Origin: Octopus sinensis
Lineage: Eukaryota
Direction of reading: 5' to 3'
Assembly: GCF_006345805.1 (NCBI RefSeq)
Contig: NC_043010.1
Location: 44,392,001 to 44,456,000, forward strand
Length of the DNA: 64,000 nucleotides
Shown one piece after another: positions 1-64,000 of the stretch; the first letter of the stretch is position 1, and each line of letters begins with the position of its first letter. A program made the translations under genes and the position numbers. The notes below the pieces were generated by a model that was not told the origin of the DNA, did not search any database, and saw only the letters and a program-made list of their open reading frames with translations.

Positions 1-292
1 ACACCTTTCACTTCACTAAGAATTTTTGCTTCTATGGAATTCCACAACTTAATTACACAGCAATTTTTGTTTTTAAATTACACCATTGTGCAATATTTGT
101 TTTTAAATTTCACCACCTTTTTATAATAACAATCATAAGTTATCCATTATTCATCACCTCTACTAAACTGTTTCTTTACTTTAAATTATGTACATCCAGA
201 CAATAGCTATGTACAACTCCCAACCTTTACTCCCCTACTGCCATTCATCTACCAATATTTTCCCCCACCTCTTCTTACAATGCAATTATATC

Positions 293-664
293 TTTTAGTT
301 GTTTCAGTCATTAGACTGTGGCCATGCTGAAGCATCACCTTGAAGAATTTTAGTTGAATGAATCGAACCCAATACTAATTTTTTTTGAATTTCTGGTACT
401 TATTCTATCAGTCTCCTTTGCTGAACTGCTAAGTTATGTGGATGTAAACACACCACCAAGTGATGATGGGGACAAACACAAAGACACACACACATACCCC
501 TGATGGGCTTCTTTCAGTTTCTATCTACCAAATCCATTCACAAAGCTTTGGTTGGCCTGAGACTATAGTAGAACACACTTGCCCAAGGTGTCAAGCAGAG
601 GGACTGAACCCAGGACCATATGGTTGGGAAGCAAGCTTCTTACCTCACAGCTAAGCCTGTGCCT
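293..664 (-). mobile_element. tRNA-derived SINE, family A (octopus OR-type)
   Basis: Reverse complement matches the full-length copy at 62192 (tRNA-like head, ccttgggcaagtgt body, cagcatggcc.cagtc.aatgactgaaac tail). Confidence 0.85.
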
Positions 665-771
665 ATATAGGCACAACTTTTAATTTTCCATTAATGCTAA
701 GATTAATGGAAAATCTTAGCATTATTAACTATTGGCTAGTTAATAGTGAAACAAACTATACATTTGTAGCA

Positions 772-1565
772 TTCATCATCATCATCATCGTCTAACATCT
801 GTTTTCCATGCTGGCATGGGTTGGATGGTTTGACTGAGGTCCAGAGAGCCAGCGGCTGTACTAGGCTCCAATCTGTGCTGGCAATGTTTCTACAGCTGGA
901 TGTCCTTCCTAATGCCAACCACTCCAAGAGTGTAGTGGGTGCTTTTTACATGCCACTGGCACAGGAGCCAGTCAGGCAGGTCTGGCATTGATCATGTTCG
1001 GATAGTGCTTTTTATGTGCTACCAGCACAGGAGCCAGTCAGTGGGTACTGGCATTGGCTATGTTCGGATGGTGTTTTTTACATGCCACTGGAACAGGAAC
1101 CAGTCAGGGGCACTGGCCAAAGCTATGATTTGGTTTTACTTGACTCAACAGGTCTTCTCAAGCATACCAGATCATATCGCCCAACACATCAAGAGTACTC
1201 TTAAATGGGCCGGACATACAACACTTTAGTTGCCGGGTCTTCTCAACCACAGCATATCTCCAAAGGTCTCAGTCTCCTGTTATTGCTTCTGTGAGGCCCA
1301 ATGTTCGAAGGTCATGCTTCACCACCTCATTCCATGTCTTGCTGGGTCTACCTCTTCTACAAGTTCCTTCCGCAGTTAGGGTGTGGCACTTCCTCACACA
1401 GCTGTCCTCATCCATACGTAACACATGACCATACCAGTGCAGTCACCACTCTTGCACACCATATTTGATGCTTCTTGTGTCCAATTTTTATCTCAGGATG
1501 CTTACACTCTGTTGTGTATGCACACTGACATTACACATCCAGCAGATCATACTAGCTTCATTTCC
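772..1565 (-). mobile_element. 5'-truncated RTE-clade LINE: ORF2 C-terminus plus 3' UTR and (ATG)n tail
   Basis: The minus strand translates to RNEASMICWMCNVSVH...RLHWYGHVLRMDEDSCVRKC...GRPSKTWNEVVKHDLRTLGLTEA...WRYAVVEKTR. It is followed by the ggttggcattaggaagg(g/a)catccagc UTR and an atg-repeat tail at about 775-790. Confidence 0.85.
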
Positions 1566-1653
1566 TATATTTATAAAACACACACACACACATTGGTCAG
1601 TCAGTCAGTCAGGAGGAAGAGGCTATTATATAAATAGAGGAATTTATCTATAA

Positions 1654-1736
1654 ATATAATATTTGACAATTATTAGGTAGCTATGATAAAACTCTGAGTT
1701 TTATCATAGCTACCAAATAATTGTCACATATTATAT
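1654..1736. repeat. 83-nt near-perfect inverted repeat (40-bp arms, 3-nt loop)
   Basis: Arms 1654-1693 and 1697-1736 pair at 38 of 40 positions (checked base by base); the loop is ctg. Confidence 0.9.
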
Positions 1737-1836
1737 ATATAAATAAAGTTAATCTAAACATGAAAACACAACAATGCGAGGACGTGGAACAAGTATAGTA
1801 TTATTGGATGCTCAGGAAAGAAAAGGAAGATAGAGG

Positions 1837-1871
1837 ATTTAATGTTTCGAGCGTAGCTCTTCATCAGAAAC
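1837..1871 (-). ncRNA. Minimal type I hammerhead-ribozyme-like motif (family 1, PLE-type), decayed
   Basis: Minus strand reads gttt CTGATGA A GAGC tac GCTC GAAAC AT T aaat. The core and stem II are perfect. The palindromic ACGT of stem III has become ACAT, consistent with CpG decay. Confidence 0.6.
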
Positions 1872-3369
1872 ATAGAAACAAGAAAGATCCAAGGAAGGGA
1901 AGACAGAGGAAAAACACACACAAATAAACAAATATTGAATTAGAAGAAAATGAAAACTAAGCAGTCGAGTGCCCATCACTGACAAGATCAAGGAAGCTCA
2001 AAATCATGTAATCTGGTGGTCACAGCACTGAGGATGGTGGGGATTTATCTCCCCACCAGTGACATAAAACATGCTTGCATTTTGTACCAAAAGCTTATAT
2101 GAGAGTTTCTCTCATGGTATCTACGCAGTAAAGATTGTTCTAACAGAACATTTGTGTTTAACTAGGGATAAATATTAGTTCTTGGTATTGATACTGTCTC
2201 TGTATTATTCTGATACTCCTGATTTTGTTTGCACTCTGAGTGTGTACTTGTTTTTTTATTTACATTTATGTCAACATTGCCAGAAACCTGGTCATGATAT
2301 AAATTAAAACCAACACGAAAAGTATATTTTGTAAAAAAAAAAAAAAGGAAATTTGTAATGATAAATAAAGCAAATAAAATGAAAAGAACTTAAATATATC
2401 TTGTATTTGACTATTCTCAATAAATTATTAAATTATTTCCAATATTGATACTGTATGACAAATTTTCACAAGAGATGTATAATTAATAGTATAGTTAACT
2501 GAACTGAATTCTGCACATGCCTAGTACTTGTTTCATGAATTTTGGTGAGATAAAAGGCAAAGTCAACCCAACTAGAATTTGAACTCAGAACATAACAGAA
2601 AGAAAAATATCTTAAGATATTTAATCTAGCATGCACATGTATGCATACACATAAACACACAACATGTGTGTATGCATGTAAATATGTGTGTGTGTGTGTT
2701 TATACGGTAAGAGAAAAAGAAAGAGATGTAGCTAAATAGAAACAGACAGATGAATCATTAAAAATAAATAGCCACATAGATATAGACAGATACATAGAGA
2801 GGGATAGATAGAGAGACAAAATGACAAGCCATAAGATAGATAGACAGGAAGACAGATAGATAGATACATATTCCACAATAGGTGAATACACTATAATATT
2901 CCATATACATATAGTATGTACAATCACACACATGCAACAAAATGGGATATGTAAACTGTCATAAATATGTTTAGTAAAGTATTCAACTCTTCACATATGT
3001 TTTATATTTATGTTTCCATTCATAGTAACAGCTGATCTCTTTTAAGCTACACAGTCTCTCCATCAGTTTGCCAACATATCTAAAATCTGATATTGTAACT
3101 TTAATTTATCTAACTACCTGGTTCTCATATTTGTTATAGTCTCACTGCCTGTCTTCAGCAATCAATCCATCCCAAAGAAATAAATTACTGAGATTAATTA
3201 CTTAGTGAAGCCATCCAAATCAAAAATACTAGTTAATTTAGTGGCAATATATTTAACAAAGTGAAGGTAAAAAATTTGATAGGAACTGCTTAAACAGTGA
3301 AGACAAGACAATAACACTACCTCAATAACTAATATTATTTAAATATTTTCAACAAGTAATGGGGGACAA

Positions 3370-3410
3370 CTCCAGACATGTTTGAGTATTATTAGACCTC
3401 CTCAGTGAAG
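3370..3410 (-). ncRNA. Minimal hammerhead-like motif (family 2), decayed
   Basis: Minus strand reads cttca CTGAGGA GGTC taataa tact CAAAC ATGT C tggag. Stems I and III are intact; G12 and the 3' arm of stem II are mutated. Confidence 0.5.
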
Positions 3411-3826
3411 TATAGACTTCACTGCACTTGCATAAATATTAGTCAATATACCAGTCCCAAATCTAATCGTCTGTCTCTTTCTCAGACTGTTCTTTTAGCA
3501 TGCATGTTTGTTTCTTAGTATATCCCTAATACCTTAATCTAAATACAAGACAAACAACTAAGTCTATTTGGTGGTCAGTCTGTTAGACAACATGTAGGTA
3601 TTTCATTCTGTCTGCAACTCAGTTCCTTTGTTTGCTAGTGTCTTACTTCACTTTTGGTCATTTGTCCATCTGCTGGCCTCTTAGTATGACTATCGTTAGT
3701 CTGTCTCTCTATCGTTATCTTTTATCTACCTGCCTTTCCCTTTCATACAGTTTGTTTATTTGTCAGTTTACTCCCTCACTCATTAAAAACGAAACAATGA
3801 AAATAATAAACCAACTTCATACTTAC

Positions 3827-3870
3827 AGCTGTAGACTCCTAAAGACCTCGACAACCTTTCTACCGTCCAT
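3827..3870 (-). CDS. Candidate alternative first coding exon (MDGRKVVEVFRSLQL, phase-2 donor)
   Basis: ATG in good context (aaatATGG) at 3870, 14 open codons plus 2 nt, then a consensus donor |gtaagtatg at 3826. Its phase matches the donor of the Gln-rich exon. No homology evidence. Confidence 0.3.
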
Positions 3871-4284
3871 ATTTCCATTGACAGACACAGTGCAATGGTT
3901 ATGGTGTGTTAATCAACCTCAGAGAGTGGATTGGTAGAAAGGATAGTACATGTGGTAGTGCTAGTAATAGTAGAGAGGTCATACAACCTTTACCTCCATT
4001 CTTATCTTCCAGCCATACTTGATGATCATGTTGAAGTTGTATGAGTTAATAATGATGAAGATGGGTAGGATATAAATTGTTAATAGTTGTGTGTGTGTGT
4101 TTGTGTAGGGGTAGTATATTCTCCTTAATGTTTCCTTTGTGGTAGTGGTCAGCGATGATAATGATAACGGTGCTGGTAGTTTTATAAGAAACACCCATTT
4201 AAAAACAGACAAACAGGTAAGCAAATATATTTAAAAATCATTTTCACTTTAATTTCTCTCTCACACACAAGCATACACACATAC

Positions 4285-4322
<38 letters not shown>

Positions 4323-4603
4323 CTATGCACACGGGAAGTTGCTACAAGTTTACAGCTTTGGCAAAACTTTCATCTCTCATCCTTGTAATGCTGCTACTTG
4401 AGGATAGCAGTGAGAGAGAAAGAGCTGTGAAGACTCCTGCGTTATTAGTTAAAATGCTACATCTGCTCTGTCAGGTAGAGCCTGGAAAATAAAAGGGTAC
4501 TTGTATGGAAGGTAGGTATAAATAAATGAATAACATTAGGGCTTGGTTTGTAATTGCAGCTAAAAATAAAGACACCAGTCTGTAAGCTAGGATGAAATTG
4601 TTA

Positions 4604-4607
<4 letters not shown>

Positions 4608-4651
<44 letters not shown>

Positions 4652-5060
4652 CGAAGTGAGAGTGAGGTGAAACGTGGAGAAATATAGAGAAATGAAAGTA
4701 AAACAAAGAATATAAAGAAATGGAAGAAAAAGGAAAGAAAAAATGAATGAAAGTGAAAAAGAATATGAGAAAAATATAAGAAAATGAAAATAAAGGAAAA
4801 GGGTAGAAGAAAGAATAAAGACGAAGAAAATGAATAAAACGCAAAAGCTAAATGAAGAAATGAAGAGAATGAACGAAGAAAGAGAAAACAATAAAGAGAA
4901 AAAAAGAAGAGAGAGAAATAACAAGGTGAGAGAGTGAGAGTAGGAATAACAGTGAGAAGAGAAAGAGAAAGAAATAAAGAAAAGAAACAGAAGAAACTGA
5001 ATGCAAAGAACAATAAAAAGAAAAAGAATGAAGAAAAGAATAGACAAATATTTCACTGAA
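4608..5060. repeat. (TA)n microsatellite followed by a purine-rich (GA/A) low-complexity tract
   Basis: Visible directly in the sequence. Confidence 0.9.
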
Positions 5061-5617
5061 GTACTTGGGATGGTAGAATTATCTGTGGGTGAGAAGAGTT
5101 GTTCCTCTCTCCATCCCTCACCTTATTTTTCAAAAGAATGATTGCACTGGTGCTGGCTGGTGTGTAGGCAAATGGTAGTGGTATGGAAGGGATGGTAGGG
5201 TAGCAATATGTGGTGGGGGGGTTATGGGGGAGGGGAGGAAATTGAAGCTAAATTGGCAAGCAAGCGGGTGGGACAGTAAATAAATGAATGGATGCATGGC
5301 TGGATGGAGAACAGAGTAAGAGAAGAGATTACCAAACGATGTTGTATTTGGGGAGGGGAAAGATGGTGGTAGATATATATTTAGTAAACAAGAGTCAGCT
5401 GTAAATGATACTAGATATTATGAGTGATAAATAAATTCCATTTGGTTCAGTACATTAGGTATGGTAGCCTGCACTTAACTATATGTTTTTTTGTGCAGAA
5501 GGTAATCTGAGAAAATTTTTCAACATAATTATTTGAAATTATCTTATCGGTGAATATTCTTCACAAAAAGATTATGCTGTCTCAGTCACTCTTTAATCTG
5601 GTATGTGTTAGACTACA

Positions 5618-5658
5618 CTTTGCTGAGGAGGTCTAATAGGACCAAAACATGTTTGGAG
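5618..5658 (+). ncRNA. Minimal hammerhead-like motif (family 2, ACATGT stem III), decayed
   Basis: ctttg CTGAGGA GGTC taatag GACC AAAAC ATGT T tggag. Stem II is perfect; G12 has changed to A (CCG to CCA). Confidence 0.55.
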
Positions 5659-6015
5659 TCGTCATCACAACAGCCAAAGAACTCACTCCACCTCCTTTTT
5701 AATCAATTTAAATTTCAGAGTTTTTCATTAATTGTACTTTATGACTTTCCTTCACATTTCAAGTTCAATTTCAACTGGTGTAATATATTAAATGTATAAA
5801 AAATGAGCTAGGGGAAGTAACTGAAGTGAGCCATGGCAAAAATTTAGATAGTTCAAGAAGAGGGTGATGTACTAAATGACTAATTCTAATAAATTCTATA
5901 TAATTTTCAATTTGTTTCTAGTTGGATGAAGAAAATCAAAACTGAACAGTAATTGTTAGCAACACTCAAAAGTAAGAGGAGATAATTAATCTTTGTTGAC
6001 AGGCAAAGTAACAGT

Positions 6016-6055
6016 CATGAACATGCTTCAGTCTTATTAGACCTCATTAGTGAAG
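6016..6055 (-). ncRNA. Minimal hammerhead-like motif (family 2), strongly decayed
   Basis: Minus strand reads cttca CTAATGA GGTC taataa GACT GAAGC ATGT T catga. Confidence 0.4.
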
Positions 6056-6334
6056 TATGATAGTTTGAAATCTGCTTTGATCAACAGCAGATACAGTACA
6101 ATGTGTATAATTACAAGAAATGAACTAAGTGAAATAACTCAAGTGGACTAATGACATAAATTTTAAATTTCAAGTAGGTAGTGATGTATTGAATATTTGT
6201 GAAAAAACATGTTAGTCACACTTGATGATAATATGTGATCTTAGTCTTATTGGTAGGTCTGTTACTCTTTACTGCCTCCAATTATTGTTTATGTTTAACA
6301 TAACTGACATTAAAACCACTGTAGTTGAAGTAGA

Positions 6335-6541
6335 TTTAAAATTTTGGCACAAGGCCAGCAACTTCGGGAGAAGTGGGTGAGTTACTTACATCAACCCCAG
6401 TGTTCAACTGGTGCTTGTTATAGCGATACTGGAAGGTGAAATGCAAAGTTGATCTTGGTGGAATTTGAACTCCAAACGTAAAGACAAAGTTCTGTAAAGC
6501 ATTTTGCCTGACATGCTAACGATTCTGCCAGCTCGCCGACT
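6335..6541 (-). mobile_element. tRNA-derived SINE, family C
   Basis: Reverse complement has the head ggcgagctggcagaatcgttagc, a B-box-like gagttcaaattcc and the tail ggccttgtgccaaaattt. Confidence 0.8.
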
Positions 6542-6842
6542 TTATTAGAGTAAAAAATTAGTGAAGGTTCAAGTCTGATCAAACAGAGGTACATATAGCC
6601 TCATTTATCAATGATTCAGAATAACACAGTCCACTCAATTGTAAACCATATTATGCTTAACGTGGATTGATTATGATAACACAGGTTGGCAATCGGTTGA
6701 AGGATCTACTTGTCCTCACAAAGATATGTCCCAGCAACCACCCTCAATGCTCAGCTACCCAGAATGTACTGATTATCGCTTGTGTTTACATGACTATGCT
6801 ATGAGGCTGCATATTCTTATATGGATTTATATACTCATACTC

Positions 6843-7108
6843 GTGGAAGCGCAATGGCCCAGTGGTTAGGGCAGCGGACTTGTGGTCTGAGGATCACAGT
6901 TTTGATTCCCAGACCGGGCGCTGTGTGTGTTTATTGAGTGAAAACACTTAAAAGCTCCACGAGGCTCCAGCAGGGGGTGGTAGCAGCCCCTGTTGTACTC
7001 TTTCACCACAACTTTCTCTCATTCCGTCCAGCTTGGAGGAACACATATGCCACAGAAACAAAGAAACCAGGCCCATGAGCCTGGCTAAGCTTGAAAAGGG
7101 CGACGTTT
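6843..7108 (+). mobile_element. tRNA-derived SINE, family D (internal deletion relative to the 14.1-kb copy)
   Basis: A-box tggcccagtggttagggc, B-box-like gtttgattccc, and tail ggcccatgagcctggctaagcttgaaaagggcg. Confidence 0.85.
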
Positions 7109-7169
7109 TTACGTTTTTATACTCATGCTCATCAACATAGGTCACCACTGAACAAATTAATGCCAAAGC

Positions 7170-7295
7170 AACTGAACCTTAAAAGATGTGGACATGTGCA
7201 TTTTTTACAGAGAAAGGTAGATGGTGGAAGCTTTGCTATTGTGGGTCACGAGTTTGGTGTCAATGAATCTATCATTTGTTCCATTTACAAAGCGT
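7170..7295 (+). mobile_element. Tigger/pogo-like transposase N-terminal HTH (CENP-B_N/psq-like) relic
   Basis: Translates to KVDGGSFAIVGHEFGVNESIICSIYK, resembling the G.S.A.VGR.YGVNESTIRSI.K motif. Short match only. Confidence 0.45.
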
Positions 7296-7477
7296 ATGGA
7301 GATGATTCATTTAGCATTTGTTTTTTTAACCAAATCCCCATGGAAAACAAGGGTAGATATATAATCAGATATAGGCCAAAGATGTACCAACCATAGCAGC
7401 CAAAGAGATGACAAAGAAATGAGATATCTGGTGCCTTGCTGTACTCAAGGAGATCCATCTGTCACAACAGAACTGAT

Positions 7478-7680
7478 GCCAGTGCTGGTGCCACATAAAA
7501 TACCCCCAGTACACTCTGTAGAGTGTTTGGTGTTAGGAAAGGCATCCTGCCATAGAAGCCATGGAGAACAGATAATGGAGCCTGGTATGGGCCCCTGGCC
7601 TTACCAGCTCTGGTCAAATTGTCCAATCCATGCCAGCATGGCAAATGCATGTTAAATGATAATGACCATCATCATCATGA
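7478..7680 (+). mobile_element. RTE 3'-UTR-type short element
   Basis: ccacataaaatacccc...ggtgttaggaaaggcatcc...ccatgccagcatgg...aaatgataatg. Confidence 0.75.
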
Positions 7681-7899
7681 TCCTTTTCCCTAATACCACA
7701 CTGTCCAGTGTGTCTTTTCTTTATGACTCTAGAGTAGTGATCTCAAACAATATGCTGCAAGGGCTATCTATGTGTGCTGTGGAATTTTAAAATATAATTT
7801 AAGGTTTTACAAAATCCATTCTTGAACATCTTGAAAAAGATGTTATTCATAATTTTGTTATACCAAGTATGATTAATAATGCAGGGTATCTTTTATCTG

Positions 7900-8240
7900 T
7901 AACTTGCTTCAGTCATTAGACTGTGGCCATGCTGGGGCACCTTGAAGAATTTTAGTCGAATTTATCAACCCCCAGTATTTATTATATTTTTGTAAAGCCT
8001 GGTACTTATTCTATTGGACTCTTTTGCCAAACAGCTAAGTTACGGGGAAGTAAACACATGAACACCCATTGCCAAGTGGTGGTGGGTCACACACACACAA
8101 ACACACACACACACACACACACACACATGACAGACTTCTTTCAGTTTTTGTCTACTAAATCCACTCACAAGGCTTTGGTCAGCCCGGGGCTATAGTAGAA
8201 GACACTTGCCCAAGGTGCCATGCAGTGGGACTGAACCTGA
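7900..8240 (-). mobile_element. SINE family A, head truncated
   Basis: Same body and tail as the other family A copies, with an internal (CA)n tract. Confidence 0.8.
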
Positions 8241-10624
8241 TAGTTTTCTACACTGTTTTTGACATGTAAAGTGCACCACCAGTATTTTGTGTCTAACCTT
8301 TAATATTGCACCACAATGATAAAAAAAAAAGTCTGAGAGCCACCATAGTAGTATTTAATTTGAGGGAGGTCTGCTGACTCATCATTGCTAGAGTTGTAAC
8401 AGGTCAATCCTGATGAAGCAGACAAATGATCAAAGGCACTCCAGTTGTGACTATCACATCTTTTCTAGGGGCATGTAGAATTACATTTTCTAATATGCTC
8501 TTTTCTTATTTTAAGACAGTAGATTGCAATTCAAGGGAGATTTAATTATTATTTCCATGCTTCGAAGTAGTGGTATTTTATATTAGTTTCTCAAAGGAAG
8601 CCGGGTAGCAATAATTATGGCTGGTGAAATCAAAGTGGCTGATGGAGTTAACGGGGACGGTGGTGTTGATGGTTTGAAACTTCAATGAAAAAGGGATGGT
8701 ATAGGGCTCAGCGATGCAGGAGACTAATGGAGAATAAATAGATGGTGAGGTGATGAGTGGGAAGAGGGAGGTTAAGATGGTGGAGAGAGATGGAATAGAT
8801 GGTAGCAGATGATATTTCAGTGAAGTAATTATATGATGGCAAGTGTGTACACATCACTTAAGTAGTTGAATGTATTGAAATGTGTGTGCTTGTAGTTGTG
8901 TACACACACACACAAAAAATATATATATAGTTATCCATTTCAAATCTTGTTTATATAACTTCTACATAAGTTTTAATAGATGTTATAGTTTGTTATTTAT
9001 AATTTATATTTTCTTTCCTTCACTTCACATAAAATAAAAATGTACAGGTTTTCTGGTTTAGAAATGCTTCAATGTTCACAGATTAGAATTACAGTATATG
9101 AAATAGTATATGTAATAACAATGTATACTAAGGAGAGGAGGAAGGGGTTAGATATATGTGTGCATGTGCACACGCATGTGTGTGTGTGTGGTTAGGAAAT
9201 TCAGTTCACAGTTACATAGTTTTAGGTTCAGTCCCACAGCACAGCACCCCGAGAACGTGTCTTCTACAATAGTCTCAAGCTGCCAAAGCCTTGTGAATGG
9301 ATTTGATGGATGGTAACTAAGAGCCCATAATGTGTGTGTGTGTGTGTGTTATCTTGACATCGTACACTAATTGTAAACAAATGTCACCATAATACAAGTG
9401 GTATCATTCATTCGCCATCTTTTATGAAAACATGCCTGGCCTTGTGCTGGTCATGTTCAAAGGACTAGGGGAAATATTAGTGTATTTAGAAATGGTGAGG
9501 ATTGATAATAGGAAGTGCATCTGGCCATAGGAAATCTGCTTCAATAAATTTCATATAAACCATATAAGTATGAAAAGTGGACATTAAAATGATGATGATA
9601 ACATATATATATATATTTGTGTATTAAGGCTATTGTTGGTTTCATGTTAAGGAATATATACCTCATCTCCATTTTGTAGTAAAATGTTTTAATCCAAACT
9701 GGAGATAAACACCAATGTTCCATATGATAGACTTGATAATTGTCGAGGTATCCCTTAACATGAAACCAATGGTAGCCTTAATACACAAATACAGAATCTT
9801 TATCCACTAATGCAGTGTTGAGCACTCATTCCCATTGTGCGATATTCACACACACATGCACACACATATTAGTATTGTGATTTATGCAATTTCAGATGCA
9901 ATCATTCTCAAGTTTATGCAATTGTTATTTTGTCATCAAAATTTGAATACTATGTATAAGAATTTGATTTATAGTACATATATTAAAAAAAATGAAAAAA
10001 TGCTGTATAGTGTCTCCTTTTGATAAGTTTTCTCTTAGCAACTACTGAATATATTGTTCTGATTATTGTCATAGATATGTGAACTGTGTTGTTCTGGTAC
10101 ATCTCTCTACTCTGTACATATGCTGTGTGTGTGTGTTGTTTTGTTTTGTTATTGTTGATTTATTGTTATAAGTTGTTAATTCAAGAAGCATGCTATTTGA
10201 AACCATGTTATTTGAAGGTTTACTATATTTACAATGCTCAATTACCATACAATTCTAAATGAATACATACTACTCATTAAAGCAGTAAAAGAGCTAAGAA
10301 GAGGAAAGTTATAGGAGTGGAAGAAAAATCAACAATATTTAGCAACCATGAAAGTGATGCTGTCAAAACTAAACTAAGCTGAGATCACGCTATCTATGAA
10401 TCAGCAGTTCATAATATTACTCAGAAAATAGTCTGGAAACCATGGTGAAAGGGTTGTATGGGAAAATTCAAGATTAGACAATAACTGAGCAGGCATTAGT
10501 GTTGATAAAAATTTTTCTCAAAAAGTGACAGAATTCTGAAATTCATTGGATTAAAAAGTAAATGGAAATATGCAAGGGGGTGGAAGTCTCATTTTTGATA
10601 GCTATGATTATAGCTTCAGGTATG

Positions 10625-11131
10625 TTTTGGTCAAATTAGAACTCCTCAGCAAACCAAGCAATAACAAAGGAGATCTAATGTGAGCAGCTTGAGTGGCTGA
10701 AGTCTGTGCTAGAAGGAAAACATCCATCTATGGTTTCAAGATGAAAGGTGTTCTTCCATCAGGATAATGCTCTGCCACATTCAACAAGGATGACATTCCA
10801 AAGACTGGAGCAGTTTGAATGGGAAACAATACCCTACCCACCATATTCGCCAGACATTGCCCCATCTGATTATCATTTATTCCACAGCCTTCAAAATCAT
10901 TTGGATGGAAAAAATATGAATTTTGTAGATGAGGCCTGAACAGCACTGGAGGAGTATTTTTCTCATGGACAAGTGAATTTTGGAAGAGGGGCCTTGCAAG
11001 TCTACCAGATAGATGGAAGAGCATTGTAGAAAATGAAGGAGAGTATATTTTAGATTAATAAAGAATTTTATCTTAATTTTGAAAAATAAAAGAAGTATAA
11101 AAAAGCTGCATCATTTATGGGATGATCCAAT
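10625..11131 (+). mobile_element. Degenerate mariner (DD34D) transposon, 3' half with right end
   Basis: FHQDNALPH...WETIPYPPYSPDIAPSDYHLFHSLQNHLDGK gives the second and third catalytic Asp. Stops and frameshifts are present. The terminal aaaagctgcatcatttatgggatgatccaat recurs at 46.1 kb. Confidence 0.9.
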
Positions 11132-11554
11132 GCATATGTATGTACATATATACACATGTATGTATCTTATAAACTCAAGTATACAGTGTCTTGTGCCAAA
11201 ATTTTAATCTAAGTCAGAAACAAGTTGTTATTCACATAGAGATTTTAGCCAAATCTCTTAATATTTTGATTAGTTTGGAAATAGACTGGGTATACATTAC
11301 CATGTATATCTTTAAAATATCAAGGTAGCTTAGACAAAATATTTTTTAATCTCACAAAATAATGGTTTTCTTGCAATATTCATGATACATTTAGTACTTG
11401 TTACTCCTTGGGTGGAATTCATACTGAGCGGTTTCGGCACTAAATATGTTAGGTATAGAAATGCTATTACATTACTTATCGTGGGAAAATTTCAACATTA
11501 ATTAAGAGGTGAGTGATGTATTTGGAATGTATTAAGAATGTCATATACATATAA

Positions 11555-11803
11555 AATAAAAATAAATGCGCCCTTTTAAAGCCTAGCCAGGCTCATGGGC
11601 CCGGTTTCCTGGTTTCTATGGTGTATGTGTACCCTAGCTGGACGGGACTCCAGTCCATCGCTGCGTTACTCATTTTTGCCAGCTGAGTGGACTAGAGCAA
11701 CGTGAAATGAAGTGTTTTGCTCAAGAAAACAACGCGTCACCTGGTCAAGGAATCGAAACAACAATCTTACGATTATGATGCTGACACCCTAACCTCTAAG
11801 ACA
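11555..11803 (-). mobile_element. tRNA-derived SINE, family E (shares its 3' ~110 nt with family D)
   Basis: tRNA-like head, a different middle segment, then gcgatggactgg..cccgtccagct...ggcccatgagcctggctaggctttaaaagggcg. Confidence 0.75.
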
Positions 11804-14143
11804 CCGGCATGGTCCTCTGGCTTACCAGCTGCTGTCAAACTGCTCAGCTCATGCCAGCATGGAAGACAGAAATTGAATGAAGATGGTGAGGATGTAGACA
11901 GAGAGAGAGGGAGGGAGGGAGATAGATAGAGAGAGAGAGTTAAGGATGCAGGTAGAACAACTCACTGTGGAATTAACACAAAAAATTTGACCTACAGCAT
12001 AAGCAGTTGTCTGAAAAGTGCTTGAAACACTACATGGTGCAAGATGTAGAAAATATAATCTTGAAATTCAAAATGTAAAAAGTCACAGTGATATGGATAG
12101 TATATTCTGATAATACAAAACAATTTGGTGGAATGATCCTTTGTAAAAGGTAGGAACAACAAACTAGATATAATGATGTGGAGTAGAGAATAGAAAGTGT
12201 GCTTTCAACAATGTTTAAAGATAAAAGAAAATATCTATGCTGAACTAATGAATAGCCTACAGATACTACAGCCAAACTAAAAACTTAGATTTAGACTTGT
12301 GATTATTGGAGCACCTGGTCATGTAATTAACTGCCTCAATACCAAGGTTGAGAAGCTGGGCTTCACAAAGCCAGAAAAAACATAGCTAATTAGGAAATTA
12401 CAGTTACAAACCATCAGCAGACCTGTGAAAGATATAAAAACATATTCTACTTTAAGCACATAGGAGGTACAAAAAAAAAAGCGAGGACTTACATAAGTAT
12501 ATCTACACATGCATAGATCAAAACACACAGATCCATACATGCAATGACATGCATGCTTATATACATATATAATATATGTGGAGATACATTTACACATATA
12601 TATGTGGAATTATCTGAATTTCAATGGCAGAGTCTTGTTTTTGAGTTAGAAACCAGATCTTTCTTGATTGACGATGATGAACTTTAAGACTAAAATCAGA
12701 AGAACATACATGTATGTATGTGTGTGTGTGTGTGTATGTATGTGTGTGTGTGTGTGTGTGTTGGTGCATATGTTAACACAGTGGAAAAATGTAAATACTT
12801 ATAACACAAAAAGGGAATTTGTTCATGCATTTGAAACAGTGATTTCCCTCTGGCATTAGTCTGAATTTCTCATTTCCATAGTGATAAGGAACTTAGAGAA
12901 ATAACAGAGAGTACTCAGCTTTCAAAATACGCACACACACACACATTTTATGTGTGTGTGTGTGTGTGTGTGTGTGCATGTGTGCTCTTGTGTGTGACAT
13001 CATCATCATCTTAATGCTCACTTTTCCATGCTTGCATGGGTTGGATGGCATTTGTTGAGGCAGAATTTTTGCAGCTGAATGCTCTTCCTATCACCAACCT
13101 TCAGCTATTTTCAAGCAAGATTAGACATGCTTTGGAAAATATTGAAAATGAATGATACTGTTTGTATGACAGCAACACTCATTTACATATTACACAATGT
13201 TATGACAAGGAGACACAAATATATGTGTGCAGACACACACACACACACACACACATGTATACAATATTATAGATCCATTATAGCCAATCTTGGGTGGGGG
13301 GCCTTCGAGAAGCTTGAGCCCAAGATATTCCCACTCTTCATGGCACACAAATGTATTTTATATGATTCTTGAAAAACTAACATTCATATATTCATTTAAG
13401 TGAGTTTGTTATTTTTTGGCTTACCCCCACTACACTTAGTTTCATGCTGGACATTGGGTAAATAGATGCTTACCTAATAAAGTACACTCATCTGAAATGG
13501 CAGGCATGGAAAAATGGCAACCTGCCATCTCTGACAAGTGTACTTTATAAGATGATCTTCCATTTAACTAATATCCAATGCAAAACTGACTGGTAAGATC
13601 AGTTGTAACTGAGCTACAAGACTGTATACTTTGATTTATATACCCACTCTACAGACCAATATATGTATGCCTATTTTTTCTGATTTATGGATTCTTTGCA
13701 GCCTAGTGGTGAACAAGCAATGCACATACATTAAGGATGTGTGTTTGATAATACTTACGACACTAGCACTGTTTCTAATGCATATTTGAATTTATTCTTA
13801 CATATACATCATTGGGGTACACCTGCAAATGGTTTTTTAATGCTATTTGCATATAATCATGGACTGGCAATTAAGTTCACGCTTCAGCTTGGTTCAGGTA
13901 TGTGATGTTAATAAGTTACAAAAATAGCGAAACATTGATGTCGGTCACTACTGAATGGAACTTGGGGTGAACTGTCTCACTTGTCTATGACTTTCAGATG
14001 CTTTAACACCCAACGCTCTGATGGAGTCATCTCCATGGCACAAATTGCAGCCTACTGGCAAACAAGCAGAGCACATATACTGTGTATGTGTGTTTGATAC
14101 AAATCTACTCACAAGGCTTTGATTGATACAGGGCCACAATCTT

Positions 14144-14452
14144 TCGTCGCCCTTTTCAAGCCTAGCCAGGCTCATGGGCCTGGTTTCCCGGTTTCTGTGG
14201 CATATGTGTTTCCCCCAGCTGGACAGGATGCCTGTCCATCGCAGCATTACTTAAGAAACAGGAAGAGAGAGTGAGAGAAAGTTGTGGCGAAAGAGTACAA
14301 CAGGGGTCGCCACCACCCTCTGCCAGAGCCTTTTGGAGCTTTCAGGTGTTTTCACTCAATATACACACACAACGTCCGGTCTGGGAATCAAAACTGCAAT
14401 CCTCTGACTGCGAGTCCGCTGCCCTAACCACTGGGCCATTGCACCTCCACAC
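14144..14452 (-). mobile_element. SINE family D, near full length
   Basis: Reverse complement matches 6843-7108 and adds the gcgatggacaggcatcctgtccag segment. Confidence 0.85.
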
Positions 14453-15289
14453 AGGGCCACAGTAGCAGATACTTTTCCAAGGTGTCCCAATATGGTTGGT
14501 AAGCAGACTCCTTAACCACACAACCATGCCCATGCATGCATACATTCATACATGTATGTATATCATTCACTATCCAGAGGTTCCAGTTCATCTTGAGCAA
14601 CATTTTTGTCTATCTCACTCTGTAATCAAGAAAAATACTTGCTCAGGTTGAGGAAGTCTTGTAACATAGCCTAACTAGTTGAGACACGACTTGCATGTTA
14701 TTGTGGTCACTTGTTAGTTGGACCAACAGCTCACTTCGCCATAATAGACTTTGTCTCCTTTTGTGAAGGTAGCTCAATTGAATGTGCCAAGCTCATATTC
14801 AGAACAAGGGTATTCTTAAAAGAATGGATAGTGCAATAGAATTTCATGTTTCCAGTCACTGTATTCTTGTGGGAGTGAGGTCATTGACAATATTTGCTGT
14901 TGATATCATTAACAAGACTGATAATATTTTATAATTCCTCCTAGTAAAGCAATATCAGTGAAGTCGTGGTCAGAGAAATTTTGCCCATTCAACCGTTTGT
15001 GTATGTCCTTTTTTTACCACCTAATTCATAAGGGTGGCAGCGGGGAACTTCCTTAGCAAAGTACAAACAGGAACAAGAATCAACTGCTATACTCATTTTC
15101 CATCCTGATGCAGCAATTTAAAATGGTGTAAATCTTTATTAATGATTTGAAATTTTGAGAGGTTTGTTGTACAATCACATTATGTTCCACAATAATGATA
15201 TGTTTGTTGTCAAATATGTTAATGAAGTCAATAAAGCTGATAGCAATGAAAGTAGGTTTGGACACAAACAAAGTATCAATAAAAAAAAT

Positions 15290-15472
15290 CTCACATGAGA
15301 GAAAGTTGTAGTGAAAGAGTACAGCAGGGTTCGCCACCACCCCCTGCCGGAGCCTTGTGGAACTTTAGGTGTTTTTGCTCAATAAACACTCACAATGCCT
15401 GGTCTGGGAATCGAAACAGCAATCCCACGACTGCGAGTCCACTACCCTAACCACTGGGCCATTACGCCTCCA
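15290..15472 (-). mobile_element. SINE family D, 5' portion
   Basis: Head and first body segment only. Confidence 0.8.
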
Positions 15473-16689
15473 CACACACACACACACTAATGAGTTTGTA
15501 TATTGATGAGTGAGCTTAATGAACTAGACAACACACCTCGATGACGATGTTTCCAAATGTAAATGATCAGTGAATCACAGGAAAGATAACTATAATGTTG
15601 GACATACGTAATATACGTTTCAAATTTTTTGGGGAAGAGACAAGTCGATTACATCAACCCCAAAAGGAGGAATGGTAAGGTCGACCTCAGTGGAATTTGA
15701 CCTCAAAATGTAAAGTCAAATGAAATACCACTAAACATTCTGCCCACCATACTAATGATTTTTTTCAAGTTTACTACTTTTAATGAGAGTAATATATTGT
15801 TTTATACACATGCACATGCTTCCCTTTAAAAACAATTTCTGGTAAGTATATTCCATACATTCATGTTGAGGTTTATGTGTCTGACAGAGAGAGAGTGAGA
15901 AAGAGATTATTAAAAATGTATATACACAGACAAGGGAATGAAAAGAAGTTTCTTGGAAGAAGAAAGGCAGAAATGAAAAGGGAGGTGAGAGACAAAAGGA
16001 AATATGCACGAGAGAGATGAGAGAAGAGAGCGAAGGAAACATGACATTCTTAACATTAAATCTCTCAGGGTGTGGTAGGGTAAGCCAAAAAATAACAAAC
16101 TCACTTAAATGAATAGATGAATGTTAGTCTTTCAAGAATCATATAAAGTACATTTGTGTACCATGAGGAGTGGGAATATCTTGGGCTCAAGCTTCTCGAA
16201 GTTTCCCCCAAGATTTAATAAATATCATAAATACAAAATTAGATTTTCATCCATTCCTACTTTTCTTGATGAAAGAAATCTGAAGAACTTTACAGCTAGA
16301 GACAACAATCAACAGACATTGGTTTGCAGTTTGTTAGTTTCTTAAATCTTCTCTCTATATCTCAATATAATGTAATGATATACCGAGGTTATCATACTTC
16401 ACATTATCAAGGTTATCTTGTATAAGATTTTGATGACAGCCAGCATCATGATTAGTAAAAGCTGGTCATATCTTAACCTCTCATTATTTTTCAATATCCT
16501 CTATCTTGGTCTGCAAATAGCTTGATGAATTCTCAGCAGAAATTGAATGGTTCCCCACCTCTACTCTACTTGGTTTTGCTTTAGGCTACCAACAACTCTT
16601 TCTGTATTTTTTTATGCAGTCTTCATTGTTTATGCTTATATGATAACCTTCAAATTGTGAAACACCATGATAGCTGTACACATCTCATT

Positions 16690-17110
16690 CACTGTTCATT
16701 ATTCGACTTTGCCTTTCATCCTTTCAGGGTTGATAAATTAAGTACTAGTTGCATACTGAGGTCGATCTAATCGACTGCCCCCACTCCCCCAAAATTTCGT
16801 GCCTTGTGCATAGAATAGAAAAAAAAATCATTATTATGTTCTAGGTTCAACTACCACAGAGGTCAGTTTTGCTTTACATCCTTTTAGGTCAAATACTGGA
16901 GTCGATATAATCAATTGTAGGCCTTGTGCCGAAAATTGAAGCTGCTGCTGCTGCCACTACTACTACTACTACTACTACTATTATTATTATTATTATTACC
17001 TTTCATCCTTTCAGAGTTGATAAAATAAGTACCAGTTAAGCATGGGGATCAATGTAATTGACTTCACCCTCTTTCAAACTTGCTGGCCTTGTGCCAAATT
17101 TTAAATCATT
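16690..17110 (+). mobile_element. Cluster of three partial family C SINE 3' halves, with a (GCT)n(ACT)n(ATT)n microsatellite between the second and third
   Basis: The segment ttt(c/t)atcctt...gataaa(a/t)taagtac...ggccttgtgc recurs three times. Confidence 0.7.
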
Positions 17111-18770
17111 ATTATTATAACTATTACTAACAGGAAGACTGCCCTCCGAGCGGTTTTCTGCTAGCCACTTCATAATATTTTCACAGTTGATTCCCAATTC
17201 TAATAATTTTTATGATATTTTACATCTAATTATCTCTTTGTATAGTAGTGCTCACTTGTTTAGTAAATATTGCATTCATTATTTTATCACAGTCATAATC
17301 TCTCTTTTTTAAACAAACATCGAAGTAGTCTAACTACAGAGGGGAAAGCAGTTTGTCAAGTTTTACCTTCCCCTCAAAGCAACATAGAGATTTCATTTCA
17401 GCAGCCCATCTTTAAGCTTTGCATTATGTGTGTAAGAGAGCGCAGGGGAGAGAGAACATTGCAAACAATGAATGAAATAAACATGAAATGAAAAAAATTG
17501 TATAAATAAAAGGGCATAACTACAGATGTATACGCCCCAGGCTTTGTTGCCTTATAACATCCTAAAAAATGGATACTTGTTAACGAAATTTTATACAAAT
17601 ATTGTTTAGATGTTGCAGCTTCAGAGTATATAAGGATTTAAGGGAAATAACTTTTCCAAGGGGGTGGAGAGAGGAGTTTTGGAAAATTCACATGATCTGA
17701 ATTTTTTCTCTCATAACTTTCAGGAAAATTGGTATCTTTTAATGAAAGTTTATACAAATGTCTTTCAAATGGCATAGATTATGATTATAAAGAAATTTAT
17801 GGGGAAAATTATTTCTGGGGGGTGAGGAGAGGAGTTTTGTATCAGGAAGACAAAACCCCTGGGTTTTGACAGGGATTTTCCCCAGTTTTTTTTTTAAACC
17901 ACAGCCTTTGAAATTATGGAGGAGAGGGGCATCTTTGTATGAAAACGTTTTGAAAATCTCTTTACAACAACCCCTCACTCCCTCATCATCCCTCTTCAGA
18001 CCTATTTTGGCCAATTTTTTTGCACTTCAAAACCCTGGGAGGAGCATTTTAGGTAAAAATAAAAATCCTAATATTTTCAGAGGGAAAAGTGAGTGATTTA
18101 AGGGAGATTCAGCTTTTGTTTTTGTAGCACATCCCAAGACAACCTTCCTCATTTCTTTATCACTCATGCATGTATTGATGTTTTTCAATATTTTTCTCCC
18201 CTTAAATGCATTTATATGCTATGAAAAATTAAAATTTGAAAAATTAAAATTTGAAAAATTATGATTTGTTTTTGCAGCCCTACTCTCTTCCCCCAATTGT
18301 TTTTGTTTATAATTTAAAATATTGGAGAGCCTGTGAAAGTCATTACTGGCATTTATCTACAGTGATTTAAAAAAAGAGTTATGTAAATGATAATTCATTT
18401 TAATAGCATACTTTTCTGTTAGAAAATGTTTTTTTTTACACACACACATATAGCTTCACTTGATTGAGGGTGATTTGGGTTGTGCTAGAAACAATAGCCA
18501 AACCTTCTTCAAATTTTTTACCTTTTCCTCTGAAAATATTGACAATTTTTTTTTTTTACTTTTTTACTGAAAGGACTCCTCCCATGGTTTTTAAGCTAAA
18601 ACAAACAAGAAGAAAAAGTTTAAATCAGTTCAGACAGTTATTATTGTAAGGTGTTCCACACAGCCATAACAACAAAATCACTTCTTAATTTTGGTTCACA
18701 AACAATTTTTTACAAAAATTATACCAGCATGTAAAATAATTTTCATTCAATAAATAATGTTTTTACATTA

Positions 18771-19625
18771 CTTATGGATGAAGACAGCTGTGTAAAGAAG
18801 TGCTGATCTCTAACTGTAGAGAGAACCTGTGGTAGAGGTAGACACAGGAAGACATCGCATGAAGTGGTGAAGCATGATCTTCGAATTTGAGCCTCACAGA
18901 GGCAATGACTGAGACGTTTGGCAATATGCTGTACTTGAGTTCAAATTCCACCAAGGTCAACTTTGCCTGGGATTGATATATATTTCTTTATTGCCCACAA
19001 GGGGCTAAACATAGAGGGGACAAACAAGGGCAGACAAAGGAATTAAGTCAATTATATCGACCCCAGTGCAAAACTGGTACTTTATTTATCGACCCCTAAA
19101 GGATGAAAGGCAAAGTCGACCTCGGCAGAATTTGAACTCAGAACGTAATGGCAGACGAAATACGGCTATGCATTTCGCCCATTGTGCTAACGTTTCTACC
19201 AGCTCGCCGCCTTCAAATTGCCTGGGATTAATATAATTGACTAATCCCCTTAGTCCCACTCAAATTTCAGGCCTTGAGTCTTTAGTAGAAAGGATTATTA
19301 TTATTGTTAGTTATTGGGTGTTGGGCCACACAGAGGCAAAGTGGCTGAGTTCCTTTCGAGTGTTGGGCCTCACAGAGGCAATGACCGAGAAGTGTGACAT
19401 TATGTCGTGCTTGAGAAGAAGACCAATCAAACCGAGCAACATTGCAGCCATGGCAGATAGCAGTGTCACGCAGATGGCACCTGTGCCAGTGGCACGTAAA
19501 AACACCCATAACACTCTTGGAGTGGTTGGCATTAGGAAGAGCATCAAGCCGAGGAAAACCATGCCAAATCAGACTGTTGTCTGGTGCAGCCACCCAGCTT
19601 ACCAGCCATGGTCAAACCGTCCAAC
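18771..19625 (+). mobile_element. Nested cluster: RTE 3' end interrupted by a family C SINE fragment, which is itself interrupted by a young inverted family C SINE
   Basis: RTE coding end at 18771-18940 resumes at about 19315 into the 3' UTR. The inner minus-strand SINE at 18975-19217 is flanked by the 12-bp direct repeat ttgcctgggatt (18963-18974 and 19218-19229). Confidence 0.8.
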
Positions 19626-21029
19626 AGACGTTATTGCTGCCTCCTCTTCAAGAGGATTTATGTGCTACACAAGGAAGACAAGTACTATGAAAAGCATTCA
19701 GGTTACTTAATTTGTCTATAGATAATTTACATTTTAATTTTTTCTTTCATATATTTGCATTTCTTAAAAATAAATTTTCAAAATCAACATTTCAAACAAG
19801 AGTAACGTTTCAAGGGAAATAACTTTGATTTTTTTTAAAGCTTGTTATTTCCCTTGCCTGAAAATGCCGTTTTCTTTTACAAAATCTGTATTTAAGTGTC
19901 ATTCAAAAAGTGTTAAAAATTCAATTAAAAATACCTTATACAGTGAGGAAAATACATTAGTTCAATGACTAACATTATGTAATCAGATGCGGGAGACAAC
20001 TCTCTGAAAATATTTTTGTTTTATTAACATCTCGGTGAACCAGAGAAGTACTTGGCGAAGTACTGATAAAAATATCGAGTTGTTACACAATAATATACAC
20101 AAGCATATTTTTAAAAAATGCATAACTATCTGCATAGTGTAGTTAAGCTTGTATTAATATATTAAATCGCATACACATTCAGCCAAAGTTACGACGTCTA
20201 CATATCTGTGTTCGTGTGTATGGGTAACGTCTTACATAGATGCAATTTCGTATGCGGGCGCGTTAGTTAACTATTGTTTTGTGAGATTCTTAATGTGAAT
20301 ATGTGTGCTGAAACATATGCTGGATTTTACTAAAAGGAGGGCCATTGTTGCGAATAAGAGATAAACGCACCGGTTCTATAATTGAAGAAGATGAGGAGAG
20401 AGAGAGAGGTGGGGGGAGATACTGCCTTCTAGTGTGTTTTATCAAAAGGTGACGAGAGTGGTAACACTGGTGAGACTGAATAGATCTACTCTGAGTATGC
20501 TTTCCTAAGTAGAAGGAATAAAACTGGAAGAGGGGGATTCTCCATGCCTTGGGGATGACAGAGTAATCTGGGTCTTTTGCGTGAAGCTTACTCTGAAGTA
20601 CCCTAAATACTGAGGTTCCTAGTTATTTATTAATCATTTATTTCTCAAACTTCTATTTATATATCCTTTGTTATATCCTTTCATATTGTAGTGTCTCCCT
20701 TGGTCAATGTAAACCTTAACTGTTTTGAGTGTTATACCTTGTCCTTTGATATTGTATTCCTTATGTTGGGCCCTTGTAGCCAATAAAAGAAATCGTTATT
20801 ATTATCATTGAGAGAGCAGCATATGCCATCAAAGTGACACTGGGGTAGAAATATACAAAGCCCAATATACTCATCATGACTACTGATCTGATAAGGGTAC
20901 ACCAGGCATGTGCATCACAACAATATGTTTACGATATGGTGATCTCATATCAAGATAAACAGTACATAACCTTGCAGGTGGGACCCAGTTAGCGTTTTCT
21001 TCAAGTTGAGTAGCCAATTCTGCTCAAAA

Positions 21030-21785
21030 GGTCCCGACCTGGGTGTTATTGTCGACAGTGATTTGTGTTGGACAAAACACATCGCTAAAATTGTCAAGAA
21101 GGCTGAGGGTGTCTTGGCATCACTCACCAAGTCCTTTGTGAGCCGCTCTCCGACTATCTGTCTGCGGCTTTATATAGCTATGGTAAGACCTTACCTGGAA
21201 TTTGCATCACCGGTCTGGAACCCCTATCTTGCCCAGGATATCAATCGTCTGGAAGCCGTTCAGCGACGTGCAACCAAAAGAATACCCTCCATCAGGCATT
21301 TGCCATATTCTGAACGCCTTACTTCCCTGGGCATGGACACATTGAAACTCCAACGTCTGGCAGCTGACTTGGCAGACACCCATAAAATTATCAACCATCT
21401 TACAAACAATAACTCTGAGCACCTTTTCGAACTCCACCCATCTAACACCCGTGGACATATTTACAAAGTAAGAAAACAGCACAGCTTCCATGACTTCAGG
21501 AAACATTTTTTCATGCTGAGAGTTGCTGAAGCATGGAACAAACTGTCGGCATCAGTTGTTAGTTGTCGGAGCACTGCATCCTTCAAAACTTCCATGCTTT
21601 CTGAGATTCGCCAACACTACACCTGATTTTCTCCCCTCCATACACACACAAGCATGTATCTGACTCATACATTGTTCGCTTTCCAGACATTTGTACATTA
21701 CTGCATATGCTTTATATGCACTTTCTGACAAGTTGTGGTGCACCTGAGCACTGTATACAATAATTTCATTATTATTATTATTATC
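21030..21785 (+). mobile_element. 5'-truncated CR1-clade LINE (RT C-terminus, 3' UTR, (ATT)n tail), relatively young
   Basis: Uninterrupted frame DLGVIVDSDLCWTKHI...VRPYLEFASPVWNPYLAQDINRLEAVQRRATK...TRGH...FF.LRVAEAWNKL, with an attattatt tail at about 21765-21783. Confidence 0.92.
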
Positions 21786-21928
21786 ATAAGGATTGTTAAA
21801 GGATGATGAATGAAACACCCATGTTTCCAGGGATGGATTATTCAATCCCCAAATAATTTCTCTCAATACATGGCTATGATGCTCCATCACTACTCGTGCT
21901 CATGATCAAAGATGTACAATTATCAGCC

Positions 21929-21931
<3 letters not shown>

Positions 21932-21990
<59 letters not shown>

Positions 21991-22026
21991 ACACACACAC
22001 ACACACACACCACACACACACACACA
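21932..22026. repeat. Compound (GA)n(CA)n microsatellite
   Basis: Visible directly in the sequence. Confidence 0.95.
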
Positions 22027-22797
22027 TACATGTAAGTTGAAAAATAAGAAATCTGAAACATAGGGTTACAATTCAAGAAGCTACAGCTTCTATTAAAATA
22101 TATACACACTACTTTATATATTTCCTATTGAGGATTTTCTTCTCTGCAGGATGCTGAATTCATGAAGAAAATGATGAAGAACTGTAACAATTAGTGAGAC
22201 ATTGTTATGAGGAAGATCTATGTCACCCATGTCAGTTGAAAATACATACATAAAGTGTTGACATGTGTCTGTGTATACATTAACGTGTGTATGAGATATA
22301 TAGTAAAGACTGGTAGGCTCTGCAGAAATGTCTAGTGAAAGAGAAGTATGTTTAGCTACTGATACAATAGAAAGTTTACTGTACAGCTTCTTCAAACTAC
22401 CGATCAGATTCTAAAGTAAGTTCATTTCACAGAGAAAGAAGAAAAGAAATGAAAGACAGGAGTAACAGAATTCATGAAGAAAATTATTATGAAAAGGAGA
22501 TGGTGGAACAAGAAAAAAAAACTATCATGAAAGTGAGATGGGGAATCAAGAAAAAAATGTGAAACAGAGAAGGATAATGATAATATGAGAGTGAACCTTA
22601 GAAAAGAAGAGAGAATAGCAGAGTGAAAGAGTAAGGAGATTATATGAAAAGAGAGAGAGAATGAGTTTGGATGAAGAGGAATGATGGAGTGACACTAGAA
22701 TAGGAGAAAGTAGGAGAGAAATGCATGAAAGAGAAGAAGGATAAAGAAAGCAGGAGAAAAAGGGTGAGGAGAGTTTGTAAGAAAAATTGTATAGATA

Positions 22798-23030
22798 TTA
22801 ACCCCTCTGATACTAATCTGCTTGAGATTGCTCATGGTCCTGTGATATAAACTTCATGTCTTAAAGTGACCTAATGTAAAACTTGTCATCAAAATTCCAT
22901 GTTAATTTATTATGTTCCAATCACCAACTAAATAATAACAAAATTATTGTACTCAATCCTTCATCATTTTCAAAATTAATTGAAACAAAGGTAGTTTAAT
23001 TCAACCAAAATATGGTAACAAAAGGAAAGG
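22798..23030 (+). mobile_element. TTAA-flanked MITE (piggyBac-type), right end degenerate
   Basis: Left end ttaa|cccctctgatac; the interior matches the copy at 52.6 kb (ttcatcattttcaaaattaattgaaacaaag). Confidence 0.6.
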
Positions 23031-24134
23031 AATTTGAGAAAAAGTAGATGTGTATGGTGATGATTTAGAGACAATGTCAGTCAGGATCTTCAGTTGCTAG
23101 GAAAAACAAAATACCAAATTACAGAAAATATAATTCTATAATAGTGGTTAAGCACAGTTCTGTAATAATGCATATGTGTGTGTGTGTGTGTGTAACATTT
23201 GAATTTTCTATTACACATATCAATGAAAATACTACCACCAGGATCTCTACATTGGTGTAGAAATATTTTACATCACATTAGTAATGGCTGAGCAAACGTA
23301 TCACCTGCATTTATTGAATTTTGTGTTGCTTCATGATTTTGTAATATTTTTATTTATATTACTAGGGGGCCAACTTGGCTGCCCACACCATCAGATCCCT
23401 GTGATGTGTGTGTGTGTGTGTGCATGTTCCTTTCTTTATCCTACTTTTCCCAAGCATTTCCTTCCTACTTTTTATTTTAATCCAATATCCCTCTATTGTT
23501 CCTTCTCACTCACAATCATTGTGTGTGTGTGTGTGCATGTGTGTGTGTGTGTATTTTTGTGTATACAGGCTTAAATGCATCAATGAACATGTATATGTGT
23601 CAGTTATTGTGTGCATGCATAAGCACATAAGCTTGGTTACAAATGTGTACATATGCATTGGGGAAAGTGTGTTCAACCATCCATGAAAATGTATGAGTAA
23701 AATATGTTTGTGCCAGTATATCTGGAAAGGTATTCGCATCTTTGGAATACCCCCAAGGTGCCTGGCACCATTATGGTGGTGTTGGTCATATATACTATCA
23801 ATGCTCTTCTTTATTTTACTTCAATTAGAATATCCCTCAGCAGTTCTAGTTTTTGCAGCAGTAGCTCACATGGGACATCCTTGACAAACCAAGGTTGTTT
23901 TCTCTTGAGAAATCAAGGCTTTCTTTTCTCATCTCTTCTGTACATACATGCTTCAAGAGTTCCAGTAAGTGGCCATTTAGTCAAACCACCAAGTAAATGG
24001 TGCTGTATATTGAAGTCAACCAGACATTAATTGCTCTGAAAGTTACCAATCAGTAGTGATGGCCAACTGTTTCAAGCTTTTCATAGATCCAAACTGATCA
24101 GAGCATCTCTAAAGCAAAGTTCATTATCCATCCT

Positions 24135-24420
24135 CTCATCATCATCATTATCATTTTCATCATCATCCTTTAATGTCTGTTTTCCATGCTGGCATGGTTT
24201 GTACAGTTTGACCAGAGCTGCACCAGATTCCAGTCTCATTTGGTTTGGTTTCTATGGTTGGATGCCTTTCTGAATGCTAACCACTTTCTAGTGTGTCCCG
24301 AGTGCTTTAAATGCGGTACCAGCAAAAGCACTTTTATGTGGCACTGGGATGAATGCTTTTTACATGACACTGACACAGGACTCTTGCAAGCCAATTCCTC
24401 TTCACTAGGGGATGTGGCCT
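24135..24420 (-). mobile_element. RTE 3'-UTR-type short element
   Basis: (CAT)n tail, tgttttccatgctggcatgg, ggatgcctttctgaatgctaaccact and ttttatgtggcactgg. Confidence 0.75.
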
Positions 24421-24469
24421 TAACACTTCTGCTGTGGAGGATGGGATGCATGAGGCAGTGATTAGTGGG

Positions 24470-24800
24470 AGTAAACATGTCCAGAATTGCACAATTCTGC
24501 ACTTTCCTGACTTCATTGCTAATGACAAACACCCATCTCTTTGCTTGCACACTGGCCACAATCTTTAACTCTGTATTCAGCAAAGTCATGGGCTGGAAAT
24601 TATTAATAGTGTATTTCTTCAACAGTTCTACCACTCACTGGCTCACAGGATTAGGAATTCTCTTATTCTACTGCCAGTTGTAATAGATGTCTACCAAAGA
24701 GGTTAACAAACAAGTCTGGCATGTATTTGAAGGCTGTAAGATAGGCCATCCAAACCAAGTAATTTATCCCTCATACATTCACTTACTGTTACAGTTGTTG
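24470..24800 (-). mobile_element. Degenerate L1/Tx1-clade LINE reverse-transcriptase fragment
   Basis: Minus strand gives CMRDKLLGLDGLSY (similar to KSPGLDG), then VVELLKK..INNFQPMTLLNTELKIVASVQAKR...VQNCAI (similar to NFRPITLLNTELKILAKVLA.RL...Q.CAIPGR). Confidence 0.7.
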
Positions 24801-24949
24801 TTATTAGTTTCATACTCTCTGTTGAGAGTTGTGACAGGTTTTTGAAGTTAGCACTGAAGTTCACTACTGTCTCTGCTCTGCCAGTTGCCCAATTGAGCAA
24901 AGTAACGACGGTAAATGGTGTCAGGACTGCCTTATATACAAATAAATAT

Positions 24950-25387
24950 GATAAATGCTCATGCAGAGATAAATCAAAATGTCCTTCGATGAATCTCTGT
25001 ATGAACACAAATCTTGTATATAAATGTACTGTGCACACAAAGGGAGGGCCCTATGTTTACATTCGGCAGATGGCTGATTCATTTAAGAATTATTATTGTA
25101 ACCATGTTGCCAGCTTTAAGACAATCAATAAGAGGCATTCAACATCTTTGGCAGATTTTGTATGGAGACTGAAGGAGGACAAAACGAAGTACAGAATTAA
25201 TTGGTCCATAGTAAGATATGCAAAACCATACAATATAATTTCCAGGAGATGCTGTCTCTGCTCCAAGGAATCTCTGTCAGTTCTGTGGACTAACGAGAAG
25301 ATAATTAATAGAATTTCTGAATGGTTATCAAGATGTCTACATGCATATAAATGTACTTTCACACAATGCAGTGAGAATGAATTTTGA
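24950..25387 (+). mobile_element. Penelope-like element GIY-YIG endonuclease region with Cys-rich linker
   Basis: CSCRDKSKCPSMNLC..NLVYKCTV..YVYIRQ..FKNYYCNHVASFK..STSLADFVWRLK..INWSIV..AKPY..CCLCSKE..INRISEWLSRCLH matches the PLE endonuclease pattern; YIG reads YIR. Confidence 0.85.
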
Positions 25388-27606
25388 GTAACCGTTAATT
25401 TAATTTACTTTAAGGTATGGATGACTTAAATTTACTTTTAAGCTCCCCATTCTTATAAACACCAAAATTAAAAAACAAGACTAAAATAAATACATAACTA
25501 GAAAAAATTGCTCAATGACAAAGAAATAAGAGGAAAAAAAAACTAACGTTCATGTTTCTATAAACCTATCCCCTAAACTATAGAAATTTAGAGAAATATA
25601 AGCTTCTTATTGCTGTAAAATAAGGAAGCAAGAAAAAAATTATTTAATGTATTCCAATTTTAACCCCCTCTCAACTCTGCTGCATACACATACAGAGAAA
25701 ATTATGATATATGACTCAAAGAATCAAATTAAAAATGCATAGAGCCGTATTTACTTCTATTTCTGTACCTTACAAAATAGGGAACAAAAAACAAAAAACA
25801 AATGTAATATTTCATTCCATATGCTGTGCTTTCTGCTAGATTTTTTTTTAATGAAGACAAAGATGGGTCCCACTTTTTAGTTTTCTGTCAGTGGGCCCAT
25901 TATACCTTTTCTATTTTCTATTTGAAATTTTAATTAATTCATAATATATGATTATCCTTAGTCTGTTAAGAACATGTTTCAAGAATTTGTGTAAGCTTTT
26001 TATTCTTTTTATTGTAATACATCAATATCTTTGTTTTTATTTGGATTCTTTAATTCGAATGTCAAAGAATCTTTGTGTAGAAGATGTCTTTCTGGCAATA
26101 TCCATGACCTTTCTCAAAAGTAAGCGAAACATAGTATTTTAAACTTGGCATTCATACAAATGAAAACTCCTGATAAGTGAATTGATAATATAGGACATGA
26201 TGAACAATCTTCTCTCAGGACCTTAAATCTTAAACATCTGTATAAATAAGCATTGCCTCATCCACAACACATTTGATATACTTTTGTTTAGTAAACACAG
26301 AAGACAGTAATACTAGGACTAGCTTCTCATAAAGGAACCCACCAACACCACAACTTACAACTAAAGCAATTGATTTGGTTGATCAAACTACTAAATGATT
26401 ATCATCAAAACTGATGAAGATCTATTAGAATGGCTTCTGTTTCTGAAAGGTAGCTACTTGCATACTGTTTCCACTCAAATACATCCAATACACTTGTCTC
26501 CTATACACTCCACCTGTTCCCAATCAAGGTCAACACTAGCAACTATGACCAACATCTTTTTCTGTGAAACAGTAACTTTCTAAAATTTCCTTCTGGTCAC
26601 ACTTTTAGCAGTTGTTTATTTACAGCTGTCCAAGATGAACATCACCTACCTCAATCTTGCTAGGCTGGGTGTAATGGGTGAAGACCCTTTCTCCTGACTA
26701 AACAATATATCAAACATAGATATAGCATTAAGGCAAAAATTGGGATCCACTTGAAGTATAAAAATACTGGAACTTTTGAAGCACTACACCAAATCACTAA
26801 TACACTGTACTATACTTCTACATAATATTATACCATGTCACCCACCCACCACAACAGAATTGAGATCCTAAAACTAAGGTGCCACATAAAAAGTACTGTT
26901 GTTGGTTCCACGTAAAAAGCACCCAGTACATTCTGTAGAGTGGTTGACATTAGGAAAGGCATCCAGCTGTAGAAACCAAGTCAAAACAGACTATGAAACC
27001 TGGTGTGAACAGTTCCTGTCAAGCAGGTCAACCCATGCCAGCATGGAAAATAGACATTAAATGATGATGATGTCACTAGTTCATTACATTATACACTTAT
27101 GCAACACAAGTCACTTGTGCACTATACTATAATTACACATGTCACTCCAAATCTACACAACAGTGTTGTGTATTAGTGCTATGAAATAAATACACAACAC
27201 TCCCAACACACATATTTTATCATTAGCTGCTACACTACATTTTCTTTACCCATTGTTCCCTGTGCAATCTTGAAATTCCTATGAAATCCTATTGATGCAC
27301 TCACAACTCCCTTTATCCATAAAATTGTATGTTAACAGCAATCTAGCAATCTAGATAGCAATTTCTGTCTGTTTTTTTTTTCAAACTGATTTGTTTTCTT
27401 TGAATTCTTTTACATTTTCTACCTTTTTTAAAAAAATTCAGCCTTCTGATGACGTCTTTAGTCTTATACAAGTGTTATTTTCAAGAATTCCTTCACTAGT
27501 CTTTAATTGTTACGTTTACTATTCCCATCATAACTACCACCATCCTTTCTCTCTCTTGCTTCTCTCTTTCTCTTCTTTCTTTACAGAAGCAAGTCATTCT
27601 ACTTAC

Positions 27607-27687
27607 CAGATCTTTCAGTGGAATCCTCAACCATTTAATCATTTCATTCAACTCTATAGAAATAGCAAATGAATCTGTGCTACTCAT
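27607..27687 (-). CDS. Candidate alternative start exon (MSSTDSFAISIELNEMIKWLRIPLKDL, phase 0; or MVEDSTERS, phase 1)
   Basis: Consensus donor CTG|gtaagt at 27606 preceded by short ATG-initiated open frames in non-repetitive sequence. The phase does not match the upstream phase-2 donor. Confidence 0.2.
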
Positions 27688-28749
27688 TCATTCAAATCAG
27701 TATTGATCATTCAATAAACTCTGTCTTTACAGAAGAAATAGCTAAATAAACTGTACAATACAATAAGTACTTGTTATTTGCTTTGGCTTTCACATCTTAA
27801 ATAATAATCTTTATCAGAAACTCAAGTGAAAGAATGTGTTATAGATGTTCTCTTTTCTTATATTTTAATACATATTTTTAACAACTTCCAACCCAACAAG
27901 CTAACATGGGAAAGAGAAATCAATAGATTCAGTCAGTATCACCTCATTTCTCTATTTTAACTGCCCTACACAAATCATTTCATTATATTTATTCAATACA
28001 AGCCTTTTAAAAAAATTTTTTTCTCAATTTTTCTGGAACTTCCCCACCAACCAGCATCACCACCATGCTTTTGTAATTTTGTTTTCTTTATTAACATTTT
28101 CATTCATGGATGCAAAGAAGGAAGTCCTATGCTAAAAAAACAACTACTCCATAATCACATACACTCTACGATCAATTATAATCCTGAGTATAAATAATCA
28201 ATTATAATCCCAAGTATAAATAATTATGATATTCACACGGTCTGATTGATTGCTTTTCTATGAACTGGTTGAGTATAAACGTCTGTGTGACACACACTCC
28301 AACACATGCAGCCACTTCTATCACGTTCCTCTTTCCCCTCCATGTGCCTCACTAGTATTCTTCTCTCACAGAACAAAGAAAAAAAAAAGAAAACATTTTT
28401 TTAATCCTAGTGTTGTAATTATTCTTTCACCAATTTTTCTCTTATTCTTCTCTCACTTCTTTTCTCTCCCTGAACTCTAACCTTTTCTTCTTTTTTTTTT
28501 TGCTTCCTTTGTTCCTTCCTTCTTTCCATGCAATAGCATCTCATGCCCATACCCTTGCACACATTACCCTCCCACTCTTCACATTCCTCTTACCATTCCC
28601 TTTACCTCACACTTGCACCCACTCCCACCACCTCACACACAACATAATTACACACACATCAACATCTCATGCTCCCACTAACCCAAGTCACTATACTTCT
28701 ACACATGCACTCCACCTCTCTTTCTACACACACACACACACATCCTAAA

Positions 28750-28990
28750 AAGCTACACAGATCACTCCATCACCTCATGCCCAACTCAAAATGCAGTTAC
28801 ACTCCTATATTTACTTACACACCTACTACTACTCCCTTCATACTCCCCTCCCATAGAACCATATTCCCATCTGACCCTAAACCCTTATCTGGTTTTTCCC
28901 GTCCATACTTCTCAACTACATTTTCTCTTTCTTACTCCTCCTGTGTTTTTTTCTGATGAAGGTCTAATGTCCGAAACATTAAGACTCTTT
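28750..28990 (+). mobile_element. Degraded Penelope-like fragment ending in a hammerhead-like motif
   Basis: Weak similarity to the PLE LTYHP...IFP.PP..AFRR linker, next to a CTGATGA...GAAAC motif. Confidence 0.4.
28949..28984 (+). ncRNA. Minimal hammerhead-like motif (family 1), decayed
   Basis: tttt CTGATGA A GGTC taat GTCC GAAAC AT T aaga, with one stem II mismatch. It follows a degraded PLE-like RT-linker segment (FTYTP...IFPSDPKPLSGFSRP). Confidence 0.5.
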
Positions 28991-29082
28991 CCCTTCCTTC
29001 TTTTAAGCATTAAAATAATACAAGAATTGTTAAAAACTATGTTGACTTCTCACTTTTTGTTCATTACACTTACTGTATATAC

Positions 29083-29218
29083 AGGTACAGGTGTGACTGT
29101 ATGATAATAAGCTAGCCTCCCAACCACATAATTCCAGGTTCATTCCCACTACTTGGCAACTTGAGCAGACCAAAACCTTGTAAATAGATTTGGTAGATGC
29201 AAACTGAAAGAAACCCAT

Positions 29219-29289
<71 letters not shown>

Positions 29290-29509
29290 CTCTTTGCGCA
29301 TGTTTTTGTCCCCCACCACTACTTGACACTAGTGCTGGTTTATTTATGTCCCCATAACTTAGAAGTTCAGCAAAAGCAGTCAATAGAATATGTACCAGGT
29401 TAGAAAACAGAAAAAATAAGTACTGGAGTCGATTTGTTCAACTAAACCTTTCAAAGCAGTGCCCCATTATGGCTGCAGTCCAATGACTGAATCATGTAAA
29501 TGATAAAAG
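29083..29509 (+). mobile_element. SINE family A, full length, with a long internal (TA)n tract
   Basis: Head, body and tail are collinear with the 62192 copy. A second family A 5' half follows directly (29510-29668). Confidence 0.85.
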
Positions 29510-30353
29510 GTAGGCGTGGCTGTGTGGTAAGGAGCTTGCTTCCCAACCACATGCTTTCACGTTGAGTCCTCCTCTATGACACCTTGGGAAAGTGTCTTCC
29601 ACTATAGCCTCTGGCTGACCAAAGCTTTGTGAATGGATTTGGTAGACGGAAACTGAAAGAAGCTCATCCATTAATCCCTACACATTTTTTCTCTCTCCTT
29701 TTTTTTCATTCTCTCTCCTACATTCATGTATATGTATGCATACATATGCACATGCATATACACACATACACACACACACAATGATCTTGTAACTCTTGGA
29801 AAATCACTCAGTGAAGCATAAAATATGTCTCCATACTTCAAACAACCCTCAGGCTGCCTCACTTCCCATACTGCTGCAGATTCTTCTGGTCCTTTACCTA
29901 AAGAATTTCTACCGATTTTGTGAAATTCTATATTCCTCCACTTCCTAATCATAACTGTTCCATGAGCAGTATTTCTATGGAAAAAGCCTTCACCTTTGTC
30001 TGTTTTGCAAATAATTCTACATTATCATATTTTTCTAAATTTTTCATGCAAGAGTCCTTTTATTTCACACTCTTTTTCCTCACTGTAGCTCTCCTCCATT
30101 ATGTGATAATACCTGAGAAGTGATCTTTATTTTCAATAATGAAACAGTGTAACAAATAATACTTCACATATTCTTACAGGTTTTCTATACTAATAAAACT
30201 TCCTATTATTTAAATATAATAGAAAGTGATCTTTTGAAATGCTTTTATTTTTGTGTGAATTAGGAAATGGTGGTGAGTGAAAATTTGTAAATAAAATTAT
30301 AAGCCTTCACTGTATATTGACTATAGAAATAGTTTAATATTAAGGCATATATA

Positions 30354-30570
30354 AGGTGGTGAGCTGGGAGAATCATTGGCACACCAAGCAAAATGCTCAG
30401 TGGATTTTGTCCATTTTTACATTCAGAGTTGAAATTCCACAGAGGTCAACTTTCCTTTCATCCTTTCATGGTCGATAAAATAAGTACCATTTGAGCAATG
30501 GGGTCAATGTAATTAGCATATCCTTCCCCTGAAATTGCTGGTCTTGTTCCAAAATTTGAAATCAATATTA
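30354..30570 (+). mobile_element. SINE family C
   Basis: ggtggtgagctgggagaatcattggcac...gagttgaaattcc...ggtcttgttccaaaatttgaa. Confidence 0.8.
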
Positions 30571-30729
30571 GGGCATATAAACGAAATACTGAAGGACAAC
30601 TTCAGGATGCTGAACCTTTCAGATGAGATGACAAAGGACTGAGATACCTGGCACCTTGCTATACTCAAGAAGACCCATATTCCACAGTGGAAGTGTTAAG
30701 GCCACTTCCCCTGGTGAAGAGGATTGGCC

Positions 30730-31307
30730 TGCAAGAGTCCTGTGCCAGTGTCACATAAAAAGTATTTGTGCCAGTGCCACATAAAAGCACTTGTGCAATA
30801 CTACTTCAAAAGCACCTAGCACATACAGTAAAGAGGTTGGTGTTAAGAAGGGCATCCAGCCATAGAAACCATGCCAAATCAGACTGGAACCTGGTGCAGC
30901 CCTCCAGCTCACCACTTCTGGTCAAACTGTCCAACCTATTCCAGCATAAAAAACAGATGTTAAATGATAATGGTGGTGATGATGATGATGATAAACCACC
31001 ATAATGGAAAAGGAATGTTTACTTATTTGCACCATCCGACCGTGGCCGTTGCCAGCTTCGTCTGGTCCCCATGCCGGTGGCACGTAAAAAGCACCATCCG
31101 ATCGTGGCCGTCTGCCAGCGTCATCTGGCACCTGTGCCGATGGCACGTAAAAAGCACCCACTACACTCACGGAGTGGTTGGCATTAGGAAGGGCATCCAG
31201 CTGTAGAAACACTGCCAGATCAGACTAGGCCTGGTGCAGCCTTCTGGCTTCCCAGACCCCAGTTGAACCGTCCAACCCATGCCAGCATGGAAAGCGGACA
31301 TTAAATG
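30730..31307 (+). mobile_element. Two tandem RTE 3'-UTR-type elements: an older copy, then a young CpG-rich copy at 31029-31307 with two ~62-bp units
   Basis: The unit gcaccatccga(c/t)cgtggccg...tggcacgtaaaaa occurs twice, followed by ggagtggttggcattaggaagggcatccagc...ccatgccagcatggaaagcggacattaaatg. Confidence 0.85.
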
Positions 31308-32560
31308 CAATTTTAAGGGAAATAATGTTATCAATTAATTTATATAATTTTTATGGATAGGGAAAAGCATTATACACTGAAGCAGAAGATACCCATAGGA
31401 AGACTACAAGAAATATAGAAAGAAGTGGTGAAGAAACACAAGGTTTGGAGAAGAATGGCAATGTGATATATTATAGACTCATTCAAAATAGAAAAATAAG
31501 GACATTGAAATGGCATAAACGATGAAGTGTTCTTCTCTCAAGGCTAGAACATTAAACTTTCAACTAAGTCCATTAAGCTTTTGACAAAAATGCAATTGGG
31601 TATTACCTGTTCACTGTAATGAGTTCAGTGTTATGGATTGCCTACAGTAAAACAAACAAGTGTCCTCATTGCTTACTGTGTTCAGTTTCACTCTCCATGT
31701 GGATATATCTTGGAGAAGGGTGGTGTATACTTGGCTGACTTATGTTAAATATAATGTACAATGGTTAAGTTAGCAGTGATGCCCCGGTTACCAAATTCAT
31801 TAAGTGAATAGCCAAAAATGTGTATAGTTTACATTTGAAGATAGTGAATTAAAATGTAAATAAATTTAACTAATCAGATCTGAATATATTTTCATCTCTA
31901 TGTATACGTGAGATGGGGTGGGGTAATAGATCTTGCATTATTTTCTGAATGCATTCTACTGGTACTGAAAATTGAGATCAAGGAAGCTTTTGCCCTTTTG
32001 CTCAATGTGTGGTTTCTGTCTGCACTGAGCTTGCCTTGGCTATAAGATATTGTATTACTTTCAGTGTGGATTTTACAGGTTTCATCAACTGAAATACCCT
32101 GTTGTTGAATTACAGTGAAATGAGAGAGTATTCCACAGATACGTGTAATTATTGAGGTAGAATAAGCATGATAAGGCTGGCTCTTTGAAATATACATACA
32201 AACCATTTGATGAGCTTTCAAATAGTTTCTTTCTACCACATTTCATTCGTTAAGTTTGGATTGACTCAAGGCTACAGAAAAAGACACTGACCAAAGTTCA
32301 TAATACTGTAATTCAACCCAGGACCACATCAGTTTAACAATTTGGCCATTTCTGTATCCATTTTTATCCAGAGACAATATGTGTTAATGGTAAAGGAAAA
32401 AAATAGTTTCAATACAAAATAGACAGGCAAACCAAACAATATATAAAAAATAGACAGGCACAAGTAAATCAATAGTTAAAATGCAGTCATTAACTGCAAT
32501 AATAAAATATTTTTAACCAACAATGAGCCACTTTATAAAATCAAATAACCATTTACTCAC

Positions 32561-33209
32561 TTGACTGGTTTTGTTGGTGCATCCAATTGGGATGGTTGAT
32601 CTGAAGATTGTTCTACTTCTGGTACTAATGATAGTGATGGTGGTGGTTGCTGTTGTTGTTGCAATTGCTGCTGTTTTTCTGAAAGCTGCTCACCTTCTGG
32701 TTGTTGCTGCTGCTGCTGTTGTTTTTGCAAAGGTCTCTCAGCTTCTTGCTGCTGCTGTTGTTTTGGCACTGGACTCTCAACTTCAGGCTGCTGTTGTTGT
32801 TGCTGCAAAGGTCTCTCAGCTTCTGGTTGTTGCTGCTGTTGTTTTTGCAAAGGTCTCTCAGCTTCTTGCTGCTGCTGTTCTTCTTGCAATGGACACTCAG
32901 CTTCTGGCTGCTGCTGTTGTTGCAGCAAAGGTCTCTCAGTCTTTGGCTTTTGTTGTTGCAAAAGTCTCTCACTTTCTGACTGCTGCTGCTGTTGTTGTTG
33001 TTGTTGCTGCTGCATAGTTCTCTCAGCTTCCGACTGCTGCTTCTGTTTAGAGACAGGACTGACCATGCCTTCTGATTTCTGCAAACATTCAACTGACTCA
33101 GCAATGTCCTTACCACATATCTCTGAAGACTTAGCCAACTCACTAGACATTTCAGAAAATACCTGTGTGTTTGGCTCCTTTGGAGCAGGGAAACTGTCAG
33201 TAATGCCAT
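32561..33209 (-). CDS. TACC: Gln-rich coding exon (649 nt, phase 1 in, phase 2 out) of the same gene
   Basis: Acceptor tgtttatatattccag| at 33210 gives an in-frame junction with the giant exon (CCT GAT G|AT GGC ATT = PDDGI). Donor GTC AA|gtgagt at 32560. The open frame encodes DGITDSFPAPKEP...(AERPLQKQQQQQPE)n...APTKPV. Confidence 0.78.
32640..33040 (-). repeat. About nine degenerate (A/S/T)ERPLQ-polyQ-PE coding repeats made of CAG/CAA tracts
   Basis: Seen in the translation of the Gln-rich exon; the longest pure tract is Q11 at 32980-33012. Confidence 0.9.
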
Positions 33210-33972
33210 CTGGAATATATAAACATTCATTAGAGCTACTGATTGACATGACAACATTCTAACATATTAGCTATCAAAAGGTGAATGATATTGTGACATG
33301 GGAACATTACAAACAGCAAAGTTTACATGAAGTTATGGTGTAATATTGTAACACTATAACGTAGTATGTACTCGTGGATTTTAATATTTAGTTATAGATG
33401 CAATGATATTTGTTTAGTCCCAGGTCAACCTTAATTTCTTTTTCATTGGCTTGGCTTTAAGGGGCTGTACTTATGATTTTTGCAGGCCCTATGAGACTGG
33501 GGAGATTAATGCAATTGATATACCTCTTGAACATCTGTAGAGCAATGACTGCAAGAAAAAAATGTGCACAGAGGGAATTCCAAAGAGAGAAGACTGATGT
33601 TCTAGGGGAAATGGAAAGTGTCTAGAAGGGAAATATGAGTGTGGAAAAGAAGCAGAATGAGGGAGTCATGAGTGTCTGAGTTGGGGGGCATAATACCAGC
33701 CACCAGTAGAACAGGCAGGGTGGATTAGAGTTGGGAGACATTGGTGAATGACTTTATGCTAATCAGTTAAGTAGGGATTTTAGGATGTAGTTTAAGAAGT
33801 CTGTGCAAATGTGTAGCAGTAGTACCTCCACCCAAGATGTGGGAACAGTACACTGTTGTGTGTCTCACTTGGGGTTCATAGAGTTAATAGTGTTGGGAGT
33901 TGAATTCTATTCTAGCTCTAAAGATGAAGGCTAATCATCATGAGGTAGTTTTGGCTAAGTTGAGGATGTGCA

Positions 33973-34809
33973 CCATAAAAACCCATGTAATTTATGTACT
34001 TTTTTCACAAAAACAAAAATAAACTTTAGAACACCTCTCTTGTTCAATAATCACTGAGTTAAACTTGCAAAGCTGTTTATTTTCTCTTTTCAATATTTAA
34101 TGTTTATTTTAGCAGGTTACCAATCTATCAGTTTGGTTTCCCGGTTAAAATGGTAATGACAAATTTATAAGTTTGCTCGACATTTTATAAGTGTGAAAGG
34201 GATTAAAATTTCAATATTCTGTATCAAAGGTTCCAACAAGAATAGGCAGAAAATCAGAGATTGAGACAAGAAGATACTTTTGACCAATCAGAATTCTGTT
34301 TACATAATCAGTTTGATCCTCTGTCGGTTGAGTAAAGTGTCATCCAAGCTAATATTTATTATTAATTAAACTTATTTTGCAACACTTGTGCGTATTTATC
34401 AGCTTTGTTTTTGTTGATAAAAATTATCAACAACTTTTCCTGTGATCGGAATTTGAGAAGACATACAGAAGTATGCTAAAGATTGGACGTAATCTTTTGT
34501 GGGCAAGAAATGTAACATAAAGCTTATTAAAAACAATACAAAAACTTTGTAATTTAATAGCTTTCAATGTGATAGCTGTCAAACAGAAATTATTTTTATT
34601 TAATGAAAATTTAATAAAATCTAATCATAAGTAAGTGAAATTATGCTAAATACAACTAAATTGAAAACCTTTTTCCCCTGGCCATATTGGCAATTCTGAA
34701 AACTTTTGGGTGCGAATTTTACACGAGCTGAAGCTTTTTTTAACAATTTTTATCCTGAAAATCACCTGCATAAATTACACAGGTGTGCAAATTACATGGA
34801 TTTTTATGG
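33973..34809. mobile_element. Non-autonomous Tc1/mariner-superfamily (Tc2/pogo-type) DNA transposon, about 840 bp
   Basis: Terminal inverted repeats (TIRs) ccataaaaacccatgtaattt and aaattacatggatttttatgg (20 of 21 match), flanked by CA and TA (a decayed TA TSD). Removing it restores the LINE frame. Confidence 0.75.
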
Positions 34810-35135
34810 TATTCACCAGGAGAAATCCAGTGATGCTAAAGCCTAACATTTATAGCAACCTAGGCTGTTCTAAGTGCACACTGTTCATATCTATGGTGTG
34901 GGTATGATGTTCTCATAACATGTTTGTTATTGTGTATCAGTATTGTTGAAGGAAACACTGAAAGATGTTTTAGTAGACTCTGTTTTGAAGTCAATGCAGA
35001 TTGGCCACGAAATGTCTATGTTGCAAGTGGATGATACTTGGGTGCAGAAGGTTAAATAGAATGAAAGGTGGTACCATCTGCATAGAAGTGAGCATTGTTC
35101 AAAGTGATGACAAACAAGTCATTGATGTATTAGAA

Positions 35136-35463
35136 CAGTGATTCCCAGTATGGGGGCTTGTGCTTCACTGGTAGGGCCTGGGAAAATTGTAGTGGGGTGT
35201 GGGATCTAATTTTTTTTTTTTAGAGGGACATGGAATTGTGAAAATTTCTTTTTCCTAGTAAATGCACAACACCTATACTCAGCTAGTCAAGCCAATCCTT
35301 CCAGCCAAGCATACTGTGCAAAGAATGTTTGCTGCAGTGTAGCACAATTCAAAAGTGATAAAATATTAAAAATAAACTTGTCTTTTTTTCAACCACTGGT
35401 GGGGCATATTTTTTTCTGGAAAGTTATAGTGGGGCCTGGGGGAAAATAGGTTGGGAAATATAG
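35136..35463. mobile_element. hAT-type MITE
   Basis: Termini cagtgattcccag...ttgggaaatatag, with 8-bp flanks tattagaa and tatcagaa (one mismatch). Confidence 0.6.
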
Positions 35464-36672
35464 TATCAGAAGAAGAAATCTTGTTGCTGATCTTGAAGTA
35501 AGAGAGATGAGTGGCAAAGTAAGCACAATCTATTTATGTGTAAACACCACTTTTCAGAATGAAATTTGACTGCTGAATGAAATATGGACAAGACTAGGGA
35601 TAAGGGTTGAGAAATTTGTGCCTTAAAGAGGAACAGGGCATGTGGTTTGCATGTAAGTGAGAGGTGATGTGTGGAGTCCAGGTTGGATTGGAGCAATTAT
35701 AACTTGTACGAGTTATTTTAGCCATCTAAAAAAAAATGCATGCAAAAATTTTTAAAGGTTAAGAAATAAATGAATAGTGAACTTTAACAATTTATTATTA
35801 AATGGTTGAACTAGTTCTTTCATAATATAATTGCTTCAGCTTCAATAGACTGTCACAAAAATCCAATAACTTGCTAGACAAGAACAACTCTGAAATTATC
35901 AGTCATTGATTAAAGCTACAGAAAACAGAATCAATTGCTGGCTACTTGGATTTCTGAAATCCAGAAAAGGTTAGCTTACTGTTAACAGCATTAAGCAGAG
36001 CTGTATGTCACTTATTTATAGCTAGCTAGACCAAATTAACAAGAGTGCAATGACTTGGTCATAGCAATTGTGCTCTTGATAGTTTGGTCCATCTAACTGC
36101 ATCTTGTAATGCAACCCACCACACTATCAGCTAAGTTATTGTTGAGCTCCAGGTAAGGCCTGAACAATCATACCTGTGATCAACTGGATATATTCCATCT
36201 CTCTCTCTATTTTTTTTAATGCAGTGGATTACATGATCCAAAGTGTCATTCTATTTTAAGCTTGTAGAATGTAATTTGAGTTAGATTTGGTAGCTATTTG
36301 TAGCAGGCTAAACACTCATGGACAGCATCCCTAGTTATCTCTTCTTAGTGATCTACAACAGCAGTATTTATCATAATTCATGATGTAAAATATTTTAAGG
36401 TTGTAACATCAGAACATTAAGATATCGTTTAAATGTAACACTGTAACATGTCAGGGAATTGAAGTTCCATAATTTAGCTGTTAGTGGAAGACGAAACAAA
36501 ATGTCTATTTTTTTCTTTTACCTAATGTTAAGAACTTTGAGACAAGAGAGCTTCAATGTAGTCATAAAAACTGCTAGAAGTAGTAACCAAATTTCTTTCA
36601 TATCATGCCCTATCATTAAAAAAAAAAAGGAAGAACACACTGGATAGTGATGCAGTTTTAGATAAACTAGTC

Positions 36673-37066
36673 TTTTTTTTTTTTTTACTTGTTTCAGTCA
36701 TTTGACTGCGGCCATGCTGGAGCACCGCATTTAGTCGAGCAAATCGATCCTGGGACTTATTCTTTGTAAGCCCAGTACTTATTCTATCGGTCTCTTTTTG
36801 CTGAACTGCTAAGTGACGGGGACGTAAACACACCAGCATCGGTTGTCAAGCAATGTTAGGGGAACAAACACAGACACACAAATACACACACATACATATA
36901 TACGACAGGCTTCTTTCAGTTTCTGTCTACCAAATCCACTCACAAGGCATTGGTCGGGCCGGGGGCTATAGCAGAAGACACCTGCCCAAGATGCCACGCA
37001 GTGGGACTGAACCCGGAACCATGTGGTTGGTTAGCAAGCTACTTACCACACAACCACTCCTGCGTC
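36673..37066 (-). mobile_element. SINE family A, full length and young
   Basis: Reverse complement is nearly identical by eye to 62192-62591; CpGs are retained and there is a poly(A) tail. Confidence 0.92.
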
Positions 37067-37319
37067 TGAATAAAAAACAAAAAAATATGTGATGGGATAC
37101 TTATATCTGAAGGCCTTTGATCATGGATTTGCTAATTTGGGGCTAATTAACAACAACTTTGAAAAGAAAAATCCCATATATTACACTGGAGGAAATAAAC
37201 AGAATTGTAGAAAAGAAAATTAAAACAATATATTTATGTCTGACTCAAGTTATATATGTTAGTGTGTTTATTGCTTATATACTTCCTATACACTTCCTGG
37301 TACCATCTAATAATTGCTT

Positions 37320-37510
37320 CAAATTTTAGCAGGCTATAATTTTTAGGGAAAAGAGGTTAGTCAATTAAATCAACCCCAGTACCTGACTGTTACTGTTTGT
37401 TTTTTTTAATGTATGAAAGGCATAATTCACCTCAGTGATATTTGAACTCAGAATGTAAGGCCAGAAGAAATGTTGTTAAGTATTTTATATGATGCAGTTC
37501 ACCACCTTCG
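37320..37510 (-). mobile_element. SINE family C, decayed
   Basis: caaattttagc...atcaaccccagt...gaaaggcataattcacctcagtgatatttgaactcagaatg. Confidence 0.65.
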
Positions 37511-39238
37511 TACTATCTAATGATGGAAGTGGAACAAATAACCATTCGGCAGAATTCATGATCAGATTGCGAATCTAGAACTTGTGGTACCAAAAAGTAT
37601 ATAGCTTACCAACTCACTTGAATTCTTTTAAATTTGCACAAACTTGGATAAAATAACAAATTTTAAGAAAGTAACAAAAGTAACACAATGATAGAAAATA
37701 CAAAAGAATAAAAGTGCAGCATGCAAAAAGGCAAAGTGTGCTAAGTATTTCAGATTGCAGATTTCCCCTGTTTTTGTACAATTTTATATTTACTATCCTG
37801 TTTCCACTTGATACTTATAACATCCCCTCTTACCTATAAAATCAAATCACTAGTCATATCCACCTGTCTATATATTTTTTCTTTCATCAACATACTGCCA
37901 TTTGAAGTCCATTTAGAAGCTACTATCCACCATTATTTGATTTACTCTTTTATAAAGAGGACATCTTAGGATTACTTTGCATGGAATTTGAAGTAAAATT
38001 ATAATAGTCAAGTTAACTATCGTATGTATATATATATATAAAACACATATATTCTTAAAAATTTTGTTTTAGATCGCTAATTTTTTTAATGGCTGACTGT
38101 AAGGTTGCACCTTTCTCTAAGTGAAAAACTACCCAAGAAATTTCTAAAAGTCTGTTGAACTACTTCAAGCTAAAAAACAAAAAAACAAACAAAAACCCCC
38201 AGATATAGTTAAGCTAATAAATATTTGACTCCATCATAAAAATAATGCTATCAAAAGGCCCATATTTTGATATTACTAGACCGATTTCCCTGATTCATCA
38301 TTATCCTATTTTTCCTTCTAGTGTAGTGTATCTAAAACTATATTATCCAATACATCATTTTTTATGATAGTTGGATGTGATTTAAAGGCGTATTTGCTGA
38401 TATTTCTAGCTGGCCAAGTGGTCATATATACAAGCTTCTTCATTTCCTAACACAGTTCAGTTTTTGTTTATTTTGTACTAATAAGTAATTTGAGTGTAAT
38501 GTAATGATGATCCTACATTTTTAAAGTAATTATCAAACTAATCAAAAGGAAATTATCTTTCCCTTCTTTTACTCTAGATTGCCATTTGTATGGATCTAGC
38601 TTGAAGCAACTGATTTATCATTATTTATGAGTAGAATCCAGAACTAGAGAACTATTTTTTAAAAAATTTCATTTAAATCATTTTAAAATGTCTTATTTTG
38701 TTTGAAATTTAAAACTGCCTATATTGGATCTTTTTTTTCTTTTACTATTTGTCCCTTGTAGCATCATAACCATAATTACCAGCACCTTCACCACTAATCC
38801 ACTCAGACTAAAACATTTCCATGCTTATATTAGTGAAAATTCAATTTCATTAATGAAATCATTTAAAGAAACCAAACTTACAAACATCTAGTATAATTCC
38901 AGGTAAATACCAAGGCCAGGAGTTAAACAATAAGGAAGTCAATACTGCAACTGTTTCTAGTAAAAACCAACACCAGTGGTCAGATTTAGAAATGGTCAGA
39001 TGAAATGGAAAGTCAAGCTTACTGATAAACTCAGTGATGCACCAACAGAAGCAGAGGTCAAACCAGGGAGAAGCCAAACTTGCAGGCAATATGCCACACA
39101 CCAAAATCAGAATAAGATGGATGAAGTTGAATGCAAATGAATGAATATCATATGGCAACTGAATGGCAATGAATGAACAGAATCTGATGGTTAAAGCAAA
39201 AGAATTATTCAAAGCAGTCATTCTTAAGCTATACTAAC

Positions 39239-42200
39239 CATCAGGGAGAAGAAACACCTTCTCTGTTGTACCATCATCAACAGATTGATTGGCTGTCTTC
39301 ATAGAGGTGAGCTTAGTGCTGGGCTCAGTCTCTTCAGTGGGGGTCTTGCCATGAAGCATATTGTGTTCGTCCCTGCATTCAACCCTGTCTGAGTCCTGGG
39401 ATGGTGACTGTGATGACTCACTTCCTGGAAATCCACTGACGCTGTCATCGGATGTGGAAGTCCTAGTAAATGAAGGACTACTATCTTCCACATTGATGCT
39501 GTCTAAAGGAATTCTGGGGGCAGGTTTGAAAGAGTCTATGCTTTGCTTCTGCTTTTCCTTTGCTGTGCTTTTTCCTGTGCTATGTGGACGTTGAAGTGGA
39601 GCACTATTAAGGACAGGAGGACAGACTGCAGAAGGGCCAAGTATTGCACTAACTAAACGTTGTGATCCAATAATTAATGATGCAAAAACAGATTCACTGT
39701 CATCATTGAAATAACCTTCAAGAGCAGATGGATCTTTGTTAATCAGGTTAGAAGAATCATTATCAGCTTTCTCTACAAAGTCTAGCATTTTATTCTTAGC
39801 AGAACTAGCTAATTCATTAGACTGAGGTTTTTCAAGCTGTTTAGGAAGCTTAAATTCTTGATTAATATCTGAAAGAGGATGATTTAAATCTTCAATTGGC
39901 ACTAATTTTTCATTTGTTTCACCTAAACTTTGAGATTCTTTTTGATACTTTGTATCTTTCTCAGAGGGACATTGAACAGCTGGAATTTGACAAGGACTTT
40001 GGTCTGTTTTACTGGTTTCATTTTCACCATGAGGCAAATGAAATGCACTTTCTGAAGTATCAAAGCCAACCGATGGCTTCTGATTTTCAGAATTTTCTGT
40101 CATTACTTTTTCTAACAAAGATTCTCCAGTAGCCGCTTGATCTGGTTTTCCCAGGGTTTCCGACAACTTTTCAACTATATCTGAAGAGATACTATCACTA
40201 GATTTGTTAACATTGTTAAAATTTTCTACACCAAATGTGTCATTTAAAGATGCTAAAGCACTACTTTTATTAGTTAGGTTTTCAAAGTTGGCAGAAAGAA
40301 CTTCTTTAGTGTTATCAAAAGTTTCAAACTCCTCATCAGAATCAAAAGGAGATTTATTCTTTAAAGTGACATCATCATCAGTCTCTATTACATTGTCAAA
40401 GTTATTTAAATCGTCAACTTCGACACTCCCACCTAACCCTGTATTTTCGTTTACATATTCAGGTGACTGTTCATTAGGCTTGAGTTCTTTATTTTCAGCT
40501 ACTGAAAAATCTTCAGTAGTAGGGATGTCATTATTCTGTAACAACTCATCATTTTGAGAAACTTCTTCAAGATTTAAATCATGAAAAGGTTCTTTAAAAG
40601 CACTTTTATTACATTTTCTGTCATCTCTTACAGTATTTGAAATATTGGCACCAGATGATAGAACATCATCATTCAGCTCATTAGTTAAAGAGTCAGTCTC
40701 ATTTTCTTCAGTTTGTGCATCAACTAAGGAATCAGTGCTTGTTGATATTTTCTGAGTCTTCTCTGAATAATCTTTCTCAACTTGAGATTTTAAAAGTATG
40801 TTATCATTTATAGCTAAAGGATCTCTATCATCTTTAATATCTTCATCAAAATTAGAATAGGCCCTGTCATTGACCTGCATTTCAACTGGAGATTCCAGAA
40901 GAGTATCTTTATTTTCAACTAAGGGCTCTTTATCATTTGTAAGATCTTCAGTCAAATTACTAGGGTCACTGTTTGCCAAATTTTTATCAATTTGAGATTC
41001 CAAGAGGGTACATCTATCACCTTCAACTAAGTGCTTTTTATCAAATGTAAGATCATCAGTTAAATTACTAGGGTCACTATCTGCCAAATTTTCATCGATT
41101 TGTGCTTCCAAAAGGGTACTTTTATCACCTTCAACTAAGGGTTTTTTATCAAATGTAAGATCTTCATTTAAATTACTAGGGTCATTGTTTGCCAAATTTT
41201 CATCAATTTGAGATTCCAAAAGGGTACTTTTATCACCTTCAACTAAGGGTGTTTTATCAAATGCAAGATCATTTAGATTATTAGGGTCACTGTTTGCCAA
41301 ATTTTCATCAATTTGAGATTCCAAAAGGGTACCTTTATCACCTTCAACTAAGGGTTCTTCCTCATCTGTAATATCTCCAATAAAATCATTTGGGCCACTA
41401 TCTGCCAAATTTTCATCAATTTGAGATTCCAAAAGAGTACCTTTATCACCTTCAACTAAGGGTTCTTCCTCATCTGTAATATCTCCAATAAAATCATTTG
41501 GGCCACTATCTGCCAAATTTTCATCAATTTGAGATTCCAAAATGGTACTTTTATCACCTTCAACTAAGGGTTCTTCATCACCTGTAATATCTTCGGTCAA
41601 ATTATTAGGGGCACTATCTACCAAATTTTCATTAATTTGAGATCCCAAAATGGTATCTTTACCACCTGTAATACCATCAGTCAAATTACTAGGAGCACTA
41701 TCGGCCAAATTTTCATTAATCTGAGATTCCGAAAGGATATTTTTATCACTTTCAACTAAGGGTTCTTTATTACTTATAAGATCATCAGTCAAATTACTAG
41801 GGACACTGCTTGCCAAATTTTCATCAATTTGAGATTCCAAAAGAGTACCTTTATCACCTTCAATTAAGGGTTCTTTATCAACTGTAAGATCATCAGTTAA
41901 ATTATTGGGGACACTGTTTGCCAAATTTTCATTAATTTGTGCTTCCAAAAGGGTACCTTTATCACCTTCAACTAAGGGTTCTTCATCACCAGTAATGTCT
42001 TCAGTAAAATTACTAGGGTCACTTTTTGGCAAATTTTCATCAATTTGAGATTCCAAAAGGGTACTTTTATCATCTTCAATTAAAGGTTCTTTATCAACTG
42101 TAAGATCACCAGATAGATTATTAGCGACACTGTTTGCCAAATTTGCATTAATTAGAGATTCCAAAAGGGTGTCTTCATCACCTTTAACTAAGGGATGTTT

Positions 42201-45190
42201 ATCACCAATAATATCCTCACTAAAATTACTAGTGGCACTGTTTACCAAGCTTTCATCAATTTGAGATTTATCACCATTATCATCTCCAACTAAGGGTTCT
42301 TTAAAACCACCAACTAAGGATTCTTCATCACCTGTAATATCTTGAGTCAAATCACTAGGGGCACGGTTTGCTAAATTTTTATCAATCTGAGATTCCAAAA
42401 GAATGTCTTTATCACCTTTAATTAAGGGTTCTTTATCACTTTCAACTAAGAGTTCTTGTTTATCACCCGTAATATCTTCAATCAAATTATCAGGGTTACT
42501 GTTTGCCAAATTTTCATCAATCTGAGATTCTAAAAGAGAACCTCCATTACAAGCAATTGAAGGTTCTTCAGTTGATTCTCTGAGTTCATTTGAATTCATT
42601 TGACTTCCTGAAATGACACTCTTATTAGTAGCAACTAAGGAGTTTTCAGCATCTGCATTATTTTCTGTACATTTAAGAACATTTTCGGTCAATTGTTTGT
42701 CAATTTGAGACCCTAAAATATTATCTTCTGTTAGTTGCAATTTATCAGAGATATATTCACTAAAATTACTTTGTTCATGTTTTTCTGATTCAATATCTTC
42801 CACTTCATTTTCCTTGGAAGCTGCACTAGAGCAATTCCCACTGTTCTTTAAAGTAGTCAAGTTATCCTTAACTTCAACATCTGCAAACTCATCATACTCA
42901 TCATTCAATCTGCTCTGATCACCCTGTGTGCTAGAATAAATATTTTCCACATTATCTTTTCCCATTAAATTTGTGTTGTTACTATGGCCATTTAAATTTA
43001 TTTTAGGGTCTGTTTTCTCAGACTCACTCATTTTCAAAGCTAAATCTATATCTTTATAATCTCTATCAGTACTTAGCTCTTTTCTATTAGTATCTATTGA
43101 CAGACCATTTAATTCTTCAAGAATTTTAGAATTTAAATCATTGTCTTCTAAGCTAAATTCAGGAATATTCCCAGTATCGTAATCTAGAGGGGGATTTTCC
43201 TTTGTAGCTCCCAAATTTTCCTTTTCTGAAACAGTGCCCTGACCATCTTTTAATTTATCTTCTAAAGCTAGATCAGTGTCTTTTATGCTTGTTTCTGTAT
43301 ATAATTCTTTGGTAACATTTTTGTCTGATTCTTCCTTGACTGCCAAGGAAATACGACCATTCCCAAAATCATTGTCAGAATGAAGTTTCTCACCATTTTC
43401 AGAAGAATAAGTATTGCCTTTTATAATCATTGCTTCAGCTTGGAGATCTTCATCGAAACAAGTTTCATCCTTTGGGGAAGTTGCCAAATTTGTGAGGTCA
43501 CAGTTGTCACTAGGGCTGAGAGGTAAAGAATCCATACCTTCTTCACTTCTTAAATCATCCCCTTTACCAAGATCTTCATAGCATGATGTCACAATACTTT
43601 CCCCAATACCACTGTCTTCACATAAATTTGGACTTGAAGTTATTGAATCAGATGTCATTTCATTTTCTAGCTTTTCAAACTTTCCAAGCATAAGTAACTC
43701 TTTGTCCTTTTGTGTGGACAATTCTTCATTATCATCAAGGATCTTATGACTGTCATCTTTATTGATACATAAAGATGCATCATAAGGTTCCATATGCTTA
43801 TCTTCCATGTCTATTCCAGATTCAGAAAGTGATAATTTATTCAAATTAATGTCTTTTGATGAGGAATCAATGACATTTGGTAAATTATTTCCATTCTCTT
43901 TAGAGTTCTTGTCCATTTCAATTGAATCCAACATGGCATCAGGATCATCAATTTCACATTGTTCTGGATGATCGATATTCTTAGAAACATTTAAGTTTTC
44001 ACTATTCTTTGCCTCCAAATTTTCTTTGTAATCAAACTTCTTTTCAGGCAATTCATCATCAAATTGCATGAGTTCATCTTCATTGGATAAAGCATCTGTA
44101 AATTCAAGATCCTCATCATCTTCATCATCATCATCATCATCATCATTTCTCATCACCACATTGGAAACATCTAAAACTTCACTGGCATTAAGGCCAGTAT
44201 GTTTAATATTGTCTTCTGACATCTTTGAATAACTGGTATCTGTAGGAAATTCTGATTCACGCTTTAAGCCAACTTCTTCCAAACTACTTGAACAGTTATC
44301 AAAATTTTTCATATCTACCTCATTTTCCTGAAAATCATTTTCAAAAATTGCATTAGAAAACTCATTGGAATTATCAACCATTTCATCAGTGATAAACTCT
44401 TTCTGGTTGTTCAAGTCATCTGGCATCAAGTTCTGACCTTCATTTTCAAAGAAATCATCACTAACTGCTGTATTACCATTTTTCTCCACATTAGAAACAT
44501 CTAAAACTTCACTGGCATTTAGGCCAGCATGTTTAATATTGTCTTCTGGCATCTTTGAATAACTTGTATCTGTAGAAAACTCTGACTCATGCTTTAAGCC
44601 AACTTCTTCCAAACCACTTGAACAGTTATCGAAATTTTTCATATCTACTTCACTGTCTTGAAGATCATTATCAACTATTGAATGAGAAAACTCATTGGAA
44701 TTATCCACCATTTTATCAGTGATAAACTCTTTCTGGTTGTTCAAGTCATCTTTCTGGTTGCTCAAGTCATCTTTCGGCTCTTCTTCATTTTCATAGAACT
44801 CACTCACTGCTGTATTACCATTTTCTTCAATATTTCGGTCATTAGATTGATTGGGAGAATAGCCAAGATTATTAGTCTTTGATAGAAATGGATCAGAATT
44901 ATCCATTAAATCTTGTTTGTTAAACTTAGGTGCAAGTGGTGGAGAACAGGCAATTTTAGTTTTTGTTTCAAAGGGGTTTATATTTAGGTTACCATCTGAG
45001 TTGGGAGGAGAGCCTCCTAGTTTGTCTCGAGAAACAAATGGGTTCATCTCGTCCAAAAAGTCCAAATTATATTGCCCTCTTGGTAAAATAGGAGAATCAT
45101 TCTCTTCAGGTGGTTTTGGTTTCTTCACAACTTTTTTCTTTTTCTTAGTTTGTTGAATAGACTTCTTGGAAATCATTTTATATTTTCTGT
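39239..45190 (-). CDS. TACC: Giant internal coding exon (5,952 nt, 1,984 codons, phase 1-1) of a probable TACC-family (transforming acidic coiled-coil) gene; acidic, low-complexity, repeat-rich
   Basis: Stop-free ORF of 1980 aa. Acceptor ttttttgtttttttctttttacag| at 45191 and donor GATG|gttagt at 39238. The N-terminal KKKKKVVKKPKPP followed by LPRGQYNLDFLDEMNPFVSRDKLGGSPP, NINPFETKTKIACSPP and DPFLSKTNNLGYSP resembles the KGxYxFDxD..NFNPF..SP repeats of TACC proteins. The exon itself is very likely real; the TACC identity rests on motif recall only (about 0.6) because the coiled-coil domain is not in the window. Confidence 0.8.
40800..42545 (-). repeat. Coding tandem array of about 15-16 copies of a 108-bp (36-aa) unit, consensus ESQIDENLANSDPSNLTEDITGDEEPLVEGDKGTLL
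   Basis: Read directly from the translation; the 108-bp period was checked at 41341 versus 41449. Confidence 0.95.
44160..44831 (-). repeat. Coding tandem duplication with a 330-bp (110-aa) period inside the giant exon
   Basis: NGNTAVS...KEFITD.MVDNSNEFS...MKNFDNCSS.LEEVGLK.ESEF.TDTSYSKM.EDNIKH.GLNASEVLDVSNV occurs twice; matching starts at 44161 and 44491. Confidence 0.95.
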
Positions 45191-45377
45191 CTGTAAAAAG
45201 AAAAAAACAAAAAAATGTTGAGATTATATTTCAAAAATATGTTTGAAAATAGAAATTACTGCAAATAGGTGGGGGGGGGGGGGTGTAAAGTGTGTGTGCA
45301 AAAAGTTATCTACTCTTTTTCTGTAACTTGTACTAATGTTACTACATAAAAAGCACACAATGGATGTATCTTTTACT

Positions 45378-45738
45378 GATCATTAGACTGTGGCCATACT
45401 GGGGCACCACTTTGAAGAATTTTAGTCAAATGAATCAACCCCAGTATCTTTCTTTTTTTTTTTAAAGCCTGGTACTTATTCTATTGTTGTCTTTTGCCAG
45501 ATCACTTAATTATAGGGATATAAACACACCAACAACAGTTGTCAAGCAGAGGTGGGGTACAAACACAAACACACACACTCAACAGGCTTCTTTTACTTTC
45601 CATCAACTAAACCCATTCACAAAGCTTCGGTTGACCTGAGGCTATAGTAGAAGACACTTGAGGTACTATGCAGTGGAACTGAACCTGGAACCAAGTGATT
45701 GGGAAGTAAACTTCATACCACACAGCCATGCCTGTGCA
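45378..45738 (-). mobile_element. SINE family A, about 190 nt upstream of the giant-exon acceptor
   Basis: Collinear with the other family A copies. Confidence 0.85.
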
Positions 45739-45994
45739 TATGTTTCTGACTGAGATGTAATATTCTGTGAATAATGAATCCAGAAAACTGAGTGAGTTTC
45801 AAGAGCTAAAAAGAGCTCTACCAATTTCATTCAATCTCTTGCAATGCATCTATTTCACACCTGATCCTGACTCATCTGTGACGTCTAAGGTATCATGTGA
45901 CTGAAATCATTAACTTAAGTTCTTAATCTGAAATCTCCCAAATAGTTCACATATACCTCTACTGCAACAGTAGAGATGAAGAATATGACATACA

Positions 45995-46120
45995 TATGGA
46001 AGAGCATTGTAAAAAATGAAGGAGAGTATATTTTAGATTAAAAAAGAACTTTGTTCATCTTAATTTTGAAAATTAAAAGTAGCATAAAAAAACTGCATTA
46101 CTTATGAGCTGACCCAATAC
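45995..46120 (+). mobile_element. Mariner right-end fragment, same family as 10625-11131
   Basis: atggaagagcattgtaaaaaatgaaggagagtatattttagattaa...ctgcattacttatgagctgacccaata matches 11010-11131. Confidence 0.85.
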
Positions 46121-46439
46121 TTACACCAAGTGTAAAAACATCTCCTGGTCAGTTCAGTCCAACAAAAACCTAGGCTATTACATAACACGTACACCATACA
46201 TCTCAGAACTAGTCTCTATTCTTGTCAGACTCTTTGATATATTTCTCTCTCTACAGAGATCTATTCCATTAATAAATGAGAAGCTTCAAAACTGTTTCAT
46301 CAAACTTCACTTGCCAACTATTAACCCATTTTGGACACAACATGTATATTATTTGTAACAGATACACACATCTTATACAACTCATGGTTCAATAAGCCAC
46401 TGTAAACAGAAATAACACTATGTCATTCCAGCCATGCCA

Positions 46440-47470
46440 TCTAAAAGTGATGGAAATTATTGTTATGAGACATCTTTTTATTCTTCCCTCAAAGGCTACT
46501 AATATGGCACTCATTTCCCTATTCCTCCTCAATGACCATTAATATGGTTTCTGTAAAGCCAAATCTACTGAGACTTGTGCTTTTATGTTACTCACCAGTC
46601 ATCCCTTCTTTGGAAAAAATTGCTGAGAAGAATATTATCAAGTATGATAATATTCTCCTCAGCAAAGAAGAATATTATCAAGAAAGCATTTGGCTGTTTT
46701 TGGCATGAGTATCTCTGGCTAAGTTACCTCATCTTTTATGCCAGAAGCTTCTTGTCAAATTAAGTTATCACATCATGTTCTAGTGGGATTCTCTATGATT
46801 CCCATCTTATCATCTTGAGTGTTTCAAAGGTTTGGCTACATCTTGCACTCTTTTCTTTCTCTAAAACAATAAAATACTTTCTATCACCTTGAACAACAGC
46901 CAATTCTAGGCAAATGACACCACTCTTTCTTATCCCAGACCTTCTGCTCCTAGGTATCATCTACAAACAACCTAAACACCTCATATTAAATCTGCCCTGT
47001 CTTATGGATACAGATTATGGGAACCTTCTGCAAATGGCAATGCATCAATCTTCTTGCCTTCAATCACTGATGATCTTATTGGCAATCTCTCATTTATAGT
47101 AGAGCAAAAACTGCATCCTAAAGATTAGCTTTTCTCTTCAAAGCCAGGAACATTTGCTGACTATCTTTAATGCTCAATATGCAGCTATTACACATACAAA
47201 TCTCTGAGATCACAGCTAAAAGGAAGCCAACAAACTAGTAAGGAGTCACTTGTCAAGACACTTCCTGCCTTTTCTATCACTACTACAACAGCTTCTGCTC
47301 CTTAGAGACAGCTACTTTCAAACAAGCTCATCCAATACACTCATCTCTCATACTATCCACTCCTCAACCCACCAATATTCTCTATTTCTTCCCTAAAACA
47401 TCAACCCACTGAAATTCCCTTCCATACACCTTTTTCTGCAGTTGTTAACTTACAGTTGTTCAGACTGAAC
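46440..47470 (+). mobile_element. Old CR1/Jockey-type LINE RT region, same family as 33.5-35.6 kb
   Basis: NDH*YGFCKAKST, IIKKAFGCFWH (similar to ISKAFDRVWH), SFLSN, F*ANDTTL (similar to YADDSTL), KLAFLFKAR, FYHYYNSFCS, FFPKTS..*NSLP. Confidence 0.7.
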
Positions 47471-48949
47471 ATCTCATGTTCAAAATCCACTAGTTTCAGA
47501 GAGTCTTAGGTTAGACTAAATTATAAAAACTATAAAAATGTCTGTCACCCAAGGCCATCTCCTCCATACTAATGGAAGGAGACACTTTGTGTCCCTTTAC
47601 AAGAGTAGGTATTGCTACTTATACAGCATTAGAGCATTATGAGAGAACTCATGAAAAGGAATCATAGATTGCCAAGCTAAATGATTTACTTTACACATCC
47701 ATCACAGTGATTGCATCAACTAATGTTGATACCACATCATCTCAAAATACTAAAACAACAAAACAAAATGTCATAACAAAAATAGAAAATGTAATATCCA
47801 TGCTCAAAGACAACTTCTACTCAACCTGACCACCCCAACTGAAAACAAAATACAGTAGTATATTGTTGAAGAGCTAGTACTTAATTTCAGTTTCTATACA
47901 TGAAATAGGTGAAAAATCTACCCTTATGTTACCTGAGATGACTGATATCAGTCATCTTAGGTAACCCTACAGATAATCTTCATCACCACCCCTCATCAGT
48001 TTCCTGTAGTTAGCAAACTCAAGAGTATAGAATTATGTGAACTGTTCAAATATGCAGTGAAATAGCTGTGACTGGTAGACCAAAACCATATACACTAGAT
48101 TGTCTCACTTCTATTTTGGTTGATAGATCAGCTCCTAATCTACTTGACCAGATACAACAACCATTTTCATCCATCTGGTAAATATTTTGCTACTTCATAC
48201 ATAGAATATTGAGACAGTCTAGAAAAACATAGAAACAAAACTAAGACAAAGGGCAGAATGCCAATTAACAGATTTCATTTCAGTTTACTTTCGTGATTCC
48301 AGTAAAAATAGCAATCTCAGTAAAATTAAACCCAATGAGCTGATTGGAAGTCTAGCAAGAGTGGAAAAATTGGTTTCACAGATAGTTTAGCATCATTAGA
48401 ATGGTATATATGCTGTTAAGTTGTACCTATTCAGTGCAGAGAAATCAAAACTTCAACACAAGAGCTGGGCCAAGGTTCCAAGAAAAGAAATGGCAAAATG
48501 CCAAAAACTAGCAGCAACAACTGGTAAGAACTTATAAACTAGCTAAAACATAGAGCTTTTATCTTCATGTTTATGCAATTTAGCTACGCACAAACAGCAG
48601 ATATACACAAATCATCATTATCATCATCAACCAGATAATATCTGGTTTAATTTTCATCATCTTGTGAGTTGTCTAGGCCATACATACACAAACACATACT
48701 AACATCTGCATGACATTCAAAAGAACAGTTATACTATGGACCATTATGTTTTATAATATTAATTGCTAGTAGGGACACAATATATCGTTTAGGAAATATA
48801 ATATACTACCAAGTATATTAAAGTTTTATAAGTTAATATTGTGTCCTACTTTTTTTAAGTGTATCTCTATGGATTTTCTACGGAATTTAGACTCAGCATT
48901 GAAAGTTATAAAATTTTGTATACAAATATATCTATGTAAACAATGCAAT

Positions 48950-49200
48950 CATCATCATTTAACATCTTCCTTCTATGATGGCATAGGTCGGACAGTTTGA
49001 CAGGAGCTGTACCATGCTTCTGTGTCTGTTTTGGTATGGTCTTTATGGCTGGATGCCTTTTCTAACACCAACCATTCCGCAGAGAGTGCAAGGTCAGTTT
49101 TGGCATGATTTTTACAGGTAGATGTCTTTCCAAATACCAACCCCTTTACAGTGTACACTGGGTACTTTTTAAGTAGCACCTGCACTGACAAGGTCACCAA
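48950..49200 (-). mobile_element. RTE 3'-UTR-type short element
   Basis: (CAT)n tail, gctggatgccttttctaacaccaaccatt and gggtactttt. Confidence 0.7.
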
Positions 49201-49304
49201 GTAACTTTGTGAGACGATGAATCTTTGAGAGGGGAGGGGGCATTGGAGGAGGTGATCTTGTGTCAGATGATGAAAGGTTAGAGTGTGACAGAGTGAGAGA
49301 AACA

Positions 49305-49640
49305 GATTTCTTGCTGTAGAGGAGGTACATGGTTACCCAGTCAAAGAGAAGGAAAGAGAGAGGAAGAAAGGAGAGAAAGAGAGGAGAGTTAACAAGAATG
49401 AGGAGGGCAGAAACAGGTGTGCTGCTGAAGAGGAGGGACATGGTTACCTAGAGAGAGAAGATGAGTTAACAAGAAAGAGCTGTGCTGCAGTAAAGGAGAT
49501 ATATGGTTACCCAGTCAGAGATAAGAGCAAGAGGAGGAGAGAGGGAGATTGATCAGGTTTGTTGCTGTAGAGGAGATATATGATTCCTCAGCCAGAAGGA
49601 AGAGCAAGAGAAAGAGAGACAAGAGCAGGAGAGGAATGGC
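49305..49640 (+). repeat. Four degenerate gctgtagaggag.tacatggttacccagtca units in a purine-rich tract
   Basis: Units lie at about 49314, 49425, 49485 and 49563. Confidence 0.65.
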
Positions 49641-50034
49641 AGCAAGTGCCAGGGTATGCTCACAAGGCGGGCAAAAATGGGATGGTAGAGTAAGGAAGTG
49701 AGAGCTGATGGTGGCAGGTGCTGGCAGGGTATTGCCAAGAAGTTGCAAGTACGGAGTGGGGGTGGGGAATGCTGTAACTAGTGAGAATCTGGGTATATAG
49801 AGGGGGAGGGAATAGGGGGAAGCAACAATACAATGATCAGGGTAGTGAGGACTGGATTAGGGAGTGGGAGATTAATTATAGTGTATGAAGAGGAAATGTG
49901 AGGAAGGGAAGAGAAACAGTTTGGGAAAGGGAGATGTAGTTTGGTTTGTTGGGGTAAGGTGTGTGAAAATGTTATTGTTATGTGTGGGTGGAACACAACA
50001 CTTCTAGAACTCAGGTGCACTGATGTGGAGGGGT

Positions 50035-50262
50035 CTTGTACATATATGAGTGTGTCTGTGTTTGTCATCCCACCACCACTTGACAACCACTGTTAGTTTG
50101 TTTACATCCCTGTAACTTAACAGTTTAGCAAAAGAGACCCATAGAACAAGTAGCAGACTTTAAAAAAAAAAATGTCCTGGCATCAGTTTGCTTGACTAAA
50201 CTCTTCAGGCCACTACTCCAGCATGGCTGTAGTCCAATGACTAAAACAAGCAGAAGATAAAA
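50035..50262 (+). mobile_element. SINE family A, 3' half
   Basis: tgtgtttgtcatcccaccaccacttgacaacc...cagcatggctgtagtccaatgactaaaacaag. Confidence 0.75.
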
Positions 50263-50374
50263 GATTCTTTTCTCTAAATAACATAGAAGCCAATCCTAGT
50301 TTAACAGATACTGCCTTGTCGTGCTTATCATCATAAATACAATATACCAGTAATTACCTCACTGATTACCTCAT

Positions 50375-50800
50375 CGTAGTCATGGCTGATGTCAGTGTCA
50401 TGTAAAAAGCACCAATTACACTCTTCGAGTGGTTAGCATTAGGAAGGGCATCCAGCAGTAGAAACCATGCCAAATCAGATTGGAACCTGGTATAGCCCTA
50501 TAGCTTACCAGTTTCAGTCAAATCATCTAACCCATGCATGGGCAACCTGTGGTCTGCATGCGGCCTCTGAACAAGTTTCTAGGTTACTAATTTCATACTA
50601 AGGCAAATAAAATTAAGAAAAATTACAAAAAATTCAGTGTAAAGTGGGCAAGTAATATTTCATGCATATGTGTCTTATCATACAGCCCTCTTCCACTTAG
50701 AAATGGTACGATGCGACCCCTAGTTGACGAAAAGTTGCCCATCCCTGATCTAACCCATGCTAGCATGGAAAGCAGATGCTAAATGATGATGATGATGATG
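50375..50800 (+). mobile_element. RTE 3'-UTR-type element interrupted by a hAT MITE
   Basis: The UTR motifs on either side of 50533-50747 join cleanly (aaccc|atgctagcatgg...aaatgatgatg). Confidence 0.8.
50533..50747. mobile_element. hAT-type MITE (215 bp) with a perfect 8-bp TSD
   Basis: TIRs catgcatgggcaac and gttgcccatccctg (12 of 14 match); TSD atctaacc at 50525-50532 and 50748-50755. Confidence 0.88.
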
Positions 50801-51110
50801 AACACACAGAGCTGCTCACCATACAAGACAAACACCAACAAAATGCCTACATAGCGTGTGAGAATAATACATGTTCCCATAGGTTGTCAACTGATAAATA
50901 TCATATTTATTAACAAAGTGTAACAATTTGAGTCATAAGTTCATACTTACACTGAAATTTGTATATTATTGTATATTATATTTGTTCTGTGGTTTGCAGA
51001 GATAAGTTAATGTTAACATATTTAATACATGGAGCATTCTAAACCTAACAGATGAAATAAATATTAGTCAATGACTAAAACTTATATTTTCTAGTAAGTA
51101 CATGAGACAA

Positions 51111-51152
51111 TTCCAGACATGTTTCAGTCTTATTTTGAACTCTTCAGTGAAG
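51111..51152 (-). ncRNA. Minimal hammerhead-like motif (family 2) with intact core nucleotides
   Basis: Minus strand reads cttca CTGAAGA GTTC aaaataa GACT GAAAC ATGT C tggaa. The core and stem III are intact; stem II is weakened by two changes. Confidence 0.55.
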
Positions 51153-52600
51153 CATAGCTTACACCATACTTAGTGAAATAGTAATGGAAGAATCCATAAC
51201 TAAAAACCTGCAATGAAAAGCTCAAGTTTTTCAGGAGCAGATTTTGTGATATCACACAGCAATATATTAATAAATTAAAAGAGAAATTTAATATATTTTT
51301 ACATGCATGCACACATACACATGCACACAGAGACACGCAGATACACACACACACATAGAGAGGTAGGTTTGAATGAATGACGAAGTAGATGAATGATTTC
51401 ACAAGTGTTAACTTCACTTTTAAACCTGAGTTCAAATTAGTTGGAATTTGAACTCAAAATGAAACAAACTGCTGCAGATAATTTAATCTGCCATTGTACT
51501 ACAACTCAATGTTATCTTTTGAGAGCAGGATATCATAGTGTTTAAAATTTAAAGATGCTTGTTTTTAGACTTTTAGTTAGCCCTTGTTTCATACATTCTG
51601 AGTAATACAAAGCTTTCTTTTTGTACATCCAAAGCTATTCTGGTGGTTGAAAAAATTGGGAATATGATACATGGATGTCAAGGAAATATTTCTTGTTTAT
51701 CACATGTGATACACAGGACAAGCAAGGGTTAGAAAAAAATCACAATCTACAGTTTATAGGAATGAAAGTAAATATTTATTTTCAATGTAATTTCAAAATG
51801 TTCCTTCCTTAATAAACTAATTCAGGGAGTCATTTAATCTTGGAATTAATAGTTGTATTTTAAATGAAAAAAGAAAAAAAGAGAAATCATTCAGAATTAA
51901 TTTTTAATTCAATAATTATCAGTGAAAATTGCCTTACACCAACCACACATTCTCTTATAATCCTGCACATTCCAATTTGGTATTGTTGTCATTTTCTTGG
52001 TAATTGAAGTGTATGAGAAGATTAGTAAACAATATTGAAACAAACAACATATTATAATGTCTTTGATAGTCTGATATTTAAAAGAGGAAAGACATATTTC
52101 TAAAATTGCTTCGTTTTTTTTTAAGAGCAGGAATGCAAAGAATTTAGCCTAGTTCCATGAGTTGCTTTGTTTATATAAATATCTTTACCTTTTAATAATA
52201 GAGTTGAAATGCATCTTCTCACAGTTTTCTGTTGTCTTTATAAACATATTCCTTTGTCATATGACAATGAATTAATGCATGTCCAGAAAACTGTTGTTGC
52301 TACTGCTGTTGTCTATTGAATACATCAAAATGGGTAGACTGCAAAACTGCTGCTTGCTACCCCTTATCAAATACCAATTTCTTAGAACAATATTTTTGCT
52401 GCTAATATATTTTCTTGGCAAGCTAAATCAACAAAGTGGTCTCAGTTTTCAACCACTTACATCACTAATACTTTGGAGAAAGGTAAAATTTAACAACTTT
52501 CTATTTCTTTAAAAACTTAGGATTTCCTAACAATTGAACTTTATTTCTCACTGATTTTAAAAATCAATACATCTACTAATTCAAGCCACTTTAACTATAA

Positions 52601-52817
52601 TAAACCCCTTTGGTATCAGCTTGCCTGAGCCCACCCTTAGTTCTGTGATACAAACTTCCTTTTTTTTAAATGATCTAAGTTAAAATCTTCCATCAAGATT
52701 TCATGTTAATCTATGTTTCCAACACCAGCTTGATTATGACAAACCTATGTAACTGAAATCTTCATTATTTTCAAAATTAATTGAAACAAAAGCAGTGTAT
52801 TTCAGCAGAAAGGTTAA
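52601..52817 (+). mobile_element. TTAA-flanked MITE (piggyBac-type), decayed
   Basis: taaa|cccctttggtatc...agg|ttaa; the interior is shared with the 22.8-kb and 61.4-kb copies. Confidence 0.65.
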
Positions 52818-53038
52818 CCTAACGACATCTCAATTAATGGGAAAACTAAAAGACAAAAGCCTGATTTCTTCAGATTTCTAGTCACCAGGTTTTCAAGGAA
52901 TGTCTGCAGGTTTGTGGCATTTATTCTCACAAATCAAATATATTAGTTTTGACAGCACAACTAGATAAAATGATCAAGAGTTGAAGACATCTGAAAATGA
53001 ACCATATCTGTATCCACTTTCAGACTTTTTTCTTTGCT

Positions 53039-53267
53039 TTAACCCTTTTGTTACTAACCTGGCTGAAACCGACCCTAGCTCTGTAGTACAAATGTCTTGT
53101 TTTCATAAGTTTTGAATTAAAATCTTTCACCAAACCTTAGTCACAATTAATGTTCCTAACACTAACTTAATGATAACTAAGTTATTTTACTAAATTCTCT
53201 GTTATATTTAAAATAATTGAGAGAAAAACAGAGGATCTCAAAATAAATACAGTAATGAAAGGGTTAA
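53039..53267 (+). mobile_element. TTAA-flanked MITE (piggyBac-type); 221-bp element at 53043-53263
   Basis: ttaa|CCCTTT...AAAGGG|ttaa. Confidence 0.8.
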
Positions 53268-55234
53268 GACAGAAAAAGTCACTTATGAGGAAGTCACTGG
53301 GATACAAGTAAAATTGAATAGTCGACTTGAAGAATTATAAAAATTGCATTCTAAAATTTCAAAATTTGCTAAACGAATAAATAAAATAAATCAAAATTTT
53401 CAAATTAAATAGCTAATATCCTTCCATTTAAACAGAACAATTGTATCTGTTTTCTGTTCTCAATACTTATAAGTTTTGGCAAACTGTGACAAATTCCATT
53501 TTGCAGCATGAATGGTAACAGTCAATGGCTGTCCATACAAGCTTTGAAGCACAAACAGATAAGCCCACATGTATGCAAATAGACTGACTCACAAATAAAC
53601 ACACTTCAAAAATCATTCAAGTTGAAAGTATCAATACATACAAATTATTAATGTTTGGACAATTTCAACATACATTGGTATTCATGAATCACCTCTATAC
53701 TCATCACTGTGTGCAGTAGGGATAGTGTCTGTTAGTGATTGCATGTGAATCAGTGTGTGTATGCATGCTTGTATGCATGCATGCGTACATACATACATAC
53801 ATGTTATATATATAATATGCGATAGCATAACTGTTAACTAATGCTTAGAAATCCATGTAAATCCAGTATATCCAAATTTCACATATTAAGCATAATTTGT
53901 CCAAGTTTTTCTTATAGTATAATAACATTTGAATAATTTACAGAGTGTATATTTGAGAGTAGAATAAAACTGGATATTTAGTTAAACTCTTTATTATAGC
54001 ATCATAAATTATATTACCATGATTATGTAATTTATGATGTTATAATAAAAAGTTTAACTAAATCTCCTATTTTATTCTCCTCTAGAGATATGTCTTTGAT
54101 ATTATTTACAAAGATACATGTTTATTATGGACTTCCAGTAACATATGCACAATGATATACAATAACTTCTTTTATACTGTCCCAAGCCAGATTGAAGTGT
54201 TCATGACTGGACTACAATTTATGTGCATGTGCAAACACAAGTAACATCGCATTTGAATTTCTACTTTGCAAACGCTGCATGTTTCAATATTTATGCACTT
54301 TTGTTTGCTATATTTGTGTTCTATAAGCCATTCAAAAATTTGTATTGCCTTTTTTTTTTTTTTTTTTACATATTTATTATCTTTTAATAGTAAGTGCTTT
54401 CTTCCTGCTTCCTTACTACTACTAATATTTTGTTTTAAGCCTGTTTCAGTTGCTGACAACAAGTTGTGTTGAAACTTTTTGGGTAGTAGGATTCACTCTT
54501 ATTATTATAGTTTATGTTTCATTGTCTTTTTTTCAGTTGATACTCTTAATTTATCCATCATTGCTTTTTAATATTAATTGCATGTTCTATTAACAACTAC
54601 ATCAACATTTCATCTGCTTTAAATTTTACATTTTCAACTGTTGTATGCTTTGCTGTGTTTTACTAAAAATTAATATTTCATTGCTTTAACAACAGGAAAT
54701 GTACTTTTAGTATTTTTCTTTTCAAAGTAAGTAATACTAAGATTACATTGCTAATAAATACCTACATATTGGCATGCTTTGCTTCACTTTCATTTTATAT
54801 GTAACAATATTTGATTATATAATTGCATGTTATATATGAACAAACAATACACTGCTTTCATTCAGTTTGTATCAAAAGGATAACAATAATGTGAATGGGA
54901 TGAGCTTAATTTTTCACTACACATAAATGTAGATAGGATAATGGTATATGAATTGTTACACTTTAAATGCTCAAAACCTAAGCAAATATTCTATTCTAAT
55001 TTTAGAATGTATTAACAAGATCCTTACGTTAATACCAAGAACTTTTCAAATAATGTATGATTTCATCTTATTTATCTTAGTAGTAATCTAGAGAGAAATG
55101 TGAATATTGATGTTAGAGTATACAGCCAGATAGCCAAAAGGTAGACTTCTCAGGCTGCATTAAAAAATCTGAGACCACCGGCAAGTCAAGTTTATTACTA
55201 AACTGAACATGTGTCATTCAGCTGTTCTCATCTC

Positions 55235-55500
55235 ATTTCTGCATTGAAGAAGCATCTACGTGGTTGCTAGACCAACCAGACTAGTTAGCAAGAGAGCTGC
55301 TATGTGATAGCTCAACCTGCTACATATAGCAACCAAACCTCCTGCACATCACACTCTACTAACTTTTAAAAAACCTTAAAAAAAAAAGGACAAATCTGAA
55401 TGATAAAAAAAAAAAGATAATCATAATTGGAATGTCTATGATCATAGGTCTACTGGATTAGAGCTGATCTAGGACTGATTAGGACACATGCTAAACTGTA
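55235..55500 (+). repeat. Unclassified interspersed repeat (family G); related pieces at about 8.35-8.56, 36.1-36.34, 38.35-38.43 and 61.64-61.82 kb
   Basis: Recurrent motifs gttgctcaacctgcta.a.atagca.ccaaa and ggaatg.ctttgatcatagg/atctgc. Confidence 0.55.
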
Positions 55501-55919
55501 TAAACACTCTCCAACAGCTTGTCTCCACACAATATATAATCTTCATCAGAATTAATATACAGAGAAGCATCACCTTGCATCACTATTTTTAATTAGATGA
55601 GTAAGACAAATTGTTTGTAGGCCTCATAGACATCTACCAATATAATGATTGTAAGGAAAATATATACTTAGAAAAGTAGAAAACTTAGGAAGAGCACTTG
55701 CTGAGGAGAATTTTTCATAGCAACCTTAACTTAGAGCTGCTGATGAACAAAAGTGCATGAAAGCACAATAGAAGTGAGCTGCCTGCAGGGAAGGGGCCCA
55801 ACAGAAGCTTAACTTTTATCAATATGAGAATATATTACAGGAAGAAAGTTTCTTACATAGATTGGTAATAGTTATCATCATTGGTTATTCTCTTTAATAC
55901 AACTGCATCACTCCCTCAG

Positions 55920-56145
55920 TTAACCCTTTCATTACTATATTTCTGCTCAAATTTACTCCCTCTGCGTCAATTAATTTTAAAATTAAGAATTTAGTAAAAT
56001 AATTTTATCATTATTAAGATGGTGCTTAGAACTTAAATTAGCATGAAATTTTCATGGAAGATTTTAATTCAGATCACTTTATAACAAGGTATCTGTGTCC
56101 TAGAACCTGGGGTAGTCTTAGGCAGGTTAATAACAAAAGGGTTAA
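55920..56145 (-). mobile_element. TTAA-flanked MITE (piggyBac-type); 218-bp element, inverted relative to the 53.0-kb copy
   Basis: ttaa|CCCTTT...AAAAGGG|ttaa. Confidence 0.8.
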
Positions 56146-56214
56146 GTAGGGAAGTGAGCTTGCCCTCCACTTACATTCAGGCATGAAATAATGCATATTA
56201 TAAGTAATAGAGGG

Positions 56215-56430
56215 AAGGTAGTCAGAACCATTAGGGTATCAAATAAAATGTCAAGTGGCATTTCTTTGGTTCTTTATGGTCTGAATTTTTATCCCACCAA
56301 GGTTAACTTTGCCTGTTATCCTTCCAGAGTTGATAAAATAAAGTACCAGTCAAGTACTGGGTTGATGTAATCAACTTGCTCCCTCTCTTCAAAACTACTG
56401 GCTGCTTTGTATCAAAGTTAAAAAGAATTA
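56215..56430 (+). mobile_element. SINE family C
   Basis: aggtagtcagaaccattaggg...gttgataaaataagtaccagt...ctggctgctttgtatcaaagtt. Confidence 0.7.
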
Positions 56431-56500
56431 TAGGTAGCAAAGATGATGATGATGATGATGATGATAATTATGAAAAATAATAAATTTTATGTGAGTGCAA

Positions 56501-56534
<34 letters not shown>

Positions 56535-59500
56535 CATCAACTGGTAAGGCTACAGGCTGCACCTAGCTCTATTGTCAGTTCTGGCATGGTTTCTATGGCT
56601 GGATGCCCTTCCTAACACCAACCACTCCACAGAGTGTACTGGGTACTTTTTATGTCGGACTAGCATTGATATCAATTCTGCTGTAACAGACAGGTCTTTT
56701 TGAGTACAGCATGGCAATAGATTATATATATATATACATATATAATTAGAATTCTAGGCAATTTTAAATGAAACAAAACTATATGGTTATAAGTTGTTGT
56801 TAACTCCAAATCCACCCTTATCAGGTAAACTCAAGACATTCATTCATGACAATAGAGTATGACCTGAAAAAGATTTGGTGTTTGTGTAGACTCCTTCATT
56901 GGTCTAATTACACAGTAAGTTGTGGATATTGTTTAGGCCCTAGTCAGTCCCATTTAAGCAGAATTATATTCAGAGACATTCCATCTTTTGGGTATATATC
57001 AGACTACATAGATCAATGTACCTGTATTTTCTGAGATAGCAGGGTGTGATTTAAGGGAATAAGGTTTCTACCAGGTAAAACCACCAAACCATCCTGGGCC
57101 TCCCTGGCTGGCTCATGCAATTACAGGATCAGTTAGTGTGTAGATAAATATTTAACTGATGCACAATTTATAAATGATATTAAAACTTATCAATAAAACA
57201 AGTTTCTAAGGATACTTTCAATGTCTTGTTATGTGGATAAAATATGTATCTCAATGAAATGAAAGACCCAGAAAAAATATAAAGAAAAGAAATTCCTGTC
57301 TTATAGCAGTAAATATATTATAATTAAACAGTTACTTAGACAACAAAGAAAGTGATGTTCATAACAACTCCATTTTCTTGTTTAGGTTTGGTGTGGTGCC
57401 AGATAATACAAGGTTGCTTTGTAATCAAAGGTCACAGTATTTTTGTTTCATTCCTAAATGCTGGATATTTTTCCAGCATTGCTCATTTATTATTTTATTA
57501 TTCCTCCACCTTTTCATCTCCAAATGTATTTGGATAGTGTTGTGGTGTTTTCTAAGTGATGGTGACAGAATGAATTGTTGTATTGGTGTAGATGACAAAA
57601 GAATGTGTGATATCTCAGTCCTATGTAGCTAGTCAAGATGTTTCAGGACACTTTTGCACAATACACAAACCGCTTTGTTCCCAGTGGGCAGAATTCTGCA
57701 TTTATGCACTTATCTATAACATGAGCATCTAAACTGGAGTGGCAAGACATTCTTTCTCTCACATTTATTAACAAAATGACTGTTATGGGCACAATTTCCC
57801 CCAAATGTTCAATAAACCAATAGAGGAATTACTTCGTAACAATCTAAAACCTGCAAATAGTAGTCAAATCTCTCACAACCATCTAAAAACAAACAGTACA
57901 ATTTACAAAGAACCCAGTATAGAGTGCCTTTAATCACATAATTACTTGATCAGGTCTCACATAAAGCTGAAGAATTACATGACATCTGTTCAATAACAAC
58001 AACGTTAACAATAACAATGTTAGTGTGAGAATGAAATGTTGACAATATGAAAGTATAGATTAATTATCAGACAGTTTGCAACTAATATACACTGAATCAC
58101 ATTGGCATACATTCATGGAGAGAAGCTTATGAACAAACTTTGTTTAAAATGCCAGGCTTAATCTGACAAAGTATTTTGAAATTTTCACATTTTGTACAAA
58201 TCTGATTAAGGCCTTTCCCACCTAACTCATATCAGTTTCCATGGAAATTGATATCCTATCCAAAATTTAAACCTAAACCAATTTCTCTTGGTTGAGTCAC
58301 AAACATTACTTTACACATGACTCACTTAGTTTTCTTTATACCAACTAAAACAGATGGATTGACAGAGAAGGTAAAAGATTAGCATCCATTATAATAATAA
58401 TTGTAAAATATGTAGCGTAGGAATCTAGCCATATATATTTCTTCTCTCCTCTAACTTATTCTGTTTTTAACCAGGCTAGAATTTAATCTTAATTAATAAG
58501 CTATTTAATGCCCGTTACCTCACCTACTGAACTGTATACCCTCCTGAGAACTTACCTAGTACCTGAGAACTTAGGTCCAGACACTAATTAGCCTATCATG
58601 ACAAGTGCCCTTGGAAGGTGAGCATCTTTCTCTAGATACCTCATACACACTATCACATTTCCAGCTACCTCAAACTGTCACTATAAAGTTCTTCCCTCTA
58701 CCGTTTATAATGGGGACAATTTCTTATACTCAGCAGGTTTAGACTGATAGCTCACATGGTAGTTAAAGCCATTTTGGACATCATAGATATGTGTTTTTAC
58801 AGAGGTGGTATAAGAGACCAAATAAACCCAAGAGTATATAGAACAGATTCGGCTTTAATTGTGTGGAGGGTACAGGGACTATACAAACTGAAGTGAAGTC
58901 AATCTGTTTGAAAAGCAGGAATTCTGGATAAAAACTGATACTGAGTAGAGAGGACACTGATCAAAATGTGCCAATGTAAGATTTTATATTAGCTATAACT
59001 AAACCTCTCCTCTACTACATCATGGAGGCAGGCATTTTTCACAATGGCATTAGCCAATGTGAAGGTGATCCATTTCTAGAGTTGAAGATGAGCACAACAA
59101 ACAAACTTAGTATAGAAATAGGCCTCTAATCATGTGAAGTAAATGTAAACTCCATGAGTCACAATAAAAACAACCTATCAAGGAGAGCAATAACTGAATA
59201 AAAAATAAATAAAGAGTAGAGGGAACTCTTTAGTCACATCATAGACTATTTCTTTAGTGCTAGGGAACAAGAAAGTTTACCCAGTCTATGTTGTAAAGTA
59301 ATCGACAATAAGATTATTCAGGTGTAAAATTCATGTAAAAAAACAGACAACAAAGATTGACACTTTTCTGTTTTGCTGCATATGTCTGATGACAAAGGAC
59401 AGTGACAAATTGTAGCATGCTGTGAAATCTGTCTAATTCATGCTAGCGTGGAAAGCAAATATAGAATTAAACAAATCTACTTGGGTTGATTTGTTTGAAG

Positions 59501-60116
59501 AATGTATATTCAAATAGTACAACTATTATATAGAATTCTTCAGAATTTATATTTCAAATTCTCTGTTCTGTTTATATGAAAAGAAATGAGAGTGAGGAAG
59601 AAACAAAACTCTCCCAAAATATGAAAATAGGTCTATAAAGAAGCAAGAAGAAAAAGTGGTGGGGGTAGATGAAAAGGATGGTAACAGATAGAACAGAATG
59701 AAATAAAAAGAAGTATTAGAAGAGAGATCCAGAAACATAAACAGACAGTGAAAAGAAATCCAGATGTAGAAACCGAGACATGATGAGAAGAGAGATACAG
59801 AATGAAAATTATTGAGAGAACAGCCGGATACACAGATGGAAAGATAGTTGGCTATATTCTCCTAGCATTGCAGTCAAAAGCTACTTGATAGTACTTTTTA
59901 GTAAGAGCATTTACTAATGAGGTGTGTAAAACTTCAGAGAGGAATTTTGGATTATCCAAAATATCCTTGGTCATTTCAAAACATTAGAACCCTAATTATA
60001 AAACTAAGAAAATAAAAGGCAAGAGCTTAATAATATATCAGTTAACTATAAAATTGAATAAAACTTAGTGAGACTTGTGATTTTAGTCAGGGAACAATAG
60101 CATGGAGCTGATGGGA

Positions 60117-60333
60117 TTAACACTTTAAGCATTTAAATCAGCCATATCTGGCCCAAATATTCTACTTGTTCAAACTGACCAAATCTGGCCTCTCACAGAC
60201 CAACAATGTCATTCTCAAAATAAACAATCACATTGAAATTTCAGAACTATGATATAATGCATGATTAATTCAAAACAATGTGAATAAATAAGCATTACAT
60301 TTGACAAAGTAATCTGAATGCTAATGGGATTAA
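60117..60333. mobile_element. TTAA-flanked MITE, second family, decayed
   Basis: ttaa|cactttaagcatt...aatgctaatggga|ttaa, approximately ttaaccctttagcatt/aatgctaaagggttaa. Confidence 0.55.
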
Positions 60334-61367
60334 ACAACTGAGTCAGCTAATTTTTTTAAAGAAAATCATTTAAAACAACATTGCAGGCCGTGACTCTAAC
60401 AAAAGTGGACAGTCTTGTTTTTCTTTCATTTTTTCTATGTTTTGTTTAGCTACCTATAATAATGGTTGAAGAGACATTGGGTTTGCGTTAGCCTGTCTCT
60501 GTCCAGAGAAAATATATAAAATATGATGTATTTATTAAGTGCCACATAGAATATATACACTGAAGAGAAAAAATATGCAACTAAAAAGATTCACAGTAAT
60601 TTCACAGATAATATGCTACCCCCTAATTTCCTGTGACATATTGAGGCACTAAAGTAAACTTACCTATAGTAAGAGCTAGATATAAAATGAAGTGGGGAAG
60701 TTCCTAGTGACCTGAACCAGTTTTGAAAAGATATAAACATGATTCATATTTCCTCTCTCCTATAATTTTTTGATTTCATGTCTATCCAAAGAAAGTAATA
60801 TGAAACAACTCAGACAGTTTGCATTCCGTTGTAAACTACCTGAGATAGTATGATAGAACAATAATAAAGAACATGTACACTCAAGAAAGAAGAAAAGTAC
60901 AACTAAGAAGAAACACTATAGTTTCAAGGTTAATAATGTTATCCTCTCATTTTACAGATTAAGGTACTGAAGTTAATTCTCTGGAACTTCAATACTAACC
61001 AATTATAGAAGTTGAAGCTAAACATCAGCTGCATTGAAGTCTAGAAGGAACCTGCAAAGGCTTTGTGTACTGTCCCAGTACTCCATTTGAGCCCCATGCA
61101 GCAATATACCAATCCAGTACAGGGTTCAATTCTTCTCTCTTTCTTTTGAGAAGAAATTGGCTATGATCAGACCTGGAAAGGGATGGGCTCCACTGAGTTT
61201 AAATGCCAAAGACATGTCATGATAGTGCCCCTACAACTCCATAAGGAGACAAGGGCCCAAAGTAAGGCAAGGCACTGTGATGTAGAAGAAAGCTGCAATT
61301 GATGAGAATGTTATAACTTTCACAGTTACACTGAAATTTGCTCTGGAGTTTAAGTATTCTGTATTCG

Positions 61368-61576
61368 TTAATCCTTTTGTTAGCATATTTCTACTGAAAG
61401 ACCCTGCTTTTGTTGTACTTACTTTTAGAAATAATGAAAAATGTAGTAATATGGTGTTTGGGACATAAATTAATGTGAAAATTTGATGAAAGGTTTCAAT
61501 TCAGATCAGTTTAAATAGGGAGTCTGTATCATAGAACCAGGGGTGGCCTTAGGCAGTTCGGTATCAAAAGGGTTAA
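61368..61576 (-). mobile_element. TTAA-flanked MITE (piggyBac-type)
   Basis: ttaa|tccttttgtta...tatcaaaaGGG|ttaa; reverse complement matches the 52.6-kb copy. Confidence 0.75.
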
Positions 61577-62191
61577 TTTTTGAAAACTGGAAGAGACTCT
61601 AATATACTACAATGTCAGTAAATAACACAGACAGAAACACAAACTAATGAGGGAGCCTCTATATAGTTGCTCAACCAGCTCCTTCAAATAAAACCTTACC
61701 ACATTAAAAAAAAAAGAAAAAGCAGGCACATTGAACAATGTAGCCCAAGATAGTCATAGCTGGAATGCTTTGATCATAGATCTGCTCAATCAGGACTGAC
61801 CTGATGTTAAACAATGACATTAAATTTTAAAATAAAACCAGTAAAATACAGGAGAATAACAGATAGATTATACTACAACATTAAATAAACTATAGAATAT
61901 TAAACGTCAATTAGATTATACAATATTAACCAATTAAACTCTACATACCAATCAATTGCTTTTATCTTCTAACTTTTAATACAAAGAACTGAATATCACT
62001 AAGTAAAACATTATATTCCAGTGGCAAAGTCTCATTACTATATTTCTTTAGTACTCATCTATGATAGGTTAAGAACCCAAAACAGCACCAACTTTCATTC
62101 AGTGGCTGGAAACTCAGAATCAGGTGAAGCAGCAGTAGCAGCATCCCAACATCTTGGGAGCAATTTACTTGTATTTTCTTGTATAAACATA

Positions 62192-62591
62192 GGCGCAGGA
62201 GTGGCTGTGTGGTAAGTAGCTTATTTACCAACCACATGGTTCCGGGTTCAGTCCCACTGCGTGGCGCCTTGGGCAAGTGTCTTCTACTATAGCCTCGGGC
62301 CGACCAAAGCCTTGTGAGTGGATTTGATAGACGGAAACTGAAAGAAGCCCGTCGTATATATGTATATATATATGTGTGCGTGTATGTTTGTGTTTGTCCC
62401 CCTAGCATTGCTTGACAACCGATGCTGGTGTGTTTATGTTCCCATCACTTAGCGGTTCGGCAAAAGAGGCTGATAGAATAAGTACTGGGCTTACAAAGAA
62501 TAAGTCCCGGGGTCGAGTTGCTCAATTAAAGGCGGTGCTCCAGCATGGCCGCAGTCAAATGACTGAAACAAGTAAAAGAGAGTAAAAGAGA
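62192..62591 (+). mobile_element. SINE family A, full length and young
   Basis: A-box-like tggctgtgtggt, B-box gggttcagtccc, CpG-rich body and (gtaaaagag)n tail. Confidence 0.92.
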
Positions 62592-63271
62592 GATATATAC
62601 ATACATATACTTATAGATACACATGCAAACACTCATATACACACTCATACGTATGCATTCAAATGTGTATTTGTGTTTCTTACAATGTGATGTAATGCAT
62701 TCAGTGCATAGTTAATGGGGTAGTTGTATTGTTACTTTTCACCAGCTTGTAACCTCTTGCTTACAGATCACTGTTGTTAGTTAACTGTTGTGAGATGAAC
62801 TGAGAATTGGCCAAATGTGCAAGTCTCTGCAGGCCAAGAAATTCAGATGTCTGCAGAGAAGCATGACATGCACAATTTCTATGATGTAATAAATGTTTCT
62901 CTAAGGGCCCAGGAATAGTTCCACTGTATGAGTCAAGTCATCAAATAACACTTCCCCACTGAAGTATCAATCAGCAAATAGGTCAGAGCAAAGAACATTT
63001 CAATCAACTCCTAAAACAGTAAATCCATTTTTCATGGAAAAATTTTGTAAAATGTGCACAATCCATTCCCATGACAAGCAAACAATCTTTATTAAAATTT
63101 GTGCTGCAATCAAAATAGTGATAAATCTCCTGGACTTGAGAATATTCCAGTAGAGATTTTGAAGGAAGTTGATTTCTTCAACATTAAACTGTTTTGTTAT
63201 TCATCTCTGAAACATGTAGCCAGGAAAATATATGTCAAAACTGGAAAGATGCCAATATCATCACCATCTAA

Positions 63272-63490
63272 AAGCAGCAAGCTGGTAAAATCATTAGCAT
63301 AGAGGGCAAAATGCTTAGCAGCATTTCATTCTACTTTATGTTCTTAGTTCAAATTCTGCCAAGGCTGATTTTTGCTTTTCATCCTCTTGGGGTTGATAAA
63401 ATAAGTACCAGTTGAGTACTGGGGTTGCTGTCATCAACTTATCCCACACCCAAAATTGCTGGGCTTCTGCCAAAATTTGAAGCCAATATT
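63272..63490 (+). mobile_element. SINE family C
   Basis: gcaagctggtaaaatcattagc...agttcaaattctgcc...gggcttctgccaaaatttgaa. Confidence 0.75.
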
Positions 63491-64000
63491 ATCACCATTT
63501 ATAAAATTAAAGGAAATGTATGTTGTGTCTCATCGACACTGTTGTCCTTCTTTGAACTCACTGTATATGCCATTTTATAACAGGGACTTATAACAAGGTT
63601 ATAACAATACAAGTCAGAAACAACATGTAACAAACGATATCTCTACTCAATGACTTCTATAACTGTCTTCACAAAGCACCTGCACACACCACACTGTCTT
63701 TCACTGACAGTGCGCATGTTGCTTTATATGGTTTAGGACAGTTGACTTGCTATCCCACAGGGGTGTCAGGATTTCATCACAACAATATATTTGTTTTCAC
63801 CAACAACAGCAGTACAGTACTCATATTCACATACTCACTGTTCAGAAAGTCCTGGTTATGGTCAAGCTCAATTGACTAATCTAATCAATTTCAGATAACA
63901 CCAAAGTCACAATGTGACTTCTGCATCATCTTCATTAGAAGGTGACTTCAAGAGAAATTAATGGGAAATAATTGCATTCATGCACATGACAGTTTTTAAC

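What the first reader, a model, noticed from the sequence alone, without database searches (positions are those of the whole stretch)
39239..45190. 6-kb symmetric cassette exon adding ~1,984 acidic residues to a probable TACC protein
Seen: one stop-free exon of 5,952 nt (divisible by 3) with phase-1 splice sites at both ends, so it could be skipped or included without a frameshift. Known: TACC proteins are centrosome and microtubule regulators with a C-terminal coiled coil and variable N-termini; from memory, human TACC2 long isoforms also get their size from one very large exon. Inferred: a lineage-expanded giant isoform with a long acidic disordered arm, switchable by splicing, possibly tissue- or neuron-specific.
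Basis: partly seen in the sequence, partly recalled or inferred. Interest (0 to 1): 0.72.

Follow-up and report, generated by a model that had tools for sequence, protein, structure and literature searches.

The report
Two-length giant exon in octopus TACC
An octopus gene for the microtubule regulator TACC has a 6-kb exon that RNA contigs show cut at an inner splice site, which would give a 1,500-residue protein, while database models use it whole for a 2,900-residue one whose extra acidic arm likely acts as a long spacer carrying one conserved binding helix.

Summary
The 5,952-nt stop-free exon is real and belongs to the octopus TACC gene; the TACC_C exons lie about 250 kb downstream on the same strand. 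It is not a cassette. It holds the annotated start codon (14 of 14 models) and the N-terminal motif shared by mollusc TACCs. The switch is an inner 5' splice donor at 43394: contigs from 2 of 4 laid runs join 43394 to the next exon directly, and a third does by shared depth. That removes 4,155 nt (1,385 residues) in frame and predicts a 1,506-residue form that no protein search returned. The long form rests on database models of three octopods and on contigs covering the extension; its own junction was not among the listed joints. One contig reads through the far donor to an AATAAA, hinting at a third form without the TACC domain. The extension is acidic and repetitive, with one 30-residue hydrophobic island 27/30 identical to Argonauta. 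Giant ankyrin-G (270/480 kDa) uses the same layout, and this scan noted it before in other genes (skate lubricin, bivalve protein 4.1). Tissue specificity is untested. A new variant of a known kind; moderate interest.

The parts
39239..45190 (-). Giant exon, long form (5,952 nt), first main coding exon of the TACC gene
   Evidence: AG/GT ends and open frame; used whole or with small internal deletions in 14 of 14 O. sinensis models
43394..45190 (-). Short form of the same exon (1,797 nt, phase 1 at both ends)
   Evidence: Contigs X1 record 1 and X21 record 18 join 43394 to 33209; X2 record 13 by shared depth 64.7; length and phase
43388..43397 (-). Inner 5' splice donor AATG|GTGAGA
   Evidence: Sequence; junction in contigs; N-G-E codons at this point aligned in O. 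bimaculoides and Argonauta
39239..43393 (-). Optional extension, 4,155 nt = 1,385 residues, 22.6% D+E, net charge -201, no Pfam family
   Evidence: covered by contigs in X1 and X2; 89.6% identical to O. bimaculoides and 35.8% to Argonauta over aligned positions
45174..45176 (-). Annotated start codon, 14 nt inside the exon
   Evidence: 14 of 14 O. sinensis models start here; the Argonauta model starts at the same residue
44877..45095 (-). N-terminal TACC motif with three NPF/DPF repeats (name 'SDP repeat' is recalled)
   Evidence: Motif found in 62 of 122 homologues, within the first 48 residues in 60 of the 62; 12 NPF/DPF copies in Argonauta
44156..44751 (-). 330-nt tandem duplication (1.8 copies, 91%) inside the short form
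40914..42540 (-). Array of 108-nt (36-residue) repeats with an LLESQ core, inside the extension
   Evidence: TRF; LLESQ-like cores number 16 in P0010, 11 in P0019, 12 in Argonauta over the whole proteins
39603..39692 (-). Conserved hydrophobic island, present only in the long form; predicted helix
   Evidence: 27 of 30 residues identical to Argonauta, the best window of the exon; most hydrophobic 19-mer of the protein in 3 of 3 species; helix in a low-confidence single-sequence model
39233..39239 (-). Far 5' donor G|GTTAGT, with an in-frame TAG inside it
   Evidence: junction to 33209 in 14 of 14 O. sinensis models and 9 of 9 O. bimaculoides models checked of 11; not among the listed joints
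38467..39238 (-). Possible read-through 3' UTR ending at AATAAA (38472-38467)
   Evidence: One contig, X1 record 2, runs unspliced from 41135 to 38475; first AATAAA of the intron begins 3 nt further on
32561..33209 (-). Next exon (649 nt, Gln-rich repeats), phase-1 acceptor shared by both donors, phase-2 donor

Best explanation
The stretch is the first main coding exon of the octopus TACC gene, and RNA contigs show it spliced from an inner donor 1,797 nt in, while database models splice it from a far donor 5,952 nt in, so the cell likely chooses between a predicted 1,506-residue and a 2,891-residue protein. Both forms keep the start codon, the N-terminal NPF repeats and the C-terminal TACC coiled coil (shown for the long models; inferred for the short form, whose downstream exons were not traced). 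The inner donor matches the splice consensus better than the far one, so the short form is probably the default and the long form needs the inner donor to be passed over (inferred). The extra 1,385 residues are predicted to be a disordered, strongly acidic spacer whose length drifts by 36-residue units. Near its end sits one conserved hydrophobic helix, which likely binds a partner or dips into a membrane, tethering the microtubule- and ch-TOG-binding coiled coil to a site the short form cannot reach (inferred; about 0.35 for this step).
For: Junction 43394 to 33209 at exact GT and AG ends, in frame, directly in 2 of 4 laid runs and by shared depth in a third, each from a different study. Extension covered by contigs in X1 and X2 while neighbouring intron bins 46350-47537 have depth 0 in all four runs. 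Frame open across the extension in three octopods at only 35.8% identity to Argonauta. N-G-E kept at the inner donor in all three. Far junction in 14 of 14 and 9 of 9 checked models. TACC_C E 1e-56 and Aurora-A-binding region above cut-off in P0010. Island 27/30 identical against a 36% background. Same layout described for ANK3 (PMC5422562, passages).
Against: The far junction 39239 to 33209 was not among the joints or pieces listed (124 joints and 17,215 pieces were cut from the output), and in X1 the only contig listed across that donor is unspliced. No protein of about 1,500 aa from an octopus was returned, so the short form rests on contigs alone. X23 did not show the inner junction. The runs are contigs guessed to be RNA; their depth cannot rank isoforms. 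Conservation of N-G-E is three residues of protein, not DNA. Nothing here tests function, tissue or the binding role of the island; its fold model has mean pLDDT 62.
Confidence: 0.78

Rival explanations
1. The extension is mainly an alternative last exon: when the inner donor is passed over, the RNA reads through the far donor, stops at the TAG inside it and is polyadenylated at 38472, giving a 1,980-residue acidic protein with the hydrophobic island but no TACC domain.
For: X1 record 2 runs unbroken across the far donor to 38475; the first AATAAA of the 6,029-nt intron starts 3 nt beyond, at about 1 such hexamer per kb; the spliced far junction was not listed in any of 4 runs.
Against: One contig of depth 4.7 in one run, which could be unspliced pre-mRNA. 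X2 covers the extension to 39314 and does not go on into the intron. All checked models of two Octopus species splice at the far donor, and the Argonauta model continues in frame to TACC_C.
Confidence: 0.2
2. One reading: the whole 5,952-nt exon is a cassette, included or skipped.
For: Both ends are phase 1 and the length is divisible by 3. An 8-nt candidate micro-exon upstream would supply an in-frame ATG, and 5 of the 11 O. bimaculoides models start with that M-Q, so a skipped form could be translated.
Against: The exon holds the annotated start codon and the family's N-terminal motif. In X1 and X21 the contig at the next acceptor runs into 43394, not into an upstream exon. None of 26 cluster members is shorter than 2,198 aa.
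Confidence: 0.08
3. The extension is intron sequence that leaks into RNA and has no protein role; the long models are annotation artefacts.
For: Low complexity, fast change, no hit outside Octopus among 1.84 billion representatives; annotation also lists repeat-unit deletions that look like mapping artefacts.
Against: A 1,385-codon open frame (chance about 1e-50) kept in three species at 36% identity, with whole-codon repeat changes and a 27/30 conserved island.
Confidence: 0.04

Closest known systems
TACC family (TACC1-3, mollusc TACC; Pfam PF05010 and PF25777)
   Same: C-terminal TACC coiled coil, Aurora-A-binding region above cut-off, N-terminal NPF repeats.
   Different: 2,715-3,378 aa in three octopods against 550-1,040 aa in 59 other mollusc proteins with the motif. 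The serine and dileucine of the TACC3 clathrin site are replaced. The database names these proteins 'PFC0760c', not TACC.
Giant ankyrin-G (ANK3) exon, 270 and 480 kDa forms
   Same: One giant exon used in part (first ~2,700 nt, in-frame splicing) or whole (7.8 kb) (PMC5422562, passages); Ser/acid-rich composition.
   Different: Unrelated protein. The ANK3 exon is internal and can be left out altogether (190 kDa form); the octopus exon carries the start codon. Neuron-specific function is shown for ankyrin-G and untested here.
Vertebrate TACC2 long isoforms
   Same: A TACC made about 3,000-4,000 aa long by an N-terminal arm (P0147, P0148); human TACC2 amplicons of about 2 and 7.5 kb (PMC5658375, passages).
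   Different: The arm lies before the NPF motif (residue 3,431 of 4,045 and 2,502 of 3,114) instead of after it, and shows no BLAST similarity to the octopus extension, so the two are likely independent expansions. That human TACC2 uses one skippable giant exon is recalled, not checked.

Membership tests
TACC family | C-terminal ~200-residue TACC coiled coil in the same reading frame | tested here: met
   PF05010 E 1.3e-56 at residues 2685-2884 of P0010; exons mapped colinearly on the contig
TACC family | Aurora-A-binding region before the coiled coil | tested here: met
   PF25777 22.6 bits, cut-off 20
TACC family | N-terminal Y-x-x-D..NPF repeats | tested here: met
   Three copies at the start of the exon; motif in 62 of 122 homologues
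TACC3-type clathrin-binding spindle form | Aurora-A serine (S558) followed by FDP and a dileucine | tested here: not met
   32 of 37 proteins with the motif (125 examined) keep R-x-S and FDP; the three octopod proteins have Leu for Ser and LEP-HS/QS (site from PMC3734082 passages)
TACC family | Binds ch-TOG and localises to centrosomes or microtubules | not testable with these tools
   Needs cells or purified proteins
Cassette (skipped) exon | Symmetric phase and length divisible by 3 | tested here: met
Cassette (skipped) exon | Transcripts that join the flanking exons directly | tested here: inconclusive
   None listed in 4 runs, but lists were cut, contigs drop rare forms and the upstream exon lay outside the laid stretch
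Cassette (skipped) exon | Lies inside the coding sequence, after the start codon | tested here: not met
   14 of 14 O. sinensis models start inside it; an upstream micro-exon could give an earlier start in some transcripts
Giant exon with alternative 5' donors (ANK3 type) | Inner in-frame donor used in RNA | tested here: met
   2 of 4 runs directly, 1 more by shared depth
Giant exon with alternative 5' donors (ANK3 type) | Far donor spliced to the same acceptor | tested here: inconclusive
   In database models; not among listed joints
Giant exon with alternative 5' donors (ANK3 type) | Tissue-regulated choice, long form in neurons | not testable with these tools
   Run tissues are not given

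The most novel reading that the evidence does not exclude
One octopod exon yields three proteins: a 1,506-residue everyday TACC, a 2,891-residue form in which a conserved helix on a 1,385-residue acidic arm anchors the microtubule-binding coiled coil to a membrane, and a 1,980-residue form without the coiled coil. The giant form is a neuronal membrane-to-microtubule tether that arose independently of giant ankyrin-G, in a TACC that has lost its Aurora-A/clathrin spindle site.
Probability: 0.13. Interest if true: 0.72.

Novelty: new variant of a known kind. Interest (0 to 1): 0.42.

Why it matters
It corrects the picture of this gene: the public proteins found are all giant and misnamed, while the spliced form seen in contigs would be half that size. 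If the long form proves neuron-specific, octopods would have reached the giant-ankyrin design independently, in a microtubule regulator, and the 30-residue island gives one precise target to test. Without tissue data it is one more case of a recurring exon layout.

Tried and rejected
Pfam on the exon alone: 0 families. HMMER with 1,184 residues of the extension against 1.84 billion representatives: 1 hit, the O. bimaculoides protein; the island lay outside that query. ESM Atlas: best score 0.80 for the repeats, no usable hit for the island; both uninformative. PDB sequence search with the island: 0. phmmer of the island against the 148 stored proteins: outside the two Octopus species only Argonauta passes. 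No run is on record as RNA; RNA status is the tool's guess. Lack of cover over the extension in X23, and little in X21, is not taken as evidence of tissue-specific use; contig depth (X2 64.7 on the short junction against 4.5-15.2 on the extension; X1 8.2 against 2-4.7) only hints that the short form is commoner. Papers: 'TACC'+'octopus' gave 3 unrelated papers, 'cephalopod'+'transforming acidic coiled' 0, 'SDP repeat' searches 0; a recalled paper on TACC evolution was not held. No squid or cuttlefish full-length TACC was identified, so 'octopod-only' and 'all coleoids' cannot be told apart. No complex prediction was run, as no binding partner is claimed.
Full report
Observation. The exon is as described: minus strand 45190-39239, 5,952 nt, AG and GT ends, phase 1 at both, 1,983 whole codons without a stop, 23% Asp+Glu. 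No other frame in the window is open for more than 233 codons.

Identity. The window is G000:C14:44392001-44456000. TACC_C matches lie on the same strand at C14:44177044-44182930. A search with the exon found 3 proteins among 7,977 scored: P0001 (100%, named Octopus sinensis 'protein PFC0760c' by its source), O. bimaculoides P0002 and Argonauta hians P0003, all with PF05010. The 2,891-aa isoform P0010 maps colinearly onto 19 coding exons over 260 kb and scores for TACC_C (E 1.3e-56) and the Aurora-A-binding region (22.6 bits, cut-off 20). The TACC identity is settled.

Why it is not a cassette. All 14 O. sinensis models start at the ATG at 45176, inside the exon. The first 100 residues hold a motif found in 62 of 122 homologues, within the first 48 residues in 60 of them; the 60 misses include many fragments and non-molluscs. 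The 59 other mollusc proteins with the motif at the start are 550-1,040 aa, median 629. The exon is therefore the enlarged first coding exon. An earlier start is possible: 5 of 11 O. bimaculoides models begin M-Q-D, and an 8-nt AG/GT-flanked candidate micro-exon at C14:44466784-44466777 would supply it. In 4 of 4 runs a contig continues past 45190 into 100-439 nt of sequence outside the laid stretch; its best candidate is a non-coding exon ending at C14:44504472, which is an inference.

The real switch. Four of 24 listed runs, from four studies, were laid on 31500-49300. X1 record 1 maps 33020-33209 at positions 51-240 and 43394-44103 at 241-950; X21 record 18 shows the same join; X2 record 13 has depth 64.7 at both places; X23 does not show it. 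43394 is followed by GTGAGA and 33209 preceded by CAG, both phase 1. The short exon is 1,797 nt and the part left out 4,155 nt or 1,385 residues, predicting 1,506 aa from the 2,891-aa model. No octopus protein of that size appeared in searches covering 30-5,018 aa (each scored about 8,000 candidates, and one search listed 120 of 142 hits) or among 26 cluster members. I recall that the NCBI annotation pipeline drops variants much shorter than the longest; this is unchecked. N-G-E at the donor aligns in all three species.

The long form. Contigs cover most of the extension in X1 and X2. Fourteen RNA-like runs of four studies hold 0.32-0.38 of the words of 32500-42400, close to the 0.385 that extension plus next exon make up; only two of them were laid. 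The far junction is in 14 of 14 O. sinensis and 9 of 9 checked (of 11) O. bimaculoides models, but it was not among the listed joints, which were cut. In X1 the only listed contig over the far donor runs unspliced to 38475, 3 nt short of the intron's first AATAAA; a TAG lies inside the donor, so this would give 1,980 aa without TACC. It is one contig; X2 stops at 39314 and does not enter the intron.

Anatomy of the extension. It is 22.6% acidic, net charge -201, without tryptophan, 89.6% identical to O. bimaculoides and 35.8% to Argonauta over aligned positions, against 99.4% and 86.4% for the C-terminal part. A 108-nt repeat array spans about 40914-42540, with fewer units in O. bimaculoides and recognisable cores in Argonauta. 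One window at 39692-39603 is 27/30 identical to Argonauta, the best in the exon, and holds the most hydrophobic 19-mer of the protein in 3 of 3 species (Kyte-Doolittle 1.35-1.57, below the usual 1.6 for a membrane span, a recalled threshold). A single-sequence model makes it a helix at mean pLDDT 62. No relative of it was found in the PDB, the Atlas or the stored non-octopod proteins.

Mechanism. Shown: two donor sites, use of the inner one, RNA cover and an open frame over the extension. Inferred: competition between the donors, use of the far donor in living tissue, disorder of the arm, and a binding or membrane role for the island. [quoted passage not shown] The octopod proteins lack that serine and dileucine, which 32 of 37 motif-bearing homologues keep as R-x-S and FDP, so a non-spindle role is plausible but unproven.

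Comparison. ANK3 gives 270 and 480 kDa forms by using about 2,700 nt or all of a 7.8-kb exon (PMC5422562, passages): the same logic in an unrelated gene. Vertebrate long TACC2-type proteins carry their arm before the NPF motif and do not match the extension; human TACC2 gives amplicons of about 2 and 7.5 kb (PMC5658375, passages). Of 5 TACC hits above 1,575 aa, 3 are octopods and 2 vertebrates. Two searches found no paper on cephalopod TACC; other searches were seen as listings only, and no supplements were read. The scan has no note near this place but two unchecked notes of like layouts in other genes.

Verdict. Observation confirmed, TACC confirmed, cassette replaced by an inner-donor switch. 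New variant of a known kind; interest 0.42.

Noticed in passing
G000:C14:44333347-44333240 (L020): Octopod TACCs have Leu for the Aurora-A serine and lack the FDP-dileucine of the TACC3 clathrin site, which 32 of 37 motif-bearing homologues keep; unnamed P0027 keeps the serine but not the rest.
   Followed up: partly
G000:C14:44466784-44466777 (L027): Candidate 8-nt micro-exon with AG and GT ends that holds an ATG and would give the M-Q-D start of O. bimaculoides models.
   Followed up: partly
window 40914-42800: Six of 14 annotated isoforms differ by internal deletions of 84-321 nt; four can be placed as GT..AG inside the repeat array and two cannot. They may be mapping artefacts, repeat-number alleles or true inner introns.
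   Followed up: partly
window 33118-44931, exonic: Contigs differ from the genome by T>C (A>G on the coding strand) more often than A>G in all 4 runs (14:7, 14:3, 7:3, 10:3, repeats included); six of nine sites checked change a residue. Could be A-to-I editing or alleles; no matched DNA.
   Followed up: partly
window 36252-37439 and about 45400-46000: Dispersed repeats that draw very high contig depth in all four runs.
   Followed up: no
window 32561-33209: Gln-rich repeat exon, longer in Argonauta, with small length differences in contigs and annotated isoforms.
   Followed up: no
G000:C14:44231789-44231529, 44217576-44217505, 44195403-44195359: Three downstream phase-0 exons are left out in some annotated isoforms, so true cassette exons exist elsewhere in this gene.
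   Followed up: partly
G000:C14:44497000-44505500 (L030): CpG-rich stretch of about 8 kb in a CpG-poor region, at whose edge the candidate first exon ends.
   Followed up: partly
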